The notes beneath the pieces are model-generated. The model did not search any database, had not been told where the DNA came from, and saw only the letters and a program-made list of their open reading frames with translations. 64,000 nucleotides of DNA. Source: an uncultured Planctomycetota bacterium. Its GTDB lineage: Bacteria; Planctomycetota; Planctomycetia; Isosphaerales; Isosphaeraceae. Both the position numbers and the translations under genes were made by a program. Positions 1-64,000 of the stretch are shown here, one piece after another. The stretch is taken from NCBI GenBank assembly GCA_963823665.1, contig CAWGMQ010000010.1, positions 1,920,001 through 1,984,000 on the forward strand, written 5' to 3'. How positions within the stretch are numbered: the first letter of the stretch is position 1; each line of letters starts with the position of its first letter.

Positions 1-65
1 TCGACGGGCGCGGCCCTGCGTTAGTTCTTGAACCACATTTTCTCGGCCTAAACAAGGAGTCGCGA

Positions 66-371
66 ATGGCTCACATTGTCGCTGAGCCCTGCTTCGACTG
101 CAAGTACACCGACTGTGTCGTCGTGTGCCCGGTCGACTGCTTCTACGAAGGGGCGCAGATGCTGTACATCCACCCCGACGAGTGCATCGACTGTGAGGCT
201 TGCGTGCCGGAGTGCCCCGTCGAGGCGATCTTCCACGAAGACAACTTGCCCGATGAGTGGAAAGAGTTCACGGCTTTGAACGCCGAGGAATGTCCGAAGT
301 GTCCGGTCATCACGGAAAAGAAGGATGCCCTCGAGGCCGAGTCGTGCGACCAGAGCCGTAAAAAGAAGTGA
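66..371 (+). CDS. fdxA: 7Fe (3Fe-4S/4Fe-4S) ferredoxin, FdxA-like
   Basis: [18 protein letters not shown] and [21 protein letters not shown] match the Azotobacter-type ferredoxin pattern; AAGGAG RBS just upstream. Confidence 0.93.
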
Positions 372-509
372 AGGCCAATTCCGCCTGATCTTTCGGTTCG
401 CACTCTCACGCCGCTAGCGTTCGTCGCCGGATTCAAGCTCCAGTCGCTCGATGGCATTTTCGCCCCGGCCACCACGTCCGTGACCGGGGCCCTTCCGTCT
501 CCGGAGACA

Positions 510-3500
510 TCAACCCTTCTTCGTCGTTTTCTTCGTTGTGGCCGCCTTGTGCTTGGGTGCCGCCGGCTTGGTCACGTGTTTGACGACGATGTGTTTGACC
601 GGTTTCGGGTGGACGACCACGTGGGGCTTCTTCTTGTGATGAAGTGGTCCTTTGGGCGCGGGTGCCGGCGTGGGCGAGGGAGTTGGTGCAGGGGCCGGGC
701 TGCCGACAGTGCCGCTTCCTGTTCCGGTCGTGGTTCCTCTCGTCCCGGTTGTGGTTCCTCCCGTCCCGGTGGTCGCGCCGCCGCTGCCCGTCGAGCCCGA
801 GCCCGAGCCGCCCGATGACGTGCTCGACCCGACGCTCAAGACCGCATAGTCGGAGTAGCCGGTCAGTCCGGCACCTTTAACGCTCTGGACCGTGTCGGCA
901 GGCAGCGACACGCTGAGCGTGCCCGAGGTGTTGAAGTTCCCGGTCAGGTTGAATCGCACTGTATCGGCGTCGATCCACGTCAGGCTCGTGGCGTGGGCCG
1001 GGTCCATCGTTTGCACGGCCGTTCCGGACAGCACGAGATCGGTCGCATTGATGCCGGCCTGGTTGACGTTCTGGGAGAACGTGACCGTGACCGATGTCGG
1101 CGCCGTCGAAACGTTGAGAGTCTGGCCGTTTGCCTGGAACTCGCCGGTAATGGGTACCAGGGACGTGCTCAGCACGCGGAACGCACCGCCCAGCGGTATA
1201 CCACCGGTGCCGTTGAACTCGAACGCACCAATGTCGCGTGGTCCGTAATTGGCGAATCCGAACCCGCCGCCCGAAATCTTCACTTGGGAGTTACCGAGCA
1301 GGTCGGTCGTGATGGCCGTCGGCTCCCACGCGTTGTCGATCGCCGCTGAAGCCGAGGTCACCTGGAAATCGGCGTCAAGGAAGAAGTTCGCAGGGCCGTC
1401 GGAACCCGGTCGGGCGTCCACCGGGAAGACAAAATTCGGGTTCCCGACGAAGTTGCCCTGGTTGCTGAGTGCGTCCTGACCGGTTGTGCCCAGAAGCAGC
1501 GGATTGAACCCGTTCTGAACGGTGTTGACCACCGCGGTCTGCCCGCTGTCGCTGGCACCGTTCGAGTAGAACAGGTTGTTCTGCATGTTGATCTTGTTCG
1601 GGTTGGTCGAAAAGATCGCAAAACCCGACCTGGCCAGCGTCTGGTCGTGATTCTGCCAGAAGATGCTGCTGGCGACGTAGGCCTGAGTCGGCGTCGTCAG
1701 CGTGTTCGAGAGCGAGAGTCCAACTGTGTTGAAGACAAAGTCGTCGTTGATCAGGCTGACGGGGCTGACCGACGCGCTCGTCAAGCCGCCGTCGGTGATG
1801 GTGACACCGTCGATGTTTCCGTCCACGACGTCGTTCACGAGTTGCGGCGTCATCGCGCCGGAACCTGACGTCGTGATCGCGACGCCGGCCCCAGCGTCCA
1901 CAATGTAATCTTTGTCGACGAAGATGTTGGAGTTGTCGATGGATAGCGCGATGGAGTTGGGGTTGATCGAGCCGTTTGCCGGGTCGCCGACCAACGGGCT
2001 GGCGATCGAGAAGCCGGCGATCTCCGTTCTCAGACCGGAGAAGCTCTCCACGTTCGTCGCGGATACTGTGGCGTAGAGGCCCGCGGGTGCAGTTGCCACG
2101 AACGGAGCGCGGATGATCGTCGAGAGGGCGTCTCCAGTGCTCGTCGTGAAGACCGTGCTGTCGGTGCTCGTCGGGTCCGCCGAGAGCAACCGAACGAACT
2201 GCTTCATCGTGACCTGCTCGGTATAGACGCCCGGCAAGACCGCCACGACGTCGCCGGCGGCAGCCGCTGTCATGGCCGCGCCGATCGTCGGATAGGGGTT
2301 CTCCCGCGTGCCGATCACCGCCGTCGGGTTCGTGATGTATTGTGGTCCGCCGACGAAGAAGTTCTGCTGAAGCGCCGGCACGTCGACGATGAACTGCTGG
2401 CTGGCGGCAGGCGTCGCGACGTTGCCCGCGATGTCGCGAACGGCGTCCGGCCCCGTGCTGAGCAGCGTGACCTGATAGAGATTGTTGGTCAGCGTGCCCT
2501 CGGACGAGAACTGGATCTCCTCTCGACCCTTGCCGCCGGTGACCGTATCGAGCAGCGTGAACTTGATCGAATTGGGGTCGATCGGAATCGTCACGTCGTC
2601 CGCGTCGCCGAGGATTCCGTCAGGGCCGGCATTGATCAACTGGATCGACTGCGCCGTGAAGTGCGTCTGGTCGATGTTCTTGTTGCTGAAGACCGTGAAG
2701 TTGATCTCGCCGCTCGAGTTCAAACTCGTGATGACCTGGTCGGTCGTCGGCGATGAGACCGTGAGAACCGGCGGCGTCGTGTCGACGACAAACGGCAACT
2801 GAGCGTTGGGATCGGTGGGGCTGGACTCGTTGCCACTCTGGTCGATGATCTGCACCCGAGCGACGTAATAGCCGCTGTCGTCGCCAGGAACAGGCGAGAG
2901 CAAGCCGTCTGGCCCGACGTTGTAAAGTGGGAAGAGGTTGGGAAGCGGGTTGGTGTTGGTCACGAGTCCGGTATTGGCCGCGTCGATTCCGACCGTGACC
3001 TGGAACGCGCCACCTGTGCCCGAGAGGGCTGTGCCCGCGTCCGGCCGGATGTACTGCGCCAGACTCGCTTCACTGCTGGGAAGCGTGGTCGGGTCGAAGT
3101 ATTCGGTCAGTACGCCGTTGACGTCCACGGCGACGCCGATTTCGAGAATCGCTGTTTGACCGGCGAGCGGCACGAGCTGCGCGTTCGGCTCACTCACCGT
3201 ACCGTCAAAGGTCGGTAGCGTCGTGCTGGTAATCTCGTCTCCGATGATGTTCGTGTCGCTGGCCGGATCGAGCGTGAGCGAGCCGGCCAGAACCGACGGC
3301 GGCGTGGTGTTGATGATGAACGAGTCGAAGAAGTTGCCGCCGGGGTAGCCGTTGCCCGAAGGCAGAGCCAACTGGGCGCCGGTCGGGCTGTCGCCGACGG
3401 TGTTTTCACCGTCCAGGGCGATGCCCTGCGGGCTCGTGAGCACCGGTGAGCCGCTGCCGAACAGCTCGATCTGGTAGGCGTCGGTGCTGAGCGTGAGGCC

Positions 3501-6500
3501 GGCTGCCGCCAGGTTGATGATCAGCGTGTCGGTCGCGCTGTCATAAGTGAGCTTGCCGGCCAGGTTGATGGACGTGTCGACCGGAGCCGCCGGGTTGCTC
3601 CCGAGATCGGTCAACATCACCGTGTTGGCGGTGATCGAGTTGGGGTCGAGCGGGCCACTGAACGTGATGTTGATTGACCACGGCGTGGCGTTGGCACCGG
3701 CGCTTCCACCGACGACGTAGAAGTTCTGCGGCGTCGAGCCCGATAGCGCGGTCTCCGTCACGCTCGTGACTTCCGGCGGATGCAGGTTGACATACTGATA
3801 CGCACCAATGTCGATGAACGGATTGCTGCCGTAGCCGACGCTTGGGCTGCCGATCTTCGGTGCGCGAATGTACCCGAGCAGATCGCGCTGGCCCGAGACC
3901 GGGGCGTAGTCGTAGGTGCCGGGAATCTGGCCAGGAGTGCTGTAACCGCTGGGGTCGGTGGTCAGCACCGGCTCCCACTGGTCGGGGAAGCTGAAGAATC
4001 CCGATCCAGGCAAGGTGAGGATCTGATTGGGAGACACCGCCCCGACGACACCGACGTAGCCGCCGGGATTGTCTCTTCCCGGCTCAGCGGGGGGCGTCAA
4101 TGAGGCCGGGTCGGTCCGGATTTGGGTGGCGATGCCGTCGTTTAGCGTGAGGGTCGTGGTCGGGTAGATTGCATTGACCGGAGGGGAGCGGCCCGATCTC
4201 GCTGCGAGCCTGGTCGATCGCCGGTGAGGTCGGCTCCAGCTCGAAATTGCCGTCCGCCGCATCCACGAATTGTGGATCAGCATAGATTGCGCCGAAGTTG
4301 CCGTCCCAGTCGCCGTCGGTGGTCGTGACGTTGAGGTTCGTGGCGTTGTTATAGTAGAGGTTGTACTGCTCCTGGCCCTCGCGTGCTTGTCCCTGGAGAT
4401 TGACGGCGATTTGCGTTGAGCCGTCGAAAATGTTGTTCATGGCCAGAACGGTGACGCTGGAGTTGGCGTTCGTCCCGTTAAATTGCGGCGCAAGGGTCTG
4501 GATGGCGAACGGGTCGTTGTAGAACGTGTTGTTCAGCAGGATTCCTTGATAGGCGGACTCGCCGGCCGTGTCGGCAGTGTTCTCGGAGTTGATCTCCACA
4601 CCGACGCCCGAGTTGGAGATCGTGTCGTTGTACATGTAGAGCCACGCAGGATCGCCGTCCAATGTGCCGCGTATGGGGATTCCGCCGGCGCTACGAATCA
4701 AGGCGGCGAGTGGCTGGGGATGCACGAAGACCGCGGCATCGGCGAACTCGTTGAGGTTGGAATCGGCGATCGTGAGAAACATGGCGGAGTTGAACTGGGT
4801 GGCGGGACCGGCATAGCCGGTCTTCTCCTGGAGCCAGTCGCCACTCCCGCCGGTGTCGACGATTCCGCTGCCCTGGAGCTCGATCCGGGTCATGTAGCTG
4901 ATGTCGGCGTTGCTGATGATAGCTTCCCTCCAACGGATCGGTGGGGTCGTACTCCGTGAGCGACAGCCCGCCGATGTAGATGTAGCCGCCGTCCCCCGCT
5001 GCAGGCGTCGTCAGACTCTGGCCGACATAGTTGGGGCCGCCTGAGGCCGCAATCACGGCCGCCTCCGGCAGACTGTTCAAGATGTCGTCCATCGCAATCC
5101 CGCGCACCGTCGTACCGACCGTATCGTCGCGGAGCGAGGTCATGATCACCGGCACCCGCTGCTGCCCGGTCGTCTGGTTGCCCGGAATTCCCAGGATCCG
5201 CAGCTCGGAGTAGGCACCTGGATCGACGAGCGGGCTCGGAGTCGGATCCACGCCGTCCTCGACTCCGAACGCAAACCCGGCGCCGGCGTCCTCTGACGCC
5301 CCTACCCCGGTCGACCCGAAGGTCGTCGACAGGTTGGCGGCACCTGCGTCGTGCGGTGTCGACTCGCTGAGCATCTTGACGATGACCGACTGGCCGGGGC
5401 TCGGAATCGTCGTGCCGTCTGCCAGCAGCGTCCCTGGCAGGGCGGACTTGAATCGTCAGGCAGACGACAGGGTTCGGAATCGGCCCATAAGCCGTCTGGC
5501 TGGGAACCGGAGCGTTCGTGCCCAGGAAGTTCCCGCCGAAGCCGGGGAAGTACGGTCCGGAGGCGATGATCGTACCCTCGAGGACGTATGTCAGGTCGGT
5601 CGCATCCCAGACCGTGCTCACGGACTGGTTCGCATAAGTCGTGCCGCCAGCTCCGTCAACCGGGCCGACATAGTTGTATCCCGACGCCGCGACGAACGGA
5701 TAACCACGATTCGTGATTACTAGCAGACCGTCAATGCCGTTGTCCTGCATCACGTTCCCACGGAAGAACGGATGCCCCGAGACGAGCGGGTCGAGTGGGT
5801 CACCCGCCAGCAGGCCGTTGGGCTCGATTTGCATCGCCGCGTCGAAGTTGTTGAAGAAGTTGTTGTTCGTGATGTAGACGTGGCTGCCCAGCGTCGGCAC
5901 CGCCGCCGGTGGCAGCGGGAAGTCCGTGTCCAGCGTGATGAACGCCAGCACCGACTGCGACGGGATCGTGAAGTTCGGCGTGTTGATCGCGCCGCCGCCG
6001 TACTCGAAAGTGGCGGCGTTGATCACCGCCGCCGCGCCACTCTGGATGCCGATGCCACCCCACATGCTGGGCCCAAGGGTCGGGGTCGTCGCCTCGCCCG
6101 TCACGTTGATCGGCGTCGGCACCAGCGTGCTCGTCGCCGTGGACGTGTCGTCGTAAATCGAGTCGAACACGACTTGCGGATCCGAGGCCGACTCGTCGAT
6201 GTTGGTGCCCGCGCCCACCGACCGGCGTGTATCCACCCGGCTGGTCGTTGGCCGTGAGTACGCACGAGATCCCACGTTCAGGCTCGAGCCCGGGTTCAGC
6301 ACGTCGAGTGCACTGCCTCTGTTGAACTCAACCAGCGAACCGGGCTGAATGTAGAGCCGGTCAGTGACCCACTGGGTCTGCCCGCCCGAGTTGTCGATGA
6401 ACTCTTGGCCGACGACCAGTTGTGCCAGCACGATGATCGGCAGAGGCTCGAAGAACGTGTAATTGAGCGATCCGCCGAGCGTGGAGGGATTGGTCGGATA

Positions 6501-9500
6501 GTTGATCGCCGTGGTCGGCTCGATGTATCCGTTGCTCTTCGGACATCAGCCAGATGCGCGTTCAGGCTGTTTTGCGACACGACGACCTGCCGGATCAAGG
6601 GGCCACGCGCCGTGTCGTCCTCCCGGAACGAGTCCATGTCGGCCCCGATGGCCGACTCGGTCCCACCCGTGCCGCCGGAGAGCGAGATGTCGGTGTTCGT
6701 GATCGCCGGCCGGGAATTGTAGAGCGTGATCGCGCTGACGAAGTCGCTAGAGCCCTGCGGCACGGCACCGCCGGCGTAGCGAATGTTGCGTGTAATTCAG
6801 GATCGACATCGCGTCCGAGGCGCCGGAAACCGCCGCGCCGCCATTCGGGCCAACCAGCGTCCCGTCGACCGGGAATTGCACGCTGCTGGGCGACATTCGT
6901 CTCGTCGTAGTTGCGGAAGATGATCCCGCCCCAGTCGCCCGCAAAGGGTTGAGTATCGGGATTGGCATTGGTAGCTCCGCCGACGCTCGCGTCGTTGTAC
7001 GACGTGAACGTGACCGGATCGGTCGGCGTGCCGAGCGCCTGGAGGGCACTTCCCTGGTTCTGCACGAACAAGGCCGCATTCTGTGCTTTGAGCGTGGCCC
7101 CGGCCTCGAAGACCAGCGTCGTGTTGAACGGCACCGACGCGCTGCCGTTGGTCACGCCGCTGTTGTTCCCCGCCGGTGCCTGGAGCACGAAGCTCGCCTG
7201 GGTGACTAGACCCGGTGTTCGGGTTTCGCTGCGGAATGCCCGCCAGCGCGACCACGATCACCGGTCCGCCGGCCGAGTATTGCGAGACGTATGAGAGCTG
7301 CGAGGCCGCGTAAAGGGCCGACTGCTCGAACTGGCCGTCGCCGCTGAAATCGAAGGCCGTGTTGAAGTTCCCGGGCTCATAGAAGAACGTACTGTTGAGT
7401 CCGCCGTTGGGATTGTGGTCTGAATTGGCCGGTGCCGTGAGCGGATCGCCCTCGGGAGCCAGCACCGGGTACGGTTGGGCGAGCGAGCCGTCCGACAGGG
7501 TGCTGGGCAAGAGCGGGTTTTCGACATAGTCCGGCCGAGCATAAACGACGTTGCCGTAGTTCACGACCGTGAACGCGGCCGTGAACGCACCGCCGGCAAC
7601 TCCGTCGCCGCTCATGTCGTCCATGCGATTGGTGCCGTCGGACTGCAAGTCCTCGTATTCGGGCAGCGATGGGAACTCGGGGCTGGGAAGGCTCGTCTGG
7701 TTGCCCAGGTTTTCGCCGTCGAGCTGATTGCCGTAGATGTCGAAGATCCGCGTGTCTGTTCCGTCGGGCTCGATCGCGTTCGGGAAATAGACCCGATAAT
7801 CGTCGGCGGCAAGGGTGTTGCCGGGGTCGAGTTGAAGAACCAGGCGATTGCCCGAGCCGCCCGGCACCACGACCGACGACTGCTGCGTGATCGGATTGTA
7901 ATTGTAAAGAGTGACCGTGTAGTCCGTGAGGATCGTGAAGCCGGTCCCGGTGCTCCCGAGCCCTGCTTCGCCCAGGGTGCCGAAATCGCCGTCGGAAGCC
8001 CCGCCGGCTGAATTGGCCGATCCAATCAATTGAAGCTTGTTTGAGTAGTCGCCGTAGGGCAGCTGGGTCGAGAAGTCGACAACGACAGCCGTGGGCGGCG
8101 CCGACACGTTGTCACGCGTGTTGGCCGACCCGTTCGCCGGAGGCAGCTCGAAATACGATTGCTCCCCGCCGACCACTGTTGACCCGTTGGACGAATACGT
8201 GCTCTCAAGCGCCATGCCCGTGATGTAGACCGGTTGCGGCTGCACGTCGAACAGCACGCTGAAGTCGGGCGTCCCCTCGTCGGGCACATTCGTATCGTTG
8301 AGCGGATTGCCGGCGGAATCCGTGAGGCCGGGATACTGAAGCTCGGTCGTGTGGGCCACGAACACGTACTGTCCGGCCGGCAAGCCGGCCGTGAACGTCA
8401 GATTCACATACCCGGTGTATTCGAGGATATACGTCCCCGTCGGGTCCAGCACCGGATTGAGTGCCGAGAAGGTCGCCGTGGCTATGAACTGCGACTCGTT
8501 CGCGTTGTTGTTCGTGACGTCGACCAGAGAGTAGTTGCTGATGTTCGCCGCGGTTGCCGGATTGAGCGCGGAGAAGAGGACCGACGACGGAGTCGCGAAG
8601 ACCGGCTGGCTCTGATTCACCGGATCGACGACGTGCAGCGTGAGCGTTGTGAGCGCCGGCACCTCTGTGATATTCGGCGCCGGCGAATTGGGCAGAGGCA
8701 GGGGAGCACCGCCCGGTGCAAACGAGGACCGTGTCAATGTACGGATCGGTCTTGTCGATGCGGAAAGCGTCCTCCAGCGACGCCGCGAGCCCCGGCAGCG
8801 GCGGCGAGTCGACCTGGCCCACGACAACGGCCTGCACATGCTGGAAGCCTTCGGGCAACGCGGCTGGTGCCTGGAACGAGAAGGCGCCGTTGGCGTCAGT
8901 CGTCACCGTCAGGTCATAGGTGCCCGGTGTAGCCCCGATTTCCCGCACCCACCGCGAGCGTGATGATGCCGTTGTGCAACCCGTCGAACTCGATGTAGAC
9001 CTGCAGGTTCGCCACCGTGCCCGGGAACGGAACGTACACCTGACCGATGAACGTCGGCTGGCTGACGTTGGTGTTCTGATCGCCGACGATGCCCGTGTCA
9101 TTCGTCGCCGTCGGCGTCAGCTCGAACGTGGTGATGCTCGGCGGGCTCAAGGCTTCCACGCCGAGGTTCTCGACGAAGTCCTCGGCCAGTCCATTGGCGC
9201 CCGAGGGGAACACGCCGGTGAAATTGCCGTCGAGCGAGTTGCCCACCAGATCGGTGACGCCGGGATTGGCGCCGTGGCTCGAGAGAACCACGATCGCGTA
9301 CTGGTCGGTCGGCATCTCGGTCTGGGGCAGACCGTCGTAGTTGAGCGTCACGGTGTAGGTCGGGCGCACCGGTGCTCGGGTTCGTCCCCGTCGTGTAGCT
9401 GATCGTCGCACGCGGGTCGTTGTTCAGGTCGATATAGCTCGAGTAGTTTCCGTTCGAGGGCGGCCAGGTCGTCGCGGATCCCTTGCGGATCACGAAGATG

Positions 9501-11925
9501 TTCTGGAGCGTGACCGTCCCTGGATCGAGCGCCTTGCTGAACTGAATCTGGACCGTCCGGCCGTTGAGCTTGGTCCCGGTCACGACCGGCGCGGTGACGT
9601 CCGCCAGCGTGAAGGCGATCTTGCCGGTGGCGACCAGGTCCTTACCGTCTTCCGAAACGACTGTCTTGCTCGCAGGGCTCTGGATCGAGAACGTATACTG
9701 GCCGTTCGCCAGTGTGCCCGGGCGGCTTCGTGAAGCTGATCGGGAACTGGATGATCGTCGGGTCGGTCGGGTTATCGACCGCGATCGGCGTGCCCACGTT
9801 GACCGTCACCCCCGTGGGTGCGGTAAGGAAGGTCAAATCACCCGCCTCTACCGTCGTGAAGTTCACCGGCTTGTTGAAGGTGACGGTGACCGCGCTCGGT
9901 GTCATCGTCACCGTCTCGCCGTTGGACGGATCGGTGGACTCGACCCGCAGCAGGTCGACGGCGTTGATGGCCTTCACCGCGTTGATCAGTCCGTATCCAC
10001 CCTCCGGGTCCCACGCTCCCGGGCTCGAGCCGTTTAACGGCGTGTTCGACGCCGATTCGATCAGTCCTTCGCGGATCTCGGCGGGCGTGAGCGTCGGAAC
10101 CTCCTGGAGCATCGAGCGCCGCCACGGCCGCGGCATTCGGCGCCGCCGAAGACGTGCCGAAGAAGCTCGGCAGGTTCTGCGAGAGGTTTGTCGAGGTTGA
10201 CGGCTCACCCGGCACCTCCGGCGGCGTGTTCGACGTGTTTATGACATTGCCCGGGCTGAAGAACGAGGTGTTCCCCCCGTCAGGGGCAGTCACCGTGGGG
10301 TCCAGCGAGAGTATCGGCGTCGCCATCGCCGAGCCGTCCGCGTTGAATACGTAGAGTCCCGGACCATCCGAGCTGAACGGCTCGGAAGCCAGCGGATTCT
10401 GGCCCAGGAACGGCGCCGGTGCCCACCAGGGGGTTGCTCCTACGCCGATCGTGTTCGGGTTCGTTTCGTGCCCCGCCGAAGTCGGGTAGTATGTGCCGCC
10501 GGCACTGCCGTACGTTGACTGCGTGTCCACCGTCAGCTCGTTGGTGTCGTCCGCATCGTAGAATTCAACGTGACCGGGATTGGGCCCCGACACCAGTTCC
10601 ATGGCGATGAAATAATTGCCTGCCGCCGGTGTGGTGAGCGATTGGAACGGAGCGTCGAAAGCGACGTCGTTGTTCGTGCTCGAGGCCACCACCGTGCCCG
10701 AACTATTGAGCAGGTAGAAATTAACAGTTGACGTATCGACGTTGGGATCGCCGGCCGGCTCCTGGAAGTTGTAGGGCTGGTCGAACTGCATCACCAGCGG
10801 TATGTTCGGGTTGGTCGTGGTGATCGGCAGCTCGAGCAAGGTGCCGCCGTTGGGATTGAAATTCTCGAACGTGCCACTGCCGACGCCGGTGACTGTGCCC
10901 GTGGCGGGCCGCCAGTTCGACAGGTAACCGCCGTTGGCCTGGTTCCCGGCGGCGCTGAAGTAGGTCACGCCCTGCGCCGTCACCGCGTCGATCGATTGAC
11001 CGGCATATCCATCCTGGAACAACGGCTCGTCAGAGAATGAAACGTCGTCGACGATTTCATTCGCCTTCCCTGTAGTCGCAAGCGCAGTGATGGCCTGGCT
11101 GAACGCCAGGTCGCTGTCGCCCGCTGTGTCGAATGCCAGGTTTGCCCCCGGGGCGATGTCGTGGATGTTCTCCAGCATCGCGCGGCCTTCATCCGTGCTG
11201 CCGCTCGGCCCGTCACCCAGCACGTCGACCGGGTTGTTCGGGTTCAAGTCGCCGGTGCCATAAGACTCCGGCAAGCCTGCCCCTGCCGTCGGGTACTGAT
11301 TAACGCTGTCCGAGATCACACCAATCGTCACACCCTGCCCGGTTACGTTGAACTCGGTTTGCGCGACATCGGCAAATGTCGAAGCCAACGCCTCGTTGTC
11401 GGCTTCACCCTGATAGTGATAAACCGGGTAATCGAGCGGCATCCCGGCCATCGTCTGCTGCATCTCGGCGATCGTCGGCAGCTCATTCACCGGCGCCCAG
11501 CCCGTTGCCACCCCGTAGAGAGTGCTCGTGTCCGTGACCTGCATACCCACGTCTTGGAGCTGGGTGACAAACGAAGTGAAGCTCCCCCCCAGGCTCTTGA
11601 CCTGAATGCCCACCATTCCGTTATTGAACTCGACCCGCGGATTCTCCGCAGCAAGCTGCGACGTGCTGCCGCCGGTCTGCACGTAAGATTGGTAGATTCC
11701 GATCAGCGTCTGCCCCAGATTCGCCATCGGGCCATGCTGCACGTCGAACAGGTTCGTGGTGGTCGGGGTCCACAGCGGTGCAGGGATCGTGCTGTCGGGC
11801 GTCGTGCTCAACAGCCGCCGCTCCTCGAGCATCTCCAGTCGAGGCCGATCGTTACGTTTCGTACTCTTCTGATTCCGCCGCCGCGAAGGCTGCTCCGGCC
11901 GACCGTAACCCTTGAAGCTCCCCAT
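510..11925 (-). CDS. Giant extracellular protein (~3800 aa if rejoined): planctomycete LExRxLL N-terminal motif, S8/S53-like serine protease domain, Ig-like (Big) repeats, beta-helix region, Gly/Thr/Pro linker, His/Lys-rich tail; split by at least 12 frameshifts
   Basis: Overlapping minus-strand ORFs 9838-11925, 9642-10208, 9098-9583, 8914-9411, 8205-9101, 6797-8839, 6595-7188, 6747-7079, 6296-6763, 4890-6431, 4691-5374, 4084-4893 and 510-4283 form one T/S/G/N/D-rich sequence; motifs RPRLEMLEERRLLS, GVISDS, DEGRAMLENIHDIAPGA, SAAGN, FFGTSSAAP. Confidence 0.85.
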
Positions 11926-12128
11926 CGACAGACTCCCCGGTAAGCATTCGAGCTTCGACCTCGTGAAATAACCCCAATCGGGCTCTCACGAAAAGGCCGG
12001 GCTCGCAAACCATCAAGGTGATTCAGTAAACAGACTTACGAGAACTTCATTCCCCGCAGAGGGGCCATTCCGCTCTCGGCTCGTGACTTGTGGAACCTTC
12101 CGTAAGGCTCTACTTGTAAACGACCACA

Positions 12129-12144
12129 TGTGATGGTTGTGACA
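12129..12144. promoter_or_regulatory. CRP/FNR-like box TGTGA-N6-TGACA in the divergent intergenic region
   Basis: TGTGAtggttgTGACA is one mismatch from TGTGA-N6-TCACA; it lies between the giant protein gene and the DapA-like operon. Confidence 0.3.
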
Positions 12145-12481
12145 TCATGCATGCAGTCAATCATTGCAGCGTCGATTCCGTTCGTCAAGTCCCGGGCTAA
12201 AAGAATTCGACGGGATGTCGGTCGGAGGTGGGTAAGCTCTGTGAATTCTAAGGCCCGCGCAGAACGCGGAAACAGAGTCATTGCAGTCTGTCCTCTGGAA
12301 TCCAGAAGTCAAATGGGGAGGACTGGGGAACCTAGCATTTTGCGTGATCTGGTCGGTCGGTCGCGATGGTAGCGATTTCGGTAATGATGACTCTTGCCGG
12401 GATACTGGCCATTTGAGGTCAGATTTCGGATCATCGAACCGGTCGCAATCCATACACAAACCAGGCGATCGGGGGCAGACG

Positions 12482-13474
12482 ATGATCAACCCAGCGGACC
12501 TCGCCGGCCGGCTGATACCAGCCGTTCCCGTACCGCTGGAAAGCTCGGGTGACCTCCACAACGGTGCGCTCGAGGCTTATGTCTCCTGGATGGTGAATCA
12601 GCCAATCGGCGGTGTCGCGGTCTGGGCCCACACCGGCCGCGGCCTCAAACTCCCGCCCGCTCTGGCCGATCGTGTCCTCAAAACCTGGCGAACGTTCTTG
12701 CCCTCCGGTTCCCTGCTCCTGGCTGCGGCCGGCGTTCCTCCACCGCACAGATCGCCCAGCGCTCTCTTCGAGCGGGCCTACTCAATGGCCTGCCGCGCCG
12801 CGGAGCTGGGTGCGGACGCCCTTCTCGTTCATCCCCCAACCGCGCTGCGAGATTGCTCCGACCGCGACTCCCTCGTCATCCGCTACCATTCCCGAATCGC
12901 GCAAGCCGGGCTCCCGCTCGTCGCATTCTACCTTTACGAGGCTGCCGGCGGCATATCCTACACTCCCGATTTGATCGCCGATCTCCTCGCTCGCCCCGAC
13001 GTCCTCGGCATCAAGATAGCCACCCTCGACAGCGTGATGACCTTTCAAGAAATCACCCGCCTCGTCCAGACTCGCGCTCCCGCGAAGGTCGTCATCACCG
13101 GCGAAGACCGATTCCTGCCCTACAGCTTGATGTGCGGCGCCAAGGCCGCCTTGATCGGCATGGCCGCGGCCTGCACCACGGTCCAGGCCCGGCTCCTCCG
13201 CAGCCACCTCGAAGGTCGCTCGAGCGAGTTTCTCGCCTTGAGCCCGCGCATCGACGACCTCGCCCAGAATACGTTCCTCACTCCCATGGAAGGCTACATC
13301 CAGCGAATCCTCTGGTGCCTGGTCCACCAGCGAGTCATTCCCCGTGAGGCTGCCCACGACCCCTGGGGTCCCCAGCTCGACCCCGCTGAGTTCGACCGGA
13401 TCGGCGCATGCGTCGCGCGTGTCCTCGGCGCCCCGGAGCCAATCCCGCCGCCCCCCACGACAACCGGCTCTTGA
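12482..13474 (+). CDS. Dihydrodipicolinate synthase (DapA/NAL) family class I aldolase-like protein
   Basis: LIPAVPVP, WAHTGRG in place of GTTGE, GADALLVHPP, FYLY, Schiff-base Lys in GIKIATLDS, ITGED; start moved to the ATG at 12482. Confidence 0.85.
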   Translation: MINPADLAGRLIPAVPVPLESSGDLHNGALEAYVSWMVNQPIGGVAVWAHTGRGLKLPPALADRVLKTWRTFLPSGSLLLAAAGVPPPHRSPSALFERAYSMACRAAELGADALLVHPPTALRDCSDRDSLVIRYHSRIAQAGLPLVAFYLYEAAGGISYTPDLIADLLARPDVLGIKIATLDSVMTFQEITRLVQTRAPAKVVITGEDRFLPYSLMCGAKAALIGMAAACTTVQARLLRSHLEGRSSEFLALSPRIDDLAQNTFLTPMEGYIQRILWCLVHQRVIPREAAHDPWGPQLDPAEFDRIGACVARVLGAPEPIPPPPTTTGS

Positions 13475-13495
13475 ACACCAGAAATAGAAATCGTC

Positions 13496-14800
13496 ATGCA
13501 ACCCCATCTGCTCCCCGTCGCTCCCGACGTACCGCCCGAGACCCTTCGCTCGGTCAACCGCGATCACGCCCGCTTCGCCCGCCACGGCATGCCCGAGGGC
13601 CTCGACCGCTATCTCCTGGAAACCTACGGTCTGGACATGACCGCCTCCTACGCCGGGATCACCCTCGCGAACCCCTGGGGCAAGGCATCCGGCCAGCTCT
13701 CGCTCAACCGCGCCTCGGTCTCGGAAGCCGCCGATGCCGGCCTCGCGCTCGTCGTGCTCAAGACCGTCATCGCCCAGGACGCGAACGGCAACCAGGCCAT
13801 GTCCGCCTGGGCGATCAAGGAATCCAAGCTGTCCCTCGAGCGAATCAAGAGCGCTGACTCCGCCGAAGAAGGATGGACCGTCACCTGGAACGGCCGCGGC
13901 TGGTGGCAAACCCTCGATGATTACCTCGATCTCGTCCGCTCCGCCTGCCAGATCGGCCTGGAACGCCAGCTTCTGGTGGTCCCATCGGTCAAATATCACC
14001 TGCCGAATCCAGGCGAGACGACCTGGCACACGGACGAGTACCAAGTCACCACCCGCGCCATCCTCGACGCCTTTCAATCGGCCGGCGGCGCCTGGCCGAT
14101 GCCTCTCGAAAAAGACTTTTCCCCAACCCTGGCCGGTTCCGATCGCGCCGCTACCAGAGCGTCGGTGCTCGAATGGATCAGGCGCGTCCCGGGCTTGATC
14201 CGCGCAGCCGCACCCGACCCAGCCCAGATTCGAGTCGGTCTCAAGCTCTTCAATAGCCTTGATGATGACGAATTTCAGCTTGAGCTCCTCGCCGCAGTAT
14301 TCAAAACACCCGAACCGCCCGACTTCCTCGTCTACGCCAACCGACTGTTCAATCCTGAGCGCATCCACGAAGGCCAGCGCGGCGTCGCATACGGCGGGCC
14401 GGACCTGAGCAACCGGAATCTCCGCATGCTGGCGGCACTCAGGCTCGCTCAAGACGATGGAACCCTCCCCCGGCGTCCGCACGAGATATCCGCGACCGGC
14501 AACATCAGCTCGGGCCGAATCGCCGTCGAATATGCTTTGCGTGGTTGCACCAGCTTCCAGATCCACACGCTCTTCCAGCTCCCTGCCTCCGAGTATTCCT
14601 GTTTGAAGGGAACGAAGGTCCACAGAGCGCTGCACAGGCTGTACTTTGATCCCCATGATGGATTCATCGTTTGGGCGCTCCACGCTGCCCGGTGTCTGGG
14701 GTTGTCCCGGCGCGACGGCACCGTCCGCTTCCTGGATCTGTCCAGCGCCGGCGCTCGATCAGCCCTCATTCGGCGCGACCTCGACCCCCAATCGGCGTAG
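13496..14800 (+). CDS. FMN-binding TIM-barrel oxidoreductase, dihydroorotate/dihydropyrimidine dehydrogenase-like
   Basis: GITLANPWGKASG, VVLKTV, ISATGNISS...GCTSFQI resemble PyrD/PreA motifs; the canonical NxSCPN loop is absent. Confidence 0.65.
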   Translation: MQPHLLPVAPDVPPETLRSVNRDHARFARHGMPEGLDRYLLETYGLDMTASYAGITLANPWGKASGQLSLNRASVSEAADAGLALVVLKTVIAQDANGNQAMSAWAIKESKLSLERIKSADSAEEGWTVTWNGRGWWQTLDDYLDLVRSACQIGLERQLLVVPSVKYHLPNPGETTWHTDEYQVTTRAILDAFQSAGGAWPMPLEKDFSPTLAGSDRAATRASVLEWIRRVPGLIRAAAPDPAQIRVGLKLFNSLDDDEFQLELLAAVFKTPEPPDFLVYANRLFNPERIHEGQRGVAYGGPDLSNRNLRMLAALRLAQDDGTLPRRPHEISATGNISSGRIAVEYALRGCTSFQIHTLFQLPASEYSCLKGTKVHRALHRLYFDPHDGFIVWALHAARCLGLSRRDGTVRFLDLSSAGARSALIRRDLDPQSA

Positions 14801-15395
14801 CCCGTCGCATAGCCCGGCCGTGTCAACGTAGTGCAAGCCCTCGAGCCCCGCCGCCCGTGCGCCCTCGACATTCTCGGCCATATCGTCGATGAAGATGCAC
14901 GAGCCCGGCGCAGCTCCCGCCGCGCACGCGCACGCTTCATAGAACCGAGCGTCCGGCTTCATGCAACCCACCTCGTGAGAGAGAACAAGCGCATCGAATC
15001 GATCGAGCGTCGCGGCAAATCGTCGACGGTAGTATGGAGCGTGCAGCGCAGTTGGTATTCGACCCGAGAATCAAGGTGTACCCGCGCGAATCAAGCGATG
15101 CAATCAGCCGCGAAACCGGCTCGTTCAACCAGAAGATGTCCTCGAAGTCGCGCACGAAGTCTTCAAACGGTAGCGAGATCCCCAGCCCGTCCGTCACGCT
15201 CTCGGCAAACGCGGCGGGGCTGATCAAGCCCGTTTCGAACGGCGCGTGCAGCTTCCCAAATCCCGCGTCGCGAAGCTGCGTGCGGACCGATTCACCCGAA
15301 CGCCCGAGCCTCGCGCCCAGACGATCATAAAACCGCCGATAGTCAAAATACGCGACCACATTGCCGAAATCGAAGACTAGCACGGGTAGACGCAT
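14759..15395 (-). CDS. HAD-superfamily phosphatase (YihX-like), one frameshift near 15045
   Basis: VFDFGNV (motif I), SNTN, KPD, FIDD...NVEGARAAG across ORFs 14937-15395 and 14759-14971. Confidence 0.85.
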
Positions 15396-15581
15396 CGATC
15401 CTCCACTCCCCAGCTCCCCCGCAGATTATCCCCGAATTTCTCTGGCTGCCAAGATGATCTGCCTTGCGCAGCCACATAAGCTTTGACTCATGAACCATCT
15501 GTGGTTATCCTTCAGGAAACCTGCCAGCCTGCGAAGAAGCCAGCACGGTCGTCGATGACCTGTCGGATGGAGTATGCACCC

Positions 15582-17027
15582 ATGAGCGCGATCAATTTGC
15601 ATGGCAGCGCACGCCGGGATCGGACGATAGGCTCGACTCGCCGCGAGGCACTCAGAGCGGGCATTCTGTCGCTTCTCGGCGGTTTGGGCAGCCCGCCCGT
15701 CGTACGGGCGCTCGAGGCCTCTCGCGAGCCTTACCGGCACCCCGCGCGAGCCAAGAGCGTGGTGCTTATCTACCTCCAGGGCGGCCCGCCCACCCAGGAC
15801 ATGTTCGACCTCAAGCCCGGCGCCCCCGAAGGCATCCGCAGCGAGTTCAAGCCGATCGCCTCGAGTGCGCCCGGCATCGACGTCTGCGAGCTGCTTCCCT
15901 TGACTGCCCGCTGGATGCACACGACGACAGTGGTCCGCAGCGTCTTCCACAACGGAGGCTGCCACAAGAATTTGCCAATGTACACCGGCTTTGATGTGAA
16001 CCTTCTGGACGAAGACTTCCGCGACACCGATCCGCCCAGCATGGGCTCGGTGTGCGCTTACCTGGAGCGCGACAATCCGCCCGCTTTGCCGCCGTACGTG
16101 TATCTCCCCTGTCCGCTCGGCTGGGGTGAAGCTCGCAAGAAAGCCGGCCCGCACGCCGGGTTCCTCGGTCGGCGCTTTGACCCATTTTGCACCGAATGCA
16201 CCGCATCGGTCGACCACCCACCGGACGACATCTGGGCTCCCCAGATTGTCCGCGGCCAGCCCTATTTGAGCGGAGCTAGCCTTCCGGATGAAGTCTCGCT
16301 CGCTCGCCTGCGCGATCGTCGCCGCCTGGTCGACCAGTCTGACGGGCCGTTCGTCAATCAAGTTTCCCAGGCCGGCCTCGGTGATTACCCGAGGCTTGAG
16401 CGCCTGGCCTTCGACATGCTCACAACCGAGCGGCTCCGAAATGCATTTGACTCGACCCGCGAGGATCCCCGCCTGCGAGAGCGGTACGGCGACACGCTTT
16501 TCGGCTCTGCGCTGCTCCTGGCCCGCCGGCTTCTGGAACGAGATGTGCGATTCATCAACGTCAGTTGGGATAATTACTCGAAGCGGTTCGGCGTGAGCAA
16601 AGCCGCCTGGGATACGCACGAGCGGAACTTCCCGATGCTCAAGGAGACGCTGCTCCCGAACTTCGACCAGTCCTACTCGGCATTCCTGGCCGATCTGGAC
16701 GCGCGTGGTCTCTTGGACGAGACGCTCGTCGTGACCATGGGCGAGATGGGCCGCACTCCCCAGGTCAACGCCAAGGGCGGCCGCGACCACTGGACCTATT
16801 GCTATTCCGTGCTCCTGGCCGGCGCGGGAATCAAGCGCGGCACGATCTGGGGCGCCTCCGACCAGCACGCGGCATTCATCAAGGACAATCCGGTTCATAT
16901 TCGCGACATCTGTGCAACGATCTATCACTTGCTCGGCATCGACCCCGCGATGCCCGTCTACGACCGCGGCGGTCGCCCCACCCCCGTCGCCCACGGCGGC
17001 CGCCCCATCACCGGCATCCTGGCCTGA
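15582..17027 (+). CDS. DUF1501 domain protein with Tat-like signal
   Basis: TRREALRAG, AKSVVLIYLQGGPPTQDMFDLKP, WDTH, GEMGRTP, GRDHW, LAGAGIKRG...G.SD. Confidence 0.93.
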   Translation: MSAINLHGSARRDRTIGSTRREALRAGILSLLGGLGSPPVVRALEASREPYRHPARAKSVVLIYLQGGPPTQDMFDLKPGAPEGIRSEFKPIASSAPGIDVCELLPLTARWMHTTTVVRSVFHNGGCHKNLPMYTGFDVNLLDEDFRDTDPPSMGSVCAYLERDNPPALPPYVYLPCPLGWGEARKKAGPHAGFLGRRFDPFCTECTASVDHPPDDIWAPQIVRGQPYLSGASLPDEVSLARLRDRRRLVDQSDGPFVNQVSQAGLGDYPRLERLAFDMLTTERLRNAFDSTREDPRLRERYGDTLFGSALLLARRLLERDVRFINVSWDNYSKRFGVSKAAWDTHERNFPMLKETLLPNFDQSYSAFLADLDARGLLDETLVVTMGEMGRTPQVNAKGGRDHWTYCYSVLLAGAGIKRGTIWGASDQHAAFIKDNPVHIRDICATIYHLLGIDPAMPVYDRGGRPTPVAHGGRPITGILA

Positions 17028-17047
17028 GCGCAAGAGCCTCAGCTCGA

Positions 17048-17113
17048 AATCTTGGTCCTAATCTTAATCTGAATCCTAATCCTAATCCTAATCCTAATCC
17101 TAATCCCAATCTT
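17048..17113. repeat. Hexanucleotide tandem repeat (AATCCT consensus, 11 degenerate units)
   Basis: aatctt ggtcct aatctt aatctg (aatcct)x5 aatccc aatctt, just after the DUF1501 stop. Confidence 0.9.
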
Positions 17114-17146
17114 GCCCCGACCCTTCACCCCACCCCGACCAGCCAT

Positions 17147-17198
17147 TTCGTTTTGTACATTCGTCGCGCGTCCTTACGCCACAAGGACTACGGGAACG
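17147..17198 (+). repeat. 52-nt direct repeat, copy 1; core GTCCTT-N7-AAGGAC
   Basis: Ungapped alignment to 18098-18149, 43/52 identical by hand count. Confidence 0.8.
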
Positions 17199-18097
17199 CA
17201 CTCGCTCCATCCAGATGGCCCTGGCGCCCGGCCTGGGATCCTCTTCGTCCCCGACGGGTGCGAGGGAGAACGAAAGGAGTGGCTCGCCATTTGACCCGTC
17301 GTGGATAACGTGCGCCGACGCTTGACCCCCCAAATCGCTGTCACCGCTGTCATCTCCTTCGACGGCCCTCGCTCCACGTACCGATGCCGCCGATTCGGTC
17401 TGCCGACCCGATGCCTCCGGGTCGTCGCGTTACCACGCACGCTAGCGATCGGAGCTCCGCGCAGTTCGCTCGTCGTTTCCGCATCGAAAAAAGCCGTTCA
17501 AACATAGTGAACAACACGGCGAAATCATTTTGGCAATTCTGCGGTGGCATTGCCAAGTGTTTTTCCAATCGCGTGAAAACGCACACGTCAGGTCCGATCC
17601 TTTGATTCAGATTCGACATGCGGAACAGCCGTGCCCGGCCCGGATCACCGCTCGAACGATCGAAAAATGGCAAAAAGTGGCAATCCTGGGAGGGTGTTCG
17701 AGCATCCGTACACCGGTGTAAACTGGCCGCTTTCAGCAGCGGCCAGCGGTCATCATCCATTGGTTCTTGAAGCTCGCTCAACGCAGTTCCAATCACGGTC
17801 TCTTCTCCCGAGTAGGTCAGGCTTCAGCCTGACGATCTCCAGATCAACCGATGAGCCGGACGTCCTGCGAGATCAGTCCTCCAGCCTGAAACGCGAACGA
17901 ATTGCGCCTCGAGTTCCCGGTTATTGGGGTCGATCTCAGCGGTTCCCGCACCGCCCGCCGGCGCGCACCCCCGGCTCCTATCTAGATGATCTACAAAACC
18001 CCCGATCCATTTGCGCCGAAGATGTGGTATTCGTCCATTTCGAGCGAGATTTCTCCGCCGTCTGCCCCCCCGTCCTCCGCACCGATTCTCGGCGGAG

Positions 18098-18149
18098 TTC
18101 GTTTTGAGCATTCAACGCGCGTCCTTTCCCCGCAAGGATTAAGGGAACG
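18098..18149 (+). repeat. 52-nt direct repeat, copy 2; core GTCCTT-N7-AAGGAT
   Basis: ttcgttttgagcattcaacgcgcgtcctttccccgcaaggattaagggaacg versus copy 1. Confidence 0.8.
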
Positions 18150-18289
18150 AACCGATTCGTCCCGCCCGCGCGTGTTACGTGCGGATCTCAAGGCCCCGCA
18201 CCCGCCGAGACCGAAGTTAAGCCTGATCGCACGCGTCCGTCGAGCCGATCTCAATCAAACATCGCCTGGCCAAACCAACCGCACCCAGG

Positions 18290-18628
18290 CTAAGCCCCAG
18301 CGCCGCCATCAGATACCCAACCCCAAGGGTGTCGAACCCCCAGGAAAAGCTGGACCAGCATTACATGAACAACGACCGTGCCAGCCGTGAACAGCATCCC
18401 GATGCCCAGGTAATAACAAAACGTGAACGACACATCCTCGGACTTGCCGAAAATCCCTTGAGCTTGAAGCGCCTCAGGCTGCATCTCAATTGCAGCCCAT
18501 TCCATATACTGAGGCGAAGTCAGTTTGAAATACGTTCCGATCTTGAGGACGAAGACGCTCATCCAAACCAAAATGAAGCCAACCAAGAGAGGATTGCGCA
18601 ACATGACCCGAACCTCGATTCGCAGCAA
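18290..18628 (-). CDS. Hypothetical membrane protein, possibly a 5'-truncated remnant
   Basis: Two hydrophobic segments (LLVGFILVWMSVFVL, YYLGIGMLFTAGTVVVHVMLV); no clear start or RBS. Confidence 0.4.
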   Translation of the reverse strand: MLRIEVRVMLRNPLLVGFILVWMSVFVLKIGTYFKLTSPQYMEWAAIEMQPEALQAQGIFGKSEDVSFTFCYYLGIGMLFTAGTVVVHVMLVQLFLGVRHPWGWVSDGGAGA

Positions 18629-18937
18629 ACGGGGAAACGTGGTCGTCGTTCGCCCTCGGCGATTCTATCACGTTCATCGCCGGAGCTCAGCGCGAGCTCC
18701 CGGCGCTCGCGGGCAGACTGGTCTGGCCGAATCGATTCGCCGCGACAGCGAGCGGCAGGTTAATAACCAGATAGCAGACCCAAGCGTAGCATACTCATCG
18801 CACTCGGAGGTGCATCGCGACGGTCGCGACCACGAGTTGGAGGACGATGGGCCATCCGCGAGTTAAAAGATGGTCGGAAGACGCGACCAAGAGGATCAAC
18901 CGTTAAATCGCGCGAGAATCGCTCCACGCCCGCGGCG

Positions 18938-19168
18938 TTGGCGCCGCTGGCACAAGAGATAGCGGTGTACAAAGCTCACCAGCCGCGATTGCTTCGGGAA
19001 CACGCCGGCCAGTTTGTCCTCATCAATGCCGATCAGATCGTTGGAGTTTTCCCCGATCGCTCCTCCGCACTCGACGAGGGTTACCGACGCTTCGGAATTG
19101 TGTCCTTTCTCGTTAAGGAAATCTCCGAAACCCAGCCCGCGATCTATCTTCCGAATATAGTGCCGTGA
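18938..19168 (+). CDS. Small DUF5678-like protein
   Basis: LLREHAGQFVLINADQIVGVFPDRSSALDEGYRRFG..FLVKEI pattern; 3 nt upstream of the retropepsin-like gene. Confidence 0.65.
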   Translation: MAPLAQEIAVYKAHQPRLLREHAGQFVLINADQIVGVFPDRSSALDEGYRRFGIVSFLVKEISETQPAIYLPNIVP

Positions 19169-19482
19169 GCCATGCCGAGGTTGGAATCGCCGATCGGCGA
19201 AGATGGGCCGATCATCGACATCAGGTGCTGGGTCAGCCCCGAGTACGAAAACGCGGTCCGATCGCACGCATCCCCGCGCCCGAAGCCCTTCTCAACTCGC
19301 GGACTCATCGACACCGGCGCCCGTGCCACGGCGATTCAACACTTGCTCGTCCAAGGTATGGGCCTTCCAATTCACGATTGGATGACCATCACATCGTCCG
19401 CATCTGGGAACGAAGTGCGTGAAGCTCCGGTCTATCAACTCAGGATGACTTTCGGATCCCTCGAGGCCGACGATGCCCCTAA

Positions 19483-19630
19483 GGAACAGGCCGGAAATAA
19501 CTTCCCGATTTCGGTCTCAATCCTACCACGACGGAAAGCCCTCGTTCCGACGCTCTGCGTCGGAACGGTCTTTGTGCCGCTCCGCGGCGCACTTCACGTA
19601 AATCGACGGAATTTGGTTCCGGCCCGTTCC
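19483..19630. mobile_element. 148-bp MITE with GGAACRGGCCGGAA terminal inverted repeats and a TAA target-site duplication
   Basis: TAA at 19480-82 and 19631-33; left end ggaacaggccggaa, right end ttccggcccgttcc; excision restores the reading frame. Confidence 0.9.
19541..19590. repeat. REP-type palindrome nested in the MITE
   Basis: Perfect hairpin cgttccgacgc-tct-gcgtcggaacg (19543-19567) followed by gtgccgc-tcc-gcggcgc; resembles the CTCGTTCCCACGCTCTGCGTGGGAA REP family. Confidence 0.75.
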
Positions 19631-19963
19631 TAAGTGGCGAATCATTCGCGCAGTCGGCGTCCGCGTCGTTTCCCCTGGGGCATTGATTCTGATTGGACAG
19701 GATCTTCTTGCGACATGTCGTTTCACATACGACGGACGAAAGGCTCGCTTGATGATGTCTTAGTAGGTCCCCGGCGTCACGCCATCCGTCCGGGCCAATA
19801 CCCGCCAGACAGTCGTGACCGTACGGCGGCCAAGCCTGCTCCCTCGAATGAACCAAGCTGACCTCGACAAGGCATTTCGAATGAGAAAGGTTGGAATGCC
19901 GCAACCAAGAAAACCGCGATCAAACGTCGAATTTCATTCTTTCTGGCTTCCTGCCCGGCGCAC

Positions 19964-20341
19964 TCACCGCACCTGCAAGTGCATCGCGAGCTTCGCAACG
20001 ACGAGCTGATTGAGGCTCACGCCTTCCGCTTCCGCTTCGCTGGCTAGCGCCGCGTGCAGCGATTTGGGAACGCGCACATTGAACTTGCCGCTATACTCCC
20101 GCTTCTGCGGACCAGTGGGCGGCTCAGGCAGGCTGTCGATCAACCGGTCGACCGCCCGGCTTTCCTTCGTCTTGGCAAAAGCCGCCCGGTCCTTGGCATT
20201 CGGAAACAGTCGTGCGAACGGCCCTCCGGGGCCGTAGATGGCGTTGTTGGCGTCTACCCAGGTGAAGCCCGTTGTCTTCGCCAGCTCGCGCGCTCGCGCC
20301 AGAAGTTCCTGCGCCCGGCTTTCTGTAGTTCGTTTCGACAT
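19964..20341 (-). CDS. HicB-family antitoxin-like protein with a C-terminal ribbon-helix-helix and an atypical N-terminal domain
   Basis: YSGKFNVRVPKSLHAALASEAEAEGVSLNQLVVAKL is the HicB RHH signature. Confidence 0.8.
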   Translation of the reverse strand: MSKRTTESRAQELLARARELAKTTGFTWVDANNAIYGPGGPFARLFPNAKDRAAFAKTKESRAVDRLIDSLPEPPTGPQKREYSGKFNVRVPKSLHAALASEAEAEGVSLNQLVVAKLAMHLQVR

Positions 20342-20356
20342 TCTTGATACTTCCGA

Positions 20357-20562
20357 TCAATCCAGGTCGATGATCTCGCCGGCATCACGAACTTCAAAGT
20401 AAATCGCGCGCTGGCCAAGCTGCTTTCCGATGCGGCTGAATATCTCACGCGCTTCCTGAACGCGACTAGACGGGACCAGGACCTCCAGACGGTAATTTGA
20501 CTCTTCATACACGCGGCCGTCGTCCGGCAGGCTCTCGATCAAGCGGTCGACCTGCCGGCTTT
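20357..20562 (-). pseudogene. 3' part of a small hypothetical gene upstream of the HicB-like gene, with its 5' end replaced by a hicB-like fragment
   Basis: ...YEESNYRLEVLVP...IGKQLGQRAIYFEV..EIIDLD*; 20526-20562 matches 20127-20163 at 33/37 nt. Confidence 0.55.
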
Positions 20563-20685
20563 ATTTCCGCCGATTCCCCTGCGTCACAGAAATCAAATCG
20601 CAGGTCCGCATTCCCGAAGGATCTGCTATTGTGCGCCATCCCGCCCCAATCCAAAATCTGAAATCAGAAGGGGGAGCCTCGCCCG

Positions 20686-21642
20686 ATGCCTACCGATCAC
20701 GCAAGCGAACCTCCGACTCGTCGCCGTCGGCGCCGCTGGCGATTAAACGTCCTGCTCGGCCTTACTGCCTTGGTCCTCGCCTTCTTCGTTTTCTCCCGCC
20801 TCACGCCTGAGCAGGCCAGGCGCCTTGGTCCTTGGGGCGAGTCGTTGTATGAGTTGTTCAATCCGCCGGCCGATCACGACGTCAGTCCAGCCGGTCGGCG
20901 TCTGATCGCCGAGGTAAAGACGCTCGGTGGTGAAGCGCGGCGCCTGGGGCAAGCGCCCGGATTCCTTCGGCTCGTCGGCGGCACCGACTCGTTCCACATC
21001 CGCGTGAACGGAACGCGGTTCGGTGATGAGGACCTGGCGCGGCTCGTCCAGAACTACGGCAAGCTGATTTGGGGCCTCGACATTCGCAACACGAACGTTT
21101 CAGACGAGGGGCTTCGACACCTGACGGGTCTGTCCAGCCTCGAGCAGCTCGTGCTTGGTAACGACGATTTGAGCGGCTCTCGCGGAATTGAACGAATTCA
21201 ACCGCCGACGAGCCCCATCACCGACGCCGGCTTGGTCCACCTACGAGACTTGCCGCACCTCATGAGCTTGAACGTCAGCGGTTTGCCGATCACGGATGCG
21301 GGGCTCGCGTCGATCGGCGACCTACCAAACCTCGGGGCTCTGTATCTGAGCCGAACGAAGGTGCACGGTCAGAACCTCGGCAAGTTGAAGTGGCTACCGA
21401 AGCTGGCGATCCTCTATCTTGACAAGAGCGAAGTGACCGAAAAGGCCCTCAGCCAGCTCGCCGGCGGTTCAAACCTCCAGTTCCTTTCCCTTAACAGTCT
21501 CTCCCTGACGGCCGAGGGATTGAAGACGTTAAAGGCCCTGCCAGGGCTCCGGCAACTGGACATCATCGGTTGTGGATTGCTCGACGAAGAAGTGGACGAC
21601 CTCCGAACCAGCAAACCCGCTCTGAAGATCCAGCGATACTGA
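20686..21642 (+). CDS. Membrane-anchored leucine-rich repeat protein
   Basis: RRRRRW followed by a TM helix; repeats TNVSDEGLRHL, ITDAGLVHL, ITDAGLASI, LYLSRTKV; GGGGAG RBS. Confidence 0.9.
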   Translation: MPTDHASEPPTRRRRRRWRLNVLLGLTALVLAFFVFSRLTPEQARRLGPWGESLYELFNPPADHDVSPAGRRLIAEVKTLGGEARRLGQAPGFLRLVGGTDSFHIRVNGTRFGDEDLARLVQNYGKLIWGLDIRNTNVSDEGLRHLTGLSSLEQLVLGNDDLSGSRGIERIQPPTSPITDAGLVHLRDLPHLMSLNVSGLPITDAGLASIGDLPNLGALYLSRTKVHGQNLGKLKWLPKLAILYLDKSEVTEKALSQLAGGSNLQFLSLNSLSLTAEGLKTLKALPGLRQLDIIGCGLLDEEVDDLRTSKPALKIQRY

Positions 21643-21686
21643 GGCACCACACACGGCACGGCGTGGCCGGCCAGTTCCCATCCCCG

Positions 21687-22309
21687 TTAGCGTTGGCCAT
21701 CGAGTGAGAATCGCCCGCACTCTGAACGCCACCGCCTCGCCCCCTCCGCAACAAGCCGCGCCAGGTCCCCAAACGTTCGCAGGTCTCCGATCGTGACCCG
21801 GGACGGAAGGAAAAAGCGATTACAGGTCCAAGCCCCAATCCACGAGAGAGCAGATACGCACACGCCGCCGCAGACCACGATCGGCGAAATCAGCAACCCA
21901 GCCAGAGCGACAAGCAATCCAAATACCAACCCCCAGAAGCCCAACTCATACAAAGGCCCGCTCACCTTCACGTCCGGAAGTGAGTTCGGAGCCAATCTCG
22001 CGATGGGCCCGGTGAACACCTCAGGATGCCGCCGCGCGTATGGTTCGAACGGCGTCGAAGGCGCCGCAGAATCCACATTCACACCTGACTGTTGTAACGT
22101 TGAGCGAATCGCCAGGAACGCGCCGGCGGTCAGGCACTTCGAAGCAAGGATGTTGACCGGTTCGATCGAGGGCATGAATGCCGGCTGCGCGATAAACGAG
22201 CAAAGGTCCCGGAGCGTCCAGGACCTGGCCGGTTCGACTACGGCGCGCCACGTCCTGTCTGGCAATCCGAGCTTCCATTCAGTATCGAGCGCCCTCCCGA
22301 GCCGTCTCC
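21687..22309 (-). pseudogene. 5'-truncated paralog of the 25331-26131 membrane protein gene
   Basis: 21646-22309 aligns to 25290-25956; the N-terminal part is missing. Confidence 0.75.
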
Positions 22310-22347
22310 TTGTCGCACGGACAGATGGACGCATCACCGGACATGGG

Positions 22348-22626
22348 TTAGTGCTGGTGGTCGAGCTCGAACAACGCTCTCTTGAACGACACTTTCGCGC
22401 CCTCGACCGAGGCCTTCGAGACATACCCTTTCTCGTACATCCGCTCGGCCCATTGCATTCGGTCGGACGCCCGTCGATAGTCATCCAGTAATCGCACGAG
22501 TCTGGCCAGTTCGCGATCGCGTCGGGCCATCCTGATGCTTTGGATGACGAGTGCCGACACGAGGGCCGCGACGACGATCAGGATCATCATCTGCCGCACC
22601 GTGAACCGCACGCGGGGAAGTCGCAT
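22348..22626 (-). CDS. Small membrane-anchored protein with an 'RFTVRxMM' N-terminus and a helical C-terminal segment
   Basis: MRLPRVRFTVRQMMILIVVAALVSALVI; WAERMYEKGYVSK resembles HlyD/TolC-type helical hairpin segments; GAGG RBS. Confidence 0.7.
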   Translation of the reverse strand: MRLPRVRFTVRQMMILIVVAALVSALVIQSIRMARRDRELARLVRLLDDYRRASDRMQWAERMYEKGYVSKASVEGAKVSFKRALFELDHQH

Positions 22627-22966
22627 GGTTGTGCCTCGATAGGCTCAATCGGAAATTCTCGAAGTCCGAAATCGACCGATTTCGGCACTCCCCCCCAGAG
22701 TAACCAAATCTCGCCGAAAAGGGCCTGAAATCCGTCCCTTTACCCTTCCCGGAATCGACGTCCCTGGCCGTTGCCCAACCGCCGGGCCTCGGGACAGCCT
22801 CCCCATAGTGTGCAAAATGGCCCACGTGGGTATCATCGAAGGCTCGCACGAAATCTTTCGCGGTGATTTGCACGTCACTTCACGGGGACGTAAGCGCCGC
22901 AATGGTTCGAGCGTGCAAATTAGGTATGAAGACTACGGGTAGGCATGTCTGAATGAATGGGATGCC

Positions 22967-23233
22967 ATGAAACGCTTCCGGCTGAGCACGGTCATGTTGC
23001 TGGTGATCATCGTGGCGTTGGGTGTTGCCCTCGTGGTGCATGAGCAGCGGGCGAGGCGTCGTGAGGCTGCGTTACTGGCCCAACTGCACCCCGTTGAGCA
23101 TACGATTGTCGCACCCTTCTCAGGTATTATAACAAAGAACAAAAAAATCACATTTATTGAGCCGACAACTGATATCAGGAAGGTATTGGAGGAGTTGACT
23201 AGCGGCCGCGACAAGAGGGAAGAAGGGAAGTGA
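22967..23233 (+). CDS. Small membrane-anchored protein with an 'RFRLSTVM' N-terminus
   Basis: MKRFRLSTVMLLVIIVALGVALVV followed by RARRREAAL. Confidence 0.65.
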   Translation: MKRFRLSTVMLLVIIVALGVALVVHEQRARRREAALLAQLHPVEHTIVAPFSGIITKNKKITFIEPTTDIRKVLEELTSGRDKREEGK

Positions 23234-23310
23234 TTGTTGTTCTCGGCATCGCTGGCCTAATCCCGAGGCCGCTTCAGGGTGTGTTGCCTCCATCCACTCG
23301 ACCGGCTACT

Positions 23311-24765
23311 TCAGCGACTGGGAGACTCGATCCTGGCGGGCCGGTTCAAACCGCGAGGAGCTCTTGCTTTCCGGAGTCCCTCAATCTTCATGTCAGGGAT
23401 TCTTCCGGCTGCCTGATTCTCCTGGGAGATCTCTTCTGCGAGCGCTGAAGACTCATGTATCAGCCGATCAGGGTTGAGACGGCGGATTTGCTCGACACGA
23501 TCTTCGCCAAGACGGACGACCCAGCGAGCGCGATCCGAGTCGATTGTGCGGCTCAAGTCGGCGATCCCGGCGAGGTAATTCGCCAGCGAGCGGCGCGCCG
23601 ACGCGCGGAGCCGCCAACTGGGATGACCTTCGGACACGCAACGCAGGAGTGTCTCTGTGCCAGCGTGGTATTGAGAGAGCGTAGGGCTATCCACGATCAG
23701 GTGAAAATAGGAACTCCCCGGATTGTCGACGTCCTTCACACGTTCGGCAATCCTCTGGAGTCGCTGCTCGATCTCGCGAACCAATGCCCTCGAATCGACG
23801 GCGTTGAGTCGAGACTTTCCGCCGAAGACGCACGCAGCGGCCAGTTCGGGACCAGCACATTGCTTCGACTCGGGCGGCAAATCCGCCACGGACCGGAGAT
23901 CGGCATCCAGCGATGCGATCTCCATCTGCTGAAGGGCCAGGCCGCACTCCGCCTCCCAACGGATCGCCGACTGAGGATGCGTCTCGGCGATGCGCCGCAA
24001 GATCTGGCCAGCCGTGGAACCAAGGTTCTCGGCCAGTAGTCCAAAATTGTCCGTGATATCCTGTTCAAGAAGGACGCCCGGAAACTCGTCGAGGACCTGT
24101 CTCAGCCGGTGCTCGATCTCCGCAGCCAGGGCGGTGGTCTTGACCTTTCTCTTCTGAATGATGAGCTCTCTCGCCTCGACACCTTCCGGCAGCTTTTGGG
24201 GGAGACTTCCCTGGTTTCGAATTTCGCCCCGGAGCTGCAAACTTCGAGCAAACGCCAAGGCCAGGCACGCCCGTCCGCGAATTCCTGGGTTCGGATTCTC
24301 ATCGAAGATTCGTTTGAGAAGGCCTTCGCCTTCCGGGCCGCGCGCGCCCGGTGCATGGCAAACTGCGGCAATCCGGCCGCTACAGATATACTGATCTGCG
24401 ATCTTCCGGACCGCCTCATCGCCCTCCGGCGTGCGAAACCCATTTCGGACAACCCAGACCAGCGCATCGACAGTCGCCACCTCGTCGATCGTTTTGCTGA
24501 CCAGTACGAGGAATCGCTGTGCGTATTTCCGCCGGTCGGGCATCGCCCGCATGGCCGCCTTCTTCTCCGCATCCGTTTTCGCCTTACGGGCGATGTCGAA
24601 CGCGGATCGTTGAGCGGATTCAAACTCGGCCTCAAGCCGACGAACCGCTTCCGCCGTCTCTGAAGTCTGATGAGAGGCAGTCCGCAGATCGTCGTTCCAG
24701 GCTGGCGACCAGGCTATCCAAAATGTCAGGACTATCACCAAAGAGTCCATTGGCTGACCTCCCAC
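23311..24765 (-). CDS. Secreted alpha-helical repeat protein (HEAT/TPR-like)
   Basis: Signal-like N-terminus; three repeats LLKRIFDENPNPGIRGRACLALA, ILRRIAETHPQSAIRWEAECGLA, LLRCVSEGHPSWRLRASARRSLA. Confidence 0.65.
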   Translation of the reverse strand: MGGQPMDSLVIVLTFWIAWSPAWNDDLRTASHQTSETAEAVRRLEAEFESAQRSAFDIARKAKTDAEKKAAMRAMPDRRKYAQRFLVLVSKTIDEVATVDALVWVVRNGFRTPEGDEAVRKIADQYICSGRIAAVCHAPGARGPEGEGLLKRIFDENPNPGIRGRACLALAFARSLQLRGEIRNQGSLPQKLPEGVEARELIIQKRKVKTTALAAEIEHRLRQVLDEFPGVLLEQDITDNFGLLAENLGSTAGQILRRIAETHPQSAIRWEAECGLALQQMEIASLDADLRSVADLPPESKQCAGPELAAACVFGGKSRLNAVDSRALVREIEQRLQRIAERVKDVDNPGSSYFHLIVDSPTLSQYHAGTETLLRCVSEGHPSWRLRASARRSLANYLAGIADLSRTIDSDRARWVVRLGEDRVEQIRRLNPDRLIHESSALAEEISQENQAAGRIPDMKIEGLRKARAPRGLNRPARIESPSR

Positions 24766-25125
24766 GACTCAAGCTAATCCAGCCGATTGACTATGGTGAA
24801 TCAGCGTCGCCAAGGGCTCGAACGGCCCGGCAGAACGCGAGGTGCTGCCCGGATTGCTGTGGAGTTGGGTTCTAAGGACGACGTGATCACTCTCACCGGT
24901 GTGATGTTGTGCTTCGACCCGCCGTGCTCCCGCTGCTGCTACCCGGTGTGCGGCTCACGCAGATTGTCGATTCTACGGTCCTCAGCCCGACGCAACGGCG
25001 ACTTCCCCGACGCGCAGAAGCTGCCTCGCGGTCGCGGTCACATGCCGGACCGCTACGGGATCAACCATCGGCGCCGAAGCCCACACAGAATCACTGCGGC
25101 TTGAAGCCTGGACCAGCATCTTCCC

Positions 25126-25154
25126 CTTCGTTGCCTTCGCTACCTTCTGTTCAA
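25126..25154. repeat. Short interspersed repeat CTTCGTTGC-CTTCGCTAC-CTTCTGTTCAA
   Basis: Three 9-nt periodic units; resembles an intergenic repeat type I recall from PVC-group genomes (not verified). Confidence 0.45.
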
Positions 25155-25330
25155 GCTCTTTCGACGCGGGTACGGATGGCCGCGACCGCGCGGCGGCGCT
25201 GCTCCTTGCCCTGAATCAGGCTGATCTCTGCAGATTAGTCGAGCCCTTGGCCCGTTCCTGTGGTCGAGTCAGCGTCCTTCGGCGTCGGAACCACACACGG
25301 CACCGCGTGGCCGGCCAGTTCCCATCCCCG

Positions 25331-26131
25331 TTAGCGTTGGCCATCGAGTGAGAATCGCCCGCACTCTGAACGCCACCGCCTCGCCCCCTCCGCAACAAGC
25401 CGCGCCAGGTCCCCAAACGTTCGTATGTCCCCGATCGTGACCCGGGACGGCAGCAAAAAGCGAGTACTGATCCAAGCCCCAATCCAATTGACGGCAGCCA
25501 CGCAAACGCCGCCGGCCGGCACTATCGGCGCGAAATAAGCGACCCAGCCATCGCGACCAGCAATCCAAACATCGCCCCCCAGATGCTCAACTCATACACA
25601 GGCCTGCTCACCTTCACGTCCGGAAGTGAGTTCGGAGCCAATTTCGCGATGGGCCCGATGAACACGTCAGGATGTCGCCGCGCGTATGCTTCAATCGGCG
25701 TCGAAGGCGCCACAGCATTCCCATTCACACCCGACTCTCGCAACGTCGAGCGAATCGCCAGGAACGCGCCGGCGGTCAGGCACTTCGAAATTAAGGATAT
25801 TGACCGGTTCGATCGAGGGCATGAATCCCGTCTGCGCGATAAACGAGCAAAGGTCCCGGAGCGTTCGCGACCCGGCCGGTTCCAGTACCGCGCGCCACGC
25901 GCTGTCTGGCAATCCGAGCTTCCATTCAGTGTTGAGTGCCCTCGCGAGCCGTCTCCAATCCAGCAGATCGCACCAAAATCGCCATTCCCCGATCGTGGTC
26001 TCAAACGTCAGCTCGAACTGCGGTTCCGCGTCATACTCGATCGAGCAATCCTGCCGATGTTGGTCGCGAAAAACGGCAAGCACTTACTCGGGCGTCGCCG
26101 GCACGTAAGTCAGAGAAAGATCGTATTTCAC
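25331..26131 (-). pseudogene. Hypothetical membrane protein pseudogene (in-frame TAA plus frameshifts)
   Basis: MKYDLSLTYVPATPE*VLAVFRDQHRQ with TAA at 26084-86; continues through ORFs 25691-26083, 25522-26004 and 25331-25522 (TFGDLARLVA). Confidence 0.7.
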
Positions 26132-26176
26132 GGGAAGGTTACTCTTCGTCACGGCTCAAGCCGAGGGCCCGTTCAA

Positions 26177-26210
26177 TCGTACTCGTACTCGTGCTCGTAC
26201 TCGTACTCGT
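26177..26210. repeat. Hexanucleotide tandem repeat (TCGTAC)n
   Basis: tcgtac tcgtac tcgtgc tcgtac tcgtac tcgt, downstream of the DUF1559 gene. Confidence 0.85.
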
Positions 26211-26234
26211 CTTTCTTCTCGTTCACCCCGCCCC

Positions 26235-27215
26235 TCACTGCCCCACCCCATCCGCCTTCCTCCCCCGAATCCGCGCATACTCCCTCCAGATCACCCGATC
26301 AACCGTCGGCGTCACGGTCGCCACGTGCCCATCCGCAAACAGCACATTCACCCCCGCCACGTGCCCGCTCGAAGCCCCCATGAGCGCCGACGTTCCAGAC
26401 GCCTCGATGCATGAAGGATGCCCATTCGGCCTGAGCGCGTGATTGTAGAGCGTGGACCGATAATCCGCCGCATTCCACGATGACCCCGCGTCCCCCCGCC
26501 ATCGCGATAGGTCCTCCACCGCCCCACATCCATCCCCTTCGATTCGTCCTTCTACCAGCATATAATTAATCTTCACTGCACTCCCTGACTTGTTGTCCCC
26601 CACCAATCGCTCCGAAAAGACGGCCGTGTAGCTCGTGCCGTCCAGGTCCTGAATCTCCTTCAGGCTCATCGATCGTCCCACCGCAAACGCTCCGTTATCG
26701 CCGGCCGTAGTGTCACCGGTGCACGCGCGGTAGCTGATCGGAGCCACGAACAGCCCCGCCGTCGCGTTGGGATCGCTGGCGCACACCAACCCCCGAACCG
26801 CGGTCTCGCCGGGTACCTCCCCGGGATGCCCTTCCGGTCGCGTCTTCGCGTCCTTGAGAACAAGGAAGTTAGCCTGCTCGAGCGTCTCGAGAATCAACCG
26901 CACCACACTCTTCGGCCGCGCCTCGGCAGCGGAATCCGGCGCCGCCACACCTTCAACCGTCGGCAGCCGTTTCTCCAGAAAATCGTACTGCTCGATCGCA
27001 AATCCAATGTGCGCCAGGTTGTTCTCGCACCCGGCCATTCTGGCGTGTTCGCGCCCGCGCGGCAGGAACATCAAGATGACGAGCACCGCCAGGATGACCA
27101 GCACCAGCACCACGATCACGTCCGCGGCCGTAACCCCGCGCCGCCCGCCCGCACAGAGGCCGGCCGGCCCGCAAGCTCTCCCCACGCGCCGTTCGTGAGA
27201 GATAAGCATGTGCAA
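26235..27215 (-). CDS. DUF1559 prepilin-like protein with an H-X9-DG C-terminal motif
   Basis: RRGVTAADVIVVLV...PRGREHARMAGCENNLAHIG, DGTSYT..FSER, SSGHVAGVNVLFADGHV. Confidence 0.9.
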   Translation of the reverse strand: MHMLISHERRVGRACGPAGLCAGGRRGVTAADVIVVLVLVILAVLVILMFLPRGREHARMAGCENNLAHIGFAIEQYDFLEKRLPTVEGVAAPDSAAEARPKSVVRLILETLEQANFLVLKDAKTRPEGHPGEVPGETAVRGLVCASDPNATAGLFVAPISYRACTGDTTAGDNGAFAVGRSMSLKEIQDLDGTSYTAVFSERLVGDNKSGSAVKINYMLVEGRIEGDGCGAVEDLSRWRGDAGSSWNAADYRSTLYNHALRPNGHPSCIEASGTSALMGASSGHVAGVNVLFADGHVATVTPTVDRVIWREYARIRGRKADGVGQ

Positions 27216-27227
27216 AACCCACCGTGC

Positions 27228-29462
27228 TTACTCTTTGATTTCGACGAGCGCGTCGCCGGTGCCGATATTCCCCGCCGCGTCGGTGGCCCGCACCATCACC
27301 AGGTGCGCGCCTTTCTTCAGATCGGGAATTCGCAGCGTGATCTTCTCCTCGCCCGAGTCAAACAGCTCGTCGTCGGGGAAGATCGGCGTCCAGGCGCCGC
27401 CGTCGACTGCATAGTCCGCCTTCACCACCCGCGTCAGCTCGTCCTTGAGCACGATCGAAGCACCGGCCCCCTTGGGAGTGACCTTCACGACCGGCGGATC
27501 GTGGTCGACCACGAATGTGAGGCTCTCCCGCTCCCGCGTCAGGGCGTCATCCGCACTGTTGGAGGGACGATCGCTGGCCAGGACCTTCAGGCGATAGACC
27601 CCCGAGGGAAACGCGGTCGTGTCCCAGGCAAATGTCTTCTCCGTGAGCGGCTCGCTATCGAGCCGGATCCATTCCGGCCAGCCTTCCTTGCGCACCGTGA
27701 GCGTGTAGTTCATGTCGTCTTCATTGGGGTCGGTGGCATCCCAGCGGATGGAGAGCCGCGGTTGCTTCGCCGCCCCGTCGCCGCCGCTGGCGTCGGGAAT
27801 GTCGAGCCGTGTGATCTCCGGCGCCAGGTTTGCCGTCCGGAAGCTGAGCGACACTGACCGCAGCTCCGGCGTGTGCTTCGTGTCGGTCGTGGAAAGCTGG
27901 ACGCGATACTGGATAAACCGCCCCGCCGGACAGGCGGTCGAAGCCTTCGCGGGGTCGCTCTGCTCCGCCGACCAGGCTGACCACGTCTCATCCGGCTCGC
28001 CCACGTTGCCCGAGCGAGACTGGAACACAATCGAAGTCCCCGCCGGCCGCTCCGCGCGCCAGCTCAAAACCCCGAAGCGGCTTACCAGCTTGGTGTCGTG
28101 GATCTCCGAGACCAGCGTTCCTTTGGACGCATAGCCCGGCGAAAGCCGGATGACGCTGCCCGGGTCGCCGGTTCCCAGGAGCACCGTTCCGTCCGGCTCG
28201 GTCAAGAGCGAGAGAATCTGTCCGGAATCGAGCTTGGCGATCGGCGCAGTCTCGTGCCCCGCCTCGCGCACCTCGAAGAGCACCCCTTCCGGTCCGGTCC
28301 CGACGATCAGTCGATCGTTGGCCCATGCCAGCGCATGCACCAGTGCTTTGAACCGCAGCACCTCGCGCGGCACTCCGTCGGCATCGAGGCGATAGACGGC
28401 GTTGTCGCCCGCCGTGATCGGCCGCGGCGACGCCGAGCCACCGCCTGGCGGCCGCCCGGGAGTCTTCGGCTGCGCCGGTGCTGAAGGCTGGGCCGTGGCT
28501 TTCTTCACCTGGTTGTCTGCCTCGCCGCCGGTCGGAAAAGATCCGTCCCGGTCCGAGGGCGGTCCATCCAGAAGCTGGGGCGCTCCCGCCCCCTGGGCAA
28601 GAAACATCGAGCTCCGCGAGTTTCCACCGCCAGCCTCGACCGCCGTCCCGGCGTAAAGTGCTCCGTCGCCGCCCCAGAGCAATGTGCGGATCTCCGATTG
28701 AGGGGCGTCAAAGACGATCGTCGCCTTCCCGTCGCGCGTCACCCGGTAGATCAAGCCCTCGCCGTCGCTGCCGGCGTAGATCGACCCATCGGGCCCGACC
28801 GCAAGACACAGCAGATGCGTCGACTTGCTGTCGTAGAGCAGCGACCATTTTCCGTCGCTCGCCCGCTTCCAGAGCTGCCCGTTCGGGCCCGTCGCCGCCA
28901 GCAGGTTGCCCTGCTGATCGCACGCCAGGTCCCAGATGTACTGCACCTTCGCGTCAGGCCGCGAAACTGGATGCTTCGGGTCCGTCAGGTTGATGACCTG
29001 CCCGCCCGGTCCCGTCCCGCAGTACGAAATCCCCTCCGGCGTGACGCAGAGCGACAGCACCTGCGTATCGCCCGGCTTGGAAAAAAGCGCTCGTCCGTGC
29101 GCCGAACAGTCGTAAACAACACTCCAGCTCGCGCCGGCCTTGGGCTCCCGACCCATCACCTTGCCGCCGTCGCCGGTCGCCGCCAGCAAGATGCCTTCGC
29201 GCGTCCGCGCCAGGTCCCAGACCCTTTCGACGCCGATCGATCCCAGCGGAGCCAGCGCATGCCCGAGCCGGATCCGCCCGCTATCAGATACGACCACCCC
29301 TTCACGGTGCGCCTTCGCGAACGCCCCGGGTCCTTCCTGACGCCAGGTTTCCACCTTGGCCACGGCCGACGCCGCGATCAAAACAACCGCCGCCGAGCCG
29401 GCCGCCGCGATCCATTTACGCGGAAATCCGGCTCGCCCAAAAAATCGCGGGCGATGCCACAT
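27228..29462 (-). CDS. Secreted beta-propeller protein with C-terminal FN3/Ig-like domains
   Basis: Signal peptide ending ASAVA; repeats IWDLA..D..G.LLAATGP.G, LAVGPDGSIYAGS; C-terminal WDATDPN, YRLKVLASD, VRATDAAGN. Confidence 0.85.
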   Translation of the reverse strand: MWHRPRFFGRAGFPRKWIAAAGSAAVVLIAASAVAKVETWRQEGPGAFAKAHREGVVVSDSGRIRLGHALAPLGSIGVERVWDLARTREGILLAATGDGGKVMGREPKAGASWSVVYDCSAHGRALFSKPGDTQVLSLCVTPEGISYCGTGPGGQVINLTDPKHPVSRPDAKVQYIWDLACDQQGNLLAATGPNGQLWKRASDGKWSLLYDSKSTHLLCLAVGPDGSIYAGSDGEGLIYRVTRDGKATIVFDAPQSEIRTLLWGGDGALYAGTAVEAGGGNSRSSMFLAQGAGAPQLLDGPPSDRDGSFPTGGEADNQVKKATAQPSAPAQPKTPGRPPGGGSASPRPITAGDNAVYRLDADGVPREVLRFKALVHALAWANDRLIVGTGPEGVLFEVREAGHETAPIAKLDSGQILSLLTEPDGTVLLGTGDPGSVIRLSPGYASKGTLVSEIHDTKLVSRFGVLSWRAERPAGTSIVFQSRSGNVGEPDETWSAWSAEQSDPAKASTACPAGRFIQYRVQLSTTDTKHTPELRSVSLSFRTANLAPEITRLDIPDASGGDGAAKQPRLSIRWDATDPNEDDMNYTLTVRKEGWPEWIRLDSEPLTEKTFAWDTTAFPSGVYRLKVLASDRPSNSADDALTRERESLTFVVDHDPPVVKVTPKGAGASIVLKDELTRVVKADYAVDGGAWTPIFPDDELFDSGEEKITLRIPDLKKGAHLVMVRATDAAGNIGTGDALVEIKE

Positions 29463-29470
29463 GAGAGTTT

Positions 29471-29502
29471 CCCCCCCTTGCAAAGGGGGGGCCAGGGGGG
29501 GT
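29471..29502. repeat. REP-like palindrome CCCCCCCTT-GCA-AAGGGGGGG followed by CCAGGGGGGGT
   Basis: Perfect 9-bp stem between the S55 peptidase and beta-propeller genes. Confidence 0.65.
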
Positions 29503-29518
29503 GAAGGCCGCTGAACGA

Positions 29519-31423
29519 CTACAACGATATCGACAACCCTGCGTCTTTGGCCACGGTAAATCGCAGCGTTTGCATCCCTTCCACGACCCAGCTCACCGGC
29601 AGCACCCCCGTGATGTCGCTCCGGATCGGCGGCATCGGCGTTTCTCGTTTGGATTGAAGCGCCGACCGCACACTGCCCGGCAAGTTCGGCAGGGCCTGGC
29701 CTCTGATCGTCACACCACGCTCGGGCGACGGGATGTGCACATAGATCGACGTCCGCTTGGGGTCGGTCTGCAGCCGGATCGCGCGGATGAGAGCATCGAG
29801 GTCATGGGGATCGAGAATCGCCGGATCGTTGCGGAACTGCCGGCGCGAGCTGTTCATCGCGTCGCAGACCACCAGCTCGCACGGCCCCTCGGGAAAATCT
29901 CGGGGAATCGGAATCTTGATCTCGTGCGTCTCTCGCTCTCCCTTGTGCGGCTTGAGGGTCACGAGCGCCTTCACGTCGTGCCCGGGCTCGACCGTCTCCG
30001 AAGCCAGTCGCACCGATTCAAGAATCGCCGTTCGACGCCCGGGCTCGATCTGCACGTCGCAATCGATCGACTCGATCCGCACCGGCCCAATCGGGTTCCG
30101 CACCAGGATGCTCACAATCGTCGACAGCGGGCTGAACAATAGTGCTGCCCCCATCGGCCCGGTGTATCGCGCCCCGCTGAACGTATCCTGGATCGTGATC
30201 GGATCGGCCCCTTTCAGCCGCACCGTCGCCGTCATCCGCGCCGTCAGCTCTTCGGGCAGATTGCCTTCGGTGTCGATCGCGTTTGTCGTCACGGCCATGA
30301 CGAGCGACGCCAGCATCATCGGCTCCCGTACGACTTTCACGTGATAAGTCTGCGCGTCGGCGTAGCGGCTGGTCTTGACCTTCACCGCCAGCGGCAGCAT
30401 GTCGGGTTCCGGGCCGATCCGCCCGGCCACGCTGGTGCTGACGTCGGTGTCGATCACACCGACAACTTTGAGCGGCGATCCCATCTTCATGCTCACGCTC
30501 GCACGCGGATACACGGTGTGGATGTAGCCGGTCATCATCGGCAGATCGCAGGCACCCAGCGAGAGCATCGGATGCCCGAACCCGTAAACGCGGTTCCCCT
30601 CCACGTGCGTCACGGTGCCGATCGCCGACAGGTCGAAATCACCGGTCACCATCGCGATCGAGAGCGGAGACCCGGGCACGAGCGGCCGGTCTCCCTCCTC
30701 GCGAATGATCCGCTCCTGCGCAGCCCCGCCTGCCATCGGTGCCATCCCCAGCGGCCTCAGCCGCTCCGAGAGGAACGACAGCGCCCGGGCGGAAAAACCC
30801 GACGCGGCCACCGGCGTGACAATAGGCGTCATCCCCGCCAGGCCGCCACCGGAAACGGGCAAGCAAAGCGACGCACCAGGCATATCCGCCCCGCGTGAAT
30901 CCGCCAGCTCTTCCAGCAGCGGAGCCAGCGAAGAGGTGCGCACCGTACCGGCGGCCGGATCCTTCGATTCCGCCGCAGTTCGGCGATCGCTCGAGCGCAC
31001 ATACTGGATCATCTGCGAAAACGGCGTGATCCCGGCGATCGGGTCCTTGGCAAACTCCCACGCGAAGGCAACCGCTCCCAGCAGCTTGCCGTCGATGTAA
31101 ACCGGGCTGCCGCTCATCCCCTGGATGATGCCAGCGTGTTCGAGGTTGCACCCCTTGAGACGACAGAGAACCATGTCGCGCCCCGGGCTCACATCCCGCA
31201 TCACCCCCAGCACCTCGGCCTCGAATTCCTCGAGCTTGGTTCCGCGCATCACCGTCCGGCCCACCCCCTTCATGCCCGGACGGATATCCTTTACGTCCCA
31301 GTAAGTCTTGGGGTCGGGCTCGCCCGCCACGCTCCGCGAGCAGAAGATTCCCCCCATTCCAACCGCAACAACAACAAGGGCGCGGAAAAACACGCTGAAT
31401 TCTCGACCGAAAGTACGTCGCAT
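29519..31423 (-). CDS. SpoIVB-type peptidase S55 domain protein
   Basis: IRPGMKGVGRTV, GIIQGMSGSPVYIDGKLLGAVA, IAGITP, GTVT....VYGFGHP; signal peptide; start set at ATG 31423. Confidence 0.92.
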   Translation of the reverse strand: MRRTFGREFSVFFRALVVVAVGMGGIFCSRSVAGEPDPKTYWDVKDIRPGMKGVGRTVMRGTKLEEFEAEVLGVMRDVSPGRDMVLCRLKGCNLEHAGIIQGMSGSPVYIDGKLLGAVAFAWEFAKDPIAGITPFSQMIQYVRSSDRRTAAESKDPAAGTVRTSSLAPLLEELADSRGADMPGASLCLPVSGGGLAGMTPIVTPVAASGFSARALSFLSERLRPLGMAPMAGGAAQERIIREEGDRPLVPGSPLSIAMVTGDFDLSAIGTVTHVEGNRVYGFGHPMLSLGACDLPMMTGYIHTVYPRASVSMKMGSPLKVVGVIDTDVSTSVAGRIGPEPDMLPLAVKVKTSRYADAQTYHVKVVREPMMLASLVMAVTTNAIDTEGNLPEELTARMTATVRLKGADPITIQDTFSGARYTGPMGAALLFSPLSTIVSILVRNPIGPVRIESIDCDVQIEPGRRTAILESVRLASETVEPGHDVKALVTLKPHKGERETHEIKIPIPRDFPEGPCELVVCDAMNSSRRQFRNDPAILDPHDLDALIRAIRLQTDPKRTSIYVHIPSPERGVTIRGQALPNLPGSVRSALQSKRETPMPPIRSDITGVLPVSWVVEGMQTLRFTVAKDAGLSISL

Positions 31424-31758
31424 CGGTTGGTCCGCCTGAAGCAGGTCGAAAGAGTACGCGATGGGGCGCCGCGGATCGACCCGGGGAAGGAATGAGGCGA
31501 CGAGGCCTTTACACAAGTCAACCATCGGCTTGCGCTAGGGCCCGCTCTCGCGGAAAATCTTCACGATCTCCACGAATCACACCGCTATCAACCAATCCTG
31601 ATTCTCAGATCAGTTCCATCCTGGATCGCTCCAACCAATGTTACACAGCAAAGCCGCAAGAAGACAAGTGCTTTGGACTTAGGGATTTTGGAATTTCCGC
31701 CATTTCCGCTACAGTCCGCAGAAGTGGCGGAAATCCGCCGTATCTCTGTCAAAGCGTG

Positions 31759-31905
31759 TCAGTGGCGCGTAGCCATCCCTATTAGGGTAGTAGCCAGGCC
31801 GAACGCTAGCATCGCGTTCAGGATCAGAGAGTACCAAAGGGCAACCTCTTTCCAGTCCCGCCGCCCTTCGGCCATCAGCTCCGCCAGCGTTTTGTGATAT
31901 CGCAT
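31759..31905 (-). CDS. 48-aa single-TM peptide
   Basis: MRYHKTLAELMAEGRRDWKEVALWYSLILNAMLAFGLATTLIGMATRH; GGAG RBS 7 nt before the ATG. Confidence 0.5.
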   Translation of the reverse strand: MRYHKTLAELMAEGRRDWKEVALWYSLILNAMLAFGLATTLIGMATRH

Positions 31906-31916
31906 TGTAGATCTCC

Positions 31917-31963
31917 AAAAAGAAAGGGCGTGACCCAACAATAAATTGTTAGGTCACGCCCTT
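31917..31963 (-). terminator. Intrinsic terminator on the minus strand
   Basis: Arms 31924-31942 and 31945-31963 match at 18/19; the mismatch is G-U on the minus strand; followed by TCTTTTT on the minus strand. Confidence 0.8.
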
Positions 31964-31979
31964 CTATCTTGCAGTCCAA

Positions 31980-32228
31980 TTACTTGTATTTGGACATCGC
32001 TTTTTTCAATTGCTCTTCCGTCCAGTGCCTCGGCTTACCGCCAAGGGGGACTACAATGACCTGCATCTGCTTTCCCTTGTTCTTTATGACGTAGGTCTGG
32101 GCGCCGCCCGGATCGGTTTCGACTGGTTGCAGCCAGGCAGCATCGGTTTTGACTGGTTGCTGCCTGGCAGCTACGGCTGTCAGCGTCAGAGCAGCAACGA
32201 TTGCCGGTAGTAGCAGGAGTTTTTTCAT
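31980..32228 (-). CDS. 82-aa secreted protein with a 10-aa internal duplication
   Basis: Sec signal MKKLLLLPAIVAALTLTAVAA; AARQQPVKTD/AAWLQPVETD; terminator directly downstream. Confidence 0.7.
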   Translation of the reverse strand: MKKLLLLPAIVAALTLTAVAARQQPVKTDAAWLQPVETDPGGAQTYVIKNKGKQMQVIVVPLGGKPRHWTEEQLKKAMSKYK

Positions 32229-32253
32229 GATCTCAATCTACCAAATTGGATTC

Positions 32254-32427
32254 TCACATGCAATTGAACGGCGCCAGGGGGAGGCCGACCTCTCCCTCGC
32301 AGTCAATTCCAAAATCGAAGTATCCGTTGCACATAGTTCTTATCTGGCCGCCATTTCCACTACACGGCCCGGCGAACACGTTTGCGGTAATGGAGTAGTT
32401 GAACCAATAGTATAGCCTGCGTATCAT
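32254..32427 (-). CDS. 57-aa Cys/Gly-rich ORF below the ORF-track cutoff, possibly the 3' remnant of a larger gene
   Basis: Translated by hand: MIRRLYYWFNYSITANVFAGPCSGNGGQIRTMCNGYFDFGIDCEGEVGLPLAPFNCM*; its stop lies 25 nt before the start of the 82-aa gene. Confidence 0.35.
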   Translation of the reverse strand: MIRRLYYWFNYSITANVFAGPCSGNGGQIRTMCNGYFDFGIDCEGEVGLPLAPFNCM

Positions 32428-32620
32428 CGAGTCAACGAATAGTTCACGGGCGCTGCATCCGTTCTTCTCGGACTATTCATGAAAATCGCGCAGGTGTGCC
32501 GGTTCACCGCCCCGCCCCGCGCTTTACTCACCCGCACTGCACGCCCGTCGGCAAGACAGCTTGCCCCGGGGCGCCAGGTCGGGTGTTGCCGCGCTAGAGC
32601 ACCGGAGTGCGCCCGCTACA

Positions 32621-33076
32621 TCAGGTTTCAGGAAGCTCGCGCTTCTTCTCGGAACCGCGCCGCGAGTCGGAGCTTCCCGTGCGGCGGATCACTTCGAGCA
32701 TCAGCTTGGCGTGCTCCTGCGCAAGCTCACGGCGCTGTCTTCGCGCATAGCGAAGGGTTGAAAGCGCGTCAAAAAGCGCCAGTGCAAGCAGCCCGATTAT
32801 GAGCGCCGCCAAAAAGACGAGATACACCGCTTGCGCGCGCCGCGATGTTCCCGCTGAATCAACAAAGAAAATCGCGCCAGCCAAGAGCAGCATCATCACG
32901 ATGCCGATCGAACGCCGCAGATCTTGGCGTTTAGAAAAAAGGCGATCCGTCGCATCTGCATCGGCGCGACGTGCCCGCTTGTCGTACCACTGCCACAAGC
33001 CGAGGAATGCCGCTACCGCCACCGTCCCGATCGCGAAGATCGTGCTCGGCTGCAAGCCAAGCATAAACTCAAGCAT
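32621..33076 (-). CDS. Hypothetical three-TM membrane protein
   Basis: Three hydrophobic helices; QDLRR, LALFD..STLRY; GGGAG upstream of the ATG at 33076. Confidence 0.75.
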   Translation of the reverse strand: MLEFMLGLQPSTIFAIGTVAVAAFLGLWQWYDKRARRADADATDRLFSKRQDLRRSIGIVMMLLLAGAIFFVDSAGTSRRAQAVYLVFLAALIIGLLALALFDALSTLRYARRQRRELAQEHAKLMLEVIRRTGSSDSRRGSEKKRELPET

Positions 33077-33126
33077 ATTATAACGCTCCCTGAGTCCCTG
33101 GGCCGCGGGCAAAATTGTAACGCACG

Positions 33127-33144
33127 TGTCACAAGAACGTGACA
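33127..33144. promoter_or_regulatory. Palindromic operator-like site TGTCAC-N6-GTGACA
   Basis: Perfect 6-bp inverted repeat ~50 nt upstream of the 33076 start; TATAAT on the minus strand at 33078-83. Confidence 0.35.
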
Positions 33145-33209
33145 ACATTTCCGCTCGAAATGTCAGGAATTCTCTCCACCACGGCCTGCATCCAAGAGTG
33201 CGCGAGTGA

Positions 33210-34571
33210 TCAATACTGGTCCTCGCGCGTCAGTTGCTTCTCGACAGAATCCGCTCTTCGAGCGATCTCGATCATCGCATCGCGCAGCTCTTCGGGGCGG
33301 ACCGTATTGCGCAGGAACGTTCGCGACATCACGAACATCTGTTTGCCCAGCACGTCGTGAATCGAGATGCTGCCGAAGGTCAAGTGGGCATTCAGCAGAA
33401 GTGCATACCGGAAGTGCTTCGGCTCGGCCGGGCCGCATACGGAAAAAACGGACAGGTACTGTTCATCATTCTTTCCTGTGCTCACTTCGATGATGACTTC
33501 CTGCAGCCGCTCGCCCGGCTGGGGCATGATCACCCGAAATGTGTCACGGGCCCCTTGAATGAAGCAGTCCAGGCCTCTGGCGCTCTCACGTACCAGGCTT
33601 TCCGTGTCCCGCAGGCCGTGCAGCACGAGCTGGAACGAATCGGCAAGTTCCCGCGCACTTCCATACCGGTCTGCCGGCGACTTGGCCAGGCACCGCTTGA
33701 GGATCGCATCCAGAGAATCCGGCACCGGCACGATCTCGGTGATCTCCGGAATCGGTTGATGCTGGTGTAATTGAATGACCTGGTGAATATTGTCGCCGAT
33801 GAAGGGGAGCCTGCCGCTCAAGGTGTGGTAGAGCATCACGCCCAGGGCGTAGATGTCCGACTGGGCGCTCGCCGGCGTTCCGCGGAAGAGCTCAGGCGCC
33901 ATGAACGTCGGCGTGCCGGCCAGGGGAGCGCTCCCTTGCGCCAGGTCATCGAGTCGGCGCACCAGCCCGAAGTCGGTGAGCTTGGCGCGCCCGTCCGGGG
34001 TAAGGAGCACGTTGGCCGGCTTGACGTCCCGATGCACAAGCCCCGCATCGTGCGCGGCCTGGAGCGCCAGCCCCACCTGCCTGGCAAGCATGGTGGCACG
34101 CAGCGGCTCGAGCGGGCCCTCCCGCACCAGCGATTCACGCAGCGTCAGTCCCCCCGGAACGTACTCCATCTCGATGAAATGAAGCCCGTGCAGACTGCCA
34201 AGGTTATGAATCGTCACGATATGCGGGTGTATCAGGTTCGCCGCGGCCCTCGCCTCGGCCCAGAACTGTTCCCGAACCCCCGGCTGTTGCACATCCAGGG
34301 CCGGGTCCATGATCTTGAGCGCGCAGTGCCGCCCCAGCTCGAGATGACGCGCTTTGTAAACTCGCGCCATCGATCCCCGGCCGACCATCGACTCGATCTG
34401 ATACTGCCCGAGCTTGCGTCCCAGCAACGAATCGTCGAGAACGACACTCTCCCCCATGGCTGGAGCCTTCGGCACCCGCTGCCGCGCTCCCGGCGAAGCG
34501 TGCACAACCGTCTCCTCGAGCTTGCTTCCAGGTGCTCTGACGACAGTTCGAGGTGGTGTGTTTTTCTTCAT
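33210..34571 (-). CDS. Hanks-type Ser/Thr kinase with a C-terminal YbjN/T3SS-chaperone-like domain
   Basis: GRGSMARVY, ALK, HRDVKPANVLL, TDFG, GTPTFMAPE, SDIYALG; tail ALLLNAHLTFGSI...IARRADSVEKQLTREDQY. Confidence 0.9.
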   Translation of the reverse strand: MKKNTPPRTVVRAPGSKLEETVVHASPGARQRVPKAPAMGESVVLDDSLLGRKLGQYQIESMVGRGSMARVYKARHLELGRHCALKIMDPALDVQQPGVREQFWAEARAAANLIHPHIVTIHNLGSLHGLHFIEMEYVPGGLTLRESLVREGPLEPLRATMLARQVGLALQAAHDAGLVHRDVKPANVLLTPDGRAKLTDFGLVRRLDDLAQGSAPLAGTPTFMAPELFRGTPASAQSDIYALGVMLYHTLSGRLPFIGDNIHQVIQLHQHQPIPEITEIVPVPDSLDAILKRCLAKSPADRYGSARELADSFQLVLHGLRDTESLVRESARGLDCFIQGARDTFRVIMPQPGERLQEVIIEVSTGKNDEQYLSVFSVCGPAEPKHFRYALLLNAHLTFGSISIHDVLGKQMFVMSRTFLRNTVRPEELRDAMIEIARRADSVEKQLTREDQY

Positions 34572-34893
34572 CAGACTTGAATGAACCGACAAAACAAACT
34601 CCGCGTTAATAGTATGCGAGTACCAATGATTGCATGACCTCAAAGGTCCGCGCGTATCACCACACTTATTCAGCCACGATATTATTCGGCTGTGAAGAGA
34701 GAAAGTCGACCGCGAATCCCCCACATTTTTCAGAACCATCAGGCCGGTAACCCTTTACAAAACACGATTCCTACATAAACTCACAACGCCCCGGCTCCGC
34801 ACTGTCGGAGGAATTCCGTGAAATCGCCACGCCGCTCCATCGCGGTCGTGATGGCGCTGATCGCCCGGGTGGCGCTTGACCTGGCCGCGCTTC

Positions 34894-36358
34894 TCACGCG
34901 TTGTACGATGACGAAGCGGTCATCCCGCCGCGCCCCGTCCAGTTCGTGTGGAAAAACTCCCCCCGGGGGCGGTCGACGCGTTCGTATTGATGGGCCCCGA
35001 AGTAGTCGCGCTGGGCTTGCAGCAGGTTCGCGGGTAGGGACGCGCAGCGGTAGCCGTCGAAATAGGAGAGCGCGGCCGTCATGGATGGCGCGGGAATCCC
35101 CCCGCCAGCCGCCGCCATCACCGTGCGCCGCCAGCCAAGCTGAGAGCGCTCGAGCTCGTCGCGAAAATACGGGTCGAGCATGAGGTTTGCCAGCTTCGTG
35201 TTCTGCTCGAACGCGGTCTTGATCTTGCCCAGGAACACGCTCCGGATGATGCATCCGCCGCGCCACATCAGTGCCACACCGCCGCGGTTGATCTCCCAGT
35301 TCGATTCCCTCGCCTGCGCGTCCATGAGCGCGAAACCCTGTGCGTAGGAGACCATCTTGCTGGCGTAAAGCGCCTGTTCAATGTCGTCGACAGACGCCCG
35401 AACCGCTTCTGGTCCGGAAAGCGTCGAGCCGTTGAGCAGCTTCGCCGCCGCCACTCGCTCCTCTTTCTGGGCCGAAAGGCAGCGTGCGAAGACCGCCTCG
35501 GCAATGAGCGTCAGCGGCACGCCCTGGTCCGCGGCCGAAACCACCGTCCACTTTCCCGTCCCTTTCTGGCCGGCGGCGTCGAGTATCAGGTCGACCATGG
35601 GCTTCTTTGTCTCGGGATCGATGTAGGCCAGGATATCGCGGGTGATCTCGATCAGGTAGCTGTCGAGCAGCGCCCTCGTTCCAGCGTGCGAAGACGTCAT
35701 GAATCTGGGCCGGCTCCATACCAAGCGACTGCCGCAGCAGGAAATAGGCCTCGCAGATGAGCTGCATGTCGCCATATTCGATGCCGTTGTGCACCATCTT
35801 GACGAAATGCCCCGCGCCCTCGGGCCCGACCCAGTCGCAGCAGGGTGTTCCATCCTCGACCTTGGCGGCAATCGCCTGAAAGATCGGCTTGACGTGCGGC
35901 CATGCCGCCGGATCGCCGCCGGGCATGATCGAAGGTCCCTTGAGCGCCCCCTCTTCGCCGCCGGACACGCCTGTTCCAATAAAATGCAGCCCCTTGGCCT
36001 TGAGCGCCTTGGTGCGCCGGGTCGAATCCGGGAAATGTGAATTGCCGCCGTCGATCAGGATGTCCCCAGGCGAAAGCAACGGGACGAACTCATCGATCAC
36101 CTGGTCCACCGCGTCGGCCTTGACCATGATCATGATCTTGCGAGGCGCCTTGAGCGCGGCGACCAGTTCCTGCGGCGATCGTGTGCCGACGATCTTCTTC
36201 CCCTTGGCTCGCCCCTCGACAAACGCGTCGACCCGAGAAGTCGTCCGGTTGAACACCGCGACGGTGAAACCGTGGCTCTCCATGTTCAGGACGAGGTTCT
36301 CACCCATCACCGCCAGGCCGACCAGCCCGATGTCGGCGGTTTGCGCACTGGATGCCAT
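34894..36358 (-). CDS. gnd: NADP-dependent 6-phosphogluconate dehydrogenase, decarboxylating; one frameshift near 35670
   Basis: IGLVGLAVMGENL, GVSGGEEGA, GHFVKMVHNGIEYGDMQLI, AGQKGTGKWT, WRGGCIIRS, QAQRDYFGAH. Confidence 0.97.
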
Positions 36359-36472
36359 GCTTTCGGCCCTCACTGGGTCATCGCTTGCCGGAATTGTCTC
36401 GATCGCGCAGATTGTACCAACCTGCGTACGACAATTCGACGATCCTCGGCCGGCAGCCTCGCTGTGCCCCGT

Positions 36473-37372
36473 TCAGTCGTGCTTCCACGGCGGCCGTTCC
36501 GGCAGCAGCTTGAAGAATCGGGCGAGCTGGGCCTCCATGTACTGACCCGCATATTCCCCGGCAAAGAACCGCGGCAGCGCTTCCTCGAAGAAGCGTTGCC
36601 ACGCCTCTTCCTCGGCACCGGGGTCAATCGGGTAGAAGAGCACGCCATTGCTCCGCGCCGCCTCGTAGTCGCCGAGCGCGTCGCCGACCATGAGGATCTT
36701 CTCGGGCTCATATCGGCCGCCGGCGGCAAGCGCCAGGTGCTCTTTCTTGCTCCCCAGCTCCTGGCCTGCCAGAAGCCCCACGTGCTCGAAAAGCCCGTGC
36801 TCGCGCCATTCCCGCTCGAGCGCTTCGCCCGGCGTCGCCGAGACCACCATCACGTCCGCCTTGCCCGCCATGCTCTCGAGCGACTCCCGGACCAGCGGAA
36901 ACGGAGGAACCTCGACCACGATTTCACTGATCGATCGGTTGACCGCCTCGCTCCATCGCAGTGCCCGCTCGAGGTCGGCGTCACCCGTCTCTTTCACCTT
37001 CAAGGCCAGCGCCGGGTTCGCCAGCTTCGTCTCCTCGAGGATCCAGGCCCGCACGCTCTGAAGCTCCGGAAGCTGCGGCCGCCTCCGTGAGACTTCCACG
37101 CGGTCCGCAAGCACATCCATCAGCAGCACCAGCCCCGGAAACCGGTTGATCCCCCGCCACTTTGAATAGAGATTAAGGAATTCGGCCGCCTCCCGCGCAT
37201 ACTTCGAGATCGACGCCAGGCGGTAAAACTTGATGATGTTCGGTATGAAGCATTCTTTATGCTTCACCTCCATCGTGTCGAAAGCGCATCCGTCGCTGTC
37301 GATCCCGATGAAGAAATCATGCAGCTTCGCGAATTCACGGAGGTGATGCTGTTGATTTACAGACACACTCAT
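36473..37372 (-). CDS. HAD-superfamily hydrolase
   Basis: IGIDSDGCAFDTMEVKH (motif I), VVSAT, MVGDALGD. Confidence 0.88.
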   Translation of the reverse strand: MSVSVNQQHHLREFAKLHDFFIGIDSDGCAFDTMEVKHKECFIPNIIKFYRLASISKYAREAAEFLNLYSKWRGINRFPGLVLLMDVLADRVEVSRRRPQLPELQSVRAWILEETKLANPALALKVKETGDADLERALRWSEAVNRSISEIVVEVPPFPLVRESLESMAGKADVMVVSATPGEALEREWREHGLFEHVGLLAGQELGSKKEHLALAAGGRYEPEKILMVGDALGDYEAARSNGVLFYPIDPGAEEEAWQRFFEEALPRFFAGEYAGQYMEAQLARFFKLLPERPPWKHD

Positions 37373-37701
37373 GCATGTGGATGAAGGAACGCACGTGCCA
37401 CGGTTCCGCCAGCGGGCTTGAACGAAATCGTATGGGGTGGAGAAGGGGTTGTCCAGTGACTTCGCCCGCGACCGTTCCGATTTGTTCGTCTCATGCAATT
37501 GGTGCAAGCATTTTGGATTCAGCTACCTGTTTCTGGTTCGTGAATTGAGGAGTGAGATTCGATCTGGTAACGTCAAGGTCACGATAAGGGTCTCTGCGCG
37601 TAGAATTTGGGGATGCCGCGGTGCGCCGTGAGGCATCAACTGCAACCCTGGCGCCTGGAGGCTCGGACGTGCCGCGGTCAGCAATAACCGGGAGGGCCGA
37701 T

Positions 37702-39043
37702 TTGGCGAGCTCCGAGAAACCCAAGGAAGCGCAGAGCGTTCCACGAGATTTACTGCCGGTCATGCGCGCCTCGGGCGTGATTTCCGAGCGCCAGCTCGCG
37801 GAGATTCAGCGCCAAGATCCTGCACGGCGACTTTCCTCAGGATTCCGTCGAGCTGGCCGAGGCCTTGGTGCGCGACAAGATCATCACGCCCTTCCAGGCC
37901 CGGCGGTTCCTGTCGAATCGGCCCAATGGCTTGATCGTGGGCCGCTACGTGATCCTCGACCGGATCGGCTCCGGCTCGATGGGGCGAGTCTACAAGGCCC
38001 ATCACCCGATGATGGACCGCACCGTCGCACTCAAGATCATCGCCCCGGAAATCGCCGCCAACGAGCGGGTCGTCGCCCGGTTTCAGCGCGAGATGCGGCT
38101 CGTCGGCCGGCTCGATCATCCCAACGTTGTCCGCGCCTTTGATGCTGACCAAATTCATAAAATCTTATATATCGTAATGGAGTATGTGACTGGCCAGACA
38201 CTGGGCGAGCTTGTCAAGAAGAAGCCCCTTCCGCCCCTCGATATGGCCGATTTCGGGTTTCAAGCGGCCCTTGGCCTGGCGCATGCTCACGACCAGGGTA
38301 TCGTCCATCGCGACGTCAAGCCGTCCAACATCCTCTTGACCGAAGACCGCAAGATCAAGGTCCTCGACCTGGGCCTGGGCGTGCTCATGGAAGCCGACAA
38401 CGCCGCAACGTTCGCCACGGCCGACGGCATTGCGGTCGGAACCGTCGACTACATGTCTCCCGAGCAAGCCTGCGGCAGAGAAGTGGATGGCCGCAGCGAT
38501 CTGTACGGCCTGGGCTGCTCGATGTACTACCTCCTGACGGGCAATCTTCCGTTCCCCGGCAGCTCACCCATCGAGCGGCTCGGCAAGCGGATCAGCGGCC
38601 GCCATGTTCCGATCACGGAGCACCTCCCGGATCTTTCCCCGAATTTTGTAAAAGTGATCGACCGGCTGCTTGCCCCCAAGCCGCACGAGCGATTCGCAAC
38701 CGCCGCCGATGCGGCCGACGCCCTGCAGAGCCTGTTGAAGCCCAGGACCAGGCCGTCTCCCGCTCAGCAGGCGCAAGCACCGGCCCCCGCGAGCGCCGCG
38801 CCGGTTGCGGGTCCGCCCGATGCGAAACCAGCCATTGCCGCCAAGCCGCAGGCCGCTCCGGCCCCGGCCGACGGCCCGATGGTCGTGAAGATTCGGCCCA
38901 AGTATCCCTCCTGGTTCGAGCCCGCCGCCCGCCTCGCCGAAACCCGCCCAAAGTACGCGCTCGCGACCACGGTCTCGATTCTAGTGGTCGTCTTTACGGC
39001 AGGAATCGTTGCTGGGTTGATCTTGAAGGCTTTCTTGGGCTAA
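37702..39043 (+). CDS. Membrane-anchored Ser/Thr protein kinase; frameshift near 37810
   Basis: GGAGG followed by TTG at 37702; IGSGSMGRVY, HRDVKPSNILL, DLG, GTVDYMSPEQ; Pro/Ala linker and C-terminal TM. Confidence 0.9.
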
Positions 39044-40059
39044 TGGTGCGCCCCCGCGTGAACTGGCTCCGGCTCTACACTCTTCGCCGGAACATGCTCG
39101 ATCACCGCTCGAAGCGCATCGACCAGGTGCGGATACTTGAACACATACCCGAGCTCGAGCGCCTTCTTCGGCAAAACTCGCTGCCCCGTCGTGATCACGC
39201 TCGCCGCCTCACCCAGAACAAGCCGCAGCAGACCGTCCGGCGGTCCGAACGGCAGATAAACCCTCCAGGGCGTATAAGGCTTGCGTAAAACAGCCGAGAA
39301 CGTCCGTGCGAACTCAGAATTGCGCACCGGCTCAGGCGCCGTCCCGTTGAGTGGCCCCTTGGCCGCGCCGTTCTCAATCGCCAGCCGGAAAAGACCGACG
39401 ATGTCGTCGATGTGAATCCAGCTCATCCACTGATTCCCCTCGGCAATCAGCTTGCCTGCCGCACCAATCGGCGCTCCCGGCCCGATCTTGAAGATCGGCG
39501 TCATGATCTTGAGCGCGCCCCCGCCGGGAGCCAGCACGATTCCGGTCCGTAGCATCACCCGCCGGACACCCAGTCCCTCGAGCCCCGCCGAGGCTTCCTC
39601 GGCCTCCCGGCAGATCACGGCGAGCAGGTCCGAGCCGGACCCGGCCGACTCATCGAATTCCTGATCGCCCTGCGCGCCGTAAAAGCCGATGGCAGAACCG
39701 TGAATAAACACCGGCGGGCGCTCTCGCGCCTGCTTGATCGCGGCGGCCAGTTGCTCCGCGCTGTGCACGCGGCTGTCGCGCAGCTTGCGCTTGATCTCGG
39801 TGTTCCAGCGATTGGCGAAGATGTTGTGACCGGCAAGATTCACGACCGCATCGCAGCCGTCCAGCTCGTCCTGCCATCGCCCGGGCGCTACCGGGTCGCC
39901 TTGAACGATCCGGAAGGGCCACATTTCTCGACGGCGACGAATTAGATCCGCGTGTCGCGACAGGATGATCGGCTCATGCCCGTCTTCCTGAAGCGACTGC
40001 GCCAGACGCACTCCGATCAGCCCCGACCCGCCCGCAAGAAAAACGCGCAGCTTCGACAT
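39040..40059 (-). CDS. TIGR01777-family NAD-dependent epimerase-like protein (YfcH-like)
   Basis: VFLAGGSGLIG, VVNLAG, SAIGFYG, LRTGIVL..GGAL, QWMSWIHIDD, GQRVLP..ALELGY.F. Confidence 0.92.
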   Translation of the reverse strand: MSKLRVFLAGGSGLIGVRLAQSLQEDGHEPIILSRHADLIRRRREMWPFRIVQGDPVAPGRWQDELDGCDAVVNLAGHNIFANRWNTEIKRKLRDSRVHSAEQLAAAIKQARERPPVFIHGSAIGFYGAQGDQEFDESAGSGSDLLAVICREAEEASAGLEGLGVRRVMLRTGIVLAPGGGALKIMTPIFKIGPGAPIGAAGKLIAEGNQWMSWIHIDDIVGLFRLAIENGAAKGPLNGTAPEPVRNSEFARTFSAVLRKPYTPWRVYLPFGPPDGLLRLVLGEAASVITTGQRVLPKKALELGYVFKYPHLVDALRAVIEHVPAKSVEPEPVHAGAHH

Positions 40060-40306
40060 CCCCGCCGATCCCTCCTGATCTCGCTGTTTTCCCCGAATGT
40101 ACACAGAGTTGCCATCTTCGGGTGTCAACGAATCGCCGTCAAGCATGGTGAGCGTGCTCCGTCGCAAAGGAGATGTGGAATCGGTGTGAACTCGCGGTGA
40201 AGTTCGCTCCAGCCGGTTGGCTGCCGCCTCGGGCCTTGATAACATTCGATCGTCGTTCCTCGAGGGAAGTCGAAGATCCGGCTCCGACATGGGAGGAAAA
40301 GAGCCA

Positions 40307-41200
40307 ATGACGACGCGCGTGAGCAAGTGGTTCGATCTGACCGATCTCGTGCCCGCTTACGAGCCGCGGATGCCGGTCGTGCTGGTCAATGGTCTCGCGG
40401 AGCAATCCGAGAGCTGGTTCGCCAACCGATCGGCGCTGTCACGACACTTCGACCTGAAGGTGCCCGAGATCCTGGTTTACGATGGCGATTCGCTCCATCG
40501 GCGGATCGAGTCCGGCGGCGAGATCAACGTCGAGTACCTTGCCGATCGCCTTTGCCTGTATCTGGACGAGTTTGTTCAACGATCGCCGAGCCATCTGGTG
40601 GCTTCGAGTCTCGGCTGCCAGGTCGCGCTTTCCGTCGCCGTACGGCGCCCGGAACACATTGCCAAGCTGGTGCTGATCGCCCCGTCCGGATTTCACGGAG
40701 GCGAGAGCCTGCCCATGATCGACGGCGTGCGCCGCAGCGCCACGGCGGGGCTGGTTCGCGCGGTCTTTCATGGCGGCCGGTTCGCAACCAAGGAGCTGGT
40801 TGCCGATGTGCACAGCAAGCTGCAGGATCGCCGATGGAAAAAGGGCGTTCTGCGCACGCTCAGGGGCACGGTCGGGAATTCCGTCGCTCCGCTCCTGCCG
40901 CTCGTTTCGCAGAATGTTCTCGTGATCTGGGGCGCCGAGGATCGAGTGCTCACGGATCTCCCCGGCGCGATTCTCGCCGGCGAGCGAATCCGCCGTGCGC
41001 GCCAGGTTGTCATTCCCAGGTGCGGCCACGCTCCTCAGATCGAGCGAGCCGGCCTGGTCAATCGGCTCATCTCCCAGTTCCTCCGCGACCAGCTCAAGTC
41101 GATTCCGCTCGATCTCGCGCCGCAGAGGTTCCTGTCGCGCATTGCCGAGCCTTCCGGCGCCGGCCGTTCGATCGAAGCACCTGCCCATTCTGTTTCATGA
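40307..41200 (+). CDS. Alpha/beta-hydrolase fold protein (possible acyltransferase)
   Basis: VLVNGL, nucleophile elbow ASSLG, WGAEDRV, CGHAPQIE; GGAGG RBS. Confidence 0.85.
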   Translation: MTTRVSKWFDLTDLVPAYEPRMPVVLVNGLAEQSESWFANRSALSRHFDLKVPEILVYDGDSLHRRIESGGEINVEYLADRLCLYLDEFVQRSPSHLVASSLGCQVALSVAVRRPEHIAKLVLIAPSGFHGGESLPMIDGVRRSATAGLVRAVFHGGRFATKELVADVHSKLQDRRWKKGVLRTLRGTVGNSVAPLLPLVSQNVLVIWGAEDRVLTDLPGAILAGERIRRARQVVIPRCGHAPQIERAGLVNRLISQFLRDQLKSIPLDLAPQRFLSRIAEPSGAGRSIEAPAHSVS

Positions 41201-41787
41201 ATGCTACAGTCCGCGATTTCACCCTGTTCCTGGGCAAGTTCTTGAGGCATGGAACGGCGATCGCCAGCATCGCCCCCAGCAGCCGCTGGCTCTCGCGCTT
41301 GACTGTGCGAAACGTTGAATGGGCCCGTGCCAGGGCGATCGTTGAGTTGGGCGCCGGCACAGGGCCGATCACACGCGTGATCGCCGAGCGGGCGCACCCC
41401 GAATGCCGTGTCCTGGTCGTCGAGCGCGACCCCGATTTCGCTCGCCTGCTCCGGGACCGGTTCGCTGCCTTGCCGAATTTTGAAATCATCAGCGAAGACG
41501 TCGCCGATTTGAGCGCGATCCTCCTCGACCGGGGAATCAGGTCGGTCGACCACGTCATATCGGGTCTGCCGGTTCCCTCGTTCCCACGCGTCTTGCAGCG
41601 ATCGCTGTTCCGGGCCGTCAGCCGTGTGCTCGGCCCGGAAGGAACGTTTAATCAGCTCACCGAGATCCCCTGGCTTTACCGCCGGCTTTACCAGCGGCAG
41701 TTCGAGGAAGTGCAGTTCGTGCTCGAGCCGCGCAACTTACCCCCGGCCGGCACTTATTTTTGCCGCCGGCCTCGCCCGCTCGAATAG
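41197..41787 (+). CDS. PmtA/OlsG-type SAM-dependent lipid N-methyltransferase
   Basis: IASIAPSSRWL, VELGAGTGPIT, VISGLP, RNLPPA; ATGA overlap with the upstream stop. Confidence 0.85.
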   Translation: MNATVRDFTLFLGKFLRHGTAIASIAPSSRWLSRLTVRNVEWARARAIVELGAGTGPITRVIAERAHPECRVLVVERDPDFARLLRDRFAALPNFEIISEDVADLSAILLDRGIRSVDHVISGLPVPSFPRVLQRSLFRAVSRVLGPEGTFNQLTEIPWLYRRLYQRQFEEVQFVLEPRNLPPAGTYFCRRPRPLE

Positions 41788-41802
41788 GCAAATCACGGGC
41801 AG

Positions 41803-43419
41803 ATGAACGCGCAGACGCAGAATCTGACTCAGGCTCCTTTGACCGATGCACCCGGGCGCAGGGCGCTTCCCGGCGCGTTCGAGCGCCGGCTCGTCAATGC
41901 CGGATTTCGCTTGACGAGTGCGCTCAGGCGTCGCGCACTGGAGCGTGCCGATCCCGTTCGAGCCCAGCAGATCGAACTGCGCCGGCTGTTGAAGAAGGCG
42001 CGAGCGACGAAGTTCGGCCGCGAGCATCGATTCGACAGAATCGATTCGGTGCCGGCGTTCCAGCGCGCGGTCCCGATCCGGACATACGAAGCGCTTTGGA
42101 ATGAGTTCTTGCGCGCAGCTACCCCGTCTTCGAGAACCTCACGTGGCCGGGCGCATTCCCTACATCGCGCTCTCCAGCGGCACGAGCCAGGGTCCGACCA
42201 AGTTCATTCCGGTTTCCTGGGAGATGCTGCGATCGAACCGGCGGGCGAGCCAGCACGATGCTCGCCTGGCACATCGGCTCCCGGCCGGGCTCGCGAGTCT
42301 TCGACGGCCGGATCTGCGTGCTGGGAGGCTCGACGAATCTTGAAAGCGTAGCTCCGGGCGTATTCCAGGGCGACCTGAGCGGAATCGCGGCCGTCGAGGT
42401 GCCGCGGCTGCTAAAGCCCTATGCGTTTCCGCCACTCGAGCTGGCACTCGAATCAGACTGGGACAAGAAGATCTCTCGACTCGCCGAGGCGGCCGTTCAT
42501 GAGCACATCACACTCCTCTCCGGCGTGCCGAGCTGGCTGATCGAGTTCCTGGAGCGCGTGCTCGATCACACCGGCAAGTCCCGGATCGTCGATGTCTGGC
42601 CGCAGCTCGAGCTGATCGTCCACGGCGGCGTGAAGTTTGATCCGTATCGCCAATCATTCCGGTCGCTGGTTGGCTCCGCCGACGTCGTGTTCCAGGAGGT
42701 CTATCCCAGCTCGGAAGGGTTCATCGCCTACGGCGACCCCGCCACGGGCCTGCTTCGACTGGTATTTGACCACGGCATCTTTTTTGAATTCATCCCGGTG
42801 GATGAGCTCGATTCGCCGCACCCTGTCCGGCACTGGCTCGGAACCGCCCAGCCGGGTGTAAATTACGCGATCGTCGTATCAACCTGCGCGGGCATGTGGG
42901 CCCATCTGATCGGCGACACCATTCGCTTCGAGTCGCTTGCCCCTCCGCTCCTCACGTTCACCGGACGCACCGGCAACTGGCTTTCAGCCTTTGGCGAGCA
43001 TCTCATCAACGAGGAGGTCGAGGAAGCAATCGCCCATTCCCTTCTGGTCACCGGGGCAGCCTTGCGCGACTGGCACATCGGGCCGGTGTTCCATTCCGCA
43101 GGAATGGGGCATCACCTCCTCGTTGTCGAGTTCGACGCCGAGCCGCACGATCCCGCCCGGTTCCGTGACGAGTTTGACGGGCAGCTCTGTCGCCGCAACG
43201 CCGACTACCAGGCCCATCGCACCGGCGGCGCAGGGCTGCCGCCCCCGGCGTTGATCATCGCCCGCCGTGGCGCGTTTCGAAGGCTGGATGCGCTCGCGAG
43301 GCAAGCTCGGCGGCCAGCATAAGGTTCCCAGAATGGATAGCGGCGGCGCCTTGACGGGCGAGCTCATTCAGTTCTTGCGCGCGACGGCCAACGTCCGCGT
43401 GGAGCTATCGGAAGTCTGA
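41803..43419 (+). CDS. GH3-family acyl-acid amido synthetase; several frameshifts
   Basis: ATKFGREH.F, ALSSGTSQGPTKFIP, YPSSEG, FFEFIP, LIGDTIRF, FGEH, GQHKVPR across ORFs 41803, 42101, 42258 and a tail ending at TGA 43417-19. Confidence 0.9.
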
Positions 43420-43449
43420 GGCCAGACACCAGCCAGCAATTCAATCCGA

Positions 43450-43704
43450 TCAGGCCGCAGCTCGCTTCTTTTCAACAAGCGCGGCAATCTGGCCGATGGA
43501 ATCGAGGTGCTCGACGCCCGCTTCGTACGCCTCAACCCTGATGTGGAAATGTTCCTCGAGAAAGACCACCAGCTTCAGGGTGCGTATCGAGTCGAGAATG
43601 CCTCCGGTGATGAGCGGTGTGCCCTCCGTGAGCTCACCAGGATCTTCACCGGGAAGGAATTCCTGCAAGATGAAATGATGCACGACCTTCGCCGTTTCTT
43701 CCAT
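43450..43704 (-). CDS. Acyl/peptidyl carrier protein
   Basis: LITGGILDSIRTLKLVVFLEEHF with the phosphopantetheine Ser in LDS; 84 aa, acidic. Confidence 0.9.
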   Translation of the reverse strand: MEETAKVVHHFILQEFLPGEDPGELTEGTPLITGGILDSIRTLKLVVFLEEHFHIRVEAYEAGVEHLDSIGQIAALVEKKRAAA

Positions 43705-44088
43705 GATGGCCTCGAGCCGCTCAAGCACACCGAAGAATTTCGTTCGATCACCATGGCTATCCGGCGCCGCTCAAATCAATCGCGCACCGGATCAACATGG
43801 CTCATTCGCAATGACTTGGCAGGCTACACTTTCACCCGCATCCGGTCAATCTCGAGTTTTTCTCAAGGACACGCCCCCGGCATGTCGAACATGGATCTGG
43901 GAGACTCCCTGCGCAGAGACGGCAATTCACGCCGAACTTGTTGAAACAGAATTAGTTAAGTTGACAGTTCGGCGTCAATCGAGTAGAGAGCAGGAGCACA
44001 GTCTGCTCTGTTCTATCCCGCGCGCCAGACCGCATGGCTCGCAAGTGCCCTTCGCGAGCGCGGCAAGCCCGGGTTTATTCAAGGTGGA

Positions 44089-44826
44089 ATGCTGATGACA
44101 GCAAGGATGGTCATTCACCCTTGCCGCCCTCTCTTACTGGCTGCCGCCCTGGCGCTCGTGGCGTCAGCGGGTTGTCACGGATTCGCTCGCCAGCATGAAG
44201 CCAACAAGATCCCCCAGCTTGGAACGATTGATCCCAGCCAGCCGGCCGAGCTGCGAAAGGTGTCGCAGTCGCCTTACGTGATCGAGCCGCCGGACGAGCT
44301 GGAGATTTCCACCAAGCCGCCTCTGCCGACGTCGATGACAACACCCTTCATCGTTCGCGGCGATGGCTTCGTCGATCTTGGCCTCTTCGGTGAGGCCTTC
44401 GTCTACGGCTTGACGCTGTCGGAAGCCGAGGAACGGATCGCCGTCCAGTTGAACGACGCGGCCCGAAGACTGACTCCAGAGGTGAAGGACAAGTACCAGG
44501 TTGCGGTGCGCCTGGCGAACAATCAAAGCAAGTACTATTACGTGCTGGGAACGGTGGGCAACCCCGGCCGATTCAAGTCGGGCGGCAACGACACCGTTCT
44601 GGACGCCATCTTGCAAGCCGGCTTGAAACCGAACAGCCTCCCCGAAAAGGCCTACCTCGTGCGCCCGCATCCCCCCGGCGGCGAGGACCAGGTCTACAAG
44701 GTTGATTGGGTCGGCATCAAAGACCGCGGCGACACCCTGACAAACTACCAGCTTTTCCCGGGCGACCGAGTGGTCGTTCCAGGCACCAAGCCGCCGGGGT
44801 TGATCCGTAGCTTGCTCGGCAACTGA
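44089..44826 (+). CDS. Polysaccharide export (Wza/Poly_export-SLBB) lipoprotein
   Basis: Lipobox SAGC; YVIEPPDEL, VRGDGFVDLG, YYVLG.V..PG, TVLDAI, TNYQLFPGDRV. Confidence 0.9.
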   Translation: MLMTARMVIHPCRPLLLAAALALVASAGCHGFARQHEANKIPQLGTIDPSQPAELRKVSQSPYVIEPPDELEISTKPPLPTSMTTPFIVRGDGFVDLGLFGEAFVYGLTLSEAEERIAVQLNDAARRLTPEVKDKYQVAVRLANNQSKYYYVLGTVGNPGRFKSGGNDTVLDAILQAGLKPNSLPEKAYLVRPHPPGGEDQVYKVDWVGIKDRGDTLTNYQLFPGDRVVVPGTKPPGLIRSLLGN

Positions 44827-45113
44827 ACGCACCAATTTCCCTCCCCCCTTGTTCGTGCCCACTCCGATTGATATTCTAAGTAAATAAACAACCTTTTACC
44901 TCGTCTCTCGACTCAACCGCCAAGGCGCGGCAGGTTCGCACATGGACTTGTCTCGCCGGAACTCCCCTCGCAGCATCGAGGTGACACACGGATCGCGCGC
45001 ACGGCTTGCAACTCCCTGGCGATGGACTGGCACGGCAACGAATCAGATCGACTGTTCGGCACAGCGTTTTGACTGGCGCGCGGTCACTCCGGTCGCCGCG
45101 GAGGAGCGCCATC

Positions 45114-46571
45114 ATGACTGGAGGGAACCAGGCGTTTAGCGCAACAAACGCGGTCCTTCTCGGGCTGGTCCTGGTCTGTTCCGGTACGGGCTTCACGGCA
45201 ACGGCGCTGGGCCAGCAGCCGGCTCTCGGAAAGGCGACCTCCCCGTCCGAAACGGCTGCCAGCAACGAGAGGACAGCACCCGCGCAGAGGACCGCGCCGG
45301 TGGTTAAGGACGCTCCAACCTACACGAAGGATATCGCCGCGATCCTCCAGGCGAAGTGCCAGAGCTGCCATCGCCGCCACCAGGTTGGGCCGTTCGCACT
45401 CGAGACGTACGAGCAGGCGCGCAAGCGTTCCCATGATATCGCCGCAGTGACCGAAGAGCGTTCGATGCCGCCGTGGAAGCCTACCCGCGGGTTCGGCCCG
45501 AAGCTCAAGCACGACCAGTCGCTGACCTCCAAGGAGATCAGCGTTCTTGCTGCCTGGGCGGAGGCAGGTTCCCCACACGGAGACCCCAAAGATCTTCCGC
45601 CGCCACGCACGTTCGCCGAGGGCTGGAAGCTCGGGCCTCCGGACTTGATCCTCGAGCCAGGCGAAGACTTCGCCGTGGCAGCGTCCGGGCCCGATGTCTA
45701 CCGGTGCTTCGTTTTGCCGACCAACCTCGCGAAGGACTGTTACGTCGAAGCCGTCGACTACGCCCCAACCGCACGAAGCACCGTCCATCATCTCATCGCC
45801 TACATCGATACCCTGGGGCGGGGGCGCATGCTCGACGAGGATTCCCCGGGGTCCGGCTATGCCGCACAGAATGGCCCTGGGTTTGAAGCCGACGAATTGA
45901 GCTTCTGGACCGCCGGCCTCGAGCCCCATCGCCTGCCGGAGGGCGTCGGAATCCGCCTGCCCGCCCAGGCCGACATCGTCGTTCAGGTCCACTATCATTC
46001 CGACGGCAAGGCCAGGACCGACCGCACACGCGTCGGCCTGTACCTCTCGCGCAAGCCCGTCAAGCAAGCTCTGCACTGGAACAACGCCTCGAGCTATGAC
46101 TTCAAGATCCCCGCCGGCCAGAACAATGTCGAGGTCAAGGCGAGCTGGATGATCCCGGTCGCCGTCCAGGCGGTCGCCGTCTCGCCCCACATGCACCTTC
46201 TCGGCCACGACATGCACATGTCCGTCCGCTTGCCCAGCGGGCGAGTCGAAAACCTGATCCATATCGCCAACTGGGATCCCTCCTGGCAGAGCGCTTACTA
46301 CTTCCAGACGCCGATCACGATACCTGCCGGGTCAATCCTCAACGTCGTCGCGCACTTCGACAACTCAGCCCATTCACGAAACCCCAACCGGCCTCCCAAG
46401 ATGGTCAAGGTCGGCCAGAAATTCGACGACGAGATGTGCGTCGGCTACATTGCCGTCGTGAAAAAAGACCAGGATTTGACCAACCCAGGCGCCCGCGACG
46501 ACCTGTTCGAGATCTTCTCAAAGCAGCGCGAGCGGTTGATTCGCCAGCAAATGGGCAAGAAAAAGCGCTGA
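45114..46571 (+). CDS. Secreted heme c + copper type II (ascorbate-dependent, PHM/DBM-like) monooxygenase
   Basis: CQSCH; HH (TVHHLI), QVHYH, PHMH, DEMC; GAGGAG RBS. Confidence 0.85.
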   Translation: MTGGNQAFSATNAVLLGLVLVCSGTGFTATALGQQPALGKATSPSETAASNERTAPAQRTAPVVKDAPTYTKDIAAILQAKCQSCHRRHQVGPFALETYEQARKRSHDIAAVTEERSMPPWKPTRGFGPKLKHDQSLTSKEISVLAAWAEAGSPHGDPKDLPPPRTFAEGWKLGPPDLILEPGEDFAVAASGPDVYRCFVLPTNLAKDCYVEAVDYAPTARSTVHHLIAYIDTLGRGRMLDEDSPGSGYAAQNGPGFEADELSFWTAGLEPHRLPEGVGIRLPAQADIVVQVHYHSDGKARTDRTRVGLYLSRKPVKQALHWNNASSYDFKIPAGQNNVEVKASWMIPVAVQAVAVSPHMHLLGHDMHMSVRLPSGRVENLIHIANWDPSWQSAYYFQTPITIPAGSILNVVAHFDNSAHSRNPNRPPKMVKVGQKFDDEMCVGYIAVVKKDQDLTNPGARDDLFEIFSKQRERLIRQQMGKKKR

Positions 46572-46736
46572 ACAGGTCCCACATCTTTCGAGCCTGACGT
46601 CACTTCCGTCCTCCGTCTGCCGTCCTTCGCACAGCTTCCTCCAAAATGAATGGAACGATCCGGTCTCCCCATCCCATGATACTTATGAGCCCCGGATTGA
46701 GCGGGGCGGAGAGCGTATCAGGGCGGGAGAACGATC

Positions 46737-48706
46737 GTGACCGTCAGTCAATCCACAGCGGCGCAGCGATTCCTCCGCGTTCTCTTCGATGCCGGGGCCG
46801 CGGGCGGGCTGACCGATGCGGAGTTGCTCGAGCGATTCCTGGCAAGAGATCCCGGCACCGCCGAGCTGGCCTTCGCCGTGCTTGTCGAGCGCCATGGCCC
46901 GCTCGTCCAGCGCGTTTGCCGTGGTGTCCTGCGCGATCAGCACCTCGCCGAGGATGCATTTCAGTCGACGTTTCTCGTACTCGTGCAGAAAGCTTCGTCG
47001 CTTCGGGTCGAGAAGACGCTCGCGCCCTGGCTGCACTCCGTGGCTATTCGCGTCTCCCGCGACGCCCGCGCAACGGCTGCGCGCCGCGCGAAGCACGAGC
47101 GCAAGGCCGCCGAGCTCGCGACCGAATCGCGGTTGACCGAGACCGATCCCCGCGAGAACCTGGAGCGGCAGCTCCAGGATGAGCTGGCAAAGCTGGCGGA
47201 ACGCCATCGCCGGCCGATCGTGCTCTGCGACCTCCAGGGCTTGACCCACGAGCAAGCCGCCAGGTTGCTGGGCACGCCCGTGGGCACGATCAAGAGCCGG
47301 CTCGCCCGCGGACGCGAGCACCTTCGCAGTCGCCTGGCCCGCCGCGGCCTGGTGCACTCAGGCAGTGCCATGCCCGCGATTCTCGCGTTCGACGCCTTCA
47401 AACCTGAACTCCCGACCGTGCTCGTCGATCGTACGGCCCGCCTCGCCTTGCTGGCCGCACAGCACGAGGCTTTGACCGCCGCGGCAATTCCGTCATCAGT
47501 CGCAATCCTCGCGCAGGGAGCCCTCAAATCCATGTCGATTTCCAGATTGAAGATCGCCGCAGCGGCGGTTCTGATCGCAGCCTCCTTTGTAATTGGCATC
47601 GGCTATACCGCCAGTGCCTTACTCGCGCAGGATGGGCCGGCGCGAAAGCCCGCCCCCCGGCCGCCCTCTCGGCCGCTGGATTCCGTCGTCCAGGACCTAT
47701 TCGAATCGGCGGGCCTCGTTCGTTCCGTCGCGTTCACCGGCGACGGCAAGTTCCTGATCGCCTCCACCACGGGGCGGGATAATGACAAGGACGAAGGTGC
47801 GATCCATCTCTGGGATATCAAGGGCGCGACGACCCTCCCGTCGATCCCCCTCGATGGCGACCCGTTCGCGATGGCCGTTGCGCCGGACGGCCAGAGCCTT
47901 GCCGTGGCCGTCGCGCGCAACCCAAAGGCAGCACGCACCATGTATATCCGCGTCGTCAGCGTGCCTTCAGGAAGGACGACGAGCACCTGGACGCTCAAAC
48001 AAGGCGTCGACGTCTGGGCACTGGCCTTCACACCCGATGGAAAGGCCCTCGCCGGCGGAATCGGCGGGCTGCGAGACTCGATCTTCTATGGCGAAATCGA
48101 CGTCTGGAACTTAAAGACGGGCCAGGAAATCCGATCGTTCAAAGGCCATCCCAATCCCGTCATGTCGCTCGCGTTCTCTCACAACGGCCACGTGCTCGCC
48201 AGTGCCAGCGGCACCTACGGCGCCCCGACCGGGGGAGTGCGCCTCTGGGAATTCGAATCCGGCCGGTTGCTGCACACGCTGGTCGAGCCCGATCTCGCGA
48301 TTGTCACGGTTGCGTTCTCGCCCGATGACAAAACCATCGCCAGCGGCGGAACAAGCTGGCGTGAATCGGGAGCCACCGGCGGGTTGGTCACGCTCTGGGA
48401 TGTGCAGACCGGCAAAAAACGGCTCGCACTCCCGGCATTCCCCTCCTACGTTCACGCGGTGTCGTTTGCTCCTACCGGCGCCCGCCTCGCCACCGCCAGC
48501 GTCTCGTCGGATAACGATGCCAAGGTGACGATCTGGAACAGCGACACCGGCACCCAGCTTCAGACGCTGCCGCCAGGCAAAACGGCGCCGGAATCATCGC
48601 CGTGAAATGCCTGGCAATCTCACTCGACGGCCGGACCTTGGCCGCCGGCGGTGCCTCGGGAATGCTCCGGCTCTGGTCGGTCCCTCCAGCGATTGGCGCA
48701 CCTTAG
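46737..48706 (+). CDS. ECF sigma factor fused to a TM helix and WD40 repeats; frameshift near 48590
   Basis: GLTDAELLERF, LVERHGPLV, AEDAFQSTF, VGTIKSRLARGR; WD40 units (FTPDGK, GHPNPVMSLAFS); the last blade ends at TAG 48704-06 in the shifted frame. Confidence 0.9.
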
Positions 48707-49320
48707 AAAGGCATTCCGCGCGTCCTGGCGATGGCCTCTCGGTACTCCTTCGTGAAGACCTTTCCGCTCGGAGGGCTGATCAGCACGGTCAGCACGACGC
48801 CGCACAGCCCGCCCGTGAGAACCATCACCGCGATATCTCCTATGGTCGGTTTGGCGAGGCCTATGATCTGTCCATAGGCCGTAAAGCACACTCCAAATAA
48901 GACAAGCACATCCAGTCCGACCATGGTCCAGCGCGCCCACGATTGCAGCGACCGCAGCCCGATGAAGAGGGCAATCCAGAAGCTCAACAGGCACACGTTG
49001 GCTAGCGCGACGAGCCCCATAACGCCGCCAAAGGGCGCCGGCGGCGGCAGATCGAACGATGGAGCAATGTCGGCGTTCATCGCGCGAAGCCCAATGAGCA
49101 AGACAACGATCAGTGATCCCGCGGTCGGAAACACCCAGATGATCGCACAAACCAGATTGATCCACGCGACTCGCCTGATGGCCTTCTCGCGACCAAGATA
49201 TGCCAGCCGAAGTGCTCGCGCGCTCTCGTCCGAAAGTTCGCTGCTCGTGAGTCTAGCTGCGGGCGGAGCGTATGGATTCTCGCGCGACTCGATCTCGGCG
49301 CTCTCCGGGTCGGATGTCAT
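48703..49320 (-). CDS. Four-TM membrane protein with an N-terminal ENPYAPP motif
   Basis: ENPYAPP; hydrophobic helices; LRSLQSWARW, VFTKEYREAIART. Confidence 0.8.
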   Translation of the reverse strand: MTSDPESAEIESRENPYAPPAARLTSSELSDESARALRLAYLGREKAIRRVAWINLVCAIIWVFPTAGSLIVVLLIGLRAMNADIAPSFDLPPPAPFGGVMGLVALANVCLLSFWIALFIGLRSLQSWARWTMVGLDVLVLFGVCFTAYGQIIGLAKPTIGDIAVMVLTGGLCGVVLTVLISPPSGKVFTKEYREAIARTRGMPF

Positions 49321-52300
49321 TCTTGTTTCCGTCGTAAAGTTCGCACAGGAACTCGTATCGTCGCACCTTGCAAATGGCTCGTGCGCAGCTTGATGAAGTG
49401 TTCGCGCTTAGCGGCCACGGCCTCGATTGTGCGCCGATCACGCTTGGCTTTCAACTGATCAACCGCCAGCGCCGTCACGACGGGGTCATCCTGCACACCC
49501 GGCGCCGCCGGCGCCGAAACGAGTGATAGGCTGGCCAGCTTCACGACGGGCGTCGAAACCGCCGGCGCCGTGGCTTTCGTCACTGTCACGTCGTTAGAAA
49601 AAGCCGACGTGTTGTTCGCTGGGCTCGTCGCCGTCGCACTCACCACTTCACCCGTGGCAAGCGCAGGCTTGACCGTGAAGCTGATGCTGGCCACTCCACC
49701 GCCGTTGGCCGTCACCGTCTCGGTCCCCAGATAAGTCTGGCCCTGTCCAAAGCCCGACGGATCGGCGGCCGGGTTGGCGAAAAACTGAATCTCGTAGGTC
49801 GCGTTGGGCGAAGCGGTGAGCGTCCCCTGCACGACGGTGCTCGAGCCGCTGCTCACCGCCGAGGTGAGCACCGGCGCAACCTGAAGCGCATTCCCGTTCC
49901 CGGAGAGCACGATGCCTTGATTGCTGTTGGCGAAGATCGAGTTGGTCAGAATCGGGTTGCTGACCGCACTGGCGGTGACTGAGACCCCGGTCCCGCCGTT
50001 ATAGGCGATGATGTTGCCGTCCTTTGCCGCCGAGCCGCCGATGGTGTTGCTGACCGCATTGTCCTGGATGTGAACACCGTCCGAGCCATTGCCCAGCGGC
50101 TGTTTGCCGGTTGCGTCGGTGCCGATGTCATTCCCCTCGACCAGAATGCCTTCGGAGCTGCGCTCGATGACCAGCCCATACTGGTTGTTCCCGGAGATCA
50201 CGTTCGCCGAGGCGGCCGTCGTGCCGCCGACGACATCTCCCAGGGTTCCCAGCTCGATTCCATCCTGATTGTTAGCCAAGGCGACAGTGCCGCTGCTATC
50301 GGTGCCGATGTCAGTTGCCTTCGATCGTGTTGAAACCGACCGAGCCCGAATAGACGCCGTCCGAGATGCCGTCCCGTCCGTTGCCCGAGATGACGTTGCC
50401 GTCGCCCGCGGCCGTCCCGCCGACGGTGTTGTCCGCGCCGCTCAAGAGCACGCCGTCATACTGATTGCCGATGGCCTTGAAACCGCGGGCGTCGGTGCCG
50501 ATGTAATTCCCTTCGATGGCAACGCCCATGGCCGAGTTCTGGAGGTAGACGCCGGCCTGGTTGCCCGAGATGACGTTGGCATCGGCCGGCTTTCGGTCCG
50601 CCGATCAAAGTGCCATAGCCGAAGTCAACCTCGACGCCGTTGTTGCTGTTGCCCAGGGCCAGGATGCCCGTCGGCATTGACGCCGATCATGTTTCCCTGG
50701 ATGACGGTGGAGAGCGAGCCGGGTCCGTTGTCGGAAGAGGAGACCTGGATGCCGTCGTTGCCGTTGCCCGAGATCAGGTTGCCTGCTCCGGAAGCACTGC
50801 CGCCAATCGTGTTCTGGGGCGCGTCGTAGAGGACCACGCCGCCGCCATTGTTGCCCAGGCGGTTGTTGCCGGTGATGTCGGTGCCGATGTAGTTGCCCTC
50901 GACGAGGTTGCCGGAAGCCCCGTCGTCGAGCAGTACGCCCTGGTTGTTGTTGCCCGAGATCACATTCCGCAAGGCGGCCTTGGTGCCGCCGATCGACGTT
51001 GCCCGAGGTCTGGACCTCGATGCCGATCTGATTGTTGTAGCCGCTCGCGGTACCCGTTGGGTTGGTGCCCAGGAAATTGCCGGTGATCGTGTTGGCCCCA
51101 GCGCCCGAAATCAAAATGCCGTCATTGAAGTGCGTGATCGAGAGTCCCTCGACCGTGCTGCCGCCTCCCTCGAGGACCAGCCCGCTCGGCCCCTCCGGAG
51201 CTCGAGCCGTCAATCTGGATCTCGATGATCGCGTTGTCGCCGGTCGAAAGCGAGTTGGTGTGGGCGCCGGGCTGGCTGTAACCGTTGATGATCGTGGCGT
51301 GCGTGACCGGCGGCAGCGCCGAGGCCGGCGAGATGACGAATGGCCCGGTGCCGGGGATCTTGAAGTCAATCGTGTCTGGCCCCGGGCTGTTCGAGCTGTC
51401 CGCGATCCAGGATCGCCTGCGCGCAGCGATCCGGGCCCGCTGTCGTTCGTGTTCGTCACGTACGAGCGTCTTGGGGTTGACCGAGATCGTGACCGTGGCG
51501 ACGTTCGAGGTCTGCCCGTCGAGCTGGTCGTCATAGGTAAACGAGTCAGTGCCCGTATAGTTCTTCGCGGGAACATAGGTAAACGAGCCATCGGCATTGA
51601 ACGTCAGAGTGCCGTGCGACGTCGTCGAAACCAGCACCGAGGTGAACGGGCCCCGAGTAGACCGAGAAATCGTTGGCCTGAACGCCCGGCGCGGCAACGG
51701 CGAGCGTGGTGTTCACGTCGGTGTTGTAGCTGTCGTTGACCGCCACGAGCGGAGCATCCTGCCCGACGGCCGCGAAGTCTTGCGAGAACTCCGAGGTATC
51801 ACCCGAGGAGTCCGTCGCCGTCGCCGAGATGGCATCTCCCGGATTGACCGCCACGCTCGAATGAGCGGTGAAACTGGCATTGCCGATGGCGTCCGTCGTC
51901 ACGGTCGTGGTGCCAAGCAGCGTCTCTCCCTGGCCGTACCCTGGAAGGTCGGCCGTCGGGTTGTCAAAAAACTGAAGAGTGAACGTCGTGTTCGGTGCGC
52001 TGTTGAGCGTGCCCGTCACCACCGTCCCCACGCCGCTGATGGTATAGACCTCTGTGAGAACCGGGTAATTCTGAAGGTCGTTCGGGCCCTGGAAGGGGCC
52101 GCCGGGCATGTTCTGGTTGGGCGTGGAGTTGAAGCCGAGGTTGATACCCAGCATCCGCGTTGTTATAGATGGAATTCGAGAGGATCTCGTTGCCGGGGCA
52201 GTCGTCGGAATCGTCCACGCCGATGTTGACGCCGGGCCGGGTCTGGTTGTTGGCGATGACGTTGGCCGCTCCGGCGGCAGTGCCGCCGATGGTGTTGTAC

Positions 52301-54347
52301 GTGGCACCGTAGAAGGCAGAGACCCCGCCGCCGCCGTTGCCCAGCGGCTCGGTCCCATTGGCCCCGACGCCGATCAGGTTGCCTTCGAGCAGGTTGTCGG
52401 AGGTTCCGACGATGTCGACGCCGTCCGACCCGTTGCCCGAGATCACATTGCCGGCCCCGGTGGTCGTTCCGCCGATCGTATTTGAATTGCTGAATATATC
52501 GATCCCGCCGACATAGTAATAACTGAGGAACCCATTGGGGATGCTGACGCTCCCCGTCACGTCGGTCCCGATGTCGTTCCCCTGGACCAGGTTATCACCG
52601 CCGTTCAGGATCAGACCGCCCCAGGTATTGCCCGAGATGAGGTTGCCCGCCCCGGCTTCTGTGCCGCCGATCGTGTTGCCCGAGCTTTGGACCACAACGC
52701 CCTGGTAGTTAGCCAGGGCCGCGTTCCCGGCGGCGCTGGTGCCGATGATGTTCCCCTGGAGCAGGTTGTTGTTGCTGGAGACGACGATTCCGGCGCTGTT
52801 GCTGCTGCTGCTGCCCGAAACGACGTTGCCCGCGCCGGCCGTGGTGCCCCCGATCGTGTTAGACGACGATGCGACGACGATCCCCTCAATATTGGGAATG
52901 CTCTGCGTCCCGGTAATATCGGTGCCGATCAGGTTCCCCTGCACGAGGTTGTTGCCGTTCGCGGAGAGGTAGAGCGCGCAGCTATCGATGCCCGATGAGC
53001 TGCCGTTGCCCGAGATGACATTGCCCGCCCCGGCCTCTGTGCCACCGATCGTGTTGTAGCCGGCACCCCCGGACAACCCAATGCCCTCGTTGCCATTGGG
53101 CAGGCTCTGCGTCCCGGTAATATCCGTTCCAATCATGTTGCCTTGAACGAGGTTGTCCGAACCACCCGACGGCCCCATTGGCGATGTAGGAACCGTTGGT
53201 GATGTCGATGCCGTCGTTGATGTTGCCGGAGATCAGGTTGCCGGAGCCGGGAGTGGTCCCGCCGATCGTGTTGCCCGATGTCTCGACCGACACGCCGGGA
53301 GCGATGCACGAAGCCGGGGCTGCCCGCGTTTCCCGTACCGTTGGGCAAGGCGACGGTTCCGGTAACGTCGGTTCCAATGTAGTTGCCCTGGACCACGGTG
53401 CCGCTACCGCCGCCGCTCATGATGATCCCCGCGTCGATGCTCCCTGAGATGATGTTCCCGGCGCCCGCGACGCTTCCTCCGATGGTGTTACCCGTGCCGG
53501 TCTGGTAGAGCGAGATGCCTTGCCAGTTGCCCAGGCTTTCGGTCCCGGTGGCGTCGGTTCCGACGTAGTTGCCCTCGATGACGTTGCCGTACGCATCGGC
53601 CCCGGTGAGCCAGATGCCGTAGCTCAGAGCACCCGTGGCACCCGTGGAGATGATGTTGCGGTCGGCCGGAGTGGTGCCGCCGATCGTGTTGCTGGAAACC
53701 TCGACTTCGATTCCGGTTCCCTCCTTTTGGTCGGGTACGGCTTGCTCGCCGGTCGCGTCGGTCCCGAGGAAGCAGCCTGTCACCGTGTATCCGCCGTAGG
53801 GGCCGGTTACAGGACCCGACGAGCCGGGGGGGAAATAGAAGCTGTCGAGCTGGAGATCGGTCTGGCAATCGTTGATGGCCAGGCCCTCGACTGTACTGTT
53901 GGTTCCCCCCAGAGAGAGGCCGTTGCCGAGCGAACCGCCTCCGCTGAGCACGATTTCGATGACGGCATTGTCTCCCTGGGCCAGCGTGTTTGGGCTCGAG
54001 CCCGGCTGGCTGTATCCGTTGACGATGACCGGATTGAAGATGCCGCCGTCCGGCCCAAGCATCGTGAACGGGCCCGTGCCCGGAATGTCGAAGTCGATGA
54101 CGTCGGGTGAGCTGCTCGAGTCGGTTGTGTCCGAGCTGACTTGCTGGACGGCCCAGTCGAGCGATCCCGTGCTGCCGTCGTTCACCGGATCGGTGACCGT
54201 GAACGTCTGCGACAGCAATCGCCGGCTCTCGAGGCTGTACACCGGCCCGAGGATCACAGCGCGACGGTGCCGCTTGCCACGTCCAAGCCTGCCACTCTCA
54301 ATTCGCCCTTCGTCCCACCGTGGCTCGACGTGCGTCTGCGATGTCAT
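49317..54347 (-). CDS. Large extracellular beta-helix / Ig-like repeat protein, paralog A; many frameshifts
   Basis: LESRRLLS; repeated GN.ISGN..G.....GN.IGTD.TGT units; cadherin/Big-like DGSFTYVP; ORFs 53133-54353, 51964-53178, 51546-52358, 51122-51697, 50625-50972, 50311-50529, 49317-50279. Confidence 0.85.
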
Positions 54348-54515
54348 GATCAAGACTCCGAAAAAAAGCGGATAATGCAGTGATGAATAAAAATATATTA
54401 GTCAACAGTCATGTCACTTCCGGAGCGTGCTCGGGCTCGCCAAACACAGCCACGCACGGCGGACCACGAGCTCGCCCCGGAAAGTGGTTTCATCGAGGCT
54501 CTTCTGTTCGCTCTG

Positions 54516-57500
54516 TCACAAACGCGAGGCTCCGACTCGCGCTTCTGCCCGCGACACTTGCGCGACGACCTCGGCAAGCACCATGCTCAGCTCACGCCGC
54601 GCAGCCGCCGGCAAACGAACGTCGTGTTTCACGATGTTTCGCAGCGAGAGCCGCACCCTGGACGCGACTACAAGCTTCTGCGCCACCCCTTTGGCGGCGC
54701 GGAGCTCGCGTTTGGCTTGCACCTGTTCGACCGCCAGCGCCGTCAAGACCGAGTCGTCCTGCGTGCTCGGCGCAGCCGGCGCCGCGACGAGGGACAAGCC
54801 GGTCGACTTGACCACAACCGTCGCAGCCGCTCGCGCCGGTGGATCCGTCACGGTCACATCGTTTGAAAAAGCCGACGTGTTGTTGGATGGACTCGTCGCC
54901 GTCGCACTCACGACTTCTCCCGCGGCAAGCAGCAGGCTTGACCGTGAAGCGTGATGCTCGCCACTCCACTGCCGTTGGCCGTCACCGTCTCGGTCCCCAG
55001 ATAAGTCTGCCCCTGGCCGGATCCCGACGGATCGGCGGCCGGGTTGGCGAAAAACTGGATTTCGTAGGTCGCGCTCGGCGATGCGGTGAGCGTCCCCTGC
55101 ACGGCGGTGCTCGAGCTGCTGCTCACCGCCGAGGTAAGCACCGGCGCAACCTGAAGATCGTTCCCGTTGCCGGAAAGCACGATTCCTTGATTGGCGTTGG
55201 CGAAGATCGAGTTGGTCAGGATCGGGTTGCTGACCGCACTGGCGGTAACCGAGACGCCGGTGCCGCCGTTGTAGGCGATGATGTTGCCGTCCTTCGCAAT
55301 CGAGCCGCCGACGCTGTTGCTGACCGCATTATCCTGGATGTGAACACCGTCAGAGCCATTGCCCAGCGGCAGTTTGCCGGTCGCGTCGGTGCCGATGTCA
55401 TTCCCCTCGACCAGGATGCCCTCGGAGCTGCGCTCGATGACCAGGCCATACTGGTTGTTCCCGGAGATCACGTTCGCGCGCCGCGGCCGTCGTGCCGCCG
55501 ACGATGTCTCCCAGAGTGCCCAGCTCGATTCCGTCCTGATTGTTCGACAGGGCAACCGTGCCGGTGCTGTCCGTGCCGATGTCATTGCCTTCGATCGTGT
55601 TGAAACCGACCGAGCCGGAATAGACGCCGTCCGAGATGCCGTCGCGGCCGTTGCCGGAGATCACGTTGCCGTCGCCCGCGGCCGTCCCGCCCACGGTGTT
55701 GTCCGCCCCGCCCAGGACGACGCCGTCGAATTGATTGCCGATCGCCTTGAAGCCACGCGGATCGGTGCCGATGTAGTTGCCTTGGATCGCCACGCCCATG
55801 GCCGAGTTCTGGAGGTAGACGCCGGCCTGGTTGCCCGAGATGACGTTGGCGTCGGCGGCTTTGGGGCCGCCGATAAGTGTGCCGGAACCGTAGTCAACCT
55901 CGACGCCGTTGTTGCTGTTGCCCAGCGCGACGATACCGGTGGCATCGACGCCGATGAAGTTCCCCTGGATGACGGTGGAGAGCGATCCCGGTCCGTTGTC
56001 GGAAGAGGAGACCTGGACGCCGTCGTTGCCGTTGCCCGAGATCAGGTTGCCTGCGCCGGAAGCGCTGCCGCCGATCGTGTTCTGGGGTGCGTCGTCGAGG
56101 ACCACACCACCGCCATTGTTGCCGAGGCGGTTGCTGCCGGTGATGTCGGTGCCGATGTAGTTGCCGTCGACGAGGTTGCCCGAAGCCCCGTCGTCGAGCA
56201 GTACGCCCTGGTTGTTGTTGCCGGAGATCACGTTCCGCAGCGCAGGCTTGGCGCCGCCGATCACGTTGCCGGAGGTCTGGACCTCGATGCCGGTCTGATT
56301 GTTGTAGCCCTGCGCGGTTCCCGTCGGGTTGGTGCCCAGGAAGTTGCCGGTGATCGGTGTTGGCGCCCGGCGCCGGAGATCAGGATGCCGTCGTTGAAGT
56401 GCGTGATCGAAAGGCCCTCGACGGTGCTGCCGCCGCCGGTGAGGACCAGCCCGTCGGCTCCGCTTGCACTCGACCCGTCAATCTGGATCTCGATGACGGC
56501 GTTGTCGCCGGTCGAGAGGGAGTTGGTGTGTGCGCCGGGCTGGCTGTAGCCGTTGATGATCGTCGCATGCGCGACGGCCGGAAGCGGCGAGGCCGGGACG
56601 ATATCGAACGGCCCGGTGCCGGGAATCTTGAAGAGGATGGTGTCCGGGCCCCGCGCTGTTGGAAGCGGCGGCCAACTGCGAGCGCCGGCTCGCAGCGATC
56701 CGGGCCCGCTGTCGTTGGTGTTGGTGACATAGAGTGTCGTGGGATTGACCGAGATCGACACCGTGGCGACGTTCGAGGTCACGCTTCCTTGCACGTCCTC
56801 GTACGTGAACGAATCGGGTCCGAGGTAGTTCGCCGTCGGGTACATACGTGAATGACCCGTCCGATTTCAAGGTCAGTGTACCGTGTGCCGGCGATGACTC
56901 GACCACCGACGTGAACGGCTGGCCGTTGGCCGCGATGTCATTGGCCTGGACGCCCGGCGCCGCGACGGTGAGCGTCGTGTTCTCGTCGGTGTTGTAGCTG
57001 TCATTCACTGCTTCCAGTGGCGAGGTCAAAGCGATGACCGTGACATCCTGTGCAAATTCCGAGGTGTCGCCGGTGGAATCCGTCGCCGTGGCCGAGATCG
57101 CGTCGCCTGCGTTGATCACGGTGCTCGACGCTCGACGAGAAGCTCGCGTTTCCGCTGCGCGTCTGTCGTCACCGATATCGTCCCGATCAGCGTTTTTCCT
57201 GGGCCGTATCCGGTCGGGTCGGCCGTCGGGTTGTCGAACAACTGAATCGTGTATGTCGAGTTGGCCGCGCTGTTGAGCGTGCCGGTGATGACAGTCGAGC
57301 CCCCGAAAGTCAGAGCGTGAGCGAGCACCGGGAAGTTCTGGTAATTGTTCGGTCCCGAGATCGGCCCGCCGGGATGATTGAGCGTCACGCCGTTGTTGCC
57401 GAGGTCGATGCCGATCCCGCCGTTGGAGAAGATCGAGTTGCTGAGGATGGTCACGCCCGTCGAGCCGTTCTCGACGATGACGCCGGGCTGGCCCGACAGA

Positions 57501-58676
57501 TCCGTTGAACGCGATCACGTTGCTCTGCCCGGCGCCGGTGCCGCCGATCTCGACTCCGCTGCTGTTGGCATCAATGCCCGGTCCGCGATTGCCCAGCGCC
57601 AGCGTGCCGGTCACGTCGGTGCCGATGTCGTTTCCTTGAATGACGATGCCCGTGTCCTGCGGATGCACGCCTCCGGCGCCGTTGTCCGAGATGACGTTAT
57701 TGAGAATCAACGTTCCGGACGAGTCGGTCTCGATCCCCCAGCCGCTATTACCCATCGCGACCGTGCCCGTGGCATCGGTCCCGATAAAGTTTCCCTCGAT
57801 GACGTTGTCCGGCGACGCATCGTCAAAGATCTCGATGCCCTGTCCGTTGTTGTTGGCGATCACATTGCCGGCGCCGGCGGCCGTGCCGCCGATCGTGTTG
57901 TCCGACGCGTTGGCGAAGATGTCGATGCCGTTGGCGTTGTTGCCCAGGCTCTGCGTGCCGGTGACATCCGTGCCGATGTAATTGCCCTCGACCAGAACGC
58001 CCGTGTTCGTGCCGAAAATGAAGTGAATGCCCTTGGCGCCATTGGCCGAGATGATGTTCCGCGTCTGGGCCGTCGTTCCGCCGATCGTGTCGTTCGACGT
58101 CGTGCCCAGCGTGATCCCGTCGCCGTTGTTCCCCTCGGCCTGCGTGCCCGTGCTGTCGGTCCCGATGTAGTTGCCGTCGATCAGGTCGTCATTCCCCTGG
58201 TCGATCTGGATGCCGTTGCCGTTGAACTGGTCGATGATCAGGCCCTGGATCGTCACGTTGCCGACCTCGAGCTGGAGGCCATTGCTGCCGCCGCCGGCTT
58301 GGCTGCCGTTCAGCTCGACGAGCGGTTGGCCCGAGTAGCCCGGCTGGCTCGTGCCGTCGATGGTCACCGAGTTCGTGATCTCCGGCAGTGCCGACGTGGG
58401 CTGAATGACGTAGGGCGCAGTTCCCGGCAGATCGAAGTCGATCACGTCCGGCGTCGTGTCATTGTCGACCTGCTGGATGATCGAGCGCAACGTCCCCGAA
58501 CCGCCGTCGTCGCTCGGGTCGGTGACCGTGTAGACCGAGAGCAGACATCGCTCCTCGAGCATCGTGAAGCCGGTCGCAGCAAACCGTCGCCGCCGCCGAA
58601 GGAGACCACGTCTGGTCCTGCTGCTGCCGTTCCACTCTGCCCGCGGCGCACAATCCCCACGAGGTGTCATCGACAT
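54516..58676 (-). CDS. Large extracellular beta-helix / Ig-like repeat protein, paralog B; many frameshifts
   Basis: LEERCLLS; the same repeat units; ORFs 56478-58676, 57116-57454, 56261-56845, 55398-56264, 54908-55585, 54516-54911. Confidence 0.85.
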
Positions 58677-59105
58677 GGTGCCAATCTCCCAAGATAGTAA
58701 TAATAAAAGCGTGATGTAACCACACTCAAATGCGTACTTGCATTGAGTGTTCGCAGCTTCCTCGGGCCGAGGGGTTTGCTGCGCGATGCATTCTCGATCG
58801 CCTGGGTCAGTGTTCCCCGCCGGTCAATCTCGGGGAGCGTGATAAAAAAGCAGAATGAAAGAGAATAGATTCTGAGCCGATCGAGTGCCCGGTGCGTTTC
58901 TCGACGTTTTCCTGGAAAAACACCGCGTAGCCGTGCTGTCATGCGGCACGTTCGCCGTGCTTCTGTGTTGATAGGCGCCGAACCGGTGAGAAATGGCGCG
59001 AACGGATTTCTCGCTCAACACCATCTGAGAGCGGGGAGAGCTTCGGCACCGTTCTGCCGCGGGAACACACACCTCCCGTCGTCGCGAGGCCGGAAACGAA
59101 TGCCG

Positions 59106-59492
59106 TTACGTCTCTTCCCCGCAAGCCCGCCGCGCATCCCGCTCGAAATGATTGTCCAGATAGTAATCCCCACCGCGCCACCAAGCCATCACGCTCGCGA
59201 GCAAATACGCTGGAATAAAAAGGACCCCCCAGCGTTCGACCTGCCGCACGTGCGCTTGCTCGTGATCGCGGCATTCCTCGAGGCAGCAAGGGTCCTGGCC
59301 GATGATCACGTGTCCCAGCGTCATTGCCGAGAAACGGCAGAGCTTGCCTAACCAACGCGCGAATCCGCCATGGAATTCAACCGCCCCGCGGCGAACCTGC
59401 ACCCGGCCGCCCGTGCATAAGGTCAGCACTCCGGCGAGCACCCCGACGAACGTGGTGGGAGCGGCCCAGATATAACGAAGGAACGTCAGCAC
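59106..59492 (-). CDS. Small protein with an HExxH zinc-metallopeptidase-like motif
   Basis: YIWAAPT, AMTLGHVI, HEQAHVRQVERWG, YLDNHFERDA; AGGAG followed by GTG at 59492. Confidence 0.75.
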   Translation of the reverse strand: MLTFLRYIWAAPTTFVGVLAGVLTLCTGGRVQVRRGAVEFHGGFARWLGKLCRFSAMTLGHVIIGQDPCCLEECRDHEQAHVRQVERWGVLFIPAYLLASVMAWWRGGDYYLDNHFERDARRACGEET

Positions 59493-59676
59493 AAGCGAGG
59501 CTCCTGGCGCGGTAACGAACAAAACGGGCATGCACAACCGGAAACTCGCTTGCAACGGTGGATGACTGCCCTCTGGCTTTGTCGCGACCGCTCGGGTATC
59601 TAAAAGCAATTCTATTCTAGCGAGGCTGGATACTTCCTCTATTGGCGGCGACGTTGTCGCGCCGGAGACCGAGCGC

Positions 59677-61140
59677 ATGAATCCGCGTCGATTGTTCGTG
59701 GCCAGTTGCATTGCCCTCGTCGCCTCGGCGTTTTCGTTTGTGACCCGTGGCGACATCCTTCCGGCGCTGGGTTCTACTTTCGCGCTTAACCAGGAGAGCC
59801 GCGGCGCCATCTCGGGGGCGGCATTCCTGGGAATGGCCATCTCGATGCTCATCGGCGCACCGATTTGTGACGCCCTTGGGCTCAAGCGGATGCTGGGGCT
59901 CGCGTTCCTTTGCCACATCGGCGGCAGTATCTTGACCGTTGGGTCACCTTACTTCGTCCCGAGCGGGGGCTCTTCGATCGCGTTCTACGTGCTGTGGGCA
60001 GCGATGTTTCTGGTTGGTTGCGCGAACGGCTTCGTCGAGATCGGCATCAATCCGCTCACGACGACAATCTACTCCACGGAAAAGACGCATATGCTCAACG
60101 TCCTCCATGCATGGTGGCCGGGAGGACTGTTCCTGGGCGGGTTCCTGGCATCGATCCTGATTAACAAGATCATGGGATTGCCCGCGGACGGGATCGCCTT
60201 GGTCGGCGACAAGACGGACGCAGTCGACGCCGGCAAAACCCTGTTCGGCTGGCAGCTCAAGGCGGGCTTGGTGTTCATTCCCACGCTGATCTACGGCGCG
60301 ATGTTCATCTTCGAGAAGTTTCCAGCCACAGAGCGGGTGCAGGCTGGCATCTCGTCGCGGTCGATGTACATGGAGATCTTCCGTCCCATGTTCATCCTCT
60401 GGGCGATCTGCATGCTCATGACGGCCTCCGTGGAGCTCGGGCCGCAGCAGTGGCAGAACTCGGTGCTCACAAAGACCTCCGGTGTCAGCGGAACATTCAT
60501 CCTCATGTATACGAGCGCGATCATGTTCACGCTCCGGCATTTCGCGGGTCCGATCGCGCACAAGCTCTCGCCCGTGGGAATGCTCACCGTCTCGGCTGCA
60601 TTGACGGCGGTTGGACTGTACTTGCTCAGCTTCGCCGACAGTACCGTGACGGCCTTCGCCTATGCCACGATCTATGGTCTCGGCATCGTTTATTTCTGGC
60701 CAACAATGCTGGGCGTGACCGCGGAGCGGTTCCCGAAGGGCGGAGCATTCTTGCTGGGACTCATGGGCTGTGTGGGCAACCTGGCGGTCGCCCTCATCCT
60801 GCCGGTGATGGGCGGATTTTACGACAAGGGCACGCTCGAATCACTTCCCAACGATCTGCGCGGCCAGGTACTCGCCACGTCAGCGCAGGTGCCGCCGCCG
60901 CCGCTGAGACACTCGACGCGTCGAAACTCGAGAAACTCGAGAAGGCGCATCCGCAGGAGGTGAAGGTCGCCGTGATCGAAGGGGCGCGATGAAGCGTTCC
61001 GGAAAGTGTCCGTGCTCGCGGTGATTCTCATTGTGATCTTCGCCGCGATCGCGACCTCCGATCGGTTGCGCGGCGGCTATCAGCCCGAAAAACTTCCCGA
61101 GAAGGAATTCACAGCCTCTGAGCTCGCGTCGGATTTCTAG
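59677..61140 (+). CDS. MFS transporter (probably sugar); frameshifts near 60900 and 60985
   Basis: Many TM helices, CDALGLKR, EKT..LN.LHAWWPGG, WPTMLG...ERFPKGG; last TM in the shifted frame ends at TAG 61138-40. Confidence 0.9.
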
Positions 61141-61198
61141 CTGTTGTCACAATCTCCGGACAGACACGAACGGCCTTGTCCCAGCACGACCCAGTCCC

Positions 61199-62693
61199 TT
61201 GATCGACTCAGGTGAGCCCAATCCCCACGCCGTCAATTCCTTGCCGCCGATTGTCGCGCGCGCTCGGAGCGAGCCTCCGCCCCCGCCGATGCCCTGGTAC
61301 CGCGGTATTGCGCCGGCCTACCTGACCCTGTTCATCTGGGCCCCGTTCTTCGATCAACTCTGGGCCGCCGATGTGCACCGCGCCGGGCCGCTCTTGCTCT
61401 CTGGCACGCGCGATTCTCGGAGCGATTCTTTGTTTCGGAATGTACTTCCTGGCCGCATCGTGGGGGTGGCTTGCCCGTCGCCCGCTCGTGGTGGTCGCTT
61501 CCTCGACCTTCGGGGCAGCCGGATCCGAATGGATCTGTGGGCTCGCCGTTGCCTTCGCCGGTCTGGTCTGGTACGCCCTCGCGATCAACTTCGCCGTCGA
61601 TTCCACGCTCTTGGGCTTGCGGGCCTGTACCCTGCTCGCGCCATCCGGCGTCGCCCATTGGACGGTCGGACCGCTCGATATCAAGAGCCCGGTCTTCCTC
61701 GCCACGGCCGTATTCTGGATCTACATCACCCGCCAAGCCATCCGGATGCGGCTTCCCGGCGTCGTGGTTGGCTTGATGAAAGTGTATTCACCCATTGCCG
61801 TGATATTACTCATCGCCACTACGGCGTGGCGCTTGCCCACTCTCTGGGCGGGCGATGGCGGCCCGGGAACCGCTGCCCTGCTCATCTCGCCGCCGGTCCA
61901 AACGCAACCGGAGTTCGGTGCCCTCTCGATCATGCTCGGCTTCTTCGCGATGAGCGCGCTCCTGAGCGTCGACTGGGGCGCGGCTGTAAAGAACCGAGCC
62001 GACATCTTGCGGGCGGGCCTTCCGTGTGTTCTCGTTACCGCCGCGTCAAGCTCGATCATGTCGCTCCTGGTCGTCCTGCAAACGGTGAGGTCGTTGTCGG
62101 CGCGCGGCACATCCCTTTCGACGAGCCCGCTCGACCCGATGCCGTTTTCCTTTCGCTGGGCCCTGTTCGAGGGCCGGGAGACTTTCCCGCCCGGCGCGGC
62201 CGCGGCCATCCTCATCCTGTTCGGCCTCGCCGCGCTCGCGGCTGCTGTTTCCTCGTTGAACAAGCTCAGCGAAGGGGTTTCAACTCACTGGCCGGTTTGG
62301 ACCCCGCGCCTGGCCACAATCCCCGCCGGTGTGGCCGCCCTGTGCTTGATGGCGACCGGCCTGGTTGACCGCCTCGGTCCGATCTTCATCGCCATGGGAT
62401 CGCTCTTCGCTCCCGCACTCGGAGCGCTTGCCGGCGACCTGGCGGCAAAGACCAAGCACGGATTTGCACTCCGCACCGGATTCAATCCCGCCGGCGTTCT
62501 CGCCTGGGCCGCCGGATGCGCGGTAGCCTTCGGCATGAGCGCCGTTGCCTGGCGTCAAAGCGATCACTCGTTCTGGCTCGAGCAAGGGTCGCTCTGCGGG
62601 TTCCTTGTCGCGGCGATCGTCTACCGGCTGCTTGCCGCAATGGCCTTCGAGCGTCCCGCAGTCTCGGAAGGCGCGAACGAGATCGTCCGCTAG
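61199..62693 (+). CDS. NCS1 / purine-cytosine permease-like membrane protein; frameshift near 61405
   Basis: PWYRGIAPAY, STFGAAGS, LVWYA, VDWG, GALAGD, GFNPAGVLAW. Confidence 0.7.
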
Positions 62694-62742
62694 ATCACGA
62701 TCGCAATCGGACGCACCGGCGCGTGAGAATGCCCGCTCGCGC

Positions 62743-64000
62743 TCAACCCGCGGATTCGACGCCCGGGATCCACGCGCCTGAGCTTCGGGCATGGCGGAGC
62801 ACCGGCTCTGGGCTCTTGAAACCCATGAGCGCCGCGCGGTCCCAGTTGATCAGCAGCCGTCGCGCGACGATGCGCGCCGACAGGTCCGATCCCAGCGGCG
62901 AGAAATGGCGGTCGCCCATCAAGTGCAGATTGAAGAGAGGATCGCGCATCGGTTCGCGCTTGCGTTCTGCTTCGTTCTGAAGCCGCAGCAGCGTGTCTGT
63001 AAACGCCGGCACCAGGTCCACGTAACTCGGCGCGCCGTAGTGCACAATTCGACTGAATTGACCCTGGAATCGGTCGCCACTCTTCGGCCCCAGAATCGCA
63101 AACTCGTCAGCGCAAGGCACAACCAGAAACTGCCAGGCCCGCGACCGGCAAAGATCCGCGATCCGAGTCAGCCAGTATTCGCCCTCCCGCCAGCTTGCTG
63201 GGTCGTCCAGGTCGGCGAAGTCGTTCTGGCTCACGCTGATGACGACGTACTGTGGCTGAAACCGGTCGCCAACCGCGCGGAGGGTTTGATCGTACTGCTC
63301 GAGGGAATAGCCGATGTGGCCCGTGTTGAGAACCGAGACCCGAGTCTCGAGCGCCCGCGCGAGATATGCTTCCAGCTTCGCCGGCGGGGCATCCTGATCG
63401 CCGATCAGGGCACCCTGCATCATCGAGTCGCCCAGCACCACCACACGCACCAGTGCGGTTTGATCAGGCTCGGGCCCACGACAACCCCATGAGTTGGTGG
63501 TTTGCAGCGATTCGGGCACGATCAAGCCACCGGCGACCTTGGCCCGGTCGCGGACTTCGGGAGTGTCGGGCACGAGGAACATTGCGAGACTTGTGGAGAG
63601 CGAGATCCCGATCACCCAGACTGAGCGGACGCCAGGCTTGAGCCGGTACGCCCGGTCGTCGTCCGGCTCGAAGACGGCCGACGAGAGCACGATCGAGCGA
63701 TTGACGTTTCCCCAGCGAATAACGGCCGAGCTTGCGTCCATTCCCGCGGCTTGCAGGAACTGTTCCATAGCCGACCCGGGCGTCGTCATCTTTGCAAGTG
63801 TCTGCCTTGCGCTGGCTGCATTTCGGAGCCGTTCCGCAAGCACTTGCTCACGGCTGGACACGGGATCATAAGGCACTCCGGCGATTCGATCGAGCAGCGC
63901 CCGCGCTCGCCGCTTCGAGGCCAGTGCAGCTTCGCGTCCCGAGGGCGTGCCGGCGATGAGCCCGATGAGCAAGAGCGCGGTGGTCGCGGCGATCACTCGC
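62743..64000 (-). CDS. SGNH/GDSL hydrolase-family protein, 5' end outside the window
   Basis: TNSWGCRG, VVVLGDSMMQG, LNTGHIGY, ND, GDRHF. Confidence 0.85.
   Translation of the reverse strand, partial: RVIAATTALLLIGLIAGTPSGREAALASKRRARALLDRIAGVPYDPVSSREQVLAERLRNAASARQTLAKMTTPGSAMEQFLQAAGMDASSAVIRWGNVNRSIVLSSAVFEPDDDRAYRLKPGVRSVWVIGISLSTSLAMFLVPDTPEVRDRAKVAGGLIVPESLQTTNSWGCRGPEPDQTALVRVVVLGDSMMQGALIGDQDAPPAKLEAYLARALETRVSVLNTGHIGYSLEQYDQTLRAVGDRFQPQYVVISVSQNDFADLDDPASWREGEYWLTRIADLCRSRAWQFLVVPCADEFAILGPKSGDRFQGQFSRIVHYGAPSYVDLVPAFTDTLLRLQNEAERKREPMRDPLFNLHLMGDRHFSPLGSDLSARIVARRLLINWDRAALMGFKSPEPVLRHARSSGAWIPGVESAG

What the first reader, a model, noticed from the sequence alone, without database searches (positions are those of the whole stretch)
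40307..43704. Candidate GH3-based aminolipid pathway: alpha/beta hydrolase + OlsG/PmtA-type N-methyltransferase + GH3 amido synthetase, facing a carrier protein
Seen: a tight three-gene operon (ATGA overlap at 41197-41200, then a 15-nt gap) whose end converges 30 nt from an ACP gene. Established: GH3 enzymes adenylate carboxylic acids and form amides with amino acids; OlsG (Sinac_1600) of Singulisphaera acidiphila is a PmtA-like enzyme that N-methylates ornithine lipids; the known ornithine-lipid synthases are OlsB/OlsA and OlsF. Inference: GH3 makes the N-acyl-amino acid (the OlsB step, from an ATP-activated fatty acid), the hydrolase with an atypical ASSLG elbow adds the ester-linked second chain, and the methyltransferase methylates the headgroup. 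That would be a self-contained, OlsB/OlsF-independent route to methylated ornithine lipids and would give a bacterial GH3 a function. I recall olsG having similar neighbours in S. acidiphila, but this needs checking, and the pathway may already be partly described.
Basis: partly seen in the sequence, partly recalled or inferred. Interest (0 to 1): 0.82.

Follow-up and report, generated by a model that had tools for sequence, protein, structure and literature searches.

The report
Known planctomycete ornithine-lipid operon (olsI-olsG-olsH)
These three genes match, in order and sequence, a pathway published in 2025 for a related planctomycete bacterium, so this organism likely makes methylated, phosphorus-free ornithine membrane lipids by an already known route; the finding is ordinary.

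Summary
The operon is olsI-olsG-olsH, the GH3-dependent ornithine-lipid pathway shown biochemically and by knockout in Singulisphaera acidiphila (PMC12493201, 2025).

NCBIfam names all four genes: OlsI 395 bits (cut-off 385), OlsG 332 (350, just below; PmtA only 50), OlsH in pieces, carrier protein 142 (130). olsH is broken by four single-base indels. Near-identical short-read contigs lack them, and correcting them gives one 538-aa frame with the published motif spacing and the essential serine, so they are most likely assembly errors. The triplet is conserved in 25 of 30 named loci.

Two corrections. The ASSLG elbow is a minority variant (5 of 27; 22 have GSSLG). The facing carrier protein is probably not a required part: 31 of 63 OlsI-bearing genomes lack it, and its usual same-strand neighbour is a phosphodiesterase gene. 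OlsI's acyl donor is still unknown.

The scan's earlier notes (8 listed) cover other GH3 systems, not this triplet.

The parts
40307..41200 (+). olsI: alpha/beta-hydrolase-fold O-acyltransferase, 297 aa; predicted triad Ser101 (A-S-S-L-G elbow), Asp212, His241
   Evidence: NF052614.1 OlsI 395 bits, cut-off 385; Pfam Abhydrolase_1/6. Among 27 orthologues the SSLG core and CGHAPQIE are in all 27, and the Asp is in all 21 rows displayed. The triad role is inferred from the fold.
41197..41787 (+). olsG orthologue: SAM-dependent ornithine-lipid N-methyltransferase, 196 aa; ATGA overlap with olsI
   Evidence: NF041658.1 OlsG 332.1 bits (cut-off 350, not reached) against PmtA NF045881.1 50.3 bits; 64-70% identical to six orthologues that pass the cut-off; the only strong OlsG/PmtA-like match in the genome
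41803..43419 (+). olsH: GH3-family ATP-dependent N-acyl-ornithine synthetase, 538 aa once four single-base indels (near 42116, 42148, 42246, 43275; probable assembly errors) are accounted for
   Evidence: NF052613.1 pieces 86.7 and 559.6 bits, further pieces; the four indels are absent from near-identical contigs of run X1; one open frame only when all four are applied; motif spacing 175/64 as published, Ser126 equivalent to the essential S115; 837 bits on a local profile that tracks NCBIfam scores
43450..43704 (-). Stand-alone acyl carrier protein, 84 aa (GILDSI motif), convergent with olsH; a linked neighbour, probably not a required part of the pathway
   Evidence: NF052616.1 'ACP_for_OlsHI' 142.2 bits, cut-off 130; single copy in the genome; distribution and neighbours

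Best explanation
The three genes are the orthologues of the published olsI-olsG-olsH operon and likely make N-methylated ornithine lipid in three steps. Step 1: OlsH would activate a free fatty acid with ATP and Mg2+ and join it to the alpha-amine of ornithine. Step 2: OlsI would esterify a second fatty acid onto the 3-hydroxyl of the first, from a donor that is still unidentified, likely through a Ser101 acyl-enzyme. Step 3: OlsG would methylate the ornithine delta-amine up to three times with SAM. The three activities are shown for the S. acidiphila enzymes and inferred here by orthology; the Ser-Asp-His mechanism is inferred from the fold. The frameshifts in olsH are most likely assembly errors, and the convergent carrier-protein gene is most likely a neighbour rather than an obligatory part.
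For: NCBIfam assigns the three ORFs to OlsI, OlsG and OlsH by wide margins over the next family: 395 against 76 bits, 332 against 50, and OlsH the only hit. Gene order equals Sinac_1601-1600-1599. The paper shows in-vitro lyso-OL and OL synthesis and loss of trimethyl-OL in an olsH deletion. The three nucleotide-binding motifs have the published spacing 175/64, each offset by 11 residues, with the essential Ser kept. The restored OlsH scores 837 bits on a local profile on which four held-out orthologues score within 18 bits of their NCBIfam scores; the NCBIfam cut-off is 620. The triplet is conserved. No OlsB/OlsF candidate was found in the genome: the only PF13444 match, 1 at 24.8 bits, is a 219-aa FeeM-like protein with no NCBIfam name. 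All four indels are contradicted by contigs with 0-1 substitutions, and the 6-phosphogluconate dehydrogenase gene nearby is also split by a frameshift.
Against: OlsG misses its curated cut-off (332 < 350), and OlsH as assembled misses its own (580 < 620). There are no lipid or expression data for this organism. Each indel correction rests on one X1 contig at depth 2.7-4.4 (one is also seen in X5), and X1 may be the source sample. I could not compare directly with the S. acidiphila sequences, only with family models, published motifs and orthologues. The genome is 91.9% complete, so olsB/olsF are 'not found', not absent. The amino-acid specificity of this OlsH is untested.
Confidence: 0.93

Rival explanations
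1. The carrier protein is a fourth, dedicated member of the pathway in this family: it carries the acyl group that OlsI transfers (the paper's unknown donor X).
For: NCBIfam names it 'ornithine lipid biosynthesis acyl carrier protein'. It lies within 10 kb of olsI in 21 of the 32 genomes that have both (coordinates) and in 17 of 25 named triplet loci. The paper leaves the donor open: 'acyl-CoA or acyl-ACP'.
Against: It is on the opposite strand, so it cannot share the operon's transcript. In 151 genomes at least 90% complete, OlsI is found in 63 and the ACP in 37; 31 have OlsI without it (family f5: OlsI 25 of 31, ACP 0 of 31) and 5 have it without OlsI. In 17 of 24 family loci a PF01663 phosphodiesterase gene lies directly upstream on its strand. 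OlsH plus OlsI made OL in E. coli extract without it.
Confidence: 0.2
2. olsH is a true pseudogene in this strain and the pathway is dead.
For: The assembled gene is broken in four places and the longest clean frame is 354 aa.
Against: All four breaks are single-base indels absent from near-identical contigs. No in-frame stop remains after correction. olsI and olsG are intact, the same-genus orthologue is intact at 82% identity, and a housekeeping gene 6 kb away shows the same kind of break.
Confidence: 0.04
3. The methyltransferase acts here mainly as a PmtA-type phosphatidylethanolamine methyltransferase making phosphatidylcholine, and any ornithine lipid stays unmethylated.
For: It is below the OlsG cut-off. 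It is the only PmtA/OlsG-like gene found in the genome. OlsG itself methylates PE in E. coli (review PMC12971839, passages).
Against: It scores 332 bits on OlsG against 50 on PmtA. Its position between olsI and olsH is fixed. Only 8 of 41 genomes pass the OlsG cut-off although 26 carry this gene at the operon, so the cut-off is strict. Dual activity is compatible with the best explanation.
Confidence: 0.05

Closest known systems
OlsH/OlsI/OlsG ornithine-lipid pathway of Singulisphaera acidiphila (Sinac_1599/1601/1600; Rivera-Najera et al. 2025, PMC12493201; review PMC12971839)
   Same: Same three families, order and strand; same GH3 motif spacing and essential serine; no OlsB/OlsF found; a related planctomycete.
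   Different: Minor only. Motif I is SSGTSQGPTK against TSGTTQGATK; motif II is VYPSSE against TYPCSE; the elbow is ASSLG against the commoner GSSLG; olsI and olsG overlap by ATGA; OlsH is 538 against 526 aa; the assembled olsH carries four indels. The paper does not mention the neighbouring ACP gene.
OlsB/OlsA and OlsF ornithine-lipid synthases
   Same: Same end product (acyloxyacyl ornithine lipid).
   Different: Unrelated enzymes; OlsB and OlsA draw both acyl chains from AcpP, whereas OlsH uses free fatty acid and ATP.
PmtA phospholipid N-methyltransferase (NF045881)
   Same: Related SAM-dependent N-methyltransferase; OlsG can also methylate PE.
   Different: The window protein scores 50 bits on PmtA (cut-off 250) against 332 on OlsG.
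Plant GH3 acyl-acid amido synthetases (JAR1/AtGH3.11)
   Same: Adenylation followed by amide formation; three nucleotide-binding motifs; Pfam GH3, GH3_M and GH3_C.
   Different: The substrates are a fatty acid and ornithine rather than a hormone; the paper reports 21% identity over 280 aa for OlsH against JAR1.

Membership tests
OlsHI(G) pathway operon | olsI, olsG and olsH in one operon, olsG in the middle | tested here: met
   matches Sinac_1601-1600-1599
OlsHI(G) pathway operon | No OlsB or OlsF in the genome | tested here: inconclusive
   One weak PF13444 match, a 219-aa FeeM-like protein without an NCBIfam name; genome 91.9% complete
OlsHI(G) pathway operon | Makes lyso-OL, OL and methylated OL | not testable with these tools
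   Needs enzyme assay or lipidomics; shown only for S. acidiphila
OlsH (NF052613) | Three GH3 nucleotide-binding motifs with Ser115 equivalent | tested here: met
   Motifs at 125, 300 and 364, spacing 175/64 as published; Ser126 = S115, Ser304 = S293
OlsH (NF052613) | Score of at least 620 bits for the whole protein | tested here: inconclusive
   As assembled, the best piece scores 579.6. The frame-restored protein could not be scored on the NCBIfam model; it scores 837 on a local profile that reproduces NCBIfam scores of 4 held-out proteins within 18 bits.
OlsI (NF052614) | Score of at least 385 bits | tested here: met
   395 bits
OlsI (NF052614) | Alpha/beta-hydrolase fold with conserved Ser-Asp-His | tested here: met
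   Pfam PF00561/PF12697; Ser101, Asp212 and His241 conserved; catalytic role not tested
OlsG equivalog (NF041658) | Score of at least 350 bits | tested here: not met
   332.1 bits; filed therefore as an OlsG orthologue that works like OlsG, not as a formal member of the model. Only 8 of 41 genomes pass.
OlsG equivalog (NF041658) | Position between olsI and olsH; SAM-binding motif | tested here: met
   VELGAGTG at residue 49, identical in 26 of 39 orthologues; position
PmtA (NF045881) | Score of at least 250 bits | tested here: not met
   50.3 bits
ACP_for_OlsHI (NF052616) | Score of at least 130 bits | tested here: met
   142.2 bits
ACP_for_OlsHI (NF052616) | Co-occurs with OlsH/OlsI, as its name implies | tested here: not met
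   31 of 63 OlsI genomes lack it and 5 of 37 ACP genomes lack OlsI; the link holds within family f1 only

The most novel reading that the evidence does not exclude
The convergent carrier protein is the missing acyl donor X of OlsI in this family, making a four-gene ornithine-lipid system with a private ACP. This would close the one open step of the published pathway and might explain how a hydroxylated chain is handled although OlsH prefers non-hydroxylated fatty acids in vitro.
Probability: 0.2. Interest if true: 0.3.

Novelty: already known. Interest (0 to 1): 0.1.

Why it matters
The finding adds one more uncultured planctomycete to those predicted to make methylated ornithine lipids; the pathway itself was settled in 2025. 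Two by-products have modest value. The distribution data question the NCBIfam label that ties the carrier protein to OlsHI and point to a phosphodiesterase gene as its usual partner. A second, more widespread GH3 family with its own hydrolase elsewhere in the genome has no OlsH-level match and is the better lead.

Tried and rejected
- Direct comparison with the S. acidiphila proteins: no named record came back among the 30 loci, so I used NCBIfam models, the published motifs and orthologues. One unnamed locus (L007) carries all three published motifs letter for letter and is 61% identical to the window's OlsH.
- The 2015 OlsG paper is not held in the library; what I say of it comes from PMC12493201, PMC12971839 and PMC5352709.
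- Expression: no RNA holder listed; no conclusion drawn.
- No contig spans the whole stretch; parts without cover are not interpreted.
- Promoter and terminator scan: 0 promoter-like sites and 2 terminator-like sites against 3.0 expected by chance; uninformative.
- 'Atypical elbow implies acyltransferase': rejected.
- The PF13444 match as OlsB: rejected as FeeM-like and next to a heme-oxygenase-like gene.
- The second GH3 as an OlsH duplicate: rejected (24% identity, about 90 bits).
- No structure or complex prediction was run; it would not change the verdict.
- Literature: three searches listed no paper assigning the neighbouring ACP to this pathway. The JBC main text and supplement have no word hit for 'Sinac_1598'/'1598', and the supplement none for 'ACP' or 'carrier'. 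Figures were not seen, including Fig. 1A of the gene context.

Full report
Observation. The window lies on contig C10 of a 16.5-Mb, 12-contig assembly, 91.9% complete. The named relatives of the GH3 gene are mostly Isosphaeraceae or other Planctomycetota records, so the organism is inferred to be an Isosphaeraceae-like planctomycete.

Identity of the genes. NCBIfam gives OlsI NF052614 395 bits (cut-off 385; next family 76), OlsG NF041658 332.1 bits (cut-off 350; PmtA 50.3), OlsH NF052613 as the only hit for both GH3 pieces (86.7 and 559.6 bits; cut-off 620), and NF052616 'ACP_for_OlsHI' 142.2 bits (cut-off 130). Pfam agrees on the folds of the three enzymes and has no hit for the ACP at E 0.001.

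What is published. The first paper search returned Rivera-Najera et al. 2025, PMC12493201. I read parts 1-5 of 9 (abstract, results, discussion, first methods), section 21, term passages and a term search of the supplement; figures were not seen. In S. acidiphila olsG (Sinac_1600) is flanked by olsI (Sinac_1601) and olsH (Sinac_1599). OlsH makes N-acyl-ornithine from free fatty acid, ornithine, ATP and Mg2+, prefers non-hydroxylated fatty acids and needs Ser115. OlsH plus OlsI make ornithine lipid in E. coli extract. An olsH deletion loses trimethyl-OL. The acyl donor of OlsI is drawn as 'X', unknown. The authors state that planctomycete homologues always have olsH and olsI in one operon. The 2026 review PMC12971839 (passages) repeats this and notes that OlsG also methylates phosphatidylethanolamine in E. 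coli. PMC5352709 (passages) reports olsG homologues in Isosphaeraceae and Gemmataceae.

The frameshifts. The OlsH model matches in alternating frames with breaks near profile positions 92-96, 139-140 and 477-480. Contigs of run X1 that differ from the window by 0-1 substitutions over 183-337 bases show four single-base indels: one base more after 42116 and after 42148, one fewer at 42246 and at 43275; a more distant X5 contig agrees on the last. Each rests on one contig at depth 2.7-4.4, and X1 may be the source sample. Applying all four gives one 538-codon frame without an internal stop; leaving out any one gives an early stop. The three motifs then fall at 125, 300 and 364, with spacing 175/64 exactly as published (114, 289, 353), and Ser126 matches the essential Ser115. 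On a local profile from 13 over-cut-off orthologues the restored protein scores 837 bits; four held-out proteins score within 18 bits of their NCBIfam values. The 6-phosphogluconate dehydrogenase gene at 34894-36373 is split the same way, and several few-contig relatives also show split olsH. I read the indels as assembly errors.

Conservation. Of 41 genomes, OlsH passes its cut-off in 21, OlsI matches in 25 (21 over cut-off), and OlsG matches in 33 at E 1e-10, of which 8 pass. The three genes lie in the same order in 22 of 25 close-OlsH loci from unnamed relatives (three cut by contig ends) and 25 of 30 named loci; one exception is a 1.6-kb contig and four are stand-alone olsH copies. These sets share genomes and are not summed; the 55 loci also hold duplicates, and only those with a long single-frame match were counted (27 for OlsI, 39 for OlsG, 41 for OlsH). 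The elbow is VGSSLG or IGSSLG in 22 of 27 OlsI orthologues and VASSLG in 5, so the window's form is a minor variant and no sign of special chemistry.

Alternatives in the genome. A PF13444 search gave one weak match, a 219-aa FeeM-like protein with no NCBIfam name; no OlsB or OlsF candidate was found. The window's methyltransferase is the only strong OlsG- or PmtA-like match, so it may also serve phosphatidylcholine synthesis (inference).

The carrier protein. For a role in the pathway: the NCBIfam name, and linkage within 10 kb of olsI in 21 of 32 genomes holding both. Against: it faces the operon from the other strand. Among 151 genomes at least 90% complete, 63 have OlsI (E at most 1e-60) and 37 the ACP (E at most 1e-25); 31 have OlsI alone, including 25 of 31 in family f5, and 5 have the ACP alone. 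At E 0.001 three f5 genomes still gave no match. In 17 of 24 family loci a PF01663 phosphodiesterase gene sits directly upstream on the ACP's strand; in the other 7, this window included, the ACP backs onto a polysaccharide-export gene. These genomes are kin and a sample, so the counts are descriptive. I put the dedicated-donor reading at about 20%.

Mechanism. Shown in S. acidiphila and inferred here: fatty acid + ATP gives acyl-AMP, then N-acyl-ornithine (OlsH); O-acylation gives ornithine lipid (OlsI); SAM-dependent methylation of the delta-amine gives mono- to trimethyl-OL (OlsG). Inferred from the fold only: a Ser101-Asp212-His241 acyl-enzyme mechanism for OlsI; the paper has no hit for 'catalytic triad'. 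Open: OlsI's donor, and how the 3-hydroxy group arises given OlsH's in-vitro preference.

Verdict. Already known; interest 0.1. The scan's notes hold nothing near this place and 8 notes on other GH3 systems by words; none changed the verdict.

Noticed in passing
L006:275-3177 (G000 contig C10, about 1.62 Mb; outside the window): A second GH3 gene (563 aa, 24% identical to OlsH, 91 bits on the OlsH model) directly after an unrelated alpha/beta hydrolase. The GH3 matches in 37 of 41 genomes, more than OlsH does, and the hydrolase is adjacent in 21 of 30 loci. It likely makes another N-acyl conjugate; product unknown.
   Followed up: partly
window 43450-43704; L042:6203-8108 and L070-L092: The carrier protein's usual same-strand upstream partner is a PF01663 phosphodiesterase gene (17 of 24 family loci). 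It is missing at this spot here; the genome's best homologue (43% identical) lies on another contig. The NCBIfam label 'ACP_for_OlsHI' may reflect position rather than function.
   Followed up: partly
L053, L054, L056, L060 (match near 4200-6150): Stand-alone olsH copies, 56-60% identical to the window's, with no olsI or olsG within 4-5 kb upstream; L053 and L056 come from assemblies that also hold a full operon (L042, L058).
   Followed up: no
window 39040-40056 (-) and 44089-44826 (+): Conserved flanks: a TIGR01777 epimerase/oxidoreductase divergent from olsI (20 of 25 named triplet loci) and a polysaccharide-export (Wza-like) gene behind the ACP. No link to the lipid pathway was tested.
   Followed up: partly
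window 34894-36373 (-): 6-phosphogluconate dehydrogenase split over two frames (Pfam 6PGD positions 1-48 and 48-290); probably another assembly indel.
   Followed up: partly
L066:716-2103: A heme-oxygenase-like (PF14518) gene followed by a FeeM-like N-acyltransferase gene; a possible separate N-acyl amino acid pathway.
   Followed up: no
G013, G024, G074, G093: Four same-family genomes (93-99% complete) in which OlsI was not found while the ACP was; G013 and G024 also gave no OlsG or close OlsH match, suggesting loss of the pathway.
   Followed up: no
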